From assembly GCA_009103225.1 (NCBI GenBank), contig RHPI01002204.1:124001-188000 (forward strand): a stretch of 64,000 nt of DNA, read 5' to 3'. Position 1 is the first letter of the stretch, and every line of letters starts with the position of its first letter. The notes beneath the pieces were generated by a model. That model worked only from the letters and a program-made list of their open reading frames with translations, was not told where the DNA came from and searched no databases. Origin of the DNA: Chlorokybus atmophyticus. Lineage: Eukaryota > Plantae > Mesostigma and Chlorokybus algae. Below, piece after piece: positions 1 through 64,000 of this stretch. Both the position numbers and the translations under genes were made by a program.

Positions 1-1530
1 CGGTTGTAGGGGTACTTAAGTCTGTCCAAAGGCTCAGCTCCAAAAGCAGTACATCTGCAGTGCAGACCTACAGTAACGGGCACAATTCTAAGCTTAGCCT
101 TTGCTTGCCCACTTCCCAACCAGCTCAGCAGCCATCAGCGGTTGACTGATTTGCACAGTCTTGCTGGCTCTGTCCCTCTCAATGACAATTCCCAAGAACA
201 GCTTAGCTCTCCAGGATCTCTCACATTAAACTCAGCTCCAAGCTTGGTCTTGACCTCTTTCAGATCTTCAAGTTGTCTCCCAGCAATTAGAGTGTTATCT
301 ATATAGACCAGTAGCGAGACTTCTTCAATTTTGTGCCTGAACAGTCTAGGATCTGCAATAGATGCCACAAACTCCAACTTGTCAAGTTTTTTGCACAACC
401 GAATGTGTCAGACTCTAGGCGCCTGCTTCAGACCATACAGGGCCTTCTTCAGTCTGTAAGCAAATGCTGGACCTCCCTCTTAAAAACCCTTAAGTCGCTA
501 ACAGGATATCTCATCTTCAAGCTCTCCATACAAGAAAGCAATCTTAATGTCCAAGTGGAGAAGTTTCAGATTATGTGCATCTACATTCAGCAAAGTTCGA
601 AAAGTCACTATCTTCTCTGCAAGAGCGAAACTTTCGCTGTAGTCCACTCCCTCTTACTGTAAAAAGCCTTTCGCAATCAGCCGCGCGTTGTACCACTCAA
701 TAATCTCAGAACTATCACGCTTGCGCTTGTAAACCCACTTGACATGATATGGTTTAACACTTGATGGTACCCTTTCCAGCTCCCAGGTGTTATTCTTATG
801 CAGCGACGCAACTTCCAGGTTTATCGCTTGCTGCCACAGCTCCGCGTCGGGACCACGCATAGCTTCTAAAAGGTACTAGGCTCAGAATTTGCTGCAAGTG
901 CATGGTATGAGGGTGGCAACCTATTAGATTTCTTCCTTTCCCTCCATGGATACCGGCGATCTTACAGACCTTGTTGCACACCTTTGGGCGAAGCAGATCT
1001 TTGCTTCCTATCACATCAACAGTGCTCCCTTTCAGAGAATCGATGCCGAGAGCCAGCAGAAAACCCAGACTCACAAGTCTTAGACTCAGGACCAGCGTTT
1101 TCCTGCTTGAACCTATCTGCAATGTGTTGGATTTGCTGCCGCTTTCACATTTAGACCAACCAGGCGCAGACTCAAACCCAGGAGGACCAGCAAGGTTTGG
1201 CAAAAAATCAGACCCTTCAGCCTGTTCTTCATTCCCTCCCTTAGTAAACACCACATCTGTTGACTACCACCTTGTTGTCCACCAGGATGCGCCAAGCCTT
1301 GGAGTTTGCCTTATAGCCAATGAAAACTCCCTTCTGACTTACAGCAGCCATCTTCTTTCTTTGTGCCTTCGGCACATGGACATAGGCAGTACTTTTAAAC
1401 ACCCTCAATGCCGAAACATCAGGCTGATCTCCATAATAACGCCACACTTGCCACAAAACACACTTTGTGCTTTTGTGGCCAAGTTGTTCGTTACAATGTC
1501 TCATACTCAACAAGATGTACACATGCTAAT
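1..1530 (-). pseudogene. Degenerate Ty1/Copia pol (integrase C-terminus and RT N-terminal part), runs off the left edge
   Basis: Minus-strand fragments PDVSALRVFKSTAYVHVPK..KGVFIGY (1241-1522), AELWQQAINLEVASLHKNNTW..KWVYKRK..ARLIAKGF (654-860) and LLVYIDN..FNVRDPGEL (135-398) are collinear with the intact A3 polyprotein but broken by stops and frameshifts. Confidence 0.85.
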
Positions 1531-1930
1531 AACACACCACCCTTGCTTGGATCGGAGACGACAAGAGCTCTCAACTTAATAATGATACAATAATAACGAG
1601 CATCACTATTAAGATACTTCATAAGTATCATTGCATACTTCTGAACTTGTCTCTTACGCAACGCGATGTACACTTATAATGACACCACATATGCTTGGGT
1701 GGGAGACAACATGTGCTCTCAAATTAATGGATTAGCCTTAATAGTTGATTATCATTTCATACTCCTCAACTTGTCACCTACTCAACAACATGTACACATG
1801 CCAATAACACACCACCCATGCTTAGGTGGGAGACAACAAGTGCTCTCAACTTGCCAACGATACAATATTAATGATTACGTATAATGTGTACCCGAACTTG
1901 TCTCCTACTTCACAAGATGTACACATGTCC
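1495..1930. repeat. Degenerate tandem repeat, about 3.5 units of ~125-150 bp
   Basis: The motif aacttgtcNcNtactcaacaaNatgtacacatg...gagacaacaagNgctctcaa recurs near 1495, 1645, 1769 and 1896. Confidence 0.7.
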
Positions 1931-2287
1931 CCGAGCATGCTGAATATAACAGGACGGCGCGCCGATGGCTGACATTGCTTGCCATTGCACAACCGCCTTC
2001 TTTCACCCNCCCCCCCGTCATCGATGTTAGAGCACACGTCTGCCACCGCACGACTGCCTGCGCGCTGACTCTTAATCTCTCCTATTTGTCTTTTTTCTTC
2101 TCCTTTACCATTAGGTGTGTCATTGATTGCCTACATTGGCATTTGGTGGCATTGTGTGGCTTGGTAGGAGTGGGACTAGGTGGGAACAGGTACGTGCAGA
2201 ACCATATTGTGTGCGGCGTGCTTGTACATCATGCTATCTCATAGTTGAGTGTGTTTGCATGTGCTTATGCGTGTGAATGCCCCCCCN

Positions 2288-2337
<50 letters not shown>
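2288..2337. repeat. (CT)n microsatellite next to an N at 2287
   Basis: Uninterrupted ctct run directly visible. Confidence 0.95.
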
Positions 2338-2342
<5 letters not shown>

Positions 2343-2649
2343 AGGGAAGTGTCTCGCTGTTAGCTTACAGTTGTATCTTGTGCGGGCTTGTTGTTAGCTG
2401 TTTACTTCTCCATTGAACTTGAACAAGTAATAAAGCTCATGCAAAATGTGCAATAAACGCCACGGCACCTTGCTCGTCTTAATCAATCGCAGGTTGGCAA
2501 AACTGGGGACGGGGACGTGTGCGCGCGACACTGTATGCTGAGTAGTGACGTTGCTTGCCATTGTGTATTGTGTAGTACACTTTTGGGAAGGTTAGTGGCA
2601 ACCTTTGTCACTTAAAGTGCTATTGCCCATGATGTGGTAGACATCTCCC

Positions 2650-2884
2650 TTAATGCAATAAAGGCAACATTCTTTTCTTTGCAATGGTCGTTGCCGTCGG
2701 TGTTGGTGCTGGTGCTGGTGCTGCTTTGCTCTTGTTGGCGTTTACGATAGTCTCTCGGGATGTGACCCTTGAAGCCACATTAGTTGCACGTGAGGTTTTT
2801 GTGCCTGATGTTGTTGTTGCTGCTTTTGCTTTGGTTCTTCTCTTCATTGTTGTAGGGTTTCTTCTTGTTTGTGTAAAAGGTGAC
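2650..2884 (-). pseudogene. Copia family B gag, 3' part (Zn-knuckle region), left flank of A1
   Basis: Reads VTFYTNKKKPYNNEEKNQSK..RHKNLTCN. This continues KKDEHVDAVT at 8456 across the GTGAC TSD and is homologous to A-family AVAFYTGKHAKK..RHKDLTCH. Confidence 0.85.
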
Positions 2885-3351
2885 TGTTGAAGGACTAGCA
2901 TGCACATGTAGTTGAGTCAAGCATAGACACACAGAGACAGAGCTACCGCCACCAGAGCATACACAAGTCACATCACATTCATCTATTACAAGTTGTCCGC
3001 TGGTTCTTATACCAGCCAGTTACACACACGTCTACGTTTGCAAGCACTGCGTAAGCTGTACTCAGCCTTTTGACGCGCTCTAAGCTGCGTTGTCTTTCTT
3101 ACAACCAGAGCTTTCCAACAAGCTCTTACACGCCTAATATGAGTAAGTATACGCGGAGATACGAAGCAGTTAGTAAGGCTCCTGTCTGGAGTCCGGAGTC
3201 TGGTCCGACGACGCCATCTTGCTAAGTCCGGACCTAGTGCTCGTCCTTACGACCTTCTACTCCTGTGTGGAGGGTCGATGCTGATCGTATGTAGGAATGA
3301 CTCTCAACACTCCCACGCGAGCAGCTTGACCTCCAACGCTTGCTCCTGTAG

Positions 3352-6300
3352 TCAAACACAGATGCCAAGTCCTGCACAACAAGTCTTGAACTTGAGTGGT
3401 GACAATGGCTTTGTCATGAAGTCCGCCAGCATGCGTTCGGTGTTGCAGTACTGGAACTCCACCTCCTTCCTTGTGACTCTGTCACGCACAAAGTGATGCA
3501 TGACATCAATGTGCTTCGTCCTTGTCGAGGCGATAGGGTGCTTCAACAACTTGATGGCTCCTTAGTTGTCACAGTTGATGACGATGCACGCCATGGGGTG
3601 CTCCAAGTCTGCCATGAGCTTGCGAAGCCAGAGTGCCTCCTTCACTGCTGCTGCCGCTGCCATGTACTCAGCCTCTGATGTAGATGCTGCTGTTGTTGGC
3701 TGCAGCCTGCTGTTCCAGCTCACCACGCCTCCGTTCAGCTTGAAGACGTATCCTGTAGTGGACCTCCTGCTGTTGAGGTCACCAGCAAAGTCCGAGTCGC
3801 AGTAGCCCTCCAACTCAGTGCTCCCGCTCCCAAACTTAATGCCAACTGTTGCGCTCCCAGCAACATAGCGTAGTACTCCCTTTGCTGCTCTCCAGTGCTC
3901 CATGCTCGGTGCAGACATGTAGCGAGCAAGTACTCCCACAGCATGTGCAACATCGGGACGTGTGCACACTGCCAGATAGAGCATGCTGCCTACCAGCTCA
4001 CCATATGGATACTGAGCCTTGTCGAGTACCTCCTCATCCTTTGCCTTGATGAGGGCAGTGCCAAGTGCCAACGGTGTGGTCTTGGTCTTCGCTTCAGTGA
4101 GCCCAAACTTGGTGACGAGTCTTCTCACCATCTGCTCCTGACTAATCTTGATTGTGCGAGCCGCCCTGTCGCGCTCAATCACCATGCCAAGGAACCACTT
4201 GGCCTCTCCAAGATCACGAACTGAGAATGCTTGCTGTAGAGCAAGTTTCGTCTCCTGCAGGTGGTGCACCTGCCTGGCGGTGATGATGATATCATCAACA
4301 TACACGAGCAGCCAGCAGACCTTGTTGTCTGCATGGATGAAGAGCCCAGGGTCTGCAGAGGATGCGGTGAAGCCAAGTGCCTCCAGCTCCTTGGTGAGCT
4401 TGATGTGCCACATACGCGGTGCCTGTCGCAGCCCGTACAGTGCCTTGATCAGCTTGCACGCTGTGCCTCTCTCCCCTTCTTCATATCCAGGTGGTTGCTC
4501 GATGAAGATCTCCTCCTCCAGCTCTCCGTAGAGGAAGGCAGTCTTCACATCCAGGTGATGCAGCTCTAGGTCTTCAGCAGCAATTATAGCTAGCAGTGCA
4601 CGGAAGGTGGTATGCTAACTTGCAGGTGCAAACACTTCATTGAAGTCCACACCTTCCTGTTGCAAGAAGCCCTTTGCCACCAGTCTTGCCTTGTAGCGCT
4701 CAATGTTGCCCTGACCATCACGCGTCACGTTGAAGACCCATTTCACTGGAATGGTCTTCACTCCTTGCGGTAATTGCTCCAGTGACCAAGTATTGTTGGC
4801 ATGGAGTGACGCAATCTCCTCGTCCATAGCACGCTGCCATTGCTCCGCATCTGGTGCTAACAATGCCTCCTCGTAGGTGCTTGGCTCCTCATGCTGCACA
4901 CTGGCGACGTGTGCCTTATGTAGGAAGTCAGGTGCCTTTCTCTCCCTCACTGGGTATCTCCGAGCTGCGTGCTCCTGCTGCAGGTGCGACTGCTTGTCTG
5001 CTACAGTGGAGTCCTGCTCACCCTTATCGTCGATGATGGCCTTGCCTGTAACTCCCCCTTTCGTAGGAAGTTTCTCCGGCTGTGCTTCATCTTCATCTCG
5101 AGGAAAGAAGCCTGCTTCTGGTTGTGATAATCCCTCGTGGAAAACCACCTCTCTGCTCACGATGATCTTCTGAGTGTCCTCGAGCAAGATCCTGTAAGCC
5201 TTGGAACCCGGTTCATAGCCAACGAAGATGCCCTTCTTGCTGACCGGCTCCAGCTTGTGCCTGAGCTGTTTAGGCACTAGTGCATATGCCGTGCATCCAA
5301 ACACACGCATACCACTCACATCTGGTGTGGCTCCATAGAAGTGCTCCCACGGAGCTTTCTGCTCTGAGCTCACCGGAGACCTGTTGCGGATGTAGTTGGC
5401 AGTGAGTACCGCCTCCTTCCACAAACTGTCTTCCATCTTTATGTCGTTGAGCATGGCTCGAACACGCTCCAGGAGTGTCCTGTTGAGGCGTTCAGCTGCT
5501 CCATTCTGCTGCGGGGTGCAGGGTGCCGTTGTCTCGTGGCGTATGCCCTTGCTGGCGAAGAACTCCTTCAACTCCTTGTTGATGTACTCCCCTCCTCGGT
5601 CACTCCTCATTGCCTTCATCTTGTGGCTATACTGCGTCTCCAACAAGGCCACAACTGTGCGCACAGCTCCAGCAACTTCTGACTTGAGCGTCAATGAAAA
5701 GATGATGGACAGCTTGCTGTAGTCGTCGAGGAATGTAGCAAAGTACCTGGCCCCTCCCTTCGCCACAATGCGCATAAGGCCACAGACATCCATGTGCACA
5801 AGCTCGCAAGGATGCTGACTGCTAGAAGAGGATGATGGGAATGGCATAGCATGCTGCTTTGCAACCAGGCATGGTTCACAAAGTGCACCTGATGCATTCT
5901 TGAGTTCTTCAGTGCTGAGATGGATGGCCTTGACCATCTTCTCAGCGACAAGGCTAGTGAGGTTGACGTAGCTGAGATGCCCGAACCTTCGATGCCACAA
6001 TGTTGGCGACTCCTTGTCCTTCACCACCATGGCTTGAATGTCAATGTCCTTAGGGTGCTGCTCCACGTGGTAGAGCCCTCCCGGATCAGTGATTCCAACC
6101 ATGTGCACGACCCCATCAAGGATCACTGTGCAGCCACTGTAACAGTCAAGGCCAAATTCCGTGATTTTCATGGCCGTTTTAGGCCTTATTTGTAAGGTAC
6201 AATGCTTTCATGACTTGTGGCGGATATCGGCGAGTTATGAGTCTGCCGCGGATATCGACCGGGGCCCCAAGACCAGTCCGGAAGGTGCCAGAAAACGGAG

Positions 6301-7902
6301 GGCCAGTCGAGAAGGGCTCGACCAGATTTCTGGAAGGGCCTGGCGCCAAGTAGTATAACTTGACCATATGAGCAGCAAATTAGGAGATCTTTGGTGCGTC
6401 GGGAAGGTCTAGAAGTGTACTACAAGATTCTGCAATAATATCTTAGCTTCTAGTTCCGTCTAGCGCTAGAATCGTCTAGACAGTAGCATGTGCAGACTGG
6501 TAGGTATAAAAGTGACATTTTACAATTTGCAATACAACCTTTAGCTCCCTAGTTTCTGGTGTGCAAGCTTGGTGGTGGTTAGCAGGGGTTGCTAGCAAGT
6601 GTCCACTGGTGTGTGCTTGCTTGTGTGACGATCCAAGGCGCTACACGAGTCGGTGTGTAGCTTCGAGCGCATGCGCGTGTGTACGCGAGTGGCGGGGCGC
6701 GCGGGTGTGCTTGGCAGAGGGGGCAAGGTTCCGGTGTGAATACCGTGTCTTGGTGAGAGGGTTGTTGATTGGACCAACTCACAGGTGAAAAGGCACGAGC
6801 ACCGTCACNGCCACCCTTCCGAAATAGGATCTCCGCGCCTAAGCGCTCCGCAACCCTCACAGAGAATAGACTCGCAATAGCCTTAGGAACATGCAGGACG
6901 TTGCGTAACAACACCTCGCGTAGTGTGTTACCAACCTTGCACTGGAGTCGTACGTTGCCAACTCCCTCAGCCACCAGTACTTCACCACCGAAGCCCGCCA
7001 CCTTGATTGTGGACGTCAGCTTCTTGTAGCCCTCCATCACCTCCTTGTTTGGTGTGAGATGACGATCGCAGCCAGAGTCCACCACCCAGAAAGCTGTGCT
7101 CGCCCTCGAACTAGATGCAGTGAAGGCAACATGTTTCTCTTTGTGTTGGTGCTCGTTGCCGCTGTTGTTTCTTCCTACAGTCCTTCACAATGTGCCCCTT
7201 CCAACCACACCAGTGGCATGTGAGGTCTTTGTGACGAGGATTGCCTGGCTTGTTGCCCTTGTACTTCTCTTCATGGTTGCTCTTCTTTGCGTGCTTGCCG
7301 GTGTAGAAGGCGACGGCATCCGCTTGCTCGTCCTTCTTCACAACCCTCTGCTCCACGGTGAGCAGCTTCGGTAGCACATCGTCCAACGTCAACTCCGATG
7401 ATGACGTCTCCAGCAGGGTTGCGACGACCTCGTACTCTGCTGGTAGCCCTGCAACAATGGCCAGCACTACCTCCGTCTCCCCCATGTTGTGGCCGACGTT
7501 GATGAGGTCCGCCCACAGCTCTCTCGCGCGCGCAACATACTTTGTGATGGGTTCTGCTTCCTCCTTCCTGAGTGCGCTGAGCTGCTTGCGTAGATGCAAC
7601 TTTCTGGCATTGTTCTTGGCTCTGAAAACGGCTGATAGCTTTTCCCAAGCTTGTCTACCATCTTCACATGCAGTGAGCATGGGAAAGTGATGCGGTTTGC
7701 TGTTCAACACAAGCAAAGAGTGTGCTTCTGCTGAATGCTCTGACCACACAGTGTTCGCTCCTGGTGTTGGTGGTGGTGCCTTCGGATCAACGTACTTCCA
7801 CACCTTCTTGTGGATGAGCAAGGCCTTCATCTCCACGCACCATGTGTTGTAGTTGTCGGTGTCCAGCTTTGCAATCTGCCCCTTGTCGTAGGTCGCCTCC
7901 AT
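3352..7902 (-). pseudogene. gag-pol: A1 gag-pol, disrupted
   Basis: YVDD RT motif, GYCDSDFAGD RNase H and HMDVC/SDRGGEY integrase motifs. Disruptions: K-to-stop at 4615-4617, the 672-bp insertion at 6138-6809 and a ~29-bp deletion near 7160 relative to A3. Confidence 0.93.
6138..6809 (+). mobile_element. Solo LTR (or collapsed element) of an unrelated family D
   Basis: Starts TGTAAC and ends GTCAC-N. Flanked by GCCAC at 6133-6137 and 6810-6814. TATAAAAG at 6505-6512. No similarity seen to A, B or C LTRs. Confidence 0.8.
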
Positions 7903-8455
7903 CTTTGTCGTGCCTGCCTTCACTTGCAGTTGACACCCAAGGCTCTGCTACCAACAAGCTACCGTAGTGTAGAACTACTATGCACACAAGCTAGTCTCAC
8001 ACTCCTCAAGCGTAGTGTGGGCCCATAACCTGTTGAAGGACTAGCATGCACATGTAGTTGAGTCAAGCATAGACACACAGAGACAGAGCTACCGCCACCA
8101 TAGCATACACAAGTCACATCACATTCATCTATTACAAGTTGTCCGCTGGTTCTTATACCAGCCAGTTACACACACGTCTACGTTTGCAAGCACTGCGTAA
8201 GCTATACTCAGCCTTTTGACGCGCTCTAAGCTGCGTTGTCTTTCTTACAACCAGAGCTTTCCAACAAGCTCTTACACGCCTAATATGAGTTAGTATACGC
8301 GGAGATACGAAGCAGTTAGTAAGGCTCCTGTCTGGAGTCCGGAGTCTGGTCCGACGACGCCATCTTGCTAAGTCCGGACCTAGTGCTCGTCCTTACGACC
8401 TTCTACTCCTGTGTGGAGGGTCGATGCTGATCGTATGTAGGAATGACTCTCGACA

Positions 8456-9629
8456 GTGACAGCGTCCACGTGCTCGTCCTTCTTCACCACACGTTGCTCC
8501 ACATTCCGTAACTTGGGCAACACATCGTCCATGGTCAGCTCCAATGACGATATCTCTAGCAGAGTGGTGACAACCTCATACTCTGCTGGTAATCCTGACG
8601 TGATAGCCAGTACGACCTCCATCTCTCCCATCTGGTGGCCGACGTTGTTGGGGTCCGCCCATAGCTCTCTTGCACGCGCAACATACTTGCTGATGGGCTC
8701 GCCACCCTCCTTCTTGAGCGCACTCAGCTGCTTGCGAAGCGTAAGCTTTCTAGCGTTGTTCTTGGCCTGGAACACGGATGCAAGCTTCTCCTAAGCCTGC
8801 CTCCCATCTTCACATGCGGTGAGCATGGGAAAGTGATGCGGTTCGCAATTCAACACAAGCAAAGAGTGTGCTTCTGCTGAACGCTCAGACTACACATTAT
8901 TTTCCCCTGGTATTGGTGGTGGTGCCTTCGGATCCACGTACTTCCACATCTTCTTGTGGATGAGAAGCGTCTTTATCTCCACACACCATGTGCTGTAGTT
9001 GTCAATGTCCAACTTTGCGATCAACCCCTTGTCGTAGCTAACCTCCATCTTTGCTGCGCCTACTCCTCTCTGGCGGTTGGCACCCAAGATTCTGCTACTC
9101 ACAAGCTATTACAGTGTAGTAACTACCAGCGTCTATCACACCCTTAACACGTGGTGGGCCCATAACCTACTAAAGAAGCTAGCAACACATGTAGTTAAGG
9201 CTGATGCTGGACATTTACACACATAATCCTATAGCCGCGAGAGCATACACAAGAGCAACACTTTCTCTCTTGATTACAACTCGGTCATGGGCTTTTACAC
9301 CTGCTGCAAGTACACCTGTCTACTCCAAAAGCAACTGTGAACGCTACACGTCATCTTTCGCCATGAACTTAACTGCATAACGTAGCTAATTCCAAGACCT
9401 TTTCAACAAGCCAAGTCTTGTGCCAAATGATAATCTAGCCATCAAGTTATAAATGTTCTTCTGCGCATCTGGAAGTCGCGCCTTGAACCTTCTCTTTGAC
9501 GGGAGTCTCCGCTTAGATTCTTCTCGAGCGGTGTTCGCGCCTGGAACCTTCTGACGGCCAAACCTTCGGAGTTGATGCATGTGCCGATATGGAGGGCAAG
9601 GCTGACCGGATATACAAATATCGTCAACA
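8456..9629 (-). mobile_element. Copia family B 5' portion: gag N-terminus (ATG 9048), PBS 9150-9167, degenerate 5' LTR 9168-9629
   Basis: MEVSYDKGLIAKLDIDNYSTWCVE parallels A gag, with internal stops. PBS GGTTATGGGCCCACCACG. LTR resembles the A and C LTRs and ends in caaca. Confidence 0.85.
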
Positions 9630-9900
9630 CTCTTAAGAAACTGTCCTGAGAAAAGCAAAGGTCAGAAAGGCAAGGAGTCTGCTGGTAATAAGGTGGTCTT
9701 CATTGCATCGGCTGAGTCTCAAGCTTGTACCTATGGCTGGGTATTGGACTCTGGTGTACTCAGCACATGACTCCATGCAAAGACTATCCAGAGGGGTACA
9801 AACCTCTGGCATGACCCATCGTTGTCTCTGGTTTTTAAAAAAGTCTGACATTGCATGCGATTGGCTTTGGCACAGTCAATCTGAGCTGCGACGCAGTGTA
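9630..9900 (+). pseudogene. Fragment of another Copia (E): end of Zn knuckle and start of protease
   Basis: Reads RNCPEKSKGQKG..KVVFIAS..YGWVLDSG, then (frameshifted) QHMTPCKD..LHAIGFGTVNL. Confidence 0.7.
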
Positions 9901-10340
9901 TACATGGCGCCTGCAGTGCGTGCCGTTCACGGCACAAGCAGTCAACTTCTTCGGCGCAGACGGCACAACCAGGCTGTGTGCCGTCGGGACTTCCTGGTAG
10001 AAAAAGCCGTCCGCGGTCCGTACGCAGACTGCAGTCTTGTGCCGGCGTCGGCACCTTTGCTCCCTTGTGCCATTGACGGCACAAGACAGTCCAAGCTGAA
10101 GTCGGCACAACAGAGCTGGTGCCGTGATCGGTACAAGGTTCTACATCCCGATCACGGCACGAGACCAGCAATCCGTTGACGGTTCGCCAATCATTGTGCC
10201 GCTACCGGTGCAGAAAACTTATGCCGAGAGCGGCACAGTAAACTTGTACCGTAGCAAAGCAGCAGCCTTCTCTCCTCCTGCGCTGTGACCGGCAGCGGAT
10301 TACATCAGTGGCTTGTGCCGAGAACGGCACAACACCCTCG
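9901..10340. repeat. Left TIR and subterminal repeats (GGCACAA/TTGTGCC in both orientations)
   Basis: About ten copies, e.g. near 9930, 9960, 10037, 10064, 10101, 10194 and 10313. Confidence 0.85.
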
Positions 10341-11045
10341 TACCGACCAGCAGCCTTGAAGCTGAGCTGAGCTGGGCCGAAGCTCGAGCTGAGCTGCATG
10401 CTTGAAGGAAGAGAAGAAGGCGGCGGCGCGAGCTGCTGCTGCTGGTTTACTTGGAGAAGCCAGTGGCATGAGCTACTGCTGCTGCTGCTGCTGAGCTGCT
10501 TATGAAAAGAAGCTGCTTCTACCAAGAAGCAGATCTGGCAGAAATCGCACAGTTGCTGGAGCTGGAGCTGAGCTGCGGCAGGTTGGATGAAGCTGGGTCT
10601 GGATTCTTGGGTTCTTGAGGATGGTGGCTGAGTTGCTGCTGCTATTAAACTGAGCTGCTGCTGCGAAGCGGAAGTGCTGCTGCGGCGGAGCAAAACTGCT
10701 GCTGCGGCGGAGCGGAGCTGCTGACAAGCTGCTGGGGAGAAGGAGCTATTTCTGCTCACGAGCTCTTGCTGGTAAGGCCTATGCTAGCTTGTTATTGTTG
10801 CTTGATTTGCTCTGTTAGTGAGGCTTGGTTGAGAGTGTCTCCCTTACAGTCTGTTAGCTTGCTGCTGGGCGTCTTGCATGCAGTCTCACTTGTTCATGGT
10901 GAATGCTTGTAGTTGCTCCGTTTTTGTTTGCTAAATCCAAGATATCAGTGACCGCTGCTGCCAACTGTTAGCCCCCAAGTTGTCCGTCATATGCTGTCAC
11001 TGTTAGCAGTATTCAAGTCCGACTTACACGCGATGATCTGCAACT

Positions 11046-11942
11046 ATGGCAGGACGCATTGTTCAACAGTCTGCTGTTCTGCGCGATCGTGAGCAGTTTG
11101 ATGAAACGCTTGCACTAATCAAGCATGCTGGTGGGAAGCCACGCAAAGCCAGTGTACGTGCTAAACGGTCACTGCTTAAAGAGATGAGGGCCGCCCAGCA
11201 AGCGCGTCCAACAAACATCAGCCCGCACCTCACTGGAGGAGGAGGTGATTTGCAGCTGCCTGCACCTGCGACTGCCTTGGAGCATGAGCCTGCAGCTGCG
11301 TCTGCCTTGGAGCCCGAGCCTGCGCCTGAAGATCAACCACACCTATCTAACCAGCAGACAGCAGAACAATCTTCTCCAGAGATGCCGGACTTTGGAGCCG
11401 CCGAGCAATCAGATCGTTCTGGCAACCAAGAGCCTGAGCCCGAGCAGCCTCCAACCTTCAGTCGCGACCTTTGCCTCTGCTTCAAGTGCAAAGGCTTGGT
11501 AAGTTGCTTCACTTGGCTTGCGCTGATGAACAAGTGACCATGCATGCACGCTGCTTACACACCCTTACTGTGTTGCAGATTATGCAGCCGCGCTTGGTCA
11601 TCGATGCGCACTTAGCCAAAGACGAGGCGGCCAGACGGCTGAGGAGCATTCCTACTGTGCAACCCACTTTTGACAGCTTTGATGCAAACAAGTTGCCTGA
11701 TCTGCAGCTGACGTCTATAACTTACCTGGACAAGATAATCAAGATCTCATCCATCCTAGACGAAGGTGGAGTCTCACAGGACTGCTTCAACAAACTGCTC
11801 CCTGTCCTTTTAAAAGGCGAAAGCTCCCTGATGGTTTTGGCTAAGAAGGGATTGTTCGATGAAAGGAGCGAAGGCATCAAGCTGCCTACTACTTGCAAGA
11901 GCCTGATTGGCATGTTTGAGCGCATGGGGATGCCTTCAACAC
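11046..11942 (+). pseudogene. tnpD: CACTA transposase part 1 (ATG 11046; intron ~11497-11578)
   Basis: CLCFKCK..LVIDAHL resembles the transposase-associated CxCxxC..HL motif. KLPTTCKSLIGMFERMG follows. Cut by A2 at the AACAC TSD. Confidence 0.75.
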
Positions 11943-12410
11943 TGTTGAAGGACTAGCATGCACATGTAGCTAAGGCAAGCATGGATACACACGGAGACAG
12001 AGCTACCGCCACCAGAGCATACACAAGTCACATCACATTCATCTATTACAAGTTGTCCGCTGGTTCTTATACCAGCCAGTTACACACACGTCTACGTTTG
12101 CAAGCACTGCGTAAGCTGTACTCAGCCTTTTGACGCGCTCTAAGCTGTGTTGTCTTCCTTACAATCAGAGCTTTCCAACAAGCTCTCACACGCCTAATAT
12201 GAGTAAGTATACGCGGAGATACGAAGCAGTTAGTAAGGCTCTAGTCTGGAGTCCGGAGTCTGGTCCGACGATGCCATCTTGCTAAGTCCGGACCTAGTGC
12301 TCGTCCTTACGACCTTCTACTCCTGTGTGGAGGGTCGATGCTGATCGTATGTAGAAATACTCTCAACACTCCCACGCGAGCAGCTTGACCTCCGACGCTT
12401 GCTCCTGTAG

Positions 12411-15400
12411 TCAAACACAGATGCCAAGTCCTGCACAACAAGTCTTGAACTTGAGTGGTGACAATGGCTTTGTCATGAAGTCCGCCAGCATGCGTTCGGT
12501 GTTGCAGTACTGGAACTCCACCTCCTTCCTTGTGACTCTGTCACGCACAAAGTGATGCATGACATCAATGTGCTTCGTCCTTGCCGAGGCGATAGGGTGC
12601 TTCAACAACTTGATGGCTCCTTGGTTGTCACAGTTGATGACGATGCACGCCATGGGGTGCTCCAAGTCTGCCATGAGCTTGCGAAGCCAGAGTGCCTCCT
12701 TCACTGCTGCTGCCGCTGCCATGTACTCAGCCTCTGATGTAGATGCTGCTGTTGTTGGCTGCAGCCTGCTGTTCCAGCTCACCACGCCTCCGTTCAGCTT
12801 GAAGACGTAGCCTGTAGTGGACCTCCTGCTGTTGAGGTCACCAGCAAAGTCCGAGTCGCAGTAGCCCTCCAACTCAGTGCTCTCGCTCCCAAAGTTGATG
12901 CCAACTGTTGCGCTCCCAACATAGCGTAGTACGCCCTTTGCTGCTCTCCAGTGCTCCATGCTCGGTGCAGACATGTAGCGAGCAAGTACTCCCACAGCAT
13001 GTGCAACATCGGGACGTGTGCACACTGCCAGATAGAGCATGCTGCCTACCAGCTCACCATATGGATACTGAGCCTTGTCGAGTACCTCCTCATCCTTTGC
13101 CTTGATGAGGGCAGTGCCAAGTGCCAACGGTGTGGTCTTGGTCTTCGCTTCAGTGAGCCCAAACTTGGTGACGAGTCTTCTCACCATCTGCTCCTGACTG
13201 ATCTTGATTGTGCGAGCCGCCCTGTCGCGCTCAATCACCATGCCAAGGAACCACTTGGCCTCTCCAAGATCACGAACTGAGAATGCTTGCTGTAGAGCAA
13301 GTTTCGTCTCCTGCAGGTGGTGCACCTGCCTGGCGGTGATGATGATATCATCAACATACACGAGCAGCCAGACCTTGTTGTCTGCATGGATGAAGAGCCC
13401 AGGGTCTGCAGAGGATGCGGTGAAGCCAAGTGCCTCCAGCTCCTTGGTGAGCTTGATGTGCCACATACGCGGTGCCTGTCGCAGCCCGTACAGTGCCTTG
13501 ATCAGCTTGCACGCTGTGCCTCTCTCCCCTTCTTCATATCCAGGTGGTTGCTCGATGAAGATCTCCTCCTCCAGCTCTCCGTAGAGGAAGGCAGTCTTCA
13601 CATCCAGGTGATGCAGCTCTAGGTCTTCAGCAGCAACCATAGCTAGCAGTGCACGGAAGGTGGTATGCTTACTTGCAGGTGCAAACACTTCGTTGAAGTC
13701 CACACCTTCCTGCTGCAAGAAGCCCTTTGCCACCAGTCTTGCCTTGTAGCGCTCAATGTTGCCCTGACCATCACGCTTCACCTTGAAGACCCATTTCACT
13801 GGAATGGTCTTCACTCCTTGCGGTAACTGCTCCAGTGACCAAGTGTTGTTGGCATGGAGTGACGCAATCTCCTCGTCCATAGCACGCTGCCATTGCTCCG
13901 CATCTGGTGCTAACAATGCCTCCTCGTAGGTGCTTGGCTCCTCATTCTGCACACTGGCGACGTGTGCCTTGTGTAGGAAGTCAGGTGCCTTTCTCTCCCT
14001 CACTGGGTATCTCCGAGCTGCGTGCTCCTGCTGCAGGTGCGACTGCTTGTCTGCTACAGTGGAGTCCTGCTCACCCTTATCGTCGATGATGGCCTTGCCT
14101 GTAGCCTCCACTGTTTCAGGATGCTCCGGCTGTGCTTCATCTTCAGGAAAGAAGCCTGCTTCTGGTTGTGATAATCCCTCGTGGAAAACCACCTCTCTGC
14201 TCACGATGATCTTCTGAGTGTCCTCGAGCAAGATCCTGTAAGCCTTGGAACCCGGTTCATAGCCAACGAAGATGCCCTTCTTGCTGACCGGCTCCAGCTT
14301 GTGCCTGAGCTGTTTAGGCACTAGTGCATATGCCGTGCATCCAAACACACGCATACCACTCACATCTGGTGTGGCTCCATAGAAGTGCTCCCACGGAGTC
14401 TTCTGCTCTGAGCTCACCGGAGACCTGTTGCGGATGTAGTTGGCAGTGAGTACCGCCTCCTTCCACAAACTGTCTTCCATCTTTGTGTCGTTGAGCATGG
14501 CTCGAACACGCTCCAAGAGTGTCCTGTTGAGGCGTTCAGCTGCTCCATTCTGCTGCGGGGTGTAGGGTGCCGTTGTCTCGTGGCGTATGCCCTTGCTGGC
14601 GAAGAACTCCTTCAACTCCTTGTTGATGTACTCCCCTCCTCGATCACTCCTCATTGCCTTCATCTTGTTGCCAGACTGGGTCTCCAACAAGGCCACAACT
14701 GTGCGCACAGCTCCAGCAACTTCTGACTTGAGCGTCAATGGAAAGATGATGGACAGCTTGCTGTAGTCGTCGAGGAATGTAGCAAAGTACCTGGCCCCTC
14801 CCTTCGCCACAATGCGCATAGGGCCACAGACATCCATGTGCACAAGCTCGCAAGGATGCTGACTGCTAGAAGAGGATGATGGGAATGGCATAGCATGCTG
14901 CTTTGCAACCAGGCATGGTTCACAAAGTGCACCTGATGCTGTCTTGAGTTCTTCTGTGCTGAGATGGATGCCCTTGACCATCTTCTCAGCGACAAGGCGA
15001 GTGAGGTTGACGTAGCTGAGATGCCCGAACCTTCGATGCCACAATGTTGGCGACTCCTTGTCCTTCACCACCATGGCTTGAATGTCTCTGTCTTGAGGCT
15101 GCTCCACGTGGTAGAGCCCTCCCGGATCAGCGATTCCAACCATGTGCACGACCCCATCAAGGATGACTGAGCAGCCACCCTTCCGAAATAGGATCTCCGC
15201 GCCTAAGCGCTCCGCAACCCTCACAGAGAATAGACTCGCAATAGCCTTAGGAACATGCAGGACGTTGCGTAACAACACCTCGCGTAGTGTGTTACCAACC
15301 TTGCACTGGAGTCGTACGTTGCCAACTCCCTCAGCCACCAGTACTTCGCCACCGAAGCCCGCCACCTTGATTGTGGACGTCAGCTTCCTGTAGCCCTCCA

Positions 15401-16058
15401 TCACCTCCTTGTTTGGTGTGAGATGACGATCGCAGCCAGAGTCCACCACCCAGAAAGCTGTGCCCGCCCTCGAACTGGATGCAGTGAAGGCGACATGTTT
15501 CTCCTTGTGTTGGTGCTCGTTGCCGCTGTTGCTGGTGCTTGCTCTAGGTTGCCCCTGTTGTTTCTTCCTACAGTCCTTCACAATGTGCCCCTTCCAACCA
15601 CACCAGTGGCATGTGAGGTCTTTGTGACGAGGATTGCCTGGCTTGTTGCCCTTGTACTTCTCTTCATGGTTGCTCTTCTTTGCGTGCTTGCCGGTGTAGA
15701 AGGCGACGGCATCCGCTTGCTCGTCCTTCTTCACAACCCTCTGCTCCACGGTGAGCAGCTTCGGTAGCACATCGTCCAACGTCAACTCCGATGATGACGT
15801 CTCCAGCAGGGTTGCGACGACCTCGTACTCTGCTGGTAGCCCTGCAACAATGGCCAGCACTACCTCCGTCTCCCCCATGTTGTGGCCGACGTTGATGAGG
15901 TCCGCCCACAGCTCTCTCGCGCGCGCAACATACTTTGTGATGGGTTCTGCTGCCTCCTTCCTGAGTGTGCTGAGCTGCTTGCGTAGATGCAACTTTCTGG
16001 CATTGTTCTTGGCTCTGAAAACGGCTGATAGCTTTTCCCAAGCTTGTCTACCATCTTC
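12411..16058 (-). CDS. gag-pol: A2 gag-pol, open from the N-junction to the RNase H stop (5' truncated)
   Basis: 1193-aa ORF nearly identical to A3: CHWCGWKGHIVKDC knuckle, VVDSGC protease, integrase, YVDD RT, RNase H. Confidence 0.92.
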   Translation of the reverse strand, partial: EDGRQAWEKLSAVFRAKNNARKLHLRKQLSTLRKEAAEPITKYVARARELWADLINVGHNMGETEVVLAIVAGLPAEYEVVATLLETSSSELTLDDVLPKLLTVEQRVVKKDEQADAVAFYTGKHAKKSNHEEKYKGNKPGNPRHKDLTCHWCGWKGHIVKDCRKKQQGQPRASTSNSGNEHQHKEKHVAFTASSSRAGTAFWVVDSGCDRHLTPNKEVMEGYRKLTSTIKVAGFGGEVLVAEGVGNVRLQCKVGNTLREVLLRNVLHVPKAIASLFSVRVAERLGAEILFRKGGCSVILDGVVHMVGIADPGGLYHVEQPQDRDIQAMVVKDKESPTLWHRRFGHLSYVNLTRLVAEKMVKGIHLSTEELKTASGALCEPCLVAKQHAMPFPSSSSSSQHPCELVHMDVCGPMRIVAKGGARYFATFLDDYSKLSIIFPLTLKSEVAGAVRTVVALLETQSGNKMKAMRSDRGGEYINKELKEFFASKGIRHETTAPYTPQQNGAAERLNRTLLERVRAMLNDTKMEDSLWKEAVLTANYIRNRSPVSSEQKTPWEHFYGATPDVSGMRVFGCTAYALVPKQLRHKLEPVSKKGIFVGYEPGSKAYRILLEDTQKIIVSREVVFHEGLSQPEAGFFPEDEAQPEHPETVEATGKAIIDDKGEQDSTVADKQSHLQQEHAARRYPVRERKAPDFLHKAHVASVQNEEPSTYEEALLAPDAEQWQRAMDEEIASLHANNTWSLEQLPQGVKTIPVKWVFKVKRDGQGNIERYKARLVAKGFLQQEGVDFNEVFAPASKHTTFRALLAMVAAEDLELHHLDVKTAFLYGELEEEIFIEQPPGYEEGERGTACKLIKALYGLRQAPRMWHIKLTKELEALGFTASSADPGLFIHADNKVWLLVYVDDIIITARQVHHLQETKLALQQAFSVRDLGEAKWFLGMVIERDRAARTIKISQEQMVRRLVTKFGLTEAKTKTTPLALGTALIKAKDEEVLDKAQYPYGELVGSMLYLAVCTRPDVAHAVGVLARYMSAPSMEHWRAAKGVLRYVGSATVGINFGSESTELEGYCDSDFAGDLNSRRSTTGYVFKLNGGVVSWNSRLQPTTAASTSEAEYMAAAAAVKEALWLRKLMADLEHPMACIVINCDNQGAIKLLKHPIASARTKHIDVMHHFVRDRVTRKEVEFQYCNTERMLADFMTKPLSPLKFKTCCAGLGICV

Positions 16059-16059
16059 N

Positions 16060-16464
16060 CAACCACAGCCGCAAGCATGGACGGCTTGAAGTTCACAATT
16101 GAACCACTGGACGTTGACAACTACAACATATGAAGCGTGAAGATGGAGCTACTACTGGCCCACAAGGAGCTGTGGAAGTATGTGGATCCAGCGGAGGGAG
16201 TCCCTGTAGGCGAAGCGAGTGTCTGGGCAAAACAAGGGAGAAAAGCTTTGTCTTTGATAGGTTTGCACATGGCTGATCATCACCTGGTGCTGGTGAAGGA
16301 GTGCAAGAGTGCACATGAGCTTTGGACGAAGTTGGATAGCCACTTCAAGTCGCGCAACATGGCGAGGAGACTGCAGCTCAGGCAGGAGCTCAACTCATTG
16401 CGCAAGGAGAGCGGGGAGCCCATTGTCAAGTTCATGGCGCGAGCGAAGGCGTTGTAGAGGGACT
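16060..16464 (+). repeat. Copy of the C1 gag segment 19215-19619, including the GGACT/LTR-A junction
   Basis: ORF translations at 16137 and 19292 are identical (offset 3155) with the same stop codons. Begins right after the N. Confidence 0.9.
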
Positions 16465-16684
16465 TGTTGAAGGACTAGCATGCACATGTAGTTGAGGCAA
16501 GCATGGATGCACAGAGACAGAGCTACCGCCACCAGAGCATACACAGGTCACATCACATTCATCTATTACAAGTTGTCCGCTGGTTCTTATACCAGCCAGT
16601 TACACACACGTCTACGTTTGCAAGCACTGCGTAAGCTGTACTCAGCCTTTTGCGCGCTCTAAGCTGCGTTGTCTTTCTTACAAC

Positions 16685-18478
16685 CAGAGCTTTCCAACAA
16701 GCTCTTACACGCTTAATATGAGTAAGTATACGCGGAGATACGAAGCAGTTAGTAAGGCTCCAGTCTGGAGTCCGGAGTCTGGTCCGACGATGCCATCTTG
16801 CTAAGTCCGGACCTAGTGCTCGTCCTTACGACCTTCTACTCCTGTGTGGAGGGTCGATGCTGATCGTATGTAGAAATACTCTCAACAAACACTGCATTAT
16901 TCAGTCTGTGCCTGCGGCCACCTGTTCGACAAGCCCTATCCAAATGCTGAGCTCGTTGTGCAAGACGAAAACTTCGTGCGCTCTAGCTACCGGCAGCGCG
17001 AGAAGGAGCGCAAGGCCATAGCAAACGAACAGTGCCCAGACTGCAGTCAGAAACGCAAGGAAGGCACGAGCTTCTACTACCTCCCTCTCAGGCCCAAGTT
17101 GCAGCTCATGTTGGGCGTGCCAACCATCTGTCATCAATGGCTCTAGGCCTGGCTGCACCGGGAGCGGTGGCTTGACAAAGATCCAGCAGTACCTCCTGCC
17201 AGTCAACATGAAGTCTGGGATGGAGCTCGTATGAGGGAGATCTCCAACTTCTTCAAACCCAAGAAGACCTACTGGCTGCCAGTCAGATGCAAGCACTGCC
17301 AGACAGTTCACGGACCAGGTCACCACTTCACTGAAGGCGACAGTGATGATGGGCCGCAGTGGAGGTTTCGGTGTCGCACCTGCGAGCAGGTCACCTGTCC
17401 TTTTCAGCATATGGCTTGCGGTGACCTGAGGAACCTCATCTTCATTGGCCACTGGGACGGCTTTACCACAGCCAGCACCAGCCCCCGCAACACGCTGGTG
17501 ATCAACGTAGCCATCTTGAACGGAGGCAAGTTGAGCGCGCATTCGTCTTCGGTTCTTCCTGTGTGTTTTGTGCCCAAAGATCAGAGCTTTCCAACAAGCT
17601 CTTACACGCCTAATATGAGTAAGTATACGCGGAGATACGAAGCAGTTAGTAAGGCTCCAGTCTGGAGTCCGGAGTCTGGTCCGACGATGCCATCTTGCTA
17701 AGTCCGGACCTAGTGCTCGTCCTTACGACCTTCTACTCCTGTGTGGAGGGTCGATGCTGATCGTATGTAGAAATACTCTCAACAAACACTGCATTATTCA
17801 GTCTGTGCCTGCGGCCACCTGTTCGACAAGCCCTATCCAAATGCTGAGCTCGTTGTGCAAGACGAAAACTTCGTGCGCTCTAGCTACCGGCAGCGCGAGA
17901 AGGAGCGCAAGGCCATAGCAAACGAACAGTGCCCAGACTGCAGTCAGAAACGCAAGGAAGGCACGAGCTTCTACTACCTCCCTCTCAGGCCCAAGTTGCA
18001 GCTCATGTTGGGCGTGCCAACCATCTGTCATCAATGGCTCTAGGCCTGGCTGCACCGGGAGCGGTGGCTTGACAAAGATCCAGCAGTACCTCCTGCCAGT
18101 CAACATGAAGTCTGGGATGGAGCTCGTATGAGGGAGATCTCCAACTTCTTCAACCCCAAGAAGACCTACTGGCTGCCAGTCAGATGCGAGCACTGCCAGA
18201 CAGTTCACAGACCAGGCCACCACTTCACTGAAGGCGACAGTGATGATGGGCCGCAGTGGAGGTTTCGGTGTCGCACCTGCGAGCAGGTCACCTGTCCTTT
18301 TCAGCATATGGCTTGCGGTGACCCGAGGAACCTCATCTTCATTGGCCACTGGGACGGCTTTACCACAGCCAGCACCAGCCCCCGCAACACGCTGGTGATC
18401 AACGTAGCCATCTTGAACGGAGGCAAGTTGAGCGCGCATTCGTCTTCGGTTCTTCCTGTGTGTTTTGTGCCCAAAGAT
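16685..18478. repeat. 897-bp tandem duplication (last ~200 bp of the A2 LTR plus transposase segment)
   Basis: Units 16685-17581 and 17582-18478. CAG microhomology at the junction. About 5 substitutions between copies. Confidence 0.92.
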
Positions 18479-18686
18479 CAGCTTCCCAAGGGGGTTAACA
18501 ACATGGACCCCTTTCTGAAGCCACTTATAGACGAGCTCGAATCACTGCTGCTTGAGGGCTTCACCTGCAGTTACGCCCTCCCCACCTCTGAAGTTTGCCC
18601 TGACCTGCACTCTCAAGCAGCCGGTGCTACCACGCGCTTGCGTGCAATGCTGCTCATCTGGGTTGGTGATCACCCAGCCCAGTGTC
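16888..18686 (+). pseudogene. tnpD: CACTA transposase part 2, catalytic core (first part duplicated)
   Basis: CACGHLF..CPDC..FYYLPLRPKLQ, then GHWDGF..DPFLKPLIDELESL..LIWVGDHPAQC, typical of Transposase_21-like proteins. In-frame TAG at 17144-17146 and 18041-18043. Confidence 0.9.
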
Positions 18687-19231
18687 TGTTGAAGGTATCA
18701 CATGGGTGATGCTTGTATCCGGTCAGCTTGCCCTCTACACAAGAGTCGAGAGTCGAAGGTATGGGCTGAGCACGTGGACTCCGGACTTAGCAAGATGGTC
18801 GAGCCAGGACGGACTCCGGACCAGATGCTGAGTAGAGCGTTGGGAGAAGCCGCGTAGCTTTGTGGATACGTAAGCTTAGCAGGCGTGGCTTAGCTTGTTG
18901 GAAAGCTCTAGTCGTGAGCTAAACAGCGCAACTTAGAGCGCGTTGAAAGGCTGAGTATTGCGCACGCGGTGCTTACAAATGTAGACGTGTGTAGAAACTG
19001 GCGGGGTATAAAACCCCTGGACTTGTATGGCATTAATGGCAGTAGCAGTCATGCTCTTGTGTTGATGTTGTTGGCGTGTCACTTGCACGTGTGTATGTCA
19101 ACAGGTTATGGGCCCACACATGCTTGTGTAGGTTGATGGAGTGTGTTACGATTGTGTGAGTAGCTGTAGTTGCTTGGTGTGGAGTAGGTTGTAAGGTCTG
19201 CAAGTAGCAGAGGGCAACCACAGCCGCAAGC

Positions 19232-19619
19232 ATGGACGGCTTGAAGTTCACAATTGAACCACTGGACGTTGACAACTACAACATATGAAGCGTGAAGATG
19301 GAGCTACTACTGGCCCACAAGGAGCTGTGGAAGTATGTGGATCCAGCGGAGGGAGTCCCTGTAGGCGAAGCGAGTGTCTGGGCAAAACAAGGGAGAAAAG
19401 CTTTGTCTTTGATAGGTTTGCACATGGCTGATCATCACCTGGTGCTGGTGAAGGAGTGCAAGAGTGCACATGAGCTTTGGACGAAGTTGGATAGCCACTT
19501 CAAGTCGCGCAACATGGCGAGGAGACTGCAGCTCAGGCAGGAGCTCAACTCATTGCGCAAGGAGAGCGGGGAGCCCATTGTCAAGTTCATGGCGCGAGCG
19601 AAGGCGTTGTAGAGGGACT
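19232..19619 (+). pseudogene. gag: C1 gag, N-terminal part
   Basis: MDGLKFTIEPLDVDNYNI*SVKMELLL..RQELNSLRKESGEPIVKF. Two stops where Trp is expected. Confidence 0.85.
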
Positions 19620-22600
19620 TGTTGAAGGACTAGCATGCACATGTAGTTGAGGCAAGCATGGATGCACAGAGACAGAGCTACCGCCACCAGAGCATACACA
19701 GGTCACATCACATTCATCTATTACAAGTTGTCCGCTGGTTCTTATACCAGCCAGTTACACACACGTCTACGTTTGCAAGCACTGCGTAAGCTATACTCAG
19801 CCTTTTGACGCGCTCTAAGCTGCGTTGTCTTTCTTACAACCAGAGCTTTCCAACAAGCTCTTACACGCCTAATATGAGTAAGTATACGCGGAGATACGAA
19901 GCAGTTAGTAAGGCTCCAGTCTGGAGTCCGGAGTCTGGTCCGACGATGCCATCTTGCTAAGTCCGGACCTAGTGCTCGTCCTTACGACCTTCTACTCCTG
20001 TGTGGAGGGTCGATGCTGATCGTATGTAGGAATACTCTCAACACCCCCACGCGAGCAGCTTGACCTCCAACGCTTGCTCCTGTAGTCAAACACAGATGCC
20101 AAGTCCTGCACAACAAGTCTTGAACTTGAGTGGTGACAATGGCTTTGTCATGAAGTCCGCCAGCATGCCCTCGGTGTTGCAGTACTGGAACTCCACCTCC
20201 TTCCTTGTGACTCTGTCACGCACAAAGTGATGCATGACATCAATGTGCTTCGTCCTTGCCGAGGCGATAGGGTGCTTCAACAACTTGATGGCTCCTTGGT
20301 TGTCACAGTTGATGACGATGCACGCCATGGGGTGCTCCAAGTCTGCCATGAGCTTGCGAAGCCAGAGTGCCTCCTTCACTGCTGCTGCCGCTGCCATGTA
20401 CTCAGCCTCTGATGTAGATGCTGCTGTTGTTGGCTGCAGCCTGCTGTTCCAGCTCACCACGCCTCCGTTCAGCTTGAAGACGTAGCCTGTAGTGGACCTC
20501 CTGCTGTTGAGGTCACCAGCAAAGTCCGAGTCGCAGTAGCCCTCCAACTCAGTGCTCCCGCTCCCAAACTTGATGCCAACTGTTGCGCTCCCAGCAACAT
20601 AGCGTAGTACTCCCTTTGCTGCTCTCCAGTGCTCCATGCTCGGTGCAGACATGTAGCGAGCAAGTACTCCCACAGCATGTGCAACATCGGGACGTGTGCA
20701 CACTGCCAGATAGAGCATGCTGCCTACCAGCTCACCATATGGATACTGAGCCTTGTCGAGTACCTCCTCATCCTTTGCCTTGATGAGGGCAGTGCCAAGT
20801 GCCAACGGTGTGGTCTTGGTCTTCGCTTCAGTGAGCCCAAACTTGGTGACGAGTCTTCTCACCATCTGCTCCTGACTGATCTTGATTGTGCGAGCCGCCC
20901 TGTCGCGCTCAATCACCATGCCAAGGAACCACTTGGCCTCTCCAAGATCACGAACTGAGAATGCTTGCTGTAGAGCAAGTTTCGTCTCCTGCAGGTGGTG
21001 CACCTGCCTGGCGGTGATGATGATATCATCAACATACACGAGCAGCCAGACCTTGTTGTCTGCATGGATGAAGAGCCCAGGGTCTGCAGAGGATGCGGTG
21101 AAGCCAAGTGCCTCCAGCTCCTTGGTGAGCTTGATGTGCCACATACGCGGTGCCTGTCGCAGCCCGTACAGTGCCTTGATCAGCTTGCACGCTGTGCCTC
21201 TCTCCCCTTCTTCATATCCAGGTGGTTGCTCGATGAAGATCTCCTCCTCCAGCTCTCCGTAGAGGAAGGCAGTCTTCACATCCAGGTGATGCAGCTCTAG
21301 GTCTTCAGCAGCAACCATAGCTAGCAGTGCACGGAAGGTGGTATGCTTACTTGCAGGTGCAAACACTTCGTTGAAGTCCACACCTTCCTGCTGCAAGAAG
21401 CCCTTTGCCACCAGTCTTGCCTTGTAGCGCTCAATGTTGCCCTGACCATCACGCTTCACCTTGAAGACCCATTTCACTGGAATGGTCTTCACTCCTTGCG
21501 GTAACTGCTCCAGTGACCAAGTGTTGTTGGCATGGAGTGACGCAATCTCCTCGTCCATAGCACGCTGCCATTGCTCCGCATCTGGTGCTAACAATGCCTC
21601 CTCGTAGGTGCTTGGCTCCTCATTCTGCACACTGGCGACGTGTGCCTTGTGTAGGAAGTCAGGTGCCTTTCTCTCCCTCACTGGGTATCTCCGAGCTGCG
21701 TGCTCCTGCTGCAGGTGCGACTGCTTGTCTGCTACAGTGGAGTCCTGCTCACCCTTATCGTCGATGATGGCCTTGCCTGTAGCCTCCACTGTTTCAGGAT
21801 GCTCCGGCTGTGCTTCATCTTCAGGAAAGAAGCCTGCTTCTGGTTGTGATAATCCCTCGTGGAAAACCACCTCTCTGCTCACGATGATCTTCTGAGTGTC
21901 CTCGAGCAAGATCCTGTAAGCCTTGGAACCCGGTTCATAGCCAACGAAGATGCCCTTCTTGCTGACCGGCTCCAGCTTGTGCCTGAGCTGTTTAGGCACT
22001 AGTGCATATGCCGTGCATCCAAACACACGCATACCACTCACATCTGGTGTGGCTCCATAGAAGTGCTCCCACGGAGTCTTCTGCTCTGAGCTCACCGGAG
22101 ACCTGTTGCGGATGTAGTTGGCAGTGAGTACCGCCTCCTTCCACAAACTGTCTTCCATCTTTGTGTCGTTGAGCATGGCTCGAACACGCTCCAAGAGTGT
22201 CCTGTTGAGGCGTTCAGCTGCTCCATTCTGCTGCGGGGTGTAGGGTGCCGTTGTCTCGTGGCGTATGCCCTTGCTGGCGAAGAACTCCTTCAACTCCTTG
22301 TTGATGTACTCCCCTCCTCGATCACTCCTCATTGCCTTCATCTTGTTGCCAGACTGGGTCTCCAACAAGGCCACAACTGTGCGCACAGCTCCAGCAACTT
22401 CTGACTTGAGCGTCAATGGAAAGATGATGGACAGCTTGCTGTAGTCGTCGAGGAATGTAGCAAAGTACCTGGCCCCTCCCTTCGCCACAATGCGCATAGG
22501 GCCACAGACATCCATGTGCACAAGCTCGCAAGGATGCTGACTGCTAGAAGAGGATGATGGGAATGGCATAGCATGCTGCTTTGCAACCAGGCATGGTTCA

Positions 22601-24525
22601 CAAAGTGCACCTGATGCATTCTTGAGTTCTTCTGTGCTGAGATGGATGCCCTTGACCATCTTCTCAGCGACAAGGCGAGTGAGGTTGACGTAGCTGAGAT
22701 GCCCGAACCTTCGATGCCACAATGTTGGCGACTCCTTGTCCTTCACCACCATGGCTTGAATGTCTCTGTCTTGAGGCTGCTCCACGTGGTAGAGCCCTCC
22801 CGGATCAGCGATTCCAACCATGTGCACGACCCCATCAAGGATGACTGAGCAGCCACCCTTCCGAAATAGGATCTCCGCGCCTAAGCGCTCCGCAACCCTC
22901 ACAGAGAATAGACTCGCAATAGCCTTAGGAACATGCAGGACGTTGCGTAACAACACCTCGCGTAGTGTGTTACCAACCTTGCACTGGAGTCGTACGTTGC
23001 CAACTCCCTCAGCCACCAGTACTTCGCCACCGAAGCCCGCCACCTTGATTGTGGACGTCAGCTTCCTGTAGCCCTCCATCACCTCCTTGTTTGGTGTGAG
23101 ATGACGATCGCAGCCAGAGTCCACCACCCAGAAAGCTGTGCCCGCCCTCGAACTGGATGCAGTGAAGGCGACATGTTTCTCCTTGTGTTGGTGCTCGTTG
23201 CCGCTGTTGCTGGTGCTTGCTCTAGGTTGCCCCTGTTGTTTCTTCCTACAGTCCTTCACAATGTGCCCCTTCCAACCACACCAGTGGCATGTGAGGTCTT
23301 TGTGACGAGGATTGCCTGGCTTGTTGCCCTTGTACTTCTCTTCATGGTTGCTCTTCTTTGCGTGCTTGCCGGTGTAGAAGGCGACGGCATCCGCTTGCTC
23401 GTCCTTCTTCACAACCCTCTGCTCCACGGTGAGCAGCTTCGGTAGCACATCGTCCAACGTCAACTCCGATGATGACGTCTCCAGCAGGGTTGCGACGACC
23501 TCGTACTCTGCTGGTAGCCCTGCAACAATGGCCAGCACTACCTCCGTCTCCCCCATGTTGTGGCCGACGTTGATGAGGTCCGCCCACAGCTCTCTCGCGC
23601 GCGCAACATACTTTGTGATGGGTTCTGCTCCCTCCTTCCTGAGTGCGCTGAGCTGCTTGCGTAGATGCAACTTTCTGGCATTGTTCTTGGCTATGAAAAC
23701 GGCTGATAGCTTTTCCCAAGCTTGTCTACCATCTTCACATGCAGTGAGCATGGGAAAGTGATGCGGTTTGCTATTCAACACAAGCAAAGAGTGTGCTTCT
23801 GCTGAATGCTCTGACCACACAGTGTTCGCTCCTGGTGTTGGTGGTGGTGCCTTCGGATCAACGTACTTCCACACCTTCTTGTGGATGAGCAAGGCCTTCA
23901 TCTCCACGCACCATGTGTTGTAGTTGTCGGTGTCCAGCTTTGCAATCTGCCCCTTGTCGTAGGTCGCCTCCATCTTTGTCGAGCCTGCCTTTCTTGCAGT
24001 TGACACCCAAGGCTCTGCTACCAACAAGCTACCGTAGTGTAGAACTACTATGCACACAAGCTAGTCTCACACTCCTCAAGCGTAGTGTGGGCCCATAACC
24101 TGTTGAAGGACTAGCATGCACATGTAGCTGAGGCAAGCATGGATGCACAGAGACAGAGCTACCGCCACCAGAGCATACACAGGTCACATCACATTCATCT
24201 ATTACAAGTTGTCCGCTGGTTCTTATACCAGCCAGTTACACACACGTCTACGTTTGCAAGCACTGCGTAAGCTATACTCAGCCTTTTGACGCGCTCTAAG
24301 CTGTGTTGTCTTTCTTACAACCAGAGCTTTCCAACAAGCTCTTACACGCCTAATATGAGTAAGTATACGCGGAGATACGAAGCAGTTAGTAAGGCTCCAG
24401 TCTGGAGTCCGGAGTCTGGTCCGACGATGCCATCTTGCTAAGTCCGGACCTAGTGCTCGTCCTTACGACCTTCTACTCCTGTGTGGAGGGTCGATGCTGA
24501 TCGTATGTAGGAATGACTCTCAACA
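19620..24525 (-). mobile_element. Copia A3, structurally intact (4906 bp)
   Basis: LTRs 19620-20043 and 24101-24525 (about 3 differences). TSD GGACT. PBS 24089-24100. PPT present. Confidence 0.98.
20086..23973 (-). CDS. gag-pol: Intact Copia gag-pol polyprotein, 1295 aa from the first ATG
   Basis: MEATYDKG.. through CCHC knuckle, DSG protease, GAG-pre-integrase (LWHRRFGHL), HMDVC/SDRGGEY integrase, YVDD RT and DSDFAGD RNase H. No stops. Confidence 0.98.
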   Translation of the reverse strand: MEATYDKGQIAKLDTDNYNTWCVEMKALLIHKKVWKYVDPKAPPPTPGANTVWSEHSAEAHSLLVLNSKPHHFPMLTACEDGRQAWEKLSAVFIAKNNARKLHLRKQLSALRKEGAEPITKYVARARELWADLINVGHNMGETEVVLAIVAGLPAEYEVVATLLETSSSELTLDDVLPKLLTVEQRVVKKDEQADAVAFYTGKHAKKSNHEEKYKGNKPGNPRHKDLTCHWCGWKGHIVKDCRKKQQGQPRASTSNSGNEHQHKEKHVAFTASSSRAGTAFWVVDSGCDRHLTPNKEVMEGYRKLTSTIKVAGFGGEVLVAEGVGNVRLQCKVGNTLREVLLRNVLHVPKAIASLFSVRVAERLGAEILFRKGGCSVILDGVVHMVGIADPGGLYHVEQPQDRDIQAMVVKDKESPTLWHRRFGHLSYVNLTRLVAEKMVKGIHLSTEELKNASGALCEPCLVAKQHAMPFPSSSSSSQHPCELVHMDVCGPMRIVAKGGARYFATFLDDYSKLSIIFPLTLKSEVAGAVRTVVALLETQSGNKMKAMRSDRGGEYINKELKEFFASKGIRHETTAPYTPQQNGAAERLNRTLLERVRAMLNDTKMEDSLWKEAVLTANYIRNRSPVSSEQKTPWEHFYGATPDVSGMRVFGCTAYALVPKQLRHKLEPVSKKGIFVGYEPGSKAYRILLEDTQKIIVSREVVFHEGLSQPEAGFFPEDEAQPEHPETVEATGKAIIDDKGEQDSTVADKQSHLQQEHAARRYPVRERKAPDFLHKAHVASVQNEEPSTYEEALLAPDAEQWQRAMDEEIASLHANNTWSLEQLPQGVKTIPVKWVFKVKRDGQGNIERYKARLVAKGFLQQEGVDFNEVFAPASKHTTFRALLAMVAAEDLELHHLDVKTAFLYGELEEEIFIEQPPGYEEGERGTACKLIKALYGLRQAPRMWHIKLTKELEALGFTASSADPGLFIHADNKVWLLVYVDDIIITARQVHHLQETKLALQQAFSVRDLGEAKWFLGMVIERDRAARTIKISQEQMVRRLVTKFGLTEAKTKTTPLALGTALIKAKDEEVLDKAQYPYGELVGSMLYLAVCTRPDVAHAVGVLARYMSAPSMEHWRAAKGVLRYVAGSATVGIKFGSGSTELEGYCDSDFAGDLNSRRSTTGYVFKLNGGVVSWNSRLQPTTAASTSEAEYMAAAAAVKEALWLRKLMADLEHPMACIVINCDNQGAIKLLKHPIASARTKHIDVMHHFVRDRVTRKEVEFQYCNTEGMLADFMTKPLSPLKFKTCCAGLGICV

Positions 24526-25720
24526 GGACTTGCTGGGTGTTGGCCACGAGCTCAAGGAAGTTGAGGTGGTGTGGGCTGTGCTCTCAGGTTTGCCCAAAGA
24601 GTACAGGGTTGTTGTCACTATCTTGGAGTCTGGGAAGGAGGACTTGTCAATGGATGGGGTGACACCAATGCTTCTTCAAGAAGAGCAGCGCTTGAGGAAG
24701 GAGGACGATGATGGGGAAGGAGCACCTGGAGGTGCTATGGCATTCACGTCATCATTGAAGCATCATGTGAGGAAGGGCGTTCGAGGCATCAACGTGGAGT
24801 GTTGGCACTGCGGGGAGCGTGGTCACATCAAGATGAAGTGTCCCAAGTTGAAGAAGGCTGATGGTGAGCATCGAGCGGTTGCTTTTCATGCATCGGATGA
24901 GGGAGCGGAGTATCCTGGGTGGGTGCTGGACACGGGAGCGAACAGACACCTTACGAGCGACAGGAGCAAGCTCACCAACCTCACTCCCTTACCTGAGCCA
25001 GTCACGGTGGATTTTGGGAACCGGCAGATGCTGAAAGCTGTTGCAAAGGGAGATGCCAATCTGAGGTGCAAGGTTGGTTGTATGGTGAAGGAGGTTGTGC
25101 TAAGGGATGTACTGTATGTGCCAGGTGCATGTGCTAGTTTGTTCTCAGTACGTAGAGCCACAATAGTTGGTGCAAGGGCTGTGTTTGATGCGGACAAGGC
25201 TCGTATAGAGCTTGGCGGTGACACGCATGTAGTAGGCATCAACAGGGGTGGACTCTACTACGTGGAGGAGGACGGTGCGCACAAGGTTGTTGCAAGGACA
25301 AGCGTGGTCGAGAAGACAGCGTTTAAAACTCCACAAGGTCATGGCAACAAGGAGGAGGCACAGAAGGTTGCTGTCACAAGGAGCTCGGAGCCCGTGGGAG
25401 CTGCAAGGAGCTACCAGGAAGCGCTGGCGAGCAAGGTGCAGCAAGTGAAGGTTAGCAAGGAGCATGTGCATCAAGAGCAGCACAGAGATAAGGGCAAGAA
25501 GTTGAAGGCCAACCAAGGGGCTCGAGTTGCTGTGAAGGACAAGGTGTTCTCTACAAACAAGTTTCAAGCTTTGGTGGGAAGCGTGGAGGAGCTGGAGCAA
25601 GAGGAGGTAAAGAGCTTCTATGCCATCGTTCGGAAGAAGAGAAGCAAGGATTGCGAATATGTTGGAGGTGTTGAAGACCAAGCTGCCCGCGTGGGAGTGT
25701 TGAAGGTATCACATGGGTGA
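24526..25720 (+). CDS. C1 gag C-terminus, CCHC knuckle, protease and a novel tail reading into the 3' LTR
   Basis: CWHCGERGHIKMKC, WVLDTGANRHL and GGLYYVEE. Then ARSYQEAL (RT-start-like) and an unrelated tail up to the PPT. Confidence 0.88.
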
Positions 25721-26114
25721 TGCTTGTATCCGGTCAGCTTGCCCTCTACACAAGAGTCGAGAGTCGAAGGTATGGGCTGAGCACGTGGACTCCGGACTTA
25801 GCAAGATGGTCGAGCCAGGACGGACTCCGGACCAGATGCTGAGTAGAGCGTTGGGAGAAGCCGCGTAGCTTTGTGGATACGTAAGCTTAGCAGGCGTGGC
25901 TTAGCTTGTTGGAAAGCTCTAGTCGTGAGCTAAACAGCGCAACTTAGAGCGCGTTGAAAGGCTGAGTATTGCGCACGCGGTGCTTACAAATGTAGACGTG
26001 TGTAGAAACTGGCGGGGTATAAAACCCCTGGACTTGTATGGCATTAATGGCAGTAGCAGTCATGCTCTTGTGTTGATGTTGTTGGCGTGTCACTTGCACG
26101 TGCGTATGTCAACA

Positions 26115-28552
26115 GTGTCAGATACTGAAGATGAAAGATGGTGGCATCTTGGGCTGCCGCAGATGCTGGTGTAAGGCCCAGCCCTACATGGAAGAAGCCC
26201 AAATGCCTGTAAAGCGCAAGGCTGCTCCAGAGTCCGACGACGAGCAGGTGTCTGCTTGCAAGAAGCAGAAGGCTGTTACCAAGTACAGCAGCCAGGCAAA
26301 GTCTGCTAGCAGGAATAAGAAGCAGGCGGCTGAGAAGAAGAAGAAAAAGAAGAAGAAGAAGCAACCTGCCAGCAAGAAGCGTGCTGCTGCATCAACCAGC
26401 AATGGTCCAGCTGGTCCTAGCAACTCCCAAGCAGTGGAGCTCAACACCTACCAGAAGAAGGTCTACCGCTACGATCAGAACTTCATGCACTCAAAACATC
26501 CATAGCCCGAGAGAAGAACAGGAGACTCTGACCAACATTGATAAGCTGGAGACTGCTGCTACCCCTGCTATTGGAACACAAATCAGCATGGAGACAGGTG
26601 TCACAGGCAGGAGCCAACTGTGGCGCCTCTACCATGCCTACGGCTTTAGCCCACTCAAGGACGTGGTGTACGACGTCATGCACACCTTGTGTGAAGGTCT
26701 AGTGAAGGGCCTCTGCCATGCAGTTTTTGCAAAGGGAGCGCACGAAAGGGTGGTGGATGTTCCCTTGGTGGAGGCCAGGCTTAAGGACTTCACTGCAGCC
26801 TTGATCAAGGAAATGCGATCCGGGCGCTCTCCAAAGGGGATTACAAACAGGCTGGGCTGGTGGAAGGCAGAAGACTACCAGAAGTTTATGCAGGTGTTTG
26901 CACCTTACGTGACAACGGGCTTGCTGACTTCGCACATGCGCGACGTCTTCATGTCCTTACACAAGCTCATCTGCCTGTTCTATCGCCACTCCCGCTTCAA
27001 TGGCTGGACCGAAGACACCCTCAGACTGGCAGACAGCTTACTGCGTTACTGGCGTATCAACTCAGAAGAATGCTTTGGCCACAACTTGAGACCTCTAAAG
27101 CATGCTGCTGGAACAGGTCATCTGCTGGATGATATCTTCCGCCACGGCAGCCATGATGTGTACTGGTGCTACATCGTTGAGCGTGCTGTCTCAGATCACT
27201 TGGAGACCAGCACCAACAACAAAGAGTATGAGTTCAGCTACATACATCGTCACGTACGCTTGTGGTACGAGCGGCTGCTTACTGTCTTGCGCGAAGACCA
27301 GCGCACGGGCATGGTCTTTGCAACACGCGTTCAGCTGCAGTTGCGGTCCCATCGCGTGTTCAACGGTGTTGGAGGTTTCTGGTACGAAGCGCCCAGCCAA
27401 AGCAAGGCCTTGGAACTCTGGAAGAAGGCTGAGACGTGTCCACACCGGTCTGAGTCACAAGACATTCTTGCTCGAGGCATACTTATTGGCCAGCTGCCAG
27501 GTCAACCCACACCACTAAGCTCATAGCGGTTTGAGATGGTCAGCAGGCACATCAGAGCAGATGCTAGGCATCTCGTGCAGAATATGGCTTACCACTACAA
27601 GGCTGTGCTGCTTAATGGTGAGATTCACAGGTTAGATTGCTTGCTATTGTTGTCCTCACACGTGCTGTTGTGCTTGCTGTCTGATGCTACCAAGCTTTGT
27701 GTTCTACTGTGCAGAATAGAGTCGCCCCTAGGCATTGATAACGTTGTAACGGACGACCACAGTTACATTGCTGTGAAGCAAGTATTTGTGCATATCTACA
27801 AGAAGAAGCCTCAAGTCTTCATTGCTGGTCGCCAATACGTCATGTACACAGACACAGCTGGTGCCTTGTACCGTGACCTTGACACAAGGTCGGCCCTAGT
27901 GAAGGCTTTGAGCTCCGACGAAGTATGAATTCCAGCTGACAGACTCCTGCGAAAGTTCATGCTGCTGCCCAGTCGGCAGACCAAAGCTGGTTCCAAGGCT
28001 GACAGAGCTCCGCAACTAGCATATGATCTGCAGAACCCTGACCTGCATGTCAAGGCCGGTGATGTTGATGTCCCCATCTGGCCTACAGTCGGCGAGGTGG
28101 TGCAAATATGCGATCAAGCCAAGTCCGTTTGGGACTTGAAGTTGCCCACAGAACCTGCAAACGAGTTCTGCATGGAGTTGCAGGAGCAACTCAACGACAG
28201 CAATGCACGCGCAACCCAGCAGCCACGTCGCAGTAAGAGAGCAAACACGCGCAAGGCACCTGCCGTGGATAAAGACTCACAAGAAGACGCCTGCGACGAG
28301 GATGATCCCGGACCTTGGTATGATGTGGTTAGGAACATATTAGAGGAGGACAAGCAGGTTGAGGTCGATTACCTTGCACGCATCGCGCCCGGTGTCTGGA
28401 GGGTAAACGACAACCACACTGGCGAAGTTGTCGAGAGGCTTACCTTGTGCAAGCTCATGCATTGGGTCAAGCTTGATCATGATACTTGGCGCGAGCAGGG
28501 CCGGTCCTACCCTCACATCAGCAAGTTTCGCAACTACCATGTGTACGCGTGA
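26115..28552 (+). pseudogene. tnpD: CACTA transposase part 3 (with introns and a frameshift near 26505)
   Basis: Continues DHPAQC-QILKMKDGGILGCRRCW across the TSD. GVTGRSQLWRL..VVYDVMHTLCEGLVK, WWKAEDYQKF and HLLDDIFRHG..YWCYIVERAV (DUF4218-like). Confidence 0.88.
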
Positions 28553-28675
28553 TTAAGGTGAGCTGTGCCTTGGCATGCAGTCTAGTATTAAGCAGAAAAG
28601 GGCTTGCATATATGTACAGCAGCATCACTTTAAGTCGCTCCTAAGCCACGCAATCTACACATAACTATCACCAAA

Positions 28676-30259
28676 CTAGTGCGTGTTGCAGCGTGGAGGA
28701 CCACCTCGTCGTCTCGTTGGAGGTTCAGCTTCTTGTCCGCCAGTGGACTCTGCTGAAGATCCATGCATGACCAGCGAGAAGCCCCTACCTCTACCTCTGT
28801 GCCCATGTCCACGTGGAGCTGAAGGCAGCAGAGCAGGACGAGCAGCTGGAGGTGTAGTATCCTCGGGAATCGCATGCAAAGGCATGGCTCCTCTACCTCC
28901 AGCTCCCCTACCAGTATGGCCACGTCCACTGTGAGGAGGAGGCAGCAGAGCGGGAATAGCAATGAGAGGTGAAGAAGGCATTGGAACTGCTTCCAATGCT
29001 TGAGGCACAACGTAGGTTGGAGACCCTTGCAACCTATTGAGCTGTGCGCGGTAAGCTGTGATCTCTCTCTCTCGCTCTTGAAGCTGTGCCATGTACCTCT
29101 TGATCTGCCTGTCACGCTCCTCTACCTGTTCCTTGACTAACTCCGACATGTTGCTCCGCCACGCCTGCAACGTCGTGATCTGCCTGACACACTCCTGGTA
29201 CCTCTGTTGCAGATCTGACATTTGCCTCATGAGGTCAATGTCTTGCACTGGGTTTTGTGGGGGTGCTGGCACTATTTGCTGCTGCTGCTGCGCTAGATAC
29301 TCCTCTAGCGCGAGGAATGCATTTCCCGGGGGAACCCCCAGCACCTCCTCCTCCTCCTGCTCCTCATCCTCGCCGGCTTCTGCAACCACAGCAACCGATC
29401 ACCTTTCACAAGCTCACAAGCAGGTAATCTCCACCTTTCTGAGCTAATCTTACCGGACCTACCCTCCATGTGTTCTTGGAATTCGACTTCTTTCTCTTGC
29501 TAACACACATAAACAAGCTCAGTCTCTCCTACAGTCTCTCCTACAGTCTCTCCTGCAGTCTCACACATTCACAGATAAAAGCTTCCGAGCAGGAGTTGTC
29601 GTGGCAGCAAGAGCGAGAGCTGTCGTGGCAGCGGGAGCGGGTTTGTTCTCCTCGTCCTCGTCACTGGAAGCTTGTTCTCCCTGCTCTTGTTCTTCCGACT
29701 CAGTTGAAGTAGCGGCCGGTGAAGGCTGTGAGGTTCCCGCAGCAGAATCTGAAGGCTGTGGGGCCACGGTCACCCCTAATAGCGCAGCCTCCTGCTGTAG
29801 CCGTAACAGCGCCTCCTCCCTCTTTTTTTTCTCCTCCTGCTCCCTCCTTCTTCTTGTCTCCTCCTCCAGCCTCCTCTTCCGCTCCTCCGCCTGCTGCTCC
29901 TTTTCATCCTCTTCATCCTCCGGCGTCTTCAAGACGATTCCTAAGCGCGCAGCCTCTTGTCTCTTCCTCTCCTCCTCCTCCTTCTTCTTTCTCTCCTCCT
30001 CCTCCTGCCTTTTCCTTTCTGCCTCCTCCTCCTGCCTCCTCCTCTCCTCCTCCAGCTCCTGCTGGCTCTTCGCCTCCACCTCCATCGCCTCGGGTCCCGG
30101 GAGAGAATGGAAGCTACTTGTTGAAGCTTGTTGAAGACCACCCGCCAGCATACGCCTGATCTCCAAGAGGTGCTGCTCATTGATCTTTACGGTGTTATGG
30201 GTCTCGCGCAGCAGAGCTGAGGGAGTGTTTGCCTCTTTGCGTAATCTGTCCTCCAGCAC
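28676..30259 (-). CDS. Putative antisense gene inside the CACTA: charged/coiled-coil low-complexity protein, probably spliced
   Basis: Two long ORFs: 232 aa of E/R/K-rich repeats, and 237 aa with a heptad-like stretch and a Pro/Gly-rich tail. Exact structure unresolved. Confidence 0.5.
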
Positions 30260-30849
30260 CTTGCGCTCTTTCTTTCATTCTTGCACAGATCACACCTAGG
30301 CTGAGCATTGCTTCGCGGATCCTTGAAGACGTGCAGAAGTTAAACAGGGATGAGCCGAGGTTGCAAGCTGAAGATGAGGAGGAGCAGGACGAGGCGGGAG
30401 CACAACTTGGGGACACAGGTGTGCTTGCTTTCGACTAGTCTGCTGCCAAGCTGCTGGTGCAACTTAGTTGCTCTTGCAGCTAAAACTCTGCTTGCTCATT
30501 GGTATGCTTTAATCTGCAGCTTCAGTCAAGTTGAAGCTGCAACTCAATTGAACCTGCGGCTTGGCTGAAGCTGCAGCTTGAGTAAAAGCTTCATATCGGC
30601 TTTCTGCCAAGCAGAGCCTCAGCCAAGCCGCAGCTGTAGTTTAGCTGAAGTGGTAGGTTGGGTGAAGCTCTACTTGCTTTGCTGTATTTTGTACGCTTCG
30701 GTCTGCAGCTTCAGTCAAGCAACAGCGGTAGCCAAGCCGCAATTGCAACATAGCTGAAGCTTCAGCTTGGCTGAAGCTCTGCTTGCTTTGCTCTCTTTTG
30801 CAAGTGCCATGCGCTGACTGTTGGCCTTGTGCACAGGAGCTGTTGATGA

Positions 30850-32569
30850 AGTTAACTGTGAAGAGGAGTCAGAGGCAGTCAAGAAGGCAAAGCTGAAGGA
30901 AAAGTGCTTTGCCCCTATCGCTGACAAGCCTGGGGGACTAGCGCAAAATGGGCAAGCTTACTTGAAAAAGAAGGACGAGACACAGTGGAGAATATAGGAG
31001 GACAACCGCAAGCTTCTAAAGGAGAAGCTGTGGGCCAAGTTCCCAGACCACTGTGTTGGCAAGAGCTTCAATCGGGCCGGCCTAGATTATGACATGAGGG
31101 AGGAGGTGGTGACGGATGTAATGCAGAATCACACTCCGCTGGAGATCAACGGACAGACATTGCGCTGGTCTGCAAGTAAGAAGTCTGCGTCTGCCTATGT
31201 GCATGTGCGTCTATATGCCAGCTGCCACCTGCCAGATGTCTTGTGCTTCCTGCAGAATGGCTGCTCATTGCCTCTCGTTTGCAGAATGGATTCGTGAGCA
31301 AATCCGCCGGTTTGTGGATAATGCAAGACGGGGCCATCCATTAACGCCAGGCGAAACGGTAGGCTTGACCCGTGAGCAGCGCAAGGAGAAGATGCGCGCT
31401 GCACGCGCTGAGAAGCGCGCTGACGCAAAAGAGCCAGCTCCACGCCGCTCGCGCACAGACTACGGGCTTGGCCCAAACTTCACCGTTGCAGACTTTCCCT
31501 CCAGCCAAAATGCTGTGCTGCTTGCCTTGTTGACTGCTGAGCCGCCTTCTCAAGCGCAGCTGCGTAAGGATTGGGTGGCTTTCAGGTACGCCATTTATCC
31601 TCTTGCACAAGGCTTTGCACCCGCACTCGTAAGGAATTCAAATGCGGCTGGTGCTGCAGACCCGCAGGAGATGCTGCAAGCACCAGCGGCAGCAGCAGCC
31701 GCAGGGTTGTGGCTGTTGGGCGCGGTCAAATACTGGAGGTGCTTGAGCAAGAGACTCCTTGGCGCAGCTACAAAGTAAAGGTGCTGGAGTGGTACAACGC
31801 CAAGGGTATCGGTGATCAACGCGTCTACATGCTAGTACGTGACATGGACGGGTATGCTGGCCAGCTGACCAGGGACGAGCACTTGTGCAGCAATATCTTG
31901 GTGAGCGTAGTAGATCGTGTGCTGCGGCACAGCACATTGCAAGCGTAACTGCAAGGAAGACTATATGCGTGACATGCACTAATGCGGCTAGTTGAGTGAT
32001 GCAGGGACGCAGTTGTGCTTGGCCTGCATCCTTGGTAGCCCCGTCTGCAGTCTGCCCTTGCTCAGACTGCTCTTCAGGCGACTGCATTGCAGAAGTCACC
32101 CCAAGATGCGCTTGCGCGCTCGTGGTTGACAAGCGCGTGTAGCCAGAAGACCAGCATGACATCAATCAGAGGGTAAGAACGTTGCAATGGATTGTAACGT
32201 GCGCAGCATGCTTGCATGATGCACACTTGTAACAATTCTTGCTTGCAGATCAATCGTTGCTCTGACCACCTCATGCACTTGGCTGGCATCTGCTGCAATA
32301 CCTTTTGCGCCAATGTTCCCAAACGCGAGAGGTGTTGCTGGAGGTGTACACTTCCTGGAGGGGGACATATGGGACGCAAATTGGGAGGCTGCCGAAGGAG
32401 GACCATCTGCTTGCAAAGTTCACTGACTCGCAGATCAGTCTCATGCTTGTTACATTTGCAGTCAACAAGCGCTGGCTGGTACAGGATGACTCTGGAGAAG
32501 CACGCTATGGCTGGCACTGGAATAGTCAGGCCAAGCGACAACCCGGTCCATAATTGGGTACCAAGCTGA
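30850..32569 (+). pseudogene. Second, multi-exon CACTA ORF (TnpA-like by position), function unknown
   Basis: Protein-like blocks KLLKEKLWAKFPDH, DWVAFRYAIYP, RSYKVKVLEWYN and LLEVYTSWRG, separated by GT..AG-like segments. No family motif recognised. Confidence 0.45.
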
Positions 32570-32960
32570 AGACCTTCGCTCATCTTTCTTGCAGCAACCA
32601 GTCTACCTTGCATGCAGCTTCCTTGCAGCCGCCAGTCTAGCTTCCTGCTAAAAGTCTAACTTCTTGCTAGCAGTTTAGCTTGCTACCAGCAGTTTAGCTT
32701 CTTGGTAGCAGTTAGCTTTTTCTTGCAAACAATTGGAGCCTATTCTAGTACTAGTTAAGAGTATATGGTACAATCTAAACTCCATATAAGGTTAAGATTT
32801 CTTTGCCAGGAAAACTGCCTGCATTTGCCTGCATATGCCAGCTGTATTGTGCTGCTAATTGTGGAATAGAGATGGCTGGGCCGTTATCGGCGTGACTGCT
32901 GGTCCACCGAGGTCGACACACCAAGAGCTGTGCCGTCAACGGCACAACTGCTGCTGCTGC

Positions 32961-33229
32961 TGTGCCGAAGTCGGCAGAAGTGCTACTGTGCCAAAGACGG
33001 CAGAAGCGCTGCTGTGCAGAAGTCGGCAGAAGTGCTATTGTGCCGAAAACGGCAGGATCGTTGCTGTGCCGAAGACGGCAGAAGCGGTGCTGTGCCAAAG
33101 TCGGCAGAAGTGCTATTGTGCCGAAAACGGCATAAGCGCTGCTGTGCCGAAGACGGTGGGGTCGCAGCTGTGCCGAAGACGGCAGAAGCGCTGCTGTGCC
33201 GAAGACGTTAAAAGTACTGCTGTGCCGAG
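32961..33229. repeat. 26-bp tandem subterminal repeat, ~10.3 units
   Basis: Consensus TGTGCCGAAGACGGCAGAAGCGCTGC, starting at 32961, 32987, 33013 ... 33221. Confidence 0.95.
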
Positions 33230-36200
33230 TGTTGAAGGACTAGCATGCACATGTAGCTGAGGCAAGCATAGACACACACGGACAGAGCTACCGCCACCAG
33301 AGCATACACAAGTCACATCACATTCATCTATTACAAGTTGTCCGCTGGTTCTTATACCAGCCAGTTACACACACGTCTACGTTTGCAAGCACTGCGTAAG
33401 CTATACTCAGCCTTTTGACGCGCTCTAAGCTGTGTTGTCTTCCTTACAACCAGAGATTTCCAACAAGCTCTTACACGCCTAATATGAGTAAGTATATGCG
33501 GAGATACGAAGCAGTTAGTAAGGCTCCAGTCTGGAGTCCGGAGTCTGGTCCGACGACGCCATCTTGCTAAGTCTGGACCTAGTGCTCGTCCTTACGACCT
33601 TCTACTCCTGTGTGGAGGGTCGATGCTGATCGTATGTAGAATGACTCTCAACACTCCCACGCGAGCAGCTTGACCTCCAACGCTTGCTCCTGTAGTCAAA
33701 CACAGATGCCAAGTCCTGCGCAACAAGTCTTGAACTTGAGCGGTGACAATGGCTTTATCATGAAGTCCGCCAGCATGCCCTCTGTGTTGCAGTACTGGAA
33801 CTCCACCCCCTTCCTTGTGACTCTGTCACGCACAAAGTGATGCATGACATCAATATGCTTCGTCCTTGCCGAGGCGATAGGGTGCTTCAACAACTTGATG
33901 GCTCCTTGGTTGTCACAGTTGATGACGATGCACGCCATGGGGTGCTCCAAGTCTGCCATGAGCTTGCGAAGCCAGAGTGCCTCCTTAACTGCTGCTGCCG
34001 CTGCCATGTACTCAGCCTCTGATGTAACTGCTGCTGTTGTTGGCTGCAGCCTGCTATTCCAGCTCACCACGCCTCCGTTCAGCTTGAAGACGTAGCCTAT
34101 AGTGGACCTCCTGCTGTTGGTATGGCTCCTCTTGGCCTGCTACAGCTGAGTCCTGCTCACCCTTGTTATTGATGGCCTTGCCTGCAACTCCCCCTTTTGT
34201 AGGAAATTCGTCTGGCTGTGCTTCATCTTCATCTCGAGGAAAAAGGCCTGCTTCTGGTTGTGATAATCCCTCGTGGAAAAACCACCTCTCTGCTCACGAT
34301 GATCTTCTGAGTGTCCTCGAGCAAGATCCTGTAAGCCTTGGAACCCGGTTCATAGCCAACAAAGATGCCCTTCTTGCTGACCGGCTCCAGCTTGTGCCTG
34401 AGCTGTTTAGGCACTAGTGCATATGCCGTGCATCCAAACACACGCATACCACTCACATCTGATGTGGCTCCATAGAAGTGCTCCCACGGAGTCTTCTGCT
34501 CTGAGCTCACCAGAGACCTGTTGCGGATGTAGTTGGCAGTGAATACCGCCTCGTTCCACAAACTGTCTTCCATCTTTGTGTCGTTGAGCATGGCTCGAAC
34601 ACGCTCCAAAAGTGTCCTGTTGAGGCGTTCAGCTGCTCCAGTCTGCTGCGGGGTGTAGGGTGCCGTTGTCTCGTGGCGTATGCCCTTGCTGGCGAAGAAC
34701 TCCTTCAACTCCTTGTTGATGTACTCCCCTCCTCGATCACTCATCATTGCCTTCATCTTGTTGCCAGACTGGGTCTTCAACAAGGCCACAACTGTGCGCA
34801 CAGCTCCAGCAACTTCTGACTTCAGTGTCAACGGAAAGATGATGGACAGCTTGCTGTAGTCGTCGAGGAATGTAGCAAAGTACCTGGCCCCTCCCTTCGC
34901 CACAATGCGCATAGGGCCACAAACATCCATGTGCACAAGCTCGCAAGGATGCTGACTGCTAGAAGAGGATGATGGGAATGGCATAGCATGCTGCTTTGCA
35001 ACCAGGCATGGTTCACAAAGTGCACCTGATGCATTCTTGAGTTCTTCAGTGCTGAGATGGATGGCCTTGACCATCTTCTCAGCGACAAGGCTAGTGAGGT
35101 TGACGTAGCTGAGATGCCCGAACCTTCGATGCCACAATGTTGGCGACTCCTTGTCCTTCACCACCATGGCTTGAATGTCAATGTCCTTAGGGTGCTGCTC
35201 CACGTGGTAGAGCCCTCCCGGATCAGTGATTCCAACCATGTGCACGACCCCATCAAGGATGACTGTGCAGCCACCCTTCCGAAATAGGATCTCCGCGCCT
35301 AAGCGCTCCGCAACCCTCACAGAGAATAGACTCGCAATAGCCTTAGGAACATGCAGGACGTTGCGTAACAACACCTCGCGTAGTGTGTTACCAACCTTGC
35401 ACTGGAGTCGTACGTTGCCAACTCCCTCAGCCACCAGTACTTCGCCACCGAAGCCCGCCACCTTGATTGTGGACGTCAGCTTCCTGTAGCCCTCCATCAC
35501 CTCCTTGTTTGGTGTGAGATGACGATCGCAGCCAGAGTCCACCACCCAGAAAGCTGTGCCCGCCCTCGAACTGGATGCAGTGAAGGCGACATGTTTCTCC
35601 TTGTGTTGGTGCTCGTTGCCGCTGTTGCTGGTGCTTGCTCTAGGTTGCCCCTGTTGTTTCTTCCTACAGTCCTTCACAATGTGCCCCTTCCAACCACACC
35701 AGTGGCATGTGAGGTCTTTGTGACGAGGATTGCCTGGCTTGTTGCCCTTGTACTTCTCTTCATGGTTGCTCTTCTTTGCGTGCTTGCCGGTGTAGAAGGC
35801 GACGGCATCCGCTTGCTCGTCCTTCTTCACAACCCTCTGCTCCACGGTGAGCAGCTTCGGTAGCACATCGTCCAACGTCAACTCCGATGATGACGTCTCC
35901 AGCAGGGTTGCGACGACCTCGTACTCTGCTGGTAGCCCTGCAACAATAGCCAGCACTACCTCCGTCTCCCCCATGTTGTGGCCGACGTTGATGAGGTCCG
36001 CCCACAGCTCTCTCGCGCGCGCAACATACTTTGTGATGGGTTCTGCTGCCTCCTTCCTGAGTGCGCTGAGCTGCTTGCGTAGATGCAACTTTCTGGCATT
36101 GTTCTTGGCTCTGAAAACGGCTGATAGCTTTTCCCAAGCTTGTCTACCATCTTCACATGCAGTGAGCATGGGAAAGTGATGCGGTTTGCTGTTCAACACA

Positions 36201-37372
36201 AGCAAAGAGTGTGCTTCTGCTGAATGCTCTGACCACACAGTGTTCGCTCCTGGTGTTGGTGGTGGTGCCTTCGGATCAACGTACTTCCACACCTTCTTGT
36301 GGATGAGCAAGGCCTTCATCTCCACGCACCATGTGTTGTAGTTGTCGGTGTCCAGCTTTGCAATCTGCCCCTTGTCGTAGGTCGCCTCCATTTCTGTCGA
36401 GCCCGCCTTTCTTGCAGTTGACACCCAAGGCTCTGCTACCAACAAGCTACCGTAGTGTAGAATTACTATGCACACAAGCTAGTCTCACACTCTCTAAGCG
36501 TAGTGTGGGCCCATAACCTGTTGAAGGACTAGCATGCACATGTAGTTGGGGCAAGCATAGACACACACGGACAGAGCTACCGCCACCAGAGCATACACAA
36601 GTCACATCATATTCATCTATTACAAGTTGTCCGCTGGTTCTTATACCGGCCAGTTACACACACGTCTACGTTTGCAAGCACTGCGTAAGCTATACTCAGC
36701 CTTTTGACGCGCTCTAAGCTGTGTTGTCTTTCTTACAACCAGAGCTTTCCAACAAGCTCTTACACGCCTAATATGAGTAAGTATACGCGGAGATACGAAG
36801 CAGTTAGTAAGGCTCCAGTCTGGAGTCCGGAGTCTGGTCCGACGATGCCATCTTGCTAAGTCCGGACCTAGTGCTCGTCCTTACGACCTTCTACTCATGT
36901 GTGGAGGGTCGATGCTGATCGTATGTAGGAATACTCTCAACAACTCCGGACTCCAGACTGGAGCCTTACTAACTGCTTCGTATCTCCGCGTATACTTACT
37001 CATATTAGGCGTGTAAGAGCTTGTTGGAAAGCTCTGGTTGTAAGAAAGACAACACAGCTTAGAGCGCGTAAAAAGGCTAAGTATAGCTTACGCAGTGCTT
37101 GCAAACGTAGACGTGTGTGTAACTGGCTGGTATAAGAACCAACGGACAACTTGTAATAGATGAATGTGATGTGACTTGTGTATGCTCTGGTGGCGGTAGC
37201 TCTGTCTCTGTGCATCTATGCTTGCCCCAACTACATGTGCATGCTAGTCCTTCAACAGGAGTCTGGTCCGACGACGCCATCTTGCTAAGTCCGGACCTAG
37301 TGCTCGTCCTTACGACCTTCTACTCCTGTGTGGAGGGTCGATGCTGATCGTATGTAAGAATGACTCTCAACA
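33230..37372 (-). mobile_element. Copia A4: RT deleted, rearranged right end
   Basis: TSD CCGAG at 33225-33229 and 37373-37377. LTRs 33230-33653 and 36519-36942. PBS 36507-36518. RNase H is joined at ~34119 to the integrase-RT linker. Inverted LTR piece 36943-37257 plus LTR tail 37258-37372. Confidence 0.95.
34229..36391 (-). pseudogene. gag-pol: A4 gag-protease-integrase ORF, frameshifted near 34275
   Basis: Same motifs as A3. An extra A in ggaaaaacc shifts the frame after SREVVF. Confidence 0.9.
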
Positions 37373-37377
37373 CCGAG

Positions 37378-37576
37378 GTCGGTCTAACGCAGTTTGCCCC
37401 GTCAGCGGCAGTAACCAGCTTGTGCCGGCTGACAGATGGTGACTTACGATCCTCTGCCGGCACAAAGCGACTTGTGCCGTCTTGGAAGAAGAACTGCTCG
37501 CAGAACTCGAAGGCAGGTGCCGCTGACGGCACAACTGGCTTGTGCCGAGAACGGATTCTGCTGCAAGCGCCGTGTG
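37378..37576. repeat. Right subterminal repeats and right TIR of the CACTA element
   Basis: TTGTGCC/GGCACAA copies ending in ...cttgtgccgagaacggattctgctgcaagcgccgtgtg. Confidence 0.85.
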
Positions 37577-39373
37577 CACGGGCTCCGAGCTCCTTGTGAC
37601 AGCAACCTTCTGTGCCTCCTCCTTGTGTCTGACCTTGTGATGTCTTAAACGCTGTCTTCTCGACCACCCTTGTCTTTGCAACAACCTTGTGCGCACCGTC
37701 CTCCTCCACATAGTAGAGTCCACCCCTGTTGTTGCCTACTACATGCGTGACACCGCCAAGCTTTATACGAGCCTTGTCCGCATCAAACACAGCCGTTGCA
37801 CCAACAATCGTGGCTCTACGTACTGAGAACAAACTAGCACATGCACCTGGCACATACAGTACATCCCTAAGCACAGCCTCCTTCACCATACAACCAACCT
37901 TGCACCTCAAATTAGCATCTCCCTTTGCAACAGCTTCCAGCATCTGCCGGTTCCCAAAATCCACCGTAACTGGCTCAGTCAAAGGAGTGAGGTTGGCGAG
38001 CTTGTTCCTATCGCTTGTGAGATGCCTGTTCGCTCCCGTGTCCAGCACCCACCCAGGATACTCCGCTCCCTCATCCGATGCATGGAAAGCAACCGCTCAA
38101 TGCTCACCATCAGCCTTCTTCAACTTGGGACACTTCATCTTGATGTGACCACGCTCCCCGCAGTGCCAACACTCTACGTTGATGCCTCGAACGCCCTTCT
38201 TCACATGATGCTTCGATGATGACGTGAATGCGATAGGACCTCCAGGTGCTCCCTCTCCATTATCGTCCTCCTTCCTCAAGCATTACTCTTCTTGAAGAAG
38301 CATTGGTGTCACCCCATCCATTGACAAGTCCTCCTACTTAGACTCCAAGATAGTGACAACAACCCTGTACTCTTCGGGCAAACCTGAGAGCACATCCCAC
38401 ACCACCTCAACTTCCTTAAGCTCGTGGCCAACACCCAGCAAGTCCCTCCACAACGCCTTCGCTCGCACCATGAACTTGACAATGGGCTCCCCGCTCTCCT
38501 TGCGCAATGAGTTGAGCTCCTGCCTCAGCTGCAGTCTCCTCGCCATGTTGCGTGACTTGAAGTTGCTATCCAACTTCGTTGAAAGCTTCTTTGCACTCTT
38601 GCACTCTTTCACTAGCACCAGGTGATGATCAGCCATGTGCAAGCCTATCAAAAATGAAGCTTTTCTCCCTTGTTCTGCTTAGACACTCACTTCGCCTACA
38701 GGGATTGCCTCCGCCGAATCCACATACTTCCACAGCTCCTTGTGGGCCAGTAGTAGCTCCATCTTCACGCTTCATATGTTGTAGTTGTCAACGTCCAGTG
38801 GTTCAATTGTGAACTTCAAGCCGTCCATGTTTGTGGCCGTGGTTGCCCTCTGTTACTTGCAGACCTTACAACCTACTCCACACCAAGCAACTACAGCTAC
38901 TCACACAATTGTAACACACTCCATCAACCTACACAAGCATGAGTGGGCCCATAACCTGTTAACATACACACGTGCAAGTGACACGCCAACAACATCAACA
39001 CAAGAGCATGACTGCTATTGCCATTAATGCCATACAAGTCCAGGGGTTGTATACCCCGCCAGAATCTACACACGTCTACATTTGCAAGCACCGCGTGCAC
39101 AATATCCAGCCCTTCAACGCGTTTTAAGTTGTGATGTTTAGCTCACGACCAGAGCTTTTCAACAAGCTAAGCCACGCCTGTTAAGCTTACGTATCCACAA
39201 AGCTACACGGTTTCTCCCAATGCTCTACTCAGCATCTGGTCCGGAGTCCGTCCTGGCTCGACCGTCTTGCTAAGTCCGGAGTCCACGTGCTCAGCCCATA
39301 CCTTCGACTCCAAACTCTTGCGAAGAGGGCAAGTTTACCGAATACAAGCATCACCTATGTGATACCTTCAACA
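37577..39373 (-). mobile_element. Copia C2, second gag-protease element, cut at the CACTA right end; only the 5' LTR (38957-39373) present
   Basis: 417-bp C-type LTR, PBS 38945-38956, decayed gag and WVLDTGANRHL protease. Collinear with C1 up to RSSEPV. Confidence 0.92.
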
Positions 39374-39567
39374 CACGAAGCTGGATGTGACGAGCGACAC
39401 AAAGTGTATCGCTCTGGAATGGGAAAAGCGTCGAGGGGCCACATCTTGATGTCGTGACTCTGGAGCAAGTAAAAGGCATTGTCCAGCTGCTCCCCATATT
39501 TGACAAGGACAGCGCCCGTGTACAAGAGGGCAAGTATTGGGTGAACGTTCACTGCACTTCCACGTGA
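39374..39567 (+). pseudogene. C-terminal fragment of a probable Plavaka/CACTA-type transposase
   Basis: TKCIALEWEKRRG/PHLDVVTLEQVKGIVQLLPIFDK..KYWVNVH (one frameshift) resembles the DVI..I...V.L.P.F....Y.VN tail recalled for these transposases. Short, so tentative. Confidence 0.45.
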
Positions 39568-39770
39568 CACATGTACTTGTCTCACTACTCAAAGTTTGGA
39601 GCATATCAGTCAGGTAGGCATTGCTAATCGTATGCTAAGATTTTTGCATGTGGACGTGTACAATACCGGGCAGCTGTTACTGCACAACTATCACCACAAT
39701 CGAATGTGCCATGCAACATTCAACAATCAGTCCGCCGTGTGGCATTAAGCATCAATACAGTGCACCACAC

Positions 39771-41446
39771 TCAAGCCTCATAGTTCCATGATACAGGAGG
39801 GTAGTCACATCGCATATCCATTGTTTCAAGCATGAGACGCCCTATGCACTCCGCCATTGCGGGAGGAACTGCATTCGCTATGGTAATGGCCGAGGTCATC
39901 CATGGCACTCCCAGCGCTGTTTGCCACGCAGCAATGCCGCCCCTGGTGCTTGGAAGGCCATAGACCGGGTACATTTGCTGTGGCGCGTTTGATGTCACGA
40001 TTGCCTTCTTCGCGCTAGCGGACAGATGCGACGATAGCAGTCTAATTGCCTTGCCCGCGTGCGAGCAGCGTGCTGGTGGGGTAGCTACTACTGGCTGTGT
40101 CTGAAACAGACGGTGTCGGAAAGTTGATAGGCTAAACATCGTGCCACAAAGGGACAGGTTGGGTCTGAATGAGGAAGCTGCTCCTGGCACATTCTCAATC
40201 ACAAACTTGACCTAGCTTGCAAGCAGCAGACATCGGACGAGCGGTATCATATCCTGGTGTCTCCAGGATGTGCCATGTGCCGCCCGTTGAGGTGCCGGGA
40301 TGGCACTTGAATAGGCCTGGCATGATGGACTGGCCCAGATGAGCTCGTACTCGCTCAGCTCTCCTGCACTCAGGGTGCATACATCGCGGTGTATGAAGGG
40401 CAGCGGGTATTTAGAGGAGGGACTTATGTCCATCCTGGTCACGTCAAAGCCTGCGTGGTATAGACCGACACCGGCACCGCCATCGCCGCAGAATAGGTCG
40501 AATGCCCTTGGTCTGCGTGTGCGTCCAAGCTTGTTGTCAAATGGCATGCATGTGGTCAAGGCTGGCCGTGGTGCTGGCCAGGGACTAACAATGATGCCGT
40601 CCGGGCTTACTTTGCGACTAACGTTCTCCCCTCCGACGCGCAGAACATGGCGTGCCCCGTCAACTGATGTGTACGCGAATACGTTGTGCCCTTTGAAGTT
40701 GATGGTTTGTGGTCGATCACCGTCATCGAGTACTATACGGTGCTGCCCTGCAAAGACATTTTCCATTGCACCATGCATATATGGTGCGTCCTCAATCTCG
40801 CACGCCACGAAGCGATGCTGACCTGACGCTTGCTTGAATGATTCTACAACGCCCGCATGCCATTCCCCATCCAGCGGCCAATGCACCATGACATTCACAC
40901 CGATCAGCTGCTCGCATCCCAACTTAACTGCGCAGCCGATGCAGTGCGCTGTCCAACGATCGATGGTCTGCCTCTTATATAGCGGCCAGGGGATGGAACT
41001 GCCAACGCCCACACCGTGGAAGACTGCTCTGAATGCGACAACAGCTTCAACATGCATGAAATAAGCATACGCCCAACATAACATGCAGTGATACGTCGCG
41101 GTCCACTCTGCCGAATTACCTCCATAGCATCCACCACCTGTCCACTAACCACATGTCCTGGTGTTGTCCATGTGAAGAAGCGCATGGGTTCCCCTCGCCA
41201 CTCGAAGCACGAGCGCGAGCACGATTTGCACACGCACTGCACGCAATGGAAAAACTCGGGTTCCTTGCACAGCACTTGGCCGAGGCGGCAGCCAAACACG
41301 TCGACATTGTGTGTGGTGTGATGCCAGCAAGTAGCAGTAAAACCGTGGCACACTGTCTGCACTCGCTGACATTCGGTCAAGTGTGCTCGCGTTTGCTGCC
41401 TACGGCCATTAGCACATACGTACGCATTGCATTGTGGGCACACCAA
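39771..41446 (-). pseudogene. Cys-rich + Tudor + phage-type C5 DNA cytosine methyltransferase; one in-frame TAG at 40212-40214
   Basis: Motif I FDLFCGDGG (~40476-40503), IHRDV, motif IV WASPSCQAYS, VI FVIENV, VIII FRHRLF, X IANAVPPAMAECIG. Tudor LIGVNVMVHWPLDGEWHAGVVESF..GQHRIVLDDGD, split by a 75-bp GT..AG intron at 40748-40822. The 5' exon structure is uncertain. Confidence 0.88.
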
Positions 41447-42064
41447 GCATGTCTCCTGGGTGAGGGGGATTCAACTGCTGCCCCCGACATCATGCAAGAA
41501 TCGGCACCACTGCCCATAAACTGAGCGAGACTTTAGGGTATGGGCATTAATTTATGGTTTCTAGCTTACAAACCCTAAGTGAGTCACACTTCAAGTGAAG
41601 CACGACTGTACCATGGACGCTATTGCAAACCCATGCATGGTACTACATCAACATGAATGGTACTCCATCTGTTAATGGTACTACAGTACAAGGATACTCG
41701 CATACTACCACGATCGTAGAGTAATACTGTGCTGTTATTCCATGGAACCCAGAGCGCTGTCCGAGTTTGTTGCTGTCAACCACGCTCTGAACCAGCGAGG
41801 TATGCAAGCCATGCATTGACTCATGCGCCGGGCGGTCATCATACACATGTACAGCCAATGCTGCTGACAACAGCAGATCCCGGGTGCACCCTGCACCATG
41901 CTGCAACTATACATGTACTTACATGGTTCACATGAAGCCAGCACAAAACTACAATACATGCACAATTGTCATCAAGACGGGGGCCAAATCACCGCCGACA
42001 CGTTGGCGTCTTGCATTAAGCGTGGCGACCAAAACGGGTGAGGTTGCTTGCAAAAGGGACACGT

Positions 42065-42521
42065 TGTTGAAGGTATTACATGGGTGATGCTTGTCTCCGG
42101 TCAGCTTGCCCTTTATACAGGAGTCGAGGGTCGAAGGTACCAGGAAGAAGCGCATGGACTCCAGACTTAGCAAGACGGTCGAGTCATGACGGACTCCGGA
42201 CCAGGCTGCTTGGTAGAGCCTTGGGAGAAATCGCGTAGCTTCGTCGATACGTAAGCTTAGCAAGCGTGGCTTAGCTTGTTGGAAAGCACTGGTTGTGAGC
42301 TAGACAGCGTAGCTTACAAAACAGCAATCGGCTGAGTACAGCGCACGCGGTGCTTGCCAATATCGACGTGTGTAGAGACTGGCGGGGTATAAAGCCCAGA
42401 CTTATTGCAATGAAGAAAAGAGGTCACAATGTAGCATGTGTGCGGATGCTATGGCGGCAGTAGCAGTCATGCTCTTGTGTTGATGTTGTTGGCGTGTCAC
42501 TTGCACGTGCGTATGTCAACA
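42065..42521 (+). mobile_element. Solo LTR of the C family (457-bp variant)
   Basis: TGTTGAAGGT...GTCAACA. TSD CACGT at 42060-42064 and 42522-42526. Confidence 0.95.
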
Positions 42522-42699
42522 CACGTTTGTAGATTCTTTAATTTATTTGCCACGGTCTTTTGATGTGCTATGATGCAGACATCGCACATCGCTTTCTTGC
42601 AACAGGGCGTCTCCCCATCCGCTGGGGGGCGTGGCTCTTCAATGCGACAAATCAGCACACATGGTGCACGCGGGTGTGCAAGCTGCCTCTACCATCAAA

Positions 42700-45600
42700 C
42701 TCTGTTATCACGTTGCAGGCGTAGCGACTCCCATCTCAATGGCGCAGCATAACGCTCCACTGCCTGCTCGATCACCTGACGCCCATCTGCCGCCATACAC
42801 CACCTGCTGGTCTTGGTGGTCTCGTCCAGCATGCGTTCATCCAGGCCCTCGATATGGCTGTCGTCACTCGTGTACTCCCCCGCATCGCCATTTTCTTCAA
42901 GCTTCTACAGAATCAGCTCGACGTGCCGTATGACATACAGCCACTGCCAGCCAAAGCATGCCAAGTACAGCTCGAATGGTTTTTCGTGCCACCCAGTATG
43001 TTTGCTCAGGTAGTGGCACACATCTCGACCCGCATCAGTCGACATCGACAGATACATCTGCTGCAGCAGGTCGAAGTTCTGCTCCGCGGATAGCTCTTGC
43101 ACATTGCCGGGTTGCTGCGGCAGCAACAACACCATTATATCGAGGACGGTGAGGGGCAACAACGTACTACGGATGGCCATATTGTGTATGGGTTCCAACC
43201 ACGGCCAATCCCCAGAGGTCTGTTTAGACCGCACGCTCCGCGTTTGCTCCCACTTATTGCATACTTTTGTCACTCACCTCGAGGCATGCCGCATGCGGTG
43301 ATGCAGCGCGTTTTGGGCGTATTATAGGGCAATAAACTCATTTGCACTACGAGTCAGCCCCTCAAAGCGTCTGCGCGTCGTTGCTTTAAGCTTAGGTTTC
43401 TCGTGCCGCACCGGCTGTCTCTCTGGACGATGCTAAGCAGCCACTTGATGCGGTAAACCCGCTTGTGCCTACTCAGGACACACAGTCAGCCCAAGTGAGG
43501 CTTCAAGGCGCTGTGCTTTTCTAACGTTGTAACGATGCCTCACCTTTCCTTTTTTGGTCCCGTCAGCGTCCTTTGTTCCAACAACCTTCTTATTCTTTTT
43601 TTTTTGTCAACCTGCACATTCTAGCATTTACTTTCCGTGGCACTGTCACTCAGAGGAGGTAAGGCGTTATCTTCTTGCTCCACAGCCTTGCGCTTGTTGG
43701 TTGCCTCCCGTTCCTCCACGACCTCATGTTGCTTCATGAGGTTAAGCATGAAGCCTTTGTCTTTTAGCGCAGCTTTCAAGACACCTCGATCAATCTCTTT
43801 ACCAACAAGACAGGCTAGGAGCAATGTGGCAAGCTTGGAGGGAGAGGGCGAGCTACAGCTGCTTCTTGATGAAGATGCCTTCGGATGGTCAGAGTGCGGT
43901 GGCAAGTGAGTCTCCGCGGCAGGAAGGGAGGGTGCTGAATTGTTACTGCGAGCATATGGTTGTGGTTGAGGGGAGGCAGGATGTGCAGAACACTCGGCTA
44001 CTTCGTACCTAGCACACGAAGTCGAGGCCTGAGGCGGTGGCGCAGCACTCAGGGTCACAGCCGGTGGTAGTGGGGAATTGGCAACACCGTTCCGCCACTC
44101 TCTCATTATATCTGTTACCTCCGGTGGCACTTCATGCATAGGCCACGACCATTGTTTGGTGCTTGCAGGCCTGAGGAGCCAAAAGTGTGCTTCTGGCTCA
44201 TGAGGAGTAGTGTTGCCCACCGACAGGACTGAGTTGGGGGCTTTTTTTATTTCCAACCCAAAGTGCGCTGCCGGGCCGTGGCACCCACTCCCCATGCTCG
44301 CGCTGAACGGTCACGCAGCCAATCAACAAGCCCAGCTTGTTGGCAAACATGGTCATCTGCAGGTGCTCGACGTACACATCTTTTCTCCGCACGATCTGTC
44401 GCTCCTTGGTCATGGCTATGTCAATGTTGCAACCGACATCAGCAAACATGGTCGCAGGCAGTTTATCGTAATACTGCGCCATTTCTCTCGCGGCACCAGT
44501 GGCTCTGCAGAAGTCTAAGATTCTGCTCGCCACGCCTGCATCGACAGCCTTAGCGGTGATTTTGCGGAGAGTGTCCCCCCTGCCGTCGTCGTTCATGGTG
44601 TCCAGCATAACCCAAAATCTGCTCGAGCTGGGGCACTTGTGATAATCGAGGACACTTTGCGCTATGGATGGCCTGGCGCGAAATACACAATGGTAGAAGC
44701 AATTACCATCCGTTGGCGCATTGAAGTGGTCCCATGAGGCGAGCTGGCCACCTAGCATGACTGATGGCCGTATGCGGGTTGCGGCCAGCTCCTCTGATGA
44801 CTCGCTGGCAGGTGGTAACCCCTGCTGCATGCGCATACAGCACTCAAATGGTGTGTCCAACCGTGGATGGCAAGAGTCACAGTGATTGATTAAGTACCTG
44901 AGTTTGGGGCAGACTGCCGGCTTCAACTTGCAGCGGGTGGGGTAAGGTAGGTGCAGAAGCCACATCGGTTGTTGCATTGTGCTGTGGTCTCACCGGTGGC
45001 GGCAAGAAGGATTGTTGCCCCGCACTCACCGGTGCTGCTCGTGGAGGAGATGGCAGTGCATGAAGGACTGGTGCCGCGGAAAGTGGTTGCGCTCTGGCTG
45101 CAAGGGGAGCAGGAGCGGCAGGTGAGACCACTTGTGCATGCAGCAAGGGGGGCTGTATACAGGACCCAGAATAAGATGGCTCACAATGTTGCAAAGGACG
45201 AATATAAGCCTATGCAGTGCCTGACGCATTGTTACCAAGGCACGAGCATAGAAGACAGCGACTTACCTCAATGGCCCGTGGGCTGCATGGAGCAGGGGAG
45301 GCCATGGGGGCTGACAAGGTGGTCTTGGGTGCACTCTCACCGCCACCCTCGATCGCAGACTCGTCACGAAGCTCGTGAGCCATGGGCACATCATGCGCCA
45401 CTGCCCCAATGGACATGTCGGGATTCAACAGGCCAACATGCATGTTAAACTGATGCTGCATTGTCGCCGCGCCCATCAGCAAGTGGAATTGAAGGACCAG
45501 TTGATGGGATTGAATCAAGGCTTGCATTGGAGCTCCACCAAGACCTAGTGCACTGTGGTGCTGTCAACCAATCACATGTGGGTTAGCTGCACGCTTGCGA

Positions 45601-46300
45601 CACTGCAATTGCAATAGTCAACTGCGTCACACCGTCATCAGTTGGTTGCTTCGAAAAGTCACCTGCGGCATTGCTGGTTGATGCACGAATGATTGCATGG
45701 ACTGCGTCATTGCTGGTTACTGCACTATTGGTTGAATGCCGGACGAATGGCCACGCGCTCCTGTGCTCAAACCCAGCCTACTTTGTGCGGCACGCGCGCG
45801 CGACTTCGCACGCTCACGCACATCCTAGCATGCAAAGGTAGGCATGCATTTGAGGTGCATGTAGTCAACATGCACAGCGAGATTGGCAACAACATACCGC
45901 CGCCCAGCTCTGTCTATCTGCTTTGGCTTCCGCAATGTCGGCTTGACTGTAGGGTGGGTATGGGTGAATAGTGGAGGCCTGCAGCCACGCTACATGTATC
46001 ACATGGACTGCGCTAAAAAACAAATTGCTCTTGCAAGGAAATGCATGTGACTATAATGCGTACCTCTGCATTCCTTTGTGCTTGTTCCCACAGCCGCAAT
46101 TGGTCCCGCATGGTTGTGACAAGGGGCTCCAAAGACTGCAGCTCATAATCCACTCCTTGTTGCAGAGAGCGAGCCACCAAGCAGCTCTCTGTGTGAAGAT
46201 GGTCCTTAATGGCTTGCCTGCTGGTTTGTCCAATGTTGGTGATGCATGTTGGACAGCCCCATTGCTGACGCCTTCCATGATCCATAACGTGGCGCCCGGT
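42700..46300 (-). pseudogene. Multi-exon or decayed gene with a Zn-finger-like motif and an OTU-like cysteine protease domain (~44150-44720)
   Basis: APTDGNCFYHC (Cys box), VYVEHLQMTMFANKLGLLIGCV (W..HIEL..LS..L...I.V-like) and EAHFWLLRP (His box, in the next frame). CPTC..IKDHLHTESC near 46200-46260. Boundaries approximate. Confidence 0.65.
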
Positions 46301-46881
46301 AGTAGCTGGCTTCGCTGCTTAAAATCGTACGACCACAACCTCTCGCAAGATGTGCCACGCCGCCGCCGCCGCCGCCGCCTCCTCCGACTCCTGGTCCTCC
46401 GCCTCCTAGTCGAACCTAGGCCCACTATGCCTGACATTCGACCCGTCATCGACCTGGTGCCCCTGCGTGCCATCATTTGGCCATCAATGAAGCGTGTTTG
46501 GGTGAGTGCACGCTAACTCCCATTTGGGGTAATCGAGCAATGCCTCTGTCGTACCATGGATGGTACGACAAAGCCATTGTACGGCAATGGCTGGGGTTGG
46601 ACGAGAGATGCCTCAGTCGTACCATACATGTTACGACACAAACATTGTTACCAATGGTTGTACGAAGCATGGATGGCACGAATGCATAAGTCGTACCATC
46701 AACCATAGGAGCAAGGACGCACTACAAGTGTGACTCTAGTGCGGGACTTTAGACGTTCAAAACCGCCTCATTTTCGTCTTCGCGCCTCGTACATTCGGGC
46801 GGGCCAACCGGCGGCGGCAGCGTTGGAGGCGGCAGCGCCACTATCAGCTAAACAAGCGGCACCCGACTATCAGTTGAAGAG

Positions 46882-48723
46882 ATGCCTCGTGGTCCGTCCG
46901 TAGGCGCACCTCGTCGTGGAGGTCGGCGCCAGTTGTCCACATTGCCCCCAGGGTTCAACCAGGCAACCGTCGCTAACCAATCGCAGCAAGAACCCGCGCT
47001 AACGCCCAGCACATCACAACAACTCCACCTGACACCGCAGTGGAAAGGGCAAGCTAGACTGCATGCGTTCTTGATGCACTGTGCACGTTGCTTCTTGCTC
47101 AACTTGTAACTTGGATGCTTGCTTCTTTCATGACTGGCATAGTGACTCACTGCATGCGTTCTGGATACACAGCGCACGCTGTTTTACTTTTTCTCAACTG
47201 TGAAGGTTGCATCTTTCATGGCTGGCAGCATGACTCATGTGGTTGTGCTTGCAGAGGGTCGATTGGAACCCCCAACCCAAACGCATTTGGCCGTGACGTG
47301 GCAACCTCGGCCGTCAGCAACCCTTCCCCAAGCAAGTGGAAGATTGGCAACGAGGTAAGCACTGTGTGACACTGTGACACTGTGTGTATGTGTGTAACGG
47401 ATTGTTCGTCTGTGGACAGCATTTGCGAGATGCCGTCGTTAAAATCATAAACGGCCACTGGGTAGAGAGCCACGTTTATCCCAAGGATGACACTATTCGT
47501 AACGTCATGTGTCAGGTGCTGTGAATGCTTCATGACCGCACTGCACCGTGACACTGACCAACCTGCCCGTGACAGGTAGTTGGCTTCGAGCATGACGACG
47601 AGGCCGATGCGGCCAAGTTCTATGAGGTGTACTGGACTCCTAAGGAACACCCTTCCACCGGAGTGTCGCCTTGAAGAAACCTACGCAGGTCCGGTCTGTG
47701 AACGTCACCAAGATCAAGCATGTCCTTGAGAAAGAGTACAAGTGGACACTGTTTAGTAGCAACAAGCGCAAGTGAGTTGGGTCCCTCACCACCATGTCTG
47801 CTATGCAACACTACCTTCTTACTCAGCCTCCATACACACGTACGCATCTCGCCTATTGTAACCGATTCAATCAGGCACATCGACGCCCTAATGGACCCCG
47901 AGACCCGACAAGCCCAGATGCGCAACGCGCTCCCAAGTAAGTCACAGGCACTAATCTAGCCTGGTGCAGGCTCAACTTGAACTATCTATATCATGACTAA
48001 TGCCTTGTTGGTATGACTGTCGCAGACAAGTCATAACGGAGATTTGAAGTGACCGACAATGCAGACCCGGAGCGGAGGAGATACATCCATGAATGGGGCA
48101 ATCCCATAATCTGGCAAATGATCGTGCAATGCGGGTCTTACGCCGTCACTACACCTAGTCGCCGGCAGCTGACAGTCAACCACCTCGCATACCTGTTGCT
48201 TACGATGAGCACTCTGAACTCCATCATTAGCAATCTAAGAATGCTGTTTTTCCAAACTACAGGCTTGCAGACGCGCTGCAGTGAATAGTGGCTTTTGATG
48301 CCACTAAGACATGCATGTAAACTACGCAGGTGGAGCGCATCCTAAAGGGCAAGAATGGAGACCCTCTCCTAGCAGCCAGCCAGCATCGACACACATGAAG
48401 AGTACCTCAGCGAAATCAACACCATGATCATGTAAATAAAGCGGGAGATGAGGCAACGGTACGCAGCCCTCCAGCCGTTCACCCTTGTGAAACGCCGCAC
48501 TGAATCTTGTGTCGAATATCTGAAAGATCTCAATCGGCGCCGGCCGCAAGAGACAGCAGCTCGTGATCCGCTCACTGAGGCAGAAGCGGCATTTGATTGG
48601 CTGGCACAACCGTTTGAGGAGGAAGAGCAAGCTCCGGCGTCTCCTCCACAAGCCCCAGCGCGTGGTGCTTTGTTCCATGATGACGAGCAAAGCGATGATG
48701 GAGAGGAGCTGTGGCGCAGTTGA
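46882..48723 (+). pseudogene. Unknown multi-exon gene, divergent from the OTU gene
   Basis: ATG at 46882, several GT..GCAG intron-like segments, last exon ends EEEEQAP..GEELWRS*. Some stops. No recognised domain. Confidence 0.4.
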
Positions 48724-49074
48724 TAGTCCGTTTAGCTGGTAGTGTACATAGCTACAAGGCTCTTGTGACTGAGTGTTGTGCATCTTAAACCAGCTAAGTC
48801 AATCGTCATTATGCTCATGCATGTCATACTTGCATCCCTATGATATACAACAGAACTGCATTCAAGTCACATAATCGAACTACAAGCCTTGACAAGTAAC
48901 TGAGAGACACTGTACACATTTCAGGTACATGTACACAGCACATGCACATAACAATGCTGGCAGTCATTGACAGTCGCGTGTAGTCAAGTTATGCAAATAC
49001 ATATGACGACAGTTAGGCATTAGTCACCTTCAGTTGTTAAAGAGTGCCTTATTTGGTCGATAATTACCTAGTTG

Positions 49075-49390
49075 GTGCTTGTAAATTAGGCTTAGTCGCC
49101 TGCGCTGGACTGGTGTGTAACCTGCAGGTGCCTGTCACATAGGCTGAGTCACCTAAGTAAGACTGATGTGTAATTTGCAAGTGCCGGCTAATTAGGTGTA
49201 GTCACCTGCTAAGACCTGATGTGTAACTTACAGGTGCCCGTTGATTGCTTGTAGTCACCTACTATGGCCTGATGTGTAACTAACAGGTGCCTGTTAATTA
49301 CATAAAGTCACCTTGCAAGGCCTGATAAGTAACTAACAGGCGCCTGTTAATTAGGCATAGTCAACTAATAAAGACTAAATTGTAACGAAA
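49075..49390. repeat. 53-bp tandem repeat, ~6 units
   Basis: AGTC(A/G)(C/A)CT anchors at 49094, 49147, 49200, 49253, 49306 and 49359. Core CCTGATGTGTAACTAACAGGTGCCTG. Confidence 0.92.
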
Positions 49391-50599
49391 AGGGCCTGAT
49401 AGTAACGGAAGTTACTATTAAGACCCTGTATCGAGATTACAGGTGGACTGAGCCACGACAGTATAAATTAGTATCCTCAGGTGCACGGCCGTTGCCAATA
49501 TTTGATCGGCCGGCAGGGAAAACATATTGCGACGATGCGTCTTTAATGAGTGAGTCACTCATATAACATCAAATGTAATACACTCTCTTCCTCTACCATT
49601 TGTGTGTTGCTCTCCTTCTCACCTGCACATGTTGACAATGTTGCCATAACAACAGTAACAACAACTGTACATCAAGTACCCTTCCAGCTCAAAGCTTTAA
49701 ACGTGTTTTTGCAAATGCATATTTTATGTGCATGCCCAATATAGTGTGTAGACGTTCATAATGCCTGGCAGCTTGTTTGAGAAAATGCGGGTTGCAATAA
49801 CACTCAGCTGGCCAATTACGGTACTGCATTAGATAGTTGTTTTAAGGCAATGTAGACAACTGCTATCATAAATATAAGCCTCCACATTTCAAACCCTTTT
49901 TGAAAGGCACCCCTTACAATGCAAACATTTATGAAAATATACTCGTTGAGCTGATCGGCACACGAGCATGACTTGAAAATTTTAACATGTTTAAAAGTAC
50001 GCAACCTGCGCAATCATTGCGCAATGGCATATGATGTGCTATAGTGTTATCACTTAAACAACAACCCAAACTTGGTAACGTGTGCGCAAGTAAATATAAC
50101 ATGTGTTTGTTAGCATGCATTAACGCTATTGCAAGGTTGGCGACCATGATATGCTTAATTTAGCATGAGTCATCTCATGATTACCCACTGGGTCATGTTC
50201 TGCAGTCGTATTAAGACGTGGAAAATGTGAAGGTGCTACATAATTACCATTCATCCAAACGTTAATGTTCTTGTGAGGACCTTCACATTCCCGTTTCAAT
50301 CATATGGCACAACTATACATCAATTCAACGCAGCTTTTAGGTTCGTTGCGAAAAAAGTCCAACTTTTACTATTGTTTTTGTAATACAAGGTACATCAATA
50401 GTACTACTGTTGCCATCTTAGTGTTAATCATGCATCAAACGCTGGCTGACAAACTCCGACAACTCATTATTATGCATAATATTCAAAAGCGGTAAAGGCG
50501 AGAACGCCACTTTCTTTCGTGATGAAGGCAAAAAGATCGGGGATAAAGTTGCTGAATTGGTAAGTCTCATCAGGTATAATGTAAAAGTCATATTGGACG

Positions 50600-50892
50600 T
50601 GCTGTGACAATTACGAGCGGGTGATACAAGATTATCCTTATTGTGACCTTACTCATCCTCCATGAACCCTGATGCTCGCACAAGCTGTTTGAGCGGCTTG
50701 CATGATGGTGTGCCGCAACGTGACAACAACGTGTCTGCACGGTACATCTGTCCTCCGTTCAGTGTGATGCTATTGTCACACATGAGGACAAGACGGCAGT
50801 TGTCAGTGACAACTTGTCACCGTCACGGCAGCATCCGGCACGTCGGGTTGCGTGCCTGTGGCGGCTTCCGTGACGGTAATTTCCCTGAGGTG
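50600..50892. other. Candidate CACTA-type right terminus with subterminal GTGACAA/TTGTCAC and CCGTCACGG motifs
   Basis: Ends ccgtgacggtaatttccctgaggtg (reverse complement CACCTCAGGGAAATTACCGTCACGG). No partner TIR seen in the window. Confidence 0.45.
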
Positions 50893-51735
50893 TTTTCCAT
50901 GAATTGATGGCATCTGGTTAACTTGAGCCCTAGCAAGTTACCTGTATCCGCACTGGACTTCATGGATTATCCAGAATCTCCTTGGCCCCTGTAATGTGCG
51001 ATGTGTGGTAGAGTTGGATTTGCTCATAAGTTTTGGATCTTTTTGCGGCTATGAGCTGGTGCACCACATGTGATGTGGCAGCCAAAACTTTGTCTGGTGC
51101 ACTGCCGACTCGGGAGTGCCGAGCATCCACGATTCCAGTGTTTACTTGCCCGGCTGTGACGAAGCCATTGCGAATATTGATTCCTCAAACCCAGTTGGCA
51201 CCCAACGGCTCTGCGGACAAATGTGGACCAATAGGCTTTTGCCAGTGCGTGTGGATATCAACACTCCTCCGGAGCCCGAAGCCCGCCACTTCAGCAGTCT
51301 GGACAGATTGCACCGATCTTGGCGGAGGTCACGGGGGGTCACCCGCCGTGAGTTGCACACTGCATGTCACTGCTTAGTTTTTACGTTCGGGCACCCGCGC
51401 GACCGGCTTCTGCCCCACGTGCACATTCGCTTTATGGCTGGCAGCTCCGGCAGCCGAATCGCCACGATCTCGGGCAGAGCCGATATTCTCCCTGTATTGC
51501 AGTATCTCGCGTCTTGGAGCGGATATCGTGTTAGGTACGTTTGGGCGCTCAAGGGCGCCCTTTGCGTGTGTGGAGGTAGCCGACATACTGACCAATACTA
51601 GCCAGTAGAGCTAAGATGTGCAGGCATTTGTGACAGTGAGGTTGAGGTTTGGCGGCGCAGGCGGCGGCGGGTGTTTTGGTGAAGCTGCCTGTTGGAGACA
51701 GTGGCCTTGTCGTGCGGCTGAAAGTTGTCGCTAAC

Positions 51736-54004
51736 ATGGCTCGCGGTCGTAGCGTGCTTGTGGCTTGCGCCCTGCTGCTCGCCGTCGCCGTCCTGCCGGC
51801 GGCTGCGCAGAACGGCACTTGCTCTAAGGCTTGCTTTGATGTCACGAGACCCAATTACGCGACGGGCGGAGGGTAAGCGCAGCAAGCCTCGTCGTTGCTA
51901 ATCTCCTAGCATGCTTCGCATGCCTGCCGTTTGGTGTGTGTGTCTGACATCCTCCATGCATGTGTCCCGCACACACTATCCAACGTACTTGCCTTACCTC
52001 CCACGTAGTGTGCCTCGCATTGCATGTGGGTATGTCTACGTGCGTTGCATGTGCGTTGTTAGGTCTGCGCACGCTTGTATTGTCGGCACCCGGCACGGTG
52101 CCCATGCATGTCGGCATGCTGAGGTGTTAAATTGTGCTCTACTTCAAGGCAACAGGTCGACTGTCTCAATTTTCACGTGCACTCGACAGGTTTTACTTTG
52201 CTGACGCAGCAAACTGCGACCCTAACCTGTCGGACGGTCCATTTTATTACTGCCTGAACGTGACCTCAACCAGCAACTGCCGCCAGTGCAAGACGCCACT
52301 CACCACCGCAACTGACCCTGCATACGTGCTCCCAGACTGCCCGCAGTGCGTTCTGGACCGCTACCCTGACAGCACAGGTGCGCGTTGTTGGGTGTTGGCA
52401 GTTGAGGTTGCTCACTTGGTGCAGTGGTTGAAGTTTGTCAATTGGTGCAGTGGTTCCCAGCACTCCTCCCGGCTCACCTGCGGGTAGCCCTCCATCCGGT
52501 CTGAATATCGATGCCATCCTGAGCTGCATCAACCAGTCCGACCCCAATTTCCAGACCGGCATTGGCTACCAGTACTATGACCCCATATGTTACACGGAGG
52601 TGTCTCTCCTGTGCGTGCAGGCTACCGGCTGCCGTCTGTGCGAGGTCCCACCCTCCACCAGCACCAAAAGCCGCCGCCTGCTGCAGGCACCCCAACCCAG
52701 CGTGGCAGCCCCAGAGTGCCCAGCTTACATTTGCGATTACTATGGCGAGACTGGTTGCCTGCCTCAAGTTGGTGAGTGCAAACTCCTCAATACTGCAAGA
52801 GGTTGAGGAACTGTGGCAATGTGTGTTTGCTTGCGGTCTGCGTAGTGGTTTCTCATGTAGTCATTTTGTGCTGGTAGGTACTCCGATTGTCTTCGACTTC
52901 ACCACTGTCCCTGCGTCAATTCGGTTGACTGGTGTGGGTGGTCAGCTTGTCCCTTTCACGCCAGCACGCCGCCAAGCTTTTCAGCAGGCAATTGCCAATG
53001 TCCTTGGCCCATATGTCAGGTTTGTGATAATTACTAGTGACTTGTGCAGGTGTTGAATGATTGGAGTGCTGATATGTTTCCCCTTTTGCAGCCCTTCCAA
53101 TGTAGAAATTCTCAATGTTCAGACTATTGCTAGTGGCGGTGCTGCTGATGTTGTCGATGTTTCCTATCGCGTGAGGGTCCCCACCACTGCTGCCCCTGAT
53201 GTTGCCAAAGCATTAGATGTGACTCAGAACTCGGCTATCCTCCAGGGCCAACTGGCTGCGGCAGGTTAGTTATTGTTGTTGATGTTCATGTAGAGAAGAA
53301 AGTGTATTTTGGAAGTTCTGTTGTCAGTCAAGCTGGCTTGTGCAACGTGGCTGACTCCCTCTCTGCAGGTCTTGGCTTGACGGCTGTTGGTGTGGCTGGA
53401 TCTGGTGTGTCCGGCCCTGCTCTTGCACCTGCTCCAGTGGTGCCTACCATTCAGATTTCCTATGTGACCGGTGCTTTCCAGATCATTACCTTGACTGACA
53501 ACACCACGAACCTGGACCCAACGCTGTACTCTGACGTGGTTGCTGCTGCTTTGAACCTCGACTTCCTTTAGTAAGTGTCTTCACATGCAGTTGTTGCTTT
53601 TCAAGCTGATGTGAATTACATTCAACTCACAATTGGTGTCTTCTGCTTACAGCCCTGAGAACATCACCTTGACCAGTGTCGCCATTTCATCCTCAAACAC
53701 AACCGTGACAACCCTTGTGGCAAACTACACCATTGTGGTGCTTACTGAGAACGAGCCAGCGCTTCTGGATGCACTCAACAATGCTGACCTAGGTGCCCTG
53801 GCTGCTGCCTTCACCGCAGCAGGCGTTGCTGTCACCTCCATTGTTCCCATTGGCACTATCACAACAGTCGACACCACAGCACCAGCTCCCTCTTTTGGCT
53901 TTGCCCCTGCCCCCTCTCCCGGCAATGCTGCTTTCACGCATATAGCAAACAAGTATCTGATAGGTGCTGCCACCACACTGGTGGCTCTCATCTTCCTGTC
54001 ATGA
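51736..54004 (+). CDS. Host gene, 7 exons, 504 aa: signal peptide, Cys-rich region, two SEA-like repeats, probable GPI-anchor signal
   Basis: Exons 51736-51872, 52190-52377, 52451-52771, 52878-53019, 53092-53264, 53369-53570 and 53653-54004. All introns GT..AG and phase-consistent (1515 nt). Hydrophobic N-terminus, RRLL motif, C-terminus PGNAAF..YLIGAATTLVALIFLS. Confidence 0.9.
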
Positions 54005-55287
54005 AGTAGATAGTGTATGCATTTCCCTTGTCAGTTTTCTATTTGGCCCTTAGAATAGGTGTAGTGAGGGTTCTTCTTGCAAGATTCTTCGCCCTTTGTT
54101 CATAATTTACCGGTCAGTGGTCATTATGTTGTGACAACTGTGCTGTGCATGACTGTTATGTCTGTTAGCCGTCATGCGCTCTGTGATCAGTTTGATATGT
54201 GCTTTGCTTGTGTCACATTGCCTATGAATATGCGTCATCCCCTGGCTGTACGACTGGACAGCATGTGCATCAAATTCTACAAAGTGATGTGTGACAGCAA
54301 CATGCATGTGCAATGCATATACGGCAGTGAGAAGCAGCAGCCGTGGTGGATAGGTCCAATTATACTGTTAGGCTAGCATGATGTCGTGTGGTAAACACCT
54401 AATTGGCCGTGCAATAAGTCATTTGAATCTTGTGGTGCAAGCCGCCTGGCTACTGTGGAAGATGTTGCACGTACTGACTATGGGGTATAGGAGGTTTAGA
54501 TCCACTGCACTGTAACGCAACAAGTACAGTACCACAGCCATCCAATCAGAGAAGCTGTGACTTACGGCAAGGGCAAGCGCAATCATAGCTTGTAACTACG
54601 TGCCCTAGTTCAGTGCATGAGTGTGGCGGAGCAGGAGGTGAAGCAAGAAACGACGGCAACCAATCAACCTGTTGGCCACAGCCGCTGGTGAGTAGAGGTG
54701 GTAGTAAACTGCGGCAGCAGCAGGACATGCACAGATAGCAGCACAGCAGCAAAACTAGGTGGGGCGGGGTGGGATGGTGATGTTGTTGCTGTTGTGCTAT
54801 GCAGTGCTGTAGTGGCAGGCGCAGCCACCTTCATCAGCTGCGCCGCTCCTGCACTTGCTTGTGCAAGGCTTGTTTGTGGCGCTGGTGAGTGGCTGCAGAC
54901 GATTCTTCAGCAGCAGCGGTCTGTTGCGTAATCATGCAGTAGCAAACTACTCAGTTTGCAGTTAGTACAACGCGTGCAAGCAGTCCAGTTAGTTCATCAA
55001 CAAGCAGCGCATGGCAAGCATATACGTACTCGTTAAACACTATTGGCATTAACCAAACACGCGCGGTCATGTCCGTACCTAGCCACAACCTTGGTAGGCT
55101 GGTCACGCCGCTATGCGAAACACGCGGACGTGAGTGTTCACTGATACACTGAACACATTCAGTTACTCACAATCATCCCCAGTTACACCATTAGTGGCAT
55201 GCATAATGTGACATGCCTAAGTCAAGCATTCACAACATTAAAGGTCTTATATTACCCTTTTATGTCACACACCACACAGGTTCTATA

Positions 55288-55318
55288 CTAGGGACCCTAC
55301 TCGCCCGAGGCGAGTAGG
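55288..55318 (-). other. Helitron-like 3' terminus (hairpin, then CTAG, then target T)
   Basis: 10-bp stem cctactcgcc/ggcgagtagg at 55296-55318. On the minus strand it is followed by gtcc-CTAG-T. The spacer is short and no 5' end was found. Confidence 0.45.
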
Positions 55319-55829
55319 CACATTAGCTGCCAAAGCGTAGTAAAAGAGTGGATACCATAACGAGCTAAGACTGCCGCTTTTATATTTCACGGACTAATTT
55401 TAAGCTAATTACAAATGCCTATCTATTATTATTTAACTATAAAAACGCCTGCTCAATCGTAGCTAAGCATTGTAACAAGCGTTTATTGGCCGTAATATTA
55501 CTACGTTCTATTCGGTCAGTCAGTTACAGCTTATAAACACTGCAACAGCCGATCTTATCTGGTAACACAACCGTCAGCTAACAGCGCTGACGTGTATGTA
55601 GTACGAGCAGTACGGCGGCTACTCAATTGCGTGAGTAGCCATTGTACTACTCGTATTGCTACGACACCACCACAGCTGTGGTAGGCCGGTCCTCCTCATT
55701 CATTCCATTATGTGTCGTCAGTTGTTTATTCTCAGCACCATATGGTTTCACTTCATCCTGTCTCATGGTCTATGCTTGGTTTTGTCAACATTAAGTTACC
55801 ATACTTTCCTTTTCATCAGCCCGGGTCAG

Positions 55830-56100
55830 CACCAATTGCCTGTTTGCAAATGACACTGTCGCATGGCTGCTGACAACTTATCAGTGCCAACCAACAACAC
55901 TTCCTTGAGTGCAAAACAAATGTACACATTGATAGGCCAAGTGGCCTTCTCCATTGTGATTGAAGGTTGCATCAAACGTCCCTCCAAGGCATAGTAGCGA
56001 CCATCAGCACTCTTCAACGAGGTTGAGGATGGTACCACTTCGTCCTTCAATGCAAGCTTGTTATGCAAGCCCTTGCTCATGACAGTTGTCATGCCTATTG
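55830..56100 (-). pseudogene. Relic retropepsin-like (Gypsy-type) protease fragment
   Basis: TTVMSKGLHNKLAL..STSLKSADG..EGRL..EVLLVGTDKL. The catalytic DTG/DSG is not preserved. Confidence 0.5.
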
Positions 56101-57105
56101 CACGCGCATACCAGCCTTCATCGCGCATGCCTACATCAAAACCATCGCCCGGCCTACCAGCATACCAACGCGCGCGCGTCACTAACCAGTAGCTAGGTCA
56201 TAACGCTAGAATAGATCGCGACCATAGCCTACATAGGCACCGCGCGTAGCTGTTCAGTTGTGAGTTCAGTTAAGGTGTGTTCTACATCGAGTGGAAATTG
56301 CTGCGAAAATGGCCTCGATATGACAGTTAGCTTATATTCTGAACAATCATAAATTAACTTGTATAAGTAGTCACGGTGTTCACCGGATCAGCTGGTGACA
56401 CTGTGAGTGAGAAAGCTAAGCGCTTGTGAAGCGACTTGAACTGCGAACACGCCATCCCGGTTTTTAAGAAACCCCTTACTGTGTGAAAGCCTGTGCATGC
56501 TCGTGTGCATCGTGCTTGTCATTGCTGTGAGCTTGGTGTGCCTGGTTGCAGTGTGGTTGCTGGCATCAGTCAGGGCATAGTATCCACGTGTTGCTTGCTC
56601 ATTCACCTCACTTGACAGTGTAACACATTTCCGCTCATGCAAAGAACTGTGTAAACAGCACTACCTATAGTAGTGGCTTGTTGACTCACAGTGTCACCCT
56701 CTTTGCTCAAGTGAGTGCGTTGCATTCTGCATCAAATCGTGCAGTCTGTATCTAGGGACACACCCTTATGCATTCGTTATCACTGTCATTACATAGTGCA
56801 CACACAAGCACTAGTGTGGTGAGTGGTAGCGGCATCGCGACAGGCAGTAGAGCACAAACACTCTACCCTGCATACACTTTCACCTGTGGACTAGCTGTAT
56901 GAGCAGGCCCACCCCGTTCTCTTCAAAAGACGAGGGTGACCTCAGCAGCTAGAGCCCAACCTCCGATCTCACCTACAAGCGGACCAGTGACGGGAGCAAC
57001 GATCGTAGCAGCAGAGGCTCGTGTTCTGTCTCTGGCTTTACTTCGTTCCTGTCTACTCCTCGGCATCGAGCTTCCCCACTCTCGTTTGACAGTGACGACT
57101 ACGAG

Positions 57106-60100
57106 ATGGAGTCTTCCAGCTCAACCACGTCCCTGCGCTTTTCCGGACGTGCTGGCACTACCTCGCTTGACGAATTCATCATCAAATTCCATTCCATGAT
57201 GCGACAGCAGGCTCCGAAGAACAAAGACTGGTCAGATGCGATTTCTTTTCACATTTCTGCTCAGTATCTAGACCATGAAGCACATGATGTCCGGAAGTTT
57301 GTTGCTGAACTGCATCGAGTTGATGGCTATGGCGAGCTCATCAGCACCATAGCACCCTCGTTATGGCACAATCCAGCAGCCGGCTTTCCACCTGCCACTC
57401 CCGCTGCAATCACCGGTTTGTCCATAGCGGCAACCGTTGACAGGGCAGAGGAGAAACCTGAGTTGGTAATCGTCAACTTGACCCTGCAGAAATTGAGATC
57501 AAGACGGCCGCGCGACGAACCCGGATCGTAGACCGTTCTGCTACTATCTTTCGAAGAACAGCGAACTGCAGCTGTTGAGGTGGGCACACCCCTACCTTTG
57601 GCAACACCTGGCTCTCGTGCGGGAGGCAGTGCTTTCGCCCTCGGGTCAGTCGCACTGCGCGCACTAGCCATCATTGTAGGTGCTGCCATCTTTGACTCTC
57701 CCCTCAAGGATCTATACGCTGCACTTCGCCGCACCTTCCCACCGTAAACCACTAGCAAAGTGAAAGAGTTGAGGCGGTTCCGACGCAAGCCCAACGAGGA
57801 CCCTCCACGCCTGTACTCAAGACTGAAAGGACAGTTGAAGAACAATGACTACAAGGTCGTCAGTGACGAGTATGCTGCAGTGGTATATGTCAATGAGTTG
57901 GATGCCACCCTGAGCGAGTCGACGCACCTGACCCCGAACTATAGCAGGCCCCTTGGCTACACGCTTAAGGAAGCTTTCGAGACTGCACAAGGCATCCAAG
58001 CGCTTGGTGTATGAGAAGGCAGTGCTGAACACCAACCGCAGTGCCTCTCGGCCTGTAGCCAGCACAACTACCGAGCTTCCTCGCCGCGAATGTGGCCGGA
58101 ATGCTCCCACAGCACGCGACAAGGGGAAACGGTCAGCGCATACTGCTTTGCCTGCCCTTGTCCTGTGTCATCACTATGGACGGCATGGGCACTACCAAAA
58201 GGAGTGCACCGAAGAGTACTCAACCCTGGTCTGCGACTACTGTCACAAGATAGGCCACTTGGAGTCAGTCTGCTGCCCCAGGTTCCCTGAGTTGAGATCG
58301 GCCAACGGCTACGACGGCAACAACTCTGATGGCTACAACAGCAACACTAGAGGCCACAACGGCAACAACTCTGGTGGCTACAATAGCAACCATACCGGAG
58401 GCCATAACAACAACAATGCCAATGCTCGCAAGGAAGAGCAAGGCTACAGGAGGAAGAATCGTCCTCCTCATCGCAAGGGACTGGAAGCACCTCCGCGCGC
58501 TGCTGCTGTTGCCGCCCAGGCTTCAGTCAACCCGCCAGCTGATGACCATATTGTTGCCCTCATGGCACGCTTGGAGGAACACAAGGAGCAGGACTACCGC
58601 GCCTGTTACTCTTTCCGGTGGGCACTCATGGCTCCAAAACGCACGAGAGACAACCGCACTCCGTCACGCGTTCAACCATCCCGACGAGGTCGAGGGGAAG
58701 CCGCAACATCGGCAGCAGCTACCTCCTTTGAAGCCACCAGTGGTACTGCACCAGCAGCAACAGTTACACCGGCTACGACGTCGACTTCGTCAACGTCATC
58801 AGCAACTACTCCAGTTGCACCAGAAGTTGGTACATCAGCGAGCGCCGTGACGCCAACACTGGTGAGCATGCTGGTGACAGCCACTACTGTCACCGATGTT
58901 GTAGCTGTAGGTCGCACCGGTCCCGCTCCAACTGCAGGACCACCTGTGTCAGCGAGCGTTAAGACCACTCTCGCGCCACTGAGCGGCACTCTTGCAACCA
59001 CCGACAGTGCCATCGTCGAGCCCGCTGCCACTGCAGCAGCGCGCGCAGCTACACTTGCCTGCCCTCGACGTCACTCAGCCTGTCCCGCAAGCTGAGCGCG
59101 CATGGGAGACCATCATGCGTGGAGCAAATCCCACTACCATTGCTTTTGGGCGCGGAGGAGAGCGAACAACACATGTTGAACGCAGTGACCGCCTCTTCCC
59201 ACTGCATAAATATCACACCCTGCCAGAACAGACTCAACGGCAATTGAAGGATGAGATCCTCGCCGGCGCCTCCCAAGCGAAACCGCGCCTTTGTGGTCAG
59301 AACACCTGTTGTATAAGAGTTGGCACTACAGCTGTTCTGGACTCTGCATAACAACATGCAGACTGCGCCACGCCAGCCCGCACCAGTCCGTCATGAACCT
59401 TTCGAGCCAATCCCGCTGGACACGTATTGGGACCGGCAACCCAACGTACAGCAGCACACCGCTGATGCTGCCGACATGCCTCTGGGTGACAACAAAGCAC
59501 TGAGGCCCATCAATACCGTTCGGCTTCATGAGCGCTACACCGCTCTGGAACAGGCGTTCACCTGGCGACAGGACCAAACGGCAGCAATCAATGCAAAAGC
59601 GCAAGCCCTTGGCGCTGCTTGCGCTTTCGTTCCTTAACCAACAGTCGCTGGCCCATCATTCAGCACGACACCCTCGTTGGTGAACCCGACATTGACCAGG
59701 CGAGGGCGTTGGCTCAACAAAACAGGGGGTTGATTGCCCCGCTGCTGCTCGCCTTGTTAGAAGACTTGCCTAACGATCAACGGGATCCAGGAAGAGGCTA
59801 CCTCACACCACAAGGGTGTACACAACGGGATGGAGCAGGCTCGATTGGAGAACAGCAACTTCGCACTGCGCTGTTGCGATAAGCAACTATGCTACATCGA
59901 CAAAAAGGCATCGGCCTGAGACGGATGTTGGGGATGCGAGAAGGTGGCAATGCAGCTCGAGCAAGATTAGTGACTTGACTAGCCACCAATCACCTCGCAG
60001 TCCCTTTATTCGCATTCGGCACCAGATTCTCATGGTTGGACGCCTTCTTTCGCTCGCTACGGCAAGCCTATCACGAGGTTGCCTCGGCAGCCACTGACAC

Positions 60101-62842
60101 CTTAGAAAGAAGCGCAAGAGGCCATACTGAGGTTGCCAGGGGTGGACACAGCGCGACAACTTTGACGCATCGCAGCTGCTTATGAGCAGCATGTCGAACA
60201 ATTAGAGATTTACCTCGTTGTGCGGGCGCGAGCAACGACGATGCTAGAAGTGGGGGTGGTCAATGGCAGATGGGATGCCTACATGGCAGAGATCCTAAGG
60301 GTTCCCACCATCACTCGCGACATAAGAACGCGGCTCCTGCGCGCAGTGTATCTTCAACCCATGCCGCAGAATCACCGCTGAAGTGACGTGGCCCAACAAT
60401 CCAACAGCCACATGGGAAGTTACACGGGTCAGGGAGGCAGCTCATGCTGTATGCTGGACTTATGTGGAAGAACAGGCTGCACGGGAGGCGGGCCTACAAA
60501 CACCCGGTCCTTCAGTGTTTCCTCAACAGCCACTGGCTACGCTGCCAGGTATGACCCCGGCCACGGAGAGGCACAACCCCTCTGCCCCACAACCAGGGCG
60601 ACCACAGGCAGCACCGCCAGCACCCAGGCCACAGCGTGTATACCAACAGCCAAGACAAGGACGGTTCGACCGCGGACAAGGAGGTTTGCAAGACACAGCT
60701 GGTCGAGGAACGCTTGCCGCACTGCGTTCGACACCACCGAAAGAGGCTGCAGCAGCCGTCACCCCACGCACACGCTATCGACGATTCAAGCGGCTGCGCA
60801 TCCGCGCCAACGCAGCCGCTTGAATAATCGCCAATCAAGACAAGCATGTCACTACTAATGGACGAGCACCCAAGCATGTGATGCTGGACTCTGGAGCCCA
60901 GCCTGTCATCATCGGACGTTACCTCGCACGTGACCTTGGCATCACCAGCGCTGAGCTGATGCCTTGCCCATGCGTGCTCGACACAGCTTTCGGCAGCCGT
61001 GACAAGGTGATTGGCATCACTAAGTAGGCCCTCTGCATTCGTATAACAAGGGTGGACCCTTCCCATAGCACCGAGGTCATACATAAATGTGTGGTCACCG
61101 ATGCAGGATCCTTCGACCTGTTGTTGGGACATGACTTCAACTTCCCCTGTTAGCATGGGGCTGGACTGCTGGACAAAGAAGGCATGGTTTCGTCCTCATT
61201 GGGATGAAGAGGACGGAGAGGTTCAAGGAAACCTGCCTCTCGAGCTTGTGGCTCGCACTCGTTCCCACCGGAGGTCAGCTGTAACAGCCACCTTCAGGTC
61301 AGCTGCGACAGCCACCCACAGGTCGGGTTCGACAATCACTGACAGATCATCTGCGGTGGTCACCCACAACTTGGACCAAGACTCTCCTATCCCATACGAC
61401 GAGTCTGAGGAAGATGCCACTGAAGAAGTGGCCCACTAGAAACCAGCGGAACGCCGCTGGCGTGCACAGGTGGTCGCACATCTACTTCTGACCAGTCCAC
61501 GGCTCACTTCAGGGTTCCCTCTCTATAAGAACCAAGCTGCGGTCCAGGAACAACATTAGGTGGCCACTGGAGTAGTGGAGGTTCACGTATACCGTCGCCA
61601 ACAAAGCATCACTGTGTTGGAACTACTTGGAGGAATAGGTAGTGGCCTCGCCGCTGTCCTCAACACCGGGGCGACGGTCACCAAGTACTTCTATTGTGAC
61701 CCGGATCCACACGCACGGATTGCCCTGGGCCACCACCTGCGCCACCTACACAAATGCTACCCGCAGTGACTGCCGCTATCGGCACTGCAAGGCAGTCTGA
61801 AGGCACTACCACAGGACATCCGCTGAATCACTGCGGATCACCTCTTAGCGGTGGGCAACATCGACCTGCTAAGAGCAAAATGAGAGTGTCAAGGACACTC
61901 CAAAGCAGGCAGCGACGAAGGACTCGCTGATCCTCGCTCACGACTGTTCTGGAAATTGATGCGTGTCATCAAAATGCAGCAGAGCAGCCAGCTGTCCAGG
62001 CCTTCAGAATACATCATCAAGAATGTGCACTCCGAGGACGATAAGCGCCATCACGTGGCCAACAGCTTCCGACAGGGGTGTTCCATACTGGGACATCCTC
62101 TCAAATCAACGCAGCGCGTCATGGCTTTCGTGCTCATCGCGTCCGCGCCAAGTGGACCAACCTGGCTACAGTCGAGGATCTCTCTGCTGCTGAATATATG
62201 CACAGCAATCATCCACGCAATCTCACCATCAACGCTATCCTAAACCCTGGGCGCACAGCGCAACCATTCACGCGATCACCAGCACTTCTACCAGTGCGAC
62301 TAGTTTGGTCAACCACGTCGTGCGCTCCCCACTCGGGCGTCTTGCCCAGGATCATACGCCTTTCGCAACTTAAGCGAAGGCATGGTGTTGAATTCCAACA
62401 CAGGCCGATTGGAGGAACCCAACGCACGAGGGCGCGAACGCGCAATGGCATTGTCTCCAGGCAGTATCACAGGTTCCATGCTGACCGACAGTCAGCAATG
62501 TCAATTGTTGGGACGCGCTGTGGACGAGAACAGCATGGTGTGGTTATTGGAAATATGCTTTGCTCTCCAGGACCGCCATGTGTCCTTTCAGGCGCTCGAA
62601 CACCTGGCGGGGGGGTGGGCCGATCACGTGCGAGAGACCAAGGCAGCACACACCGCCCTCTATATAATCAGCCATATGGAGGAGTATGCAGCGGTCACTG
62701 TGGAGAATATTCCAGTAGTCGCCAACGCTACCTCTTGGTCCCATGGCATTGGACCACTGGCTACAGGCCAGACGCGAGAACAACTTGAGGCTCTCCTTAA
62801 CAAGTGGAGGAGTTCCGCTTTAGCGTGAAGGAAGGGCGTTTG
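57106..62842 (+). mobile_element. Decayed Ty3/Gypsy-type retrotransposon encoding gag, protease and a DNMT3-like methyltransferase; cut by A5 near where RT would begin
   Basis: Gag-like LRRFRRKPNEDPPRLYSRL, two CCHC knuckles (58166-58272), VMLDSGAQPVIIG..FDLLLGHDF protease (60878-61137), then the MTase domain and QLEALLNKW. LTR and RT not seen in the window. Confidence 0.8.
61608..62560 (+). pseudogene. DNMT3-like C5 cytosine methyltransferase domain inside pol
   Basis: ITVLELLGGIG (I), PQDIR, IDLLRAK*ECQGHSKAG..GLADPRSRLFW (IV), YIIKNV (VI), AHRVRAKWTN (VIII), RERAMAL..QLLGRAVD..VWLL (IX/X, like DNMT3 MERVFGF..RLLGRSW). Three stops and two frameshifts. Confidence 0.87.
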
Positions 62843-64000
62843 TGTAGAGAGTCATTCCTACGTACGATCAGCATCGACCCTCCACACATGAGTAGAAGGT
62901 CGTAAGGACGAGCACTAGGTCCGGACTTAGCAAGATGGCATCGTCGGACCAGACTCCGGACTCCAGACTGGAGCCTTACTAACTGCTTCGTATCTCCGCG
63001 TATACTTACTCATATTAGGCGTGTGAGAGCTTGTTGGAAAGCTCTGATTGTAAGGAAGACAACACAGCTTAGAGCGCGTCAAAAGGCTGAGTATAGCTTA
63101 CGCAGTGCTTGCAAACGTAGACGTGTGTGTAACTGGCTGGTATAAGAACCAGCGAACAACTTGTAATAGATTGAATGTGATGTGACTTGTGTATGCTCTG
63201 GTGGCGGTAGCTCTGTCTCTGTGCATCTATGCTTGCCTCAACTACATGTGCATGCTAGTCCTTCAACAGGTTATGGGCCCACACTACGCTTGAGGAGTGT
63301 GAGACTAGCTTGTGTGCATAGTAGTTCTACACTACGGTAGCTTGTTGGTAGCAGAGCCTTGGGTGTCAACTGCAAGTGAAGGCAGGCACGACAAAGATGG
63401 AGGCGATATACGACAAGGGGCAGATTGCAAAGCTGGACACCGACAACTACAACACATGGTGCGTGGAGATGAAGGCCTTGCTCATCCACAAGAAGGTGTG
63501 GAAGTACGCTGATCTGAAGGCACCACCACCAACACCAGGAGCGAACACTGTGTGGTCAGAGCATTCAGCAGAAGCACACTCTTTGCTTGTGTTGAACAGC
63601 AAACCGCATCACTTTCCCATGCTCACTGCATGTGAAGATGGTAGACAAGCTTGGGAAAAGCTATCAGCCGTTTTCAGAGCCAAGAACAATGCCAGAAAGT
63701 TGCATCTACGCAAGCAGCTCAGCGCACTCAGGAAGGAGGCAGCAGAACCCATCACGAAGTATGTTGCGCGCGCGAGAGAGCTGTGGGCGGACCTCATCAA
63801 CGTCGGCCACAACATGGGGGAGACGGAGGTAGTGCTGGCCATTGTTGCAGGGCTACCAGCAGAGTACGAGGTCGTCGCAACCCTGCTGGAGACGTCATCA
63901 TCGGAGTTGACGTTGGACGATGTGCTACCGAAGCTGCTCACCGTGGAGCAGAGGGTTGTGAAGAAGGACGAGCAAGCGGATGCCGTCGCCTTCTACACCG
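62843..64000 (+). mobile_element. Copia A5: 5' LTR 62843-63268, PBS 63269-63280, gag from ATG 63397 running off the right edge
   Basis: Reverse complement of the A LTR, GGTTATGGGCCC PBS, open gag MEAIYDKGQIAKLDTDNY. Confidence 0.95.

Follow-up and report, generated by a model that had tools for sequence, protein, structure and literature searches.

The question raised by this locus, which lies on the minus strand of the window (the whole 64-kb stretch of DNA analysed here) in the region 39771–41446, is whether it encodes a Tudor domain fused to a C5 cytosine methyltransferase (MTase), as an earlier note had read it at the same coordinates, and, if so, where the two parts came from and whether the gene can still make its protein. 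In eukaryotes, most DNA methylases find chromatin through reader domains within the same protein, PWWP in DNMT3 and chromo and BAH in CMT, and in Arabidopsis the type of Tudor domain concerned here recognises H3K4me1 and feeds into RNA-directed DNA methylation. The origin of such reader–methylase pairings has rarely been caught in the act. Our reading, to which we give a probability of roughly 0.7, is that the locus contains a pseudogene from a repeated family, in a eukaryotic genome that is rich in repeats and probably comes from an alga of the green lineage; members of the family combine a Cys/His-rich region, a Tudor domain, and a viral-type MTase.

Reading frame analysis revealed that frame 2 of the minus strand was open from 41084 to 40215, was interrupted by the one in-frame TAG that had been reported (40212–40214), and then continued in the same frame until a stop past 39774. 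The TAG falls between motifs IV and VI and splits the MTase into an N-terminal half (40215–40520), which contains motifs I and IV, and a C-terminal half (39771–40211), which contains motifs VI and VIII, a short variable region, motif X, a ...DYPPVSW tail, and the stop, with both halves in the same frame. Upstream of motif I, a linker of about 50 codons (40521–40675) in the same open frame leads to an RDM15/PDS5C-type Tudor domain (40676–40919), which was recognised by its match to PDB 7de9_A and is split by a 75-nt segment. The distance upstream from motif I to the Tudor domain is approximately 70 codons, without a change of frame, and the fusion of a Tudor domain to a compact MTase that had been proposed for this locus is borne out by one open frame running from the Tudor domain to motif IV. 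The same fusion layout was present on a single 2.5-kb contig of a public run (X1), which spanned 39373–41109 and showed zero indels across 39771–40925 relative to the window. The domains, in this order, stand in one frame.

All of the C5-MTase motifs named beforehand were found in canonical order: motif I (FDLFCGDGGAG, 40470–40502), which aligned with DLFCGAGGA of the relatives, motif IV (ASPSCQ, 40317–40334), motif VI (IENV, 40188–40199), motif VIII (RHRLF, 40104–40118), and motif X (NAVPP, 39861–39875). In a search of 5.8e9 proteins, the N-terminal half matched C5-MTases of about 210 aa with E-values down to 1.5e-18, and in an exhaustive phmmer search over 1.84 billion representatives it reached an E-value of 8.7e-28. 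The C-terminal half was collinear with the same metagenome MTases of about 210 aa, and its BLASTP comparison with one of the relatives, P0125, gave two blocks (E 1e-15 and 3e-14) on either side of the methyl-CpG-binding domain (MBD) inserted in that protein. The MTase match is far beyond chance. Domain profiles remained sub-threshold on the window pieces, with Pfam PF00145 giving an E-value of 0.15 (11.9 bits vs. a cut-off of 22) and NCBIfam TIGR00675 scoring 11.1 against a threshold of 100.65, and PF00145 was matched by all 11 of the 11 aligned homologues, with a best E-value of 5e-9. The MTase of the family protein would be about 250 aa long. An AlphaFold single-sequence model of 40215–40934 gave no usable fold (pLDDT 30).

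The catalytic Cys was retained. The earlier note had pointed to Ser in place of Pro before this Cys as a sign that the enzyme might be dead, and the Ser (codon 40323–40325) is indeed present within SPSCQ; it is a weaker sign of death than claimed, however, because the close relative P0125 reads SPQCH, with Gln at that position, and Ser-for-Pro alone therefore proves little.

The MTase had been likened to those of actinobacterial phages, a likeness that holds at the level of the family but not at the level of the nearest relatives, which form a clade that includes enzymes on giant-virus-like contigs. Phage matches comprised 290 of 50,697 records at 39–43% identity, of which 255 came from Actinobacteria phages with Mycobacterium, Streptomyces, Arthrobacter, Gordonia, or Rhodococcus as hosts. 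The best 150 of the 2203 matches from the exhaustive search were all small or virus/phage-type proteins. A quick maximum-likelihood tree of 70 rows, built with the reference DNMT families left out, placed the window enzyme in a seven-row clade (SH-aLRT 98) with P0123, P0125, P0154, P0173, P0185, and the gene on contig L005, and placed the actinophage/phage enzymes in a different clade. P0123 to P0126, which came closest in the exhaustive search, also share additional features with the window gene, among them an HG..W.H..LIP segment and the ...DYPP tail. An MBD is inserted between motif VIII and motifs IX–X in three of these relatives and is absent in the window gene.

Contig L005 carries genes for topoisomerase II, an mRNA triphosphatase, kinases, a TBP-like protein, and YqaJ; L011 carries a single-ORF Rpb1 and Skp1; and L012 carries an mRNA cap N7 methyltransferase. 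These three metagenomic contigs, all represented in the seven-row clade, appear, by gene content, to be giant-virus-like. Because the nearest MTase relatives sit on giant-virus-like contigs, the most likely route by which the MTase would have entered the host is from a giant virus. Single-protein scans of the viral contigs returned one locus each.

When the family profile was searched against PDB, the best matches were bacterial methylases (3g7u at 7e-9 and M.HaeIII), followed by DNMT2 at approximately 1e-4 and by DNMT1 at motif I only, while DNMT3, DRM, and CMT were unmatched. Since the profile favours bacterial methylases and then DNMT2, the MTase falls outside the classical eukaryotic DNMT families, in agreement with the original view that it is not a DNMT1, DNMT3, CMT, or DRM enzyme. 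ChloroDNMT has been described with a PWWP domain, whereas the window gene has a Tudor domain instead.

The Tudor domain proposed upstream of the MTase proved real once the 75 nt were removed, when 7de9_A was matched at 36.8 bits (E 2.6e-8) by an alignment of 43 residues that ran ungapped across the junction and through the conserved (Y/F)DDGD strand. With the 75 nt kept, the match to 7de9_A was only 22 bits (E 7.8e-4) and the alignment ended exactly at a GT, at the junction. Pfam PTM_DIR17_Tudor was sub-threshold (E 0.0076, 16.5 bits vs. a cut-off of 27.2). The 75-nt segment (40748–40822) is a candidate spliceosomal intron of the GT..AG type, with donor CAG/GTCAGC and acceptor TTTGCAG/G, and is bounded by a near-repeat coding for GQHR twice. 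It is in frame and contains no stop, and therefore it could also be translated; none of the RNA runs listed was shown to contain the stretch, and no splice joint was found in the aligned contigs of the public runs. The support for the candidate intron is thus the homology that runs across its junction.

The structure 7DE9 shows the Tudor domain from Arabidopsis RDM15 bound to H3K4me1, in which Trp616, Tyr623, and Tyr641 form the cage, the Asp643/Asp645 pair selects the monomethyl state, and Glu647 holds H3R2 (PMC8184781). At the three cage positions the window copy has Trp, His, and Leu, so that two of the three are altered and the aromatic cage is incomplete. The DDGD stretch, with both Asp residues, is kept, and the equivalent of Glu647 is Pro.

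Upstream of the Tudor domain, a second candidate intron was delimited at 40972–41119, with the donor GAG/GTAATT at 41119 and either 40972 or 40974 as the acceptor position; splicing it out would join a Cys/His-rich exon to the Tudor exon. An indel of 5 nt at 40930–40931, seen in comparison with the copies in runs X1–X3, lies between this intron and the Tudor domain, and GT/AG pairs of compatible phase are available whether or not the 5 nt are present. The Cys/His-rich block itself, at 41120–41470 in another frame, is real as a matter of composition: its 117 aa include 14 Cys and 7 His, and only 1.6% of the windows taken from the six-frame translation of the sequence were as rich. It matched no Pfam or NCBIfam family and no homologue, and its atlas leads scored at most 0.61. 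On these grounds, a zinc finger was not accepted.

Contigs of three public runs (X1–X3) contained copies that were approximately 97% identical to the unit in the window. In run X3, up to nine different contigs covered one place, many of them just 90–95% alike, and the unit is repeated because several variants exist per place in that run. Rather than being a lone host gene, the locus is a decayed copy within a repeated family.

Two Copia insertions border the gene. Just downstream, on the minus strand, is a Copia 5' LTR (38957–39373), which accounts for inverted-repeat arms I2, I5, I6, and I7 and has Copia gag and pol to its left. This insertion severs the gene unit at 39373 from its continuation; contigs of other copies pass 39373 into unrelated sequence, and the continuation of those copies was not found elsewhere in the 64-kb window. 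About 600 bp upstream of the gene, on the plus strand, is a solo Copia LTR of 457 bp (42065–42521) with TG..CA ends. It is flanked by a 5-bp target duplication, CACGT, at 42060–42064 and 42522–42526, and its empty site was present as a joint from 42058 to 42521 in runs X1, X2, and X3. The inverted repeats flanking the gene were considered as transposon ends and rejected, as they are Copia LTRs and one of them is solo with its own target duplication. A Pfam search of the ORFs at 42.5–52 kb on the right and 24–33 kb on the left found no transposase, only Copia gag and pol. For a DNA transposon that might have carried the unit, which is cut at 39373, no transposase, terminal repeats, or target duplication were found in the window. 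No other viral hallmark genes were found near the locus among the ORFs on either side. ORFs of at least 100 aa in 57106–62842 had no Pfam match, and an OTU-like ORF at 44198–44977 with a DGNCFYHC motif was set aside, as it had neither a Pfam match nor a homologue.

Comparison between the window and the other copies gave 138 differences, 40 of which were listed individually. The base at 40214 was G in the contigs of X1–X3, giving CAG (Gln) where the window has TAG. The Asp of motif I in the window was Gly in the other copies and in the relatives, and the Phe before DLF was Leu in the other copies, as in the family consensus. In the Tudor cage, the other copies had Tyr at 40859 (the 623 position) and Phe at 40730 (the 641 position). 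The X1–X3 copies also carried 5 extra nt at 40930–40931, which shifts the frame upstream of the Tudor domain. The cage Tyr and Phe differ from the window by C/T changes, for which decay in the other copies, instead of in the window, is an alternative in principle.

In 58 of the 75 transition differences (p 2e-6), the base was A or T in the window and G or C in the other copies. A CHG context was found at 10 of 24 listed sites vs. 19% expected (p ~0.01), in what is a small and selected sample. The listed coding differences comprised 18 nonsynonymous and 8 synonymous changes, where the neutral expectation is about 2.6:1. The suspicion that this copy is dead was well founded, given the TAG, the change of Gly to Asp in motif I, the Ser that precedes the catalytic Cys, the alteration of two of the three cage residues, the indel, and the two LTR insertions beside the gene. 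The window copy is a pseudogene and cannot make the protein, and better-preserved copies exist in the public runs.

These observations bear on two other accounts of the locus itself. One is that the gene is still functional, with the Ser-Cys pair tolerated and the TAG explained by misassembly, by polymorphism among strains, or by read-through. The CAG of the other copies at the TAG codon would fit this account, as would the Gln that precedes the catalytic Cys in P0125, but we consider it highly improbable: the Gly-to-Asp change falls in the SAM-binding motif I, two of the three Tudor cage residues have changed, the excess of differences is one-sided and of the C-to-T type, the ratio of nonsynonymous to synonymous changes looks neutral, the gene lies between two LTR insertions, and none of the aligned contigs was shown to match the version in the window. 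The other account is that the locus is integrated giant-virus debris, in which the Tudor-like segment is of host origin or a chance resemblance and no fusion protein ever existed. The nearest MTase relatives on giant-virus-like contigs are in line with such an origin, and both giant-virus endogenisation and 'orphan' viral DNMTs have been reported, streptophyte algae included (PMC11244446, PMC12344493). However, the Tudor domain and the methylase are connected by about 50 linker codons in a shared open frame, this arrangement is preserved on the contigs of other copies, the Tudor domain is of plant type and contiguous only with the GT..AG segment removed, and no other viral hallmark gene was found among the ORFs nearby. 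We regard the debris explanation as quite unlikely.

We therefore return to a pseudogenised member of a repeated family and to what its intact members may have been. The family protein would consist of an N-terminal Cys/His-rich region, an RDM15/PDS5C-type plant Tudor domain, and a compact C5 MTase. The core of this MTase belongs to a small methylase family that is common in phages. A giant virus would be the donor, and after entry the gene would have acquired a Tudor exon from the host together with one or more introns. In intact copies, the Tudor cage (Trp/Tyr/Phe plus Asp-x-Asp) would dock on a histone lysine that carries a methyl mark, for which RDM15 suggests H3K4me1 as the likeliest candidate, and the docked Tudor domain would tether the MTase, which would then place 5mC on the underlying DNA, making the protein a reader–writer. 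This mechanism is proposed by analogy with RDM15 and with other reader–writer methylases. That such copies are spliced, are catalytically active on some target sequence, are specific for a histone mark, and are carried by a transposon is inferred. The full proposal, namely that intact members are active and mobile reader–writers in which a virus-derived MTase is steered to marked chromatin by an H3K4me1-type Tudor domain, is doubtful at present.

It is also possible, though unlikely, that the intact members are not chromatin-guided DNA methylases, and that they instead act on RNA, serve as a DNA- or SAM-binding module, or have a Tudor domain with a non-histone ligand. Whether orphan DNMTs act on DNA or RNA is hard to predict (PMC12344493), DNMT2, a tRNA enzyme, is among the better solved matches, and the residue equivalent to Glu647 of RDM15, which contacts H3R2, is Pro. 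Against this, 3g7u and M.HaeIII, the top matches among solved structures, are bacterial enzymes that methylate DNA; the methyl-CpG-binding domain of the sister enzymes speaks for 5mC in DNA; and DNA tends to be the substrate of DNMTs that have chromatin companion domains (PMC12344493).

Among the best 150 of the 2203 matches drawn from 1.84 billion proteins, none had Tudor coverage, and no second protein combining a Tudor domain with a compact MTase was found; matches in two stretches within these 150 were tandem methylases only. A Tudor domain fused to such an MTase was likewise not found described in the literature. The compact viral/phage C5-MTases of about 210 aa resemble the window gene in motif order and spacing at 40–50% identity, and the giant-virus subclade ends in a ...DYPP C-terminal tail, as does the window gene. 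These viral enzymes are stand-alone or joined to an MBD, whereas the window gene has an N-terminal Tudor domain, a candidate intron, and a eukaryotic repeat context. The Tudor domain of RDM15 (PDS5C) shares Trp616 and Asp643/Asp645 with the window copy. In RDM15, however, the Tudor domain is C-terminal in a cohesin-regulator-like protein that only recruits the methylation machinery, whereas here it is fused to the methylase.

In bdelloid rotifers, N4CMT reportedly combines an N4-cytosine methylase of bacterial origin and a chromodomain in one protein. Its logic matches that of the window family, with a horizontally acquired methylase of prokaryotic type joined to a eukaryotic reader of histone marks, and the relation is one of analogy rather than membership: unlike the window family, N4CMT makes 4mC and not a C5 product, uses a chromodomain as its reader, came from another donor, and is a single host gene. 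If the full proposal is true, the family would be a C5 counterpart of N4CMT, derived from a virus instead of a bacterium.

Virus-derived 'orphan' DNMTs, generally without companion domains, were found in many eukaryotes in a 2025 survey, which lists six orphans in Klebsormidium nitens in its Table S1 (PMC12344493). These orphans are lineage-restricted, fall outside DNMT1–6, have giant-virus relatives, and occur in methylated, repeat-rich DNA, traits that the window gene probably shares; they differ from the window family in that they generally lack companion domains, whereas the family has a Tudor domain (PMC12344493). Retrotransposon-encoded DNMTs are represented by SymbioLINE-Dnmt, SymbioDIRS-Dnmt3, and KnitGypsy-Dnmt3 (PMC5890265). 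They are, like the window family, multicopy, repeat-associated algal cytosine methylases, but they are of the DNMT3 type or another type and lie inside a polyprotein that has no Tudor domain (PMC5890265). The window gene, in contrast, is separate, putatively spliced, and of viral type, and no carrier element was found in the window.

The locus would represent a methylase of giant-virus ancestry that was joined to a plant-type Tudor domain, with the product multiplied in the genome. Provided that intact copies are active, the family would be a simple example, open to experiment, of how a writer from outside becomes wired to a histone mark of its host. Should this hold, the reader–writers would lay cytosine methylation on marked chromatin, for example on transcribed gene bodies, and the family may influence the methylome of its host, a close algal relative of land plants, or protect the element that carries it. 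The window copy by itself contributes only evidence of decay in the family by C-to-T mutation, apparently in excess at CHG sites.

Among relatives of the methylase gene of the window, a broken Tudor and compact C5-methyltransferase copy (39771-41470, minus strand), compact C5 methylases on giant-virus-like contigs carry a methyl-CpG-binding domain (MBD; PF01429) inserted after motif VIII and ahead of motifs IX-X. This arrangement was found at L005:9239-10534, on a contig judged giant-virus-like by its gene content, where the gene call splits the methylase gene into two pieces, as well as on L006, a second such contig, and in the closely related proteins P0123 and P0125. An enzyme built this way both writes a mark and contains the domain that reads it.

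In the Tudor part of the window copy, the near-repeat CAGG(T/G)CAGCA(T/C)CG(C/T) lies at both edges of the candidate 75-nt intron (40748-40822, minus strand) and encodes GQHR twice, a pattern that would be compatible with the intron having arisen through a small tandem duplication.

Upstream of the methylase gene and on the same strand (minus), an ORF at 44198-44977 contains the OTU-protease-like motif DGNCFYHC; neither Pfam nor homologue searches returned a match for this ORF. At 57106-62842 of the window, nine ORFs that are 100 aa or longer were compared with Pfam, and none had a match at E values up to 0.1.

The solo Copia LTR upstream of the gene (457 bp; 42060-42526 including its CACGT target duplication) is represented by an empty site in three public runs, and its insertion is therefore specific to the window copy. 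Copia-type elements are nested across the left 39 kb (1-39373), with GTTGAAGG-type LTR starts repeating at approximately 2.9, 8.0, 11.9, 16.5, 19.6, 24.1, 33.2, and 36.5 kb. An inverted pair of 317-nt arms (36517-37259), 97% complementary and spaced by 109 nt, is an LTR-in-LTR inverted structure, its arms being akin to the Copia LTRs on either side of the methylase gene.
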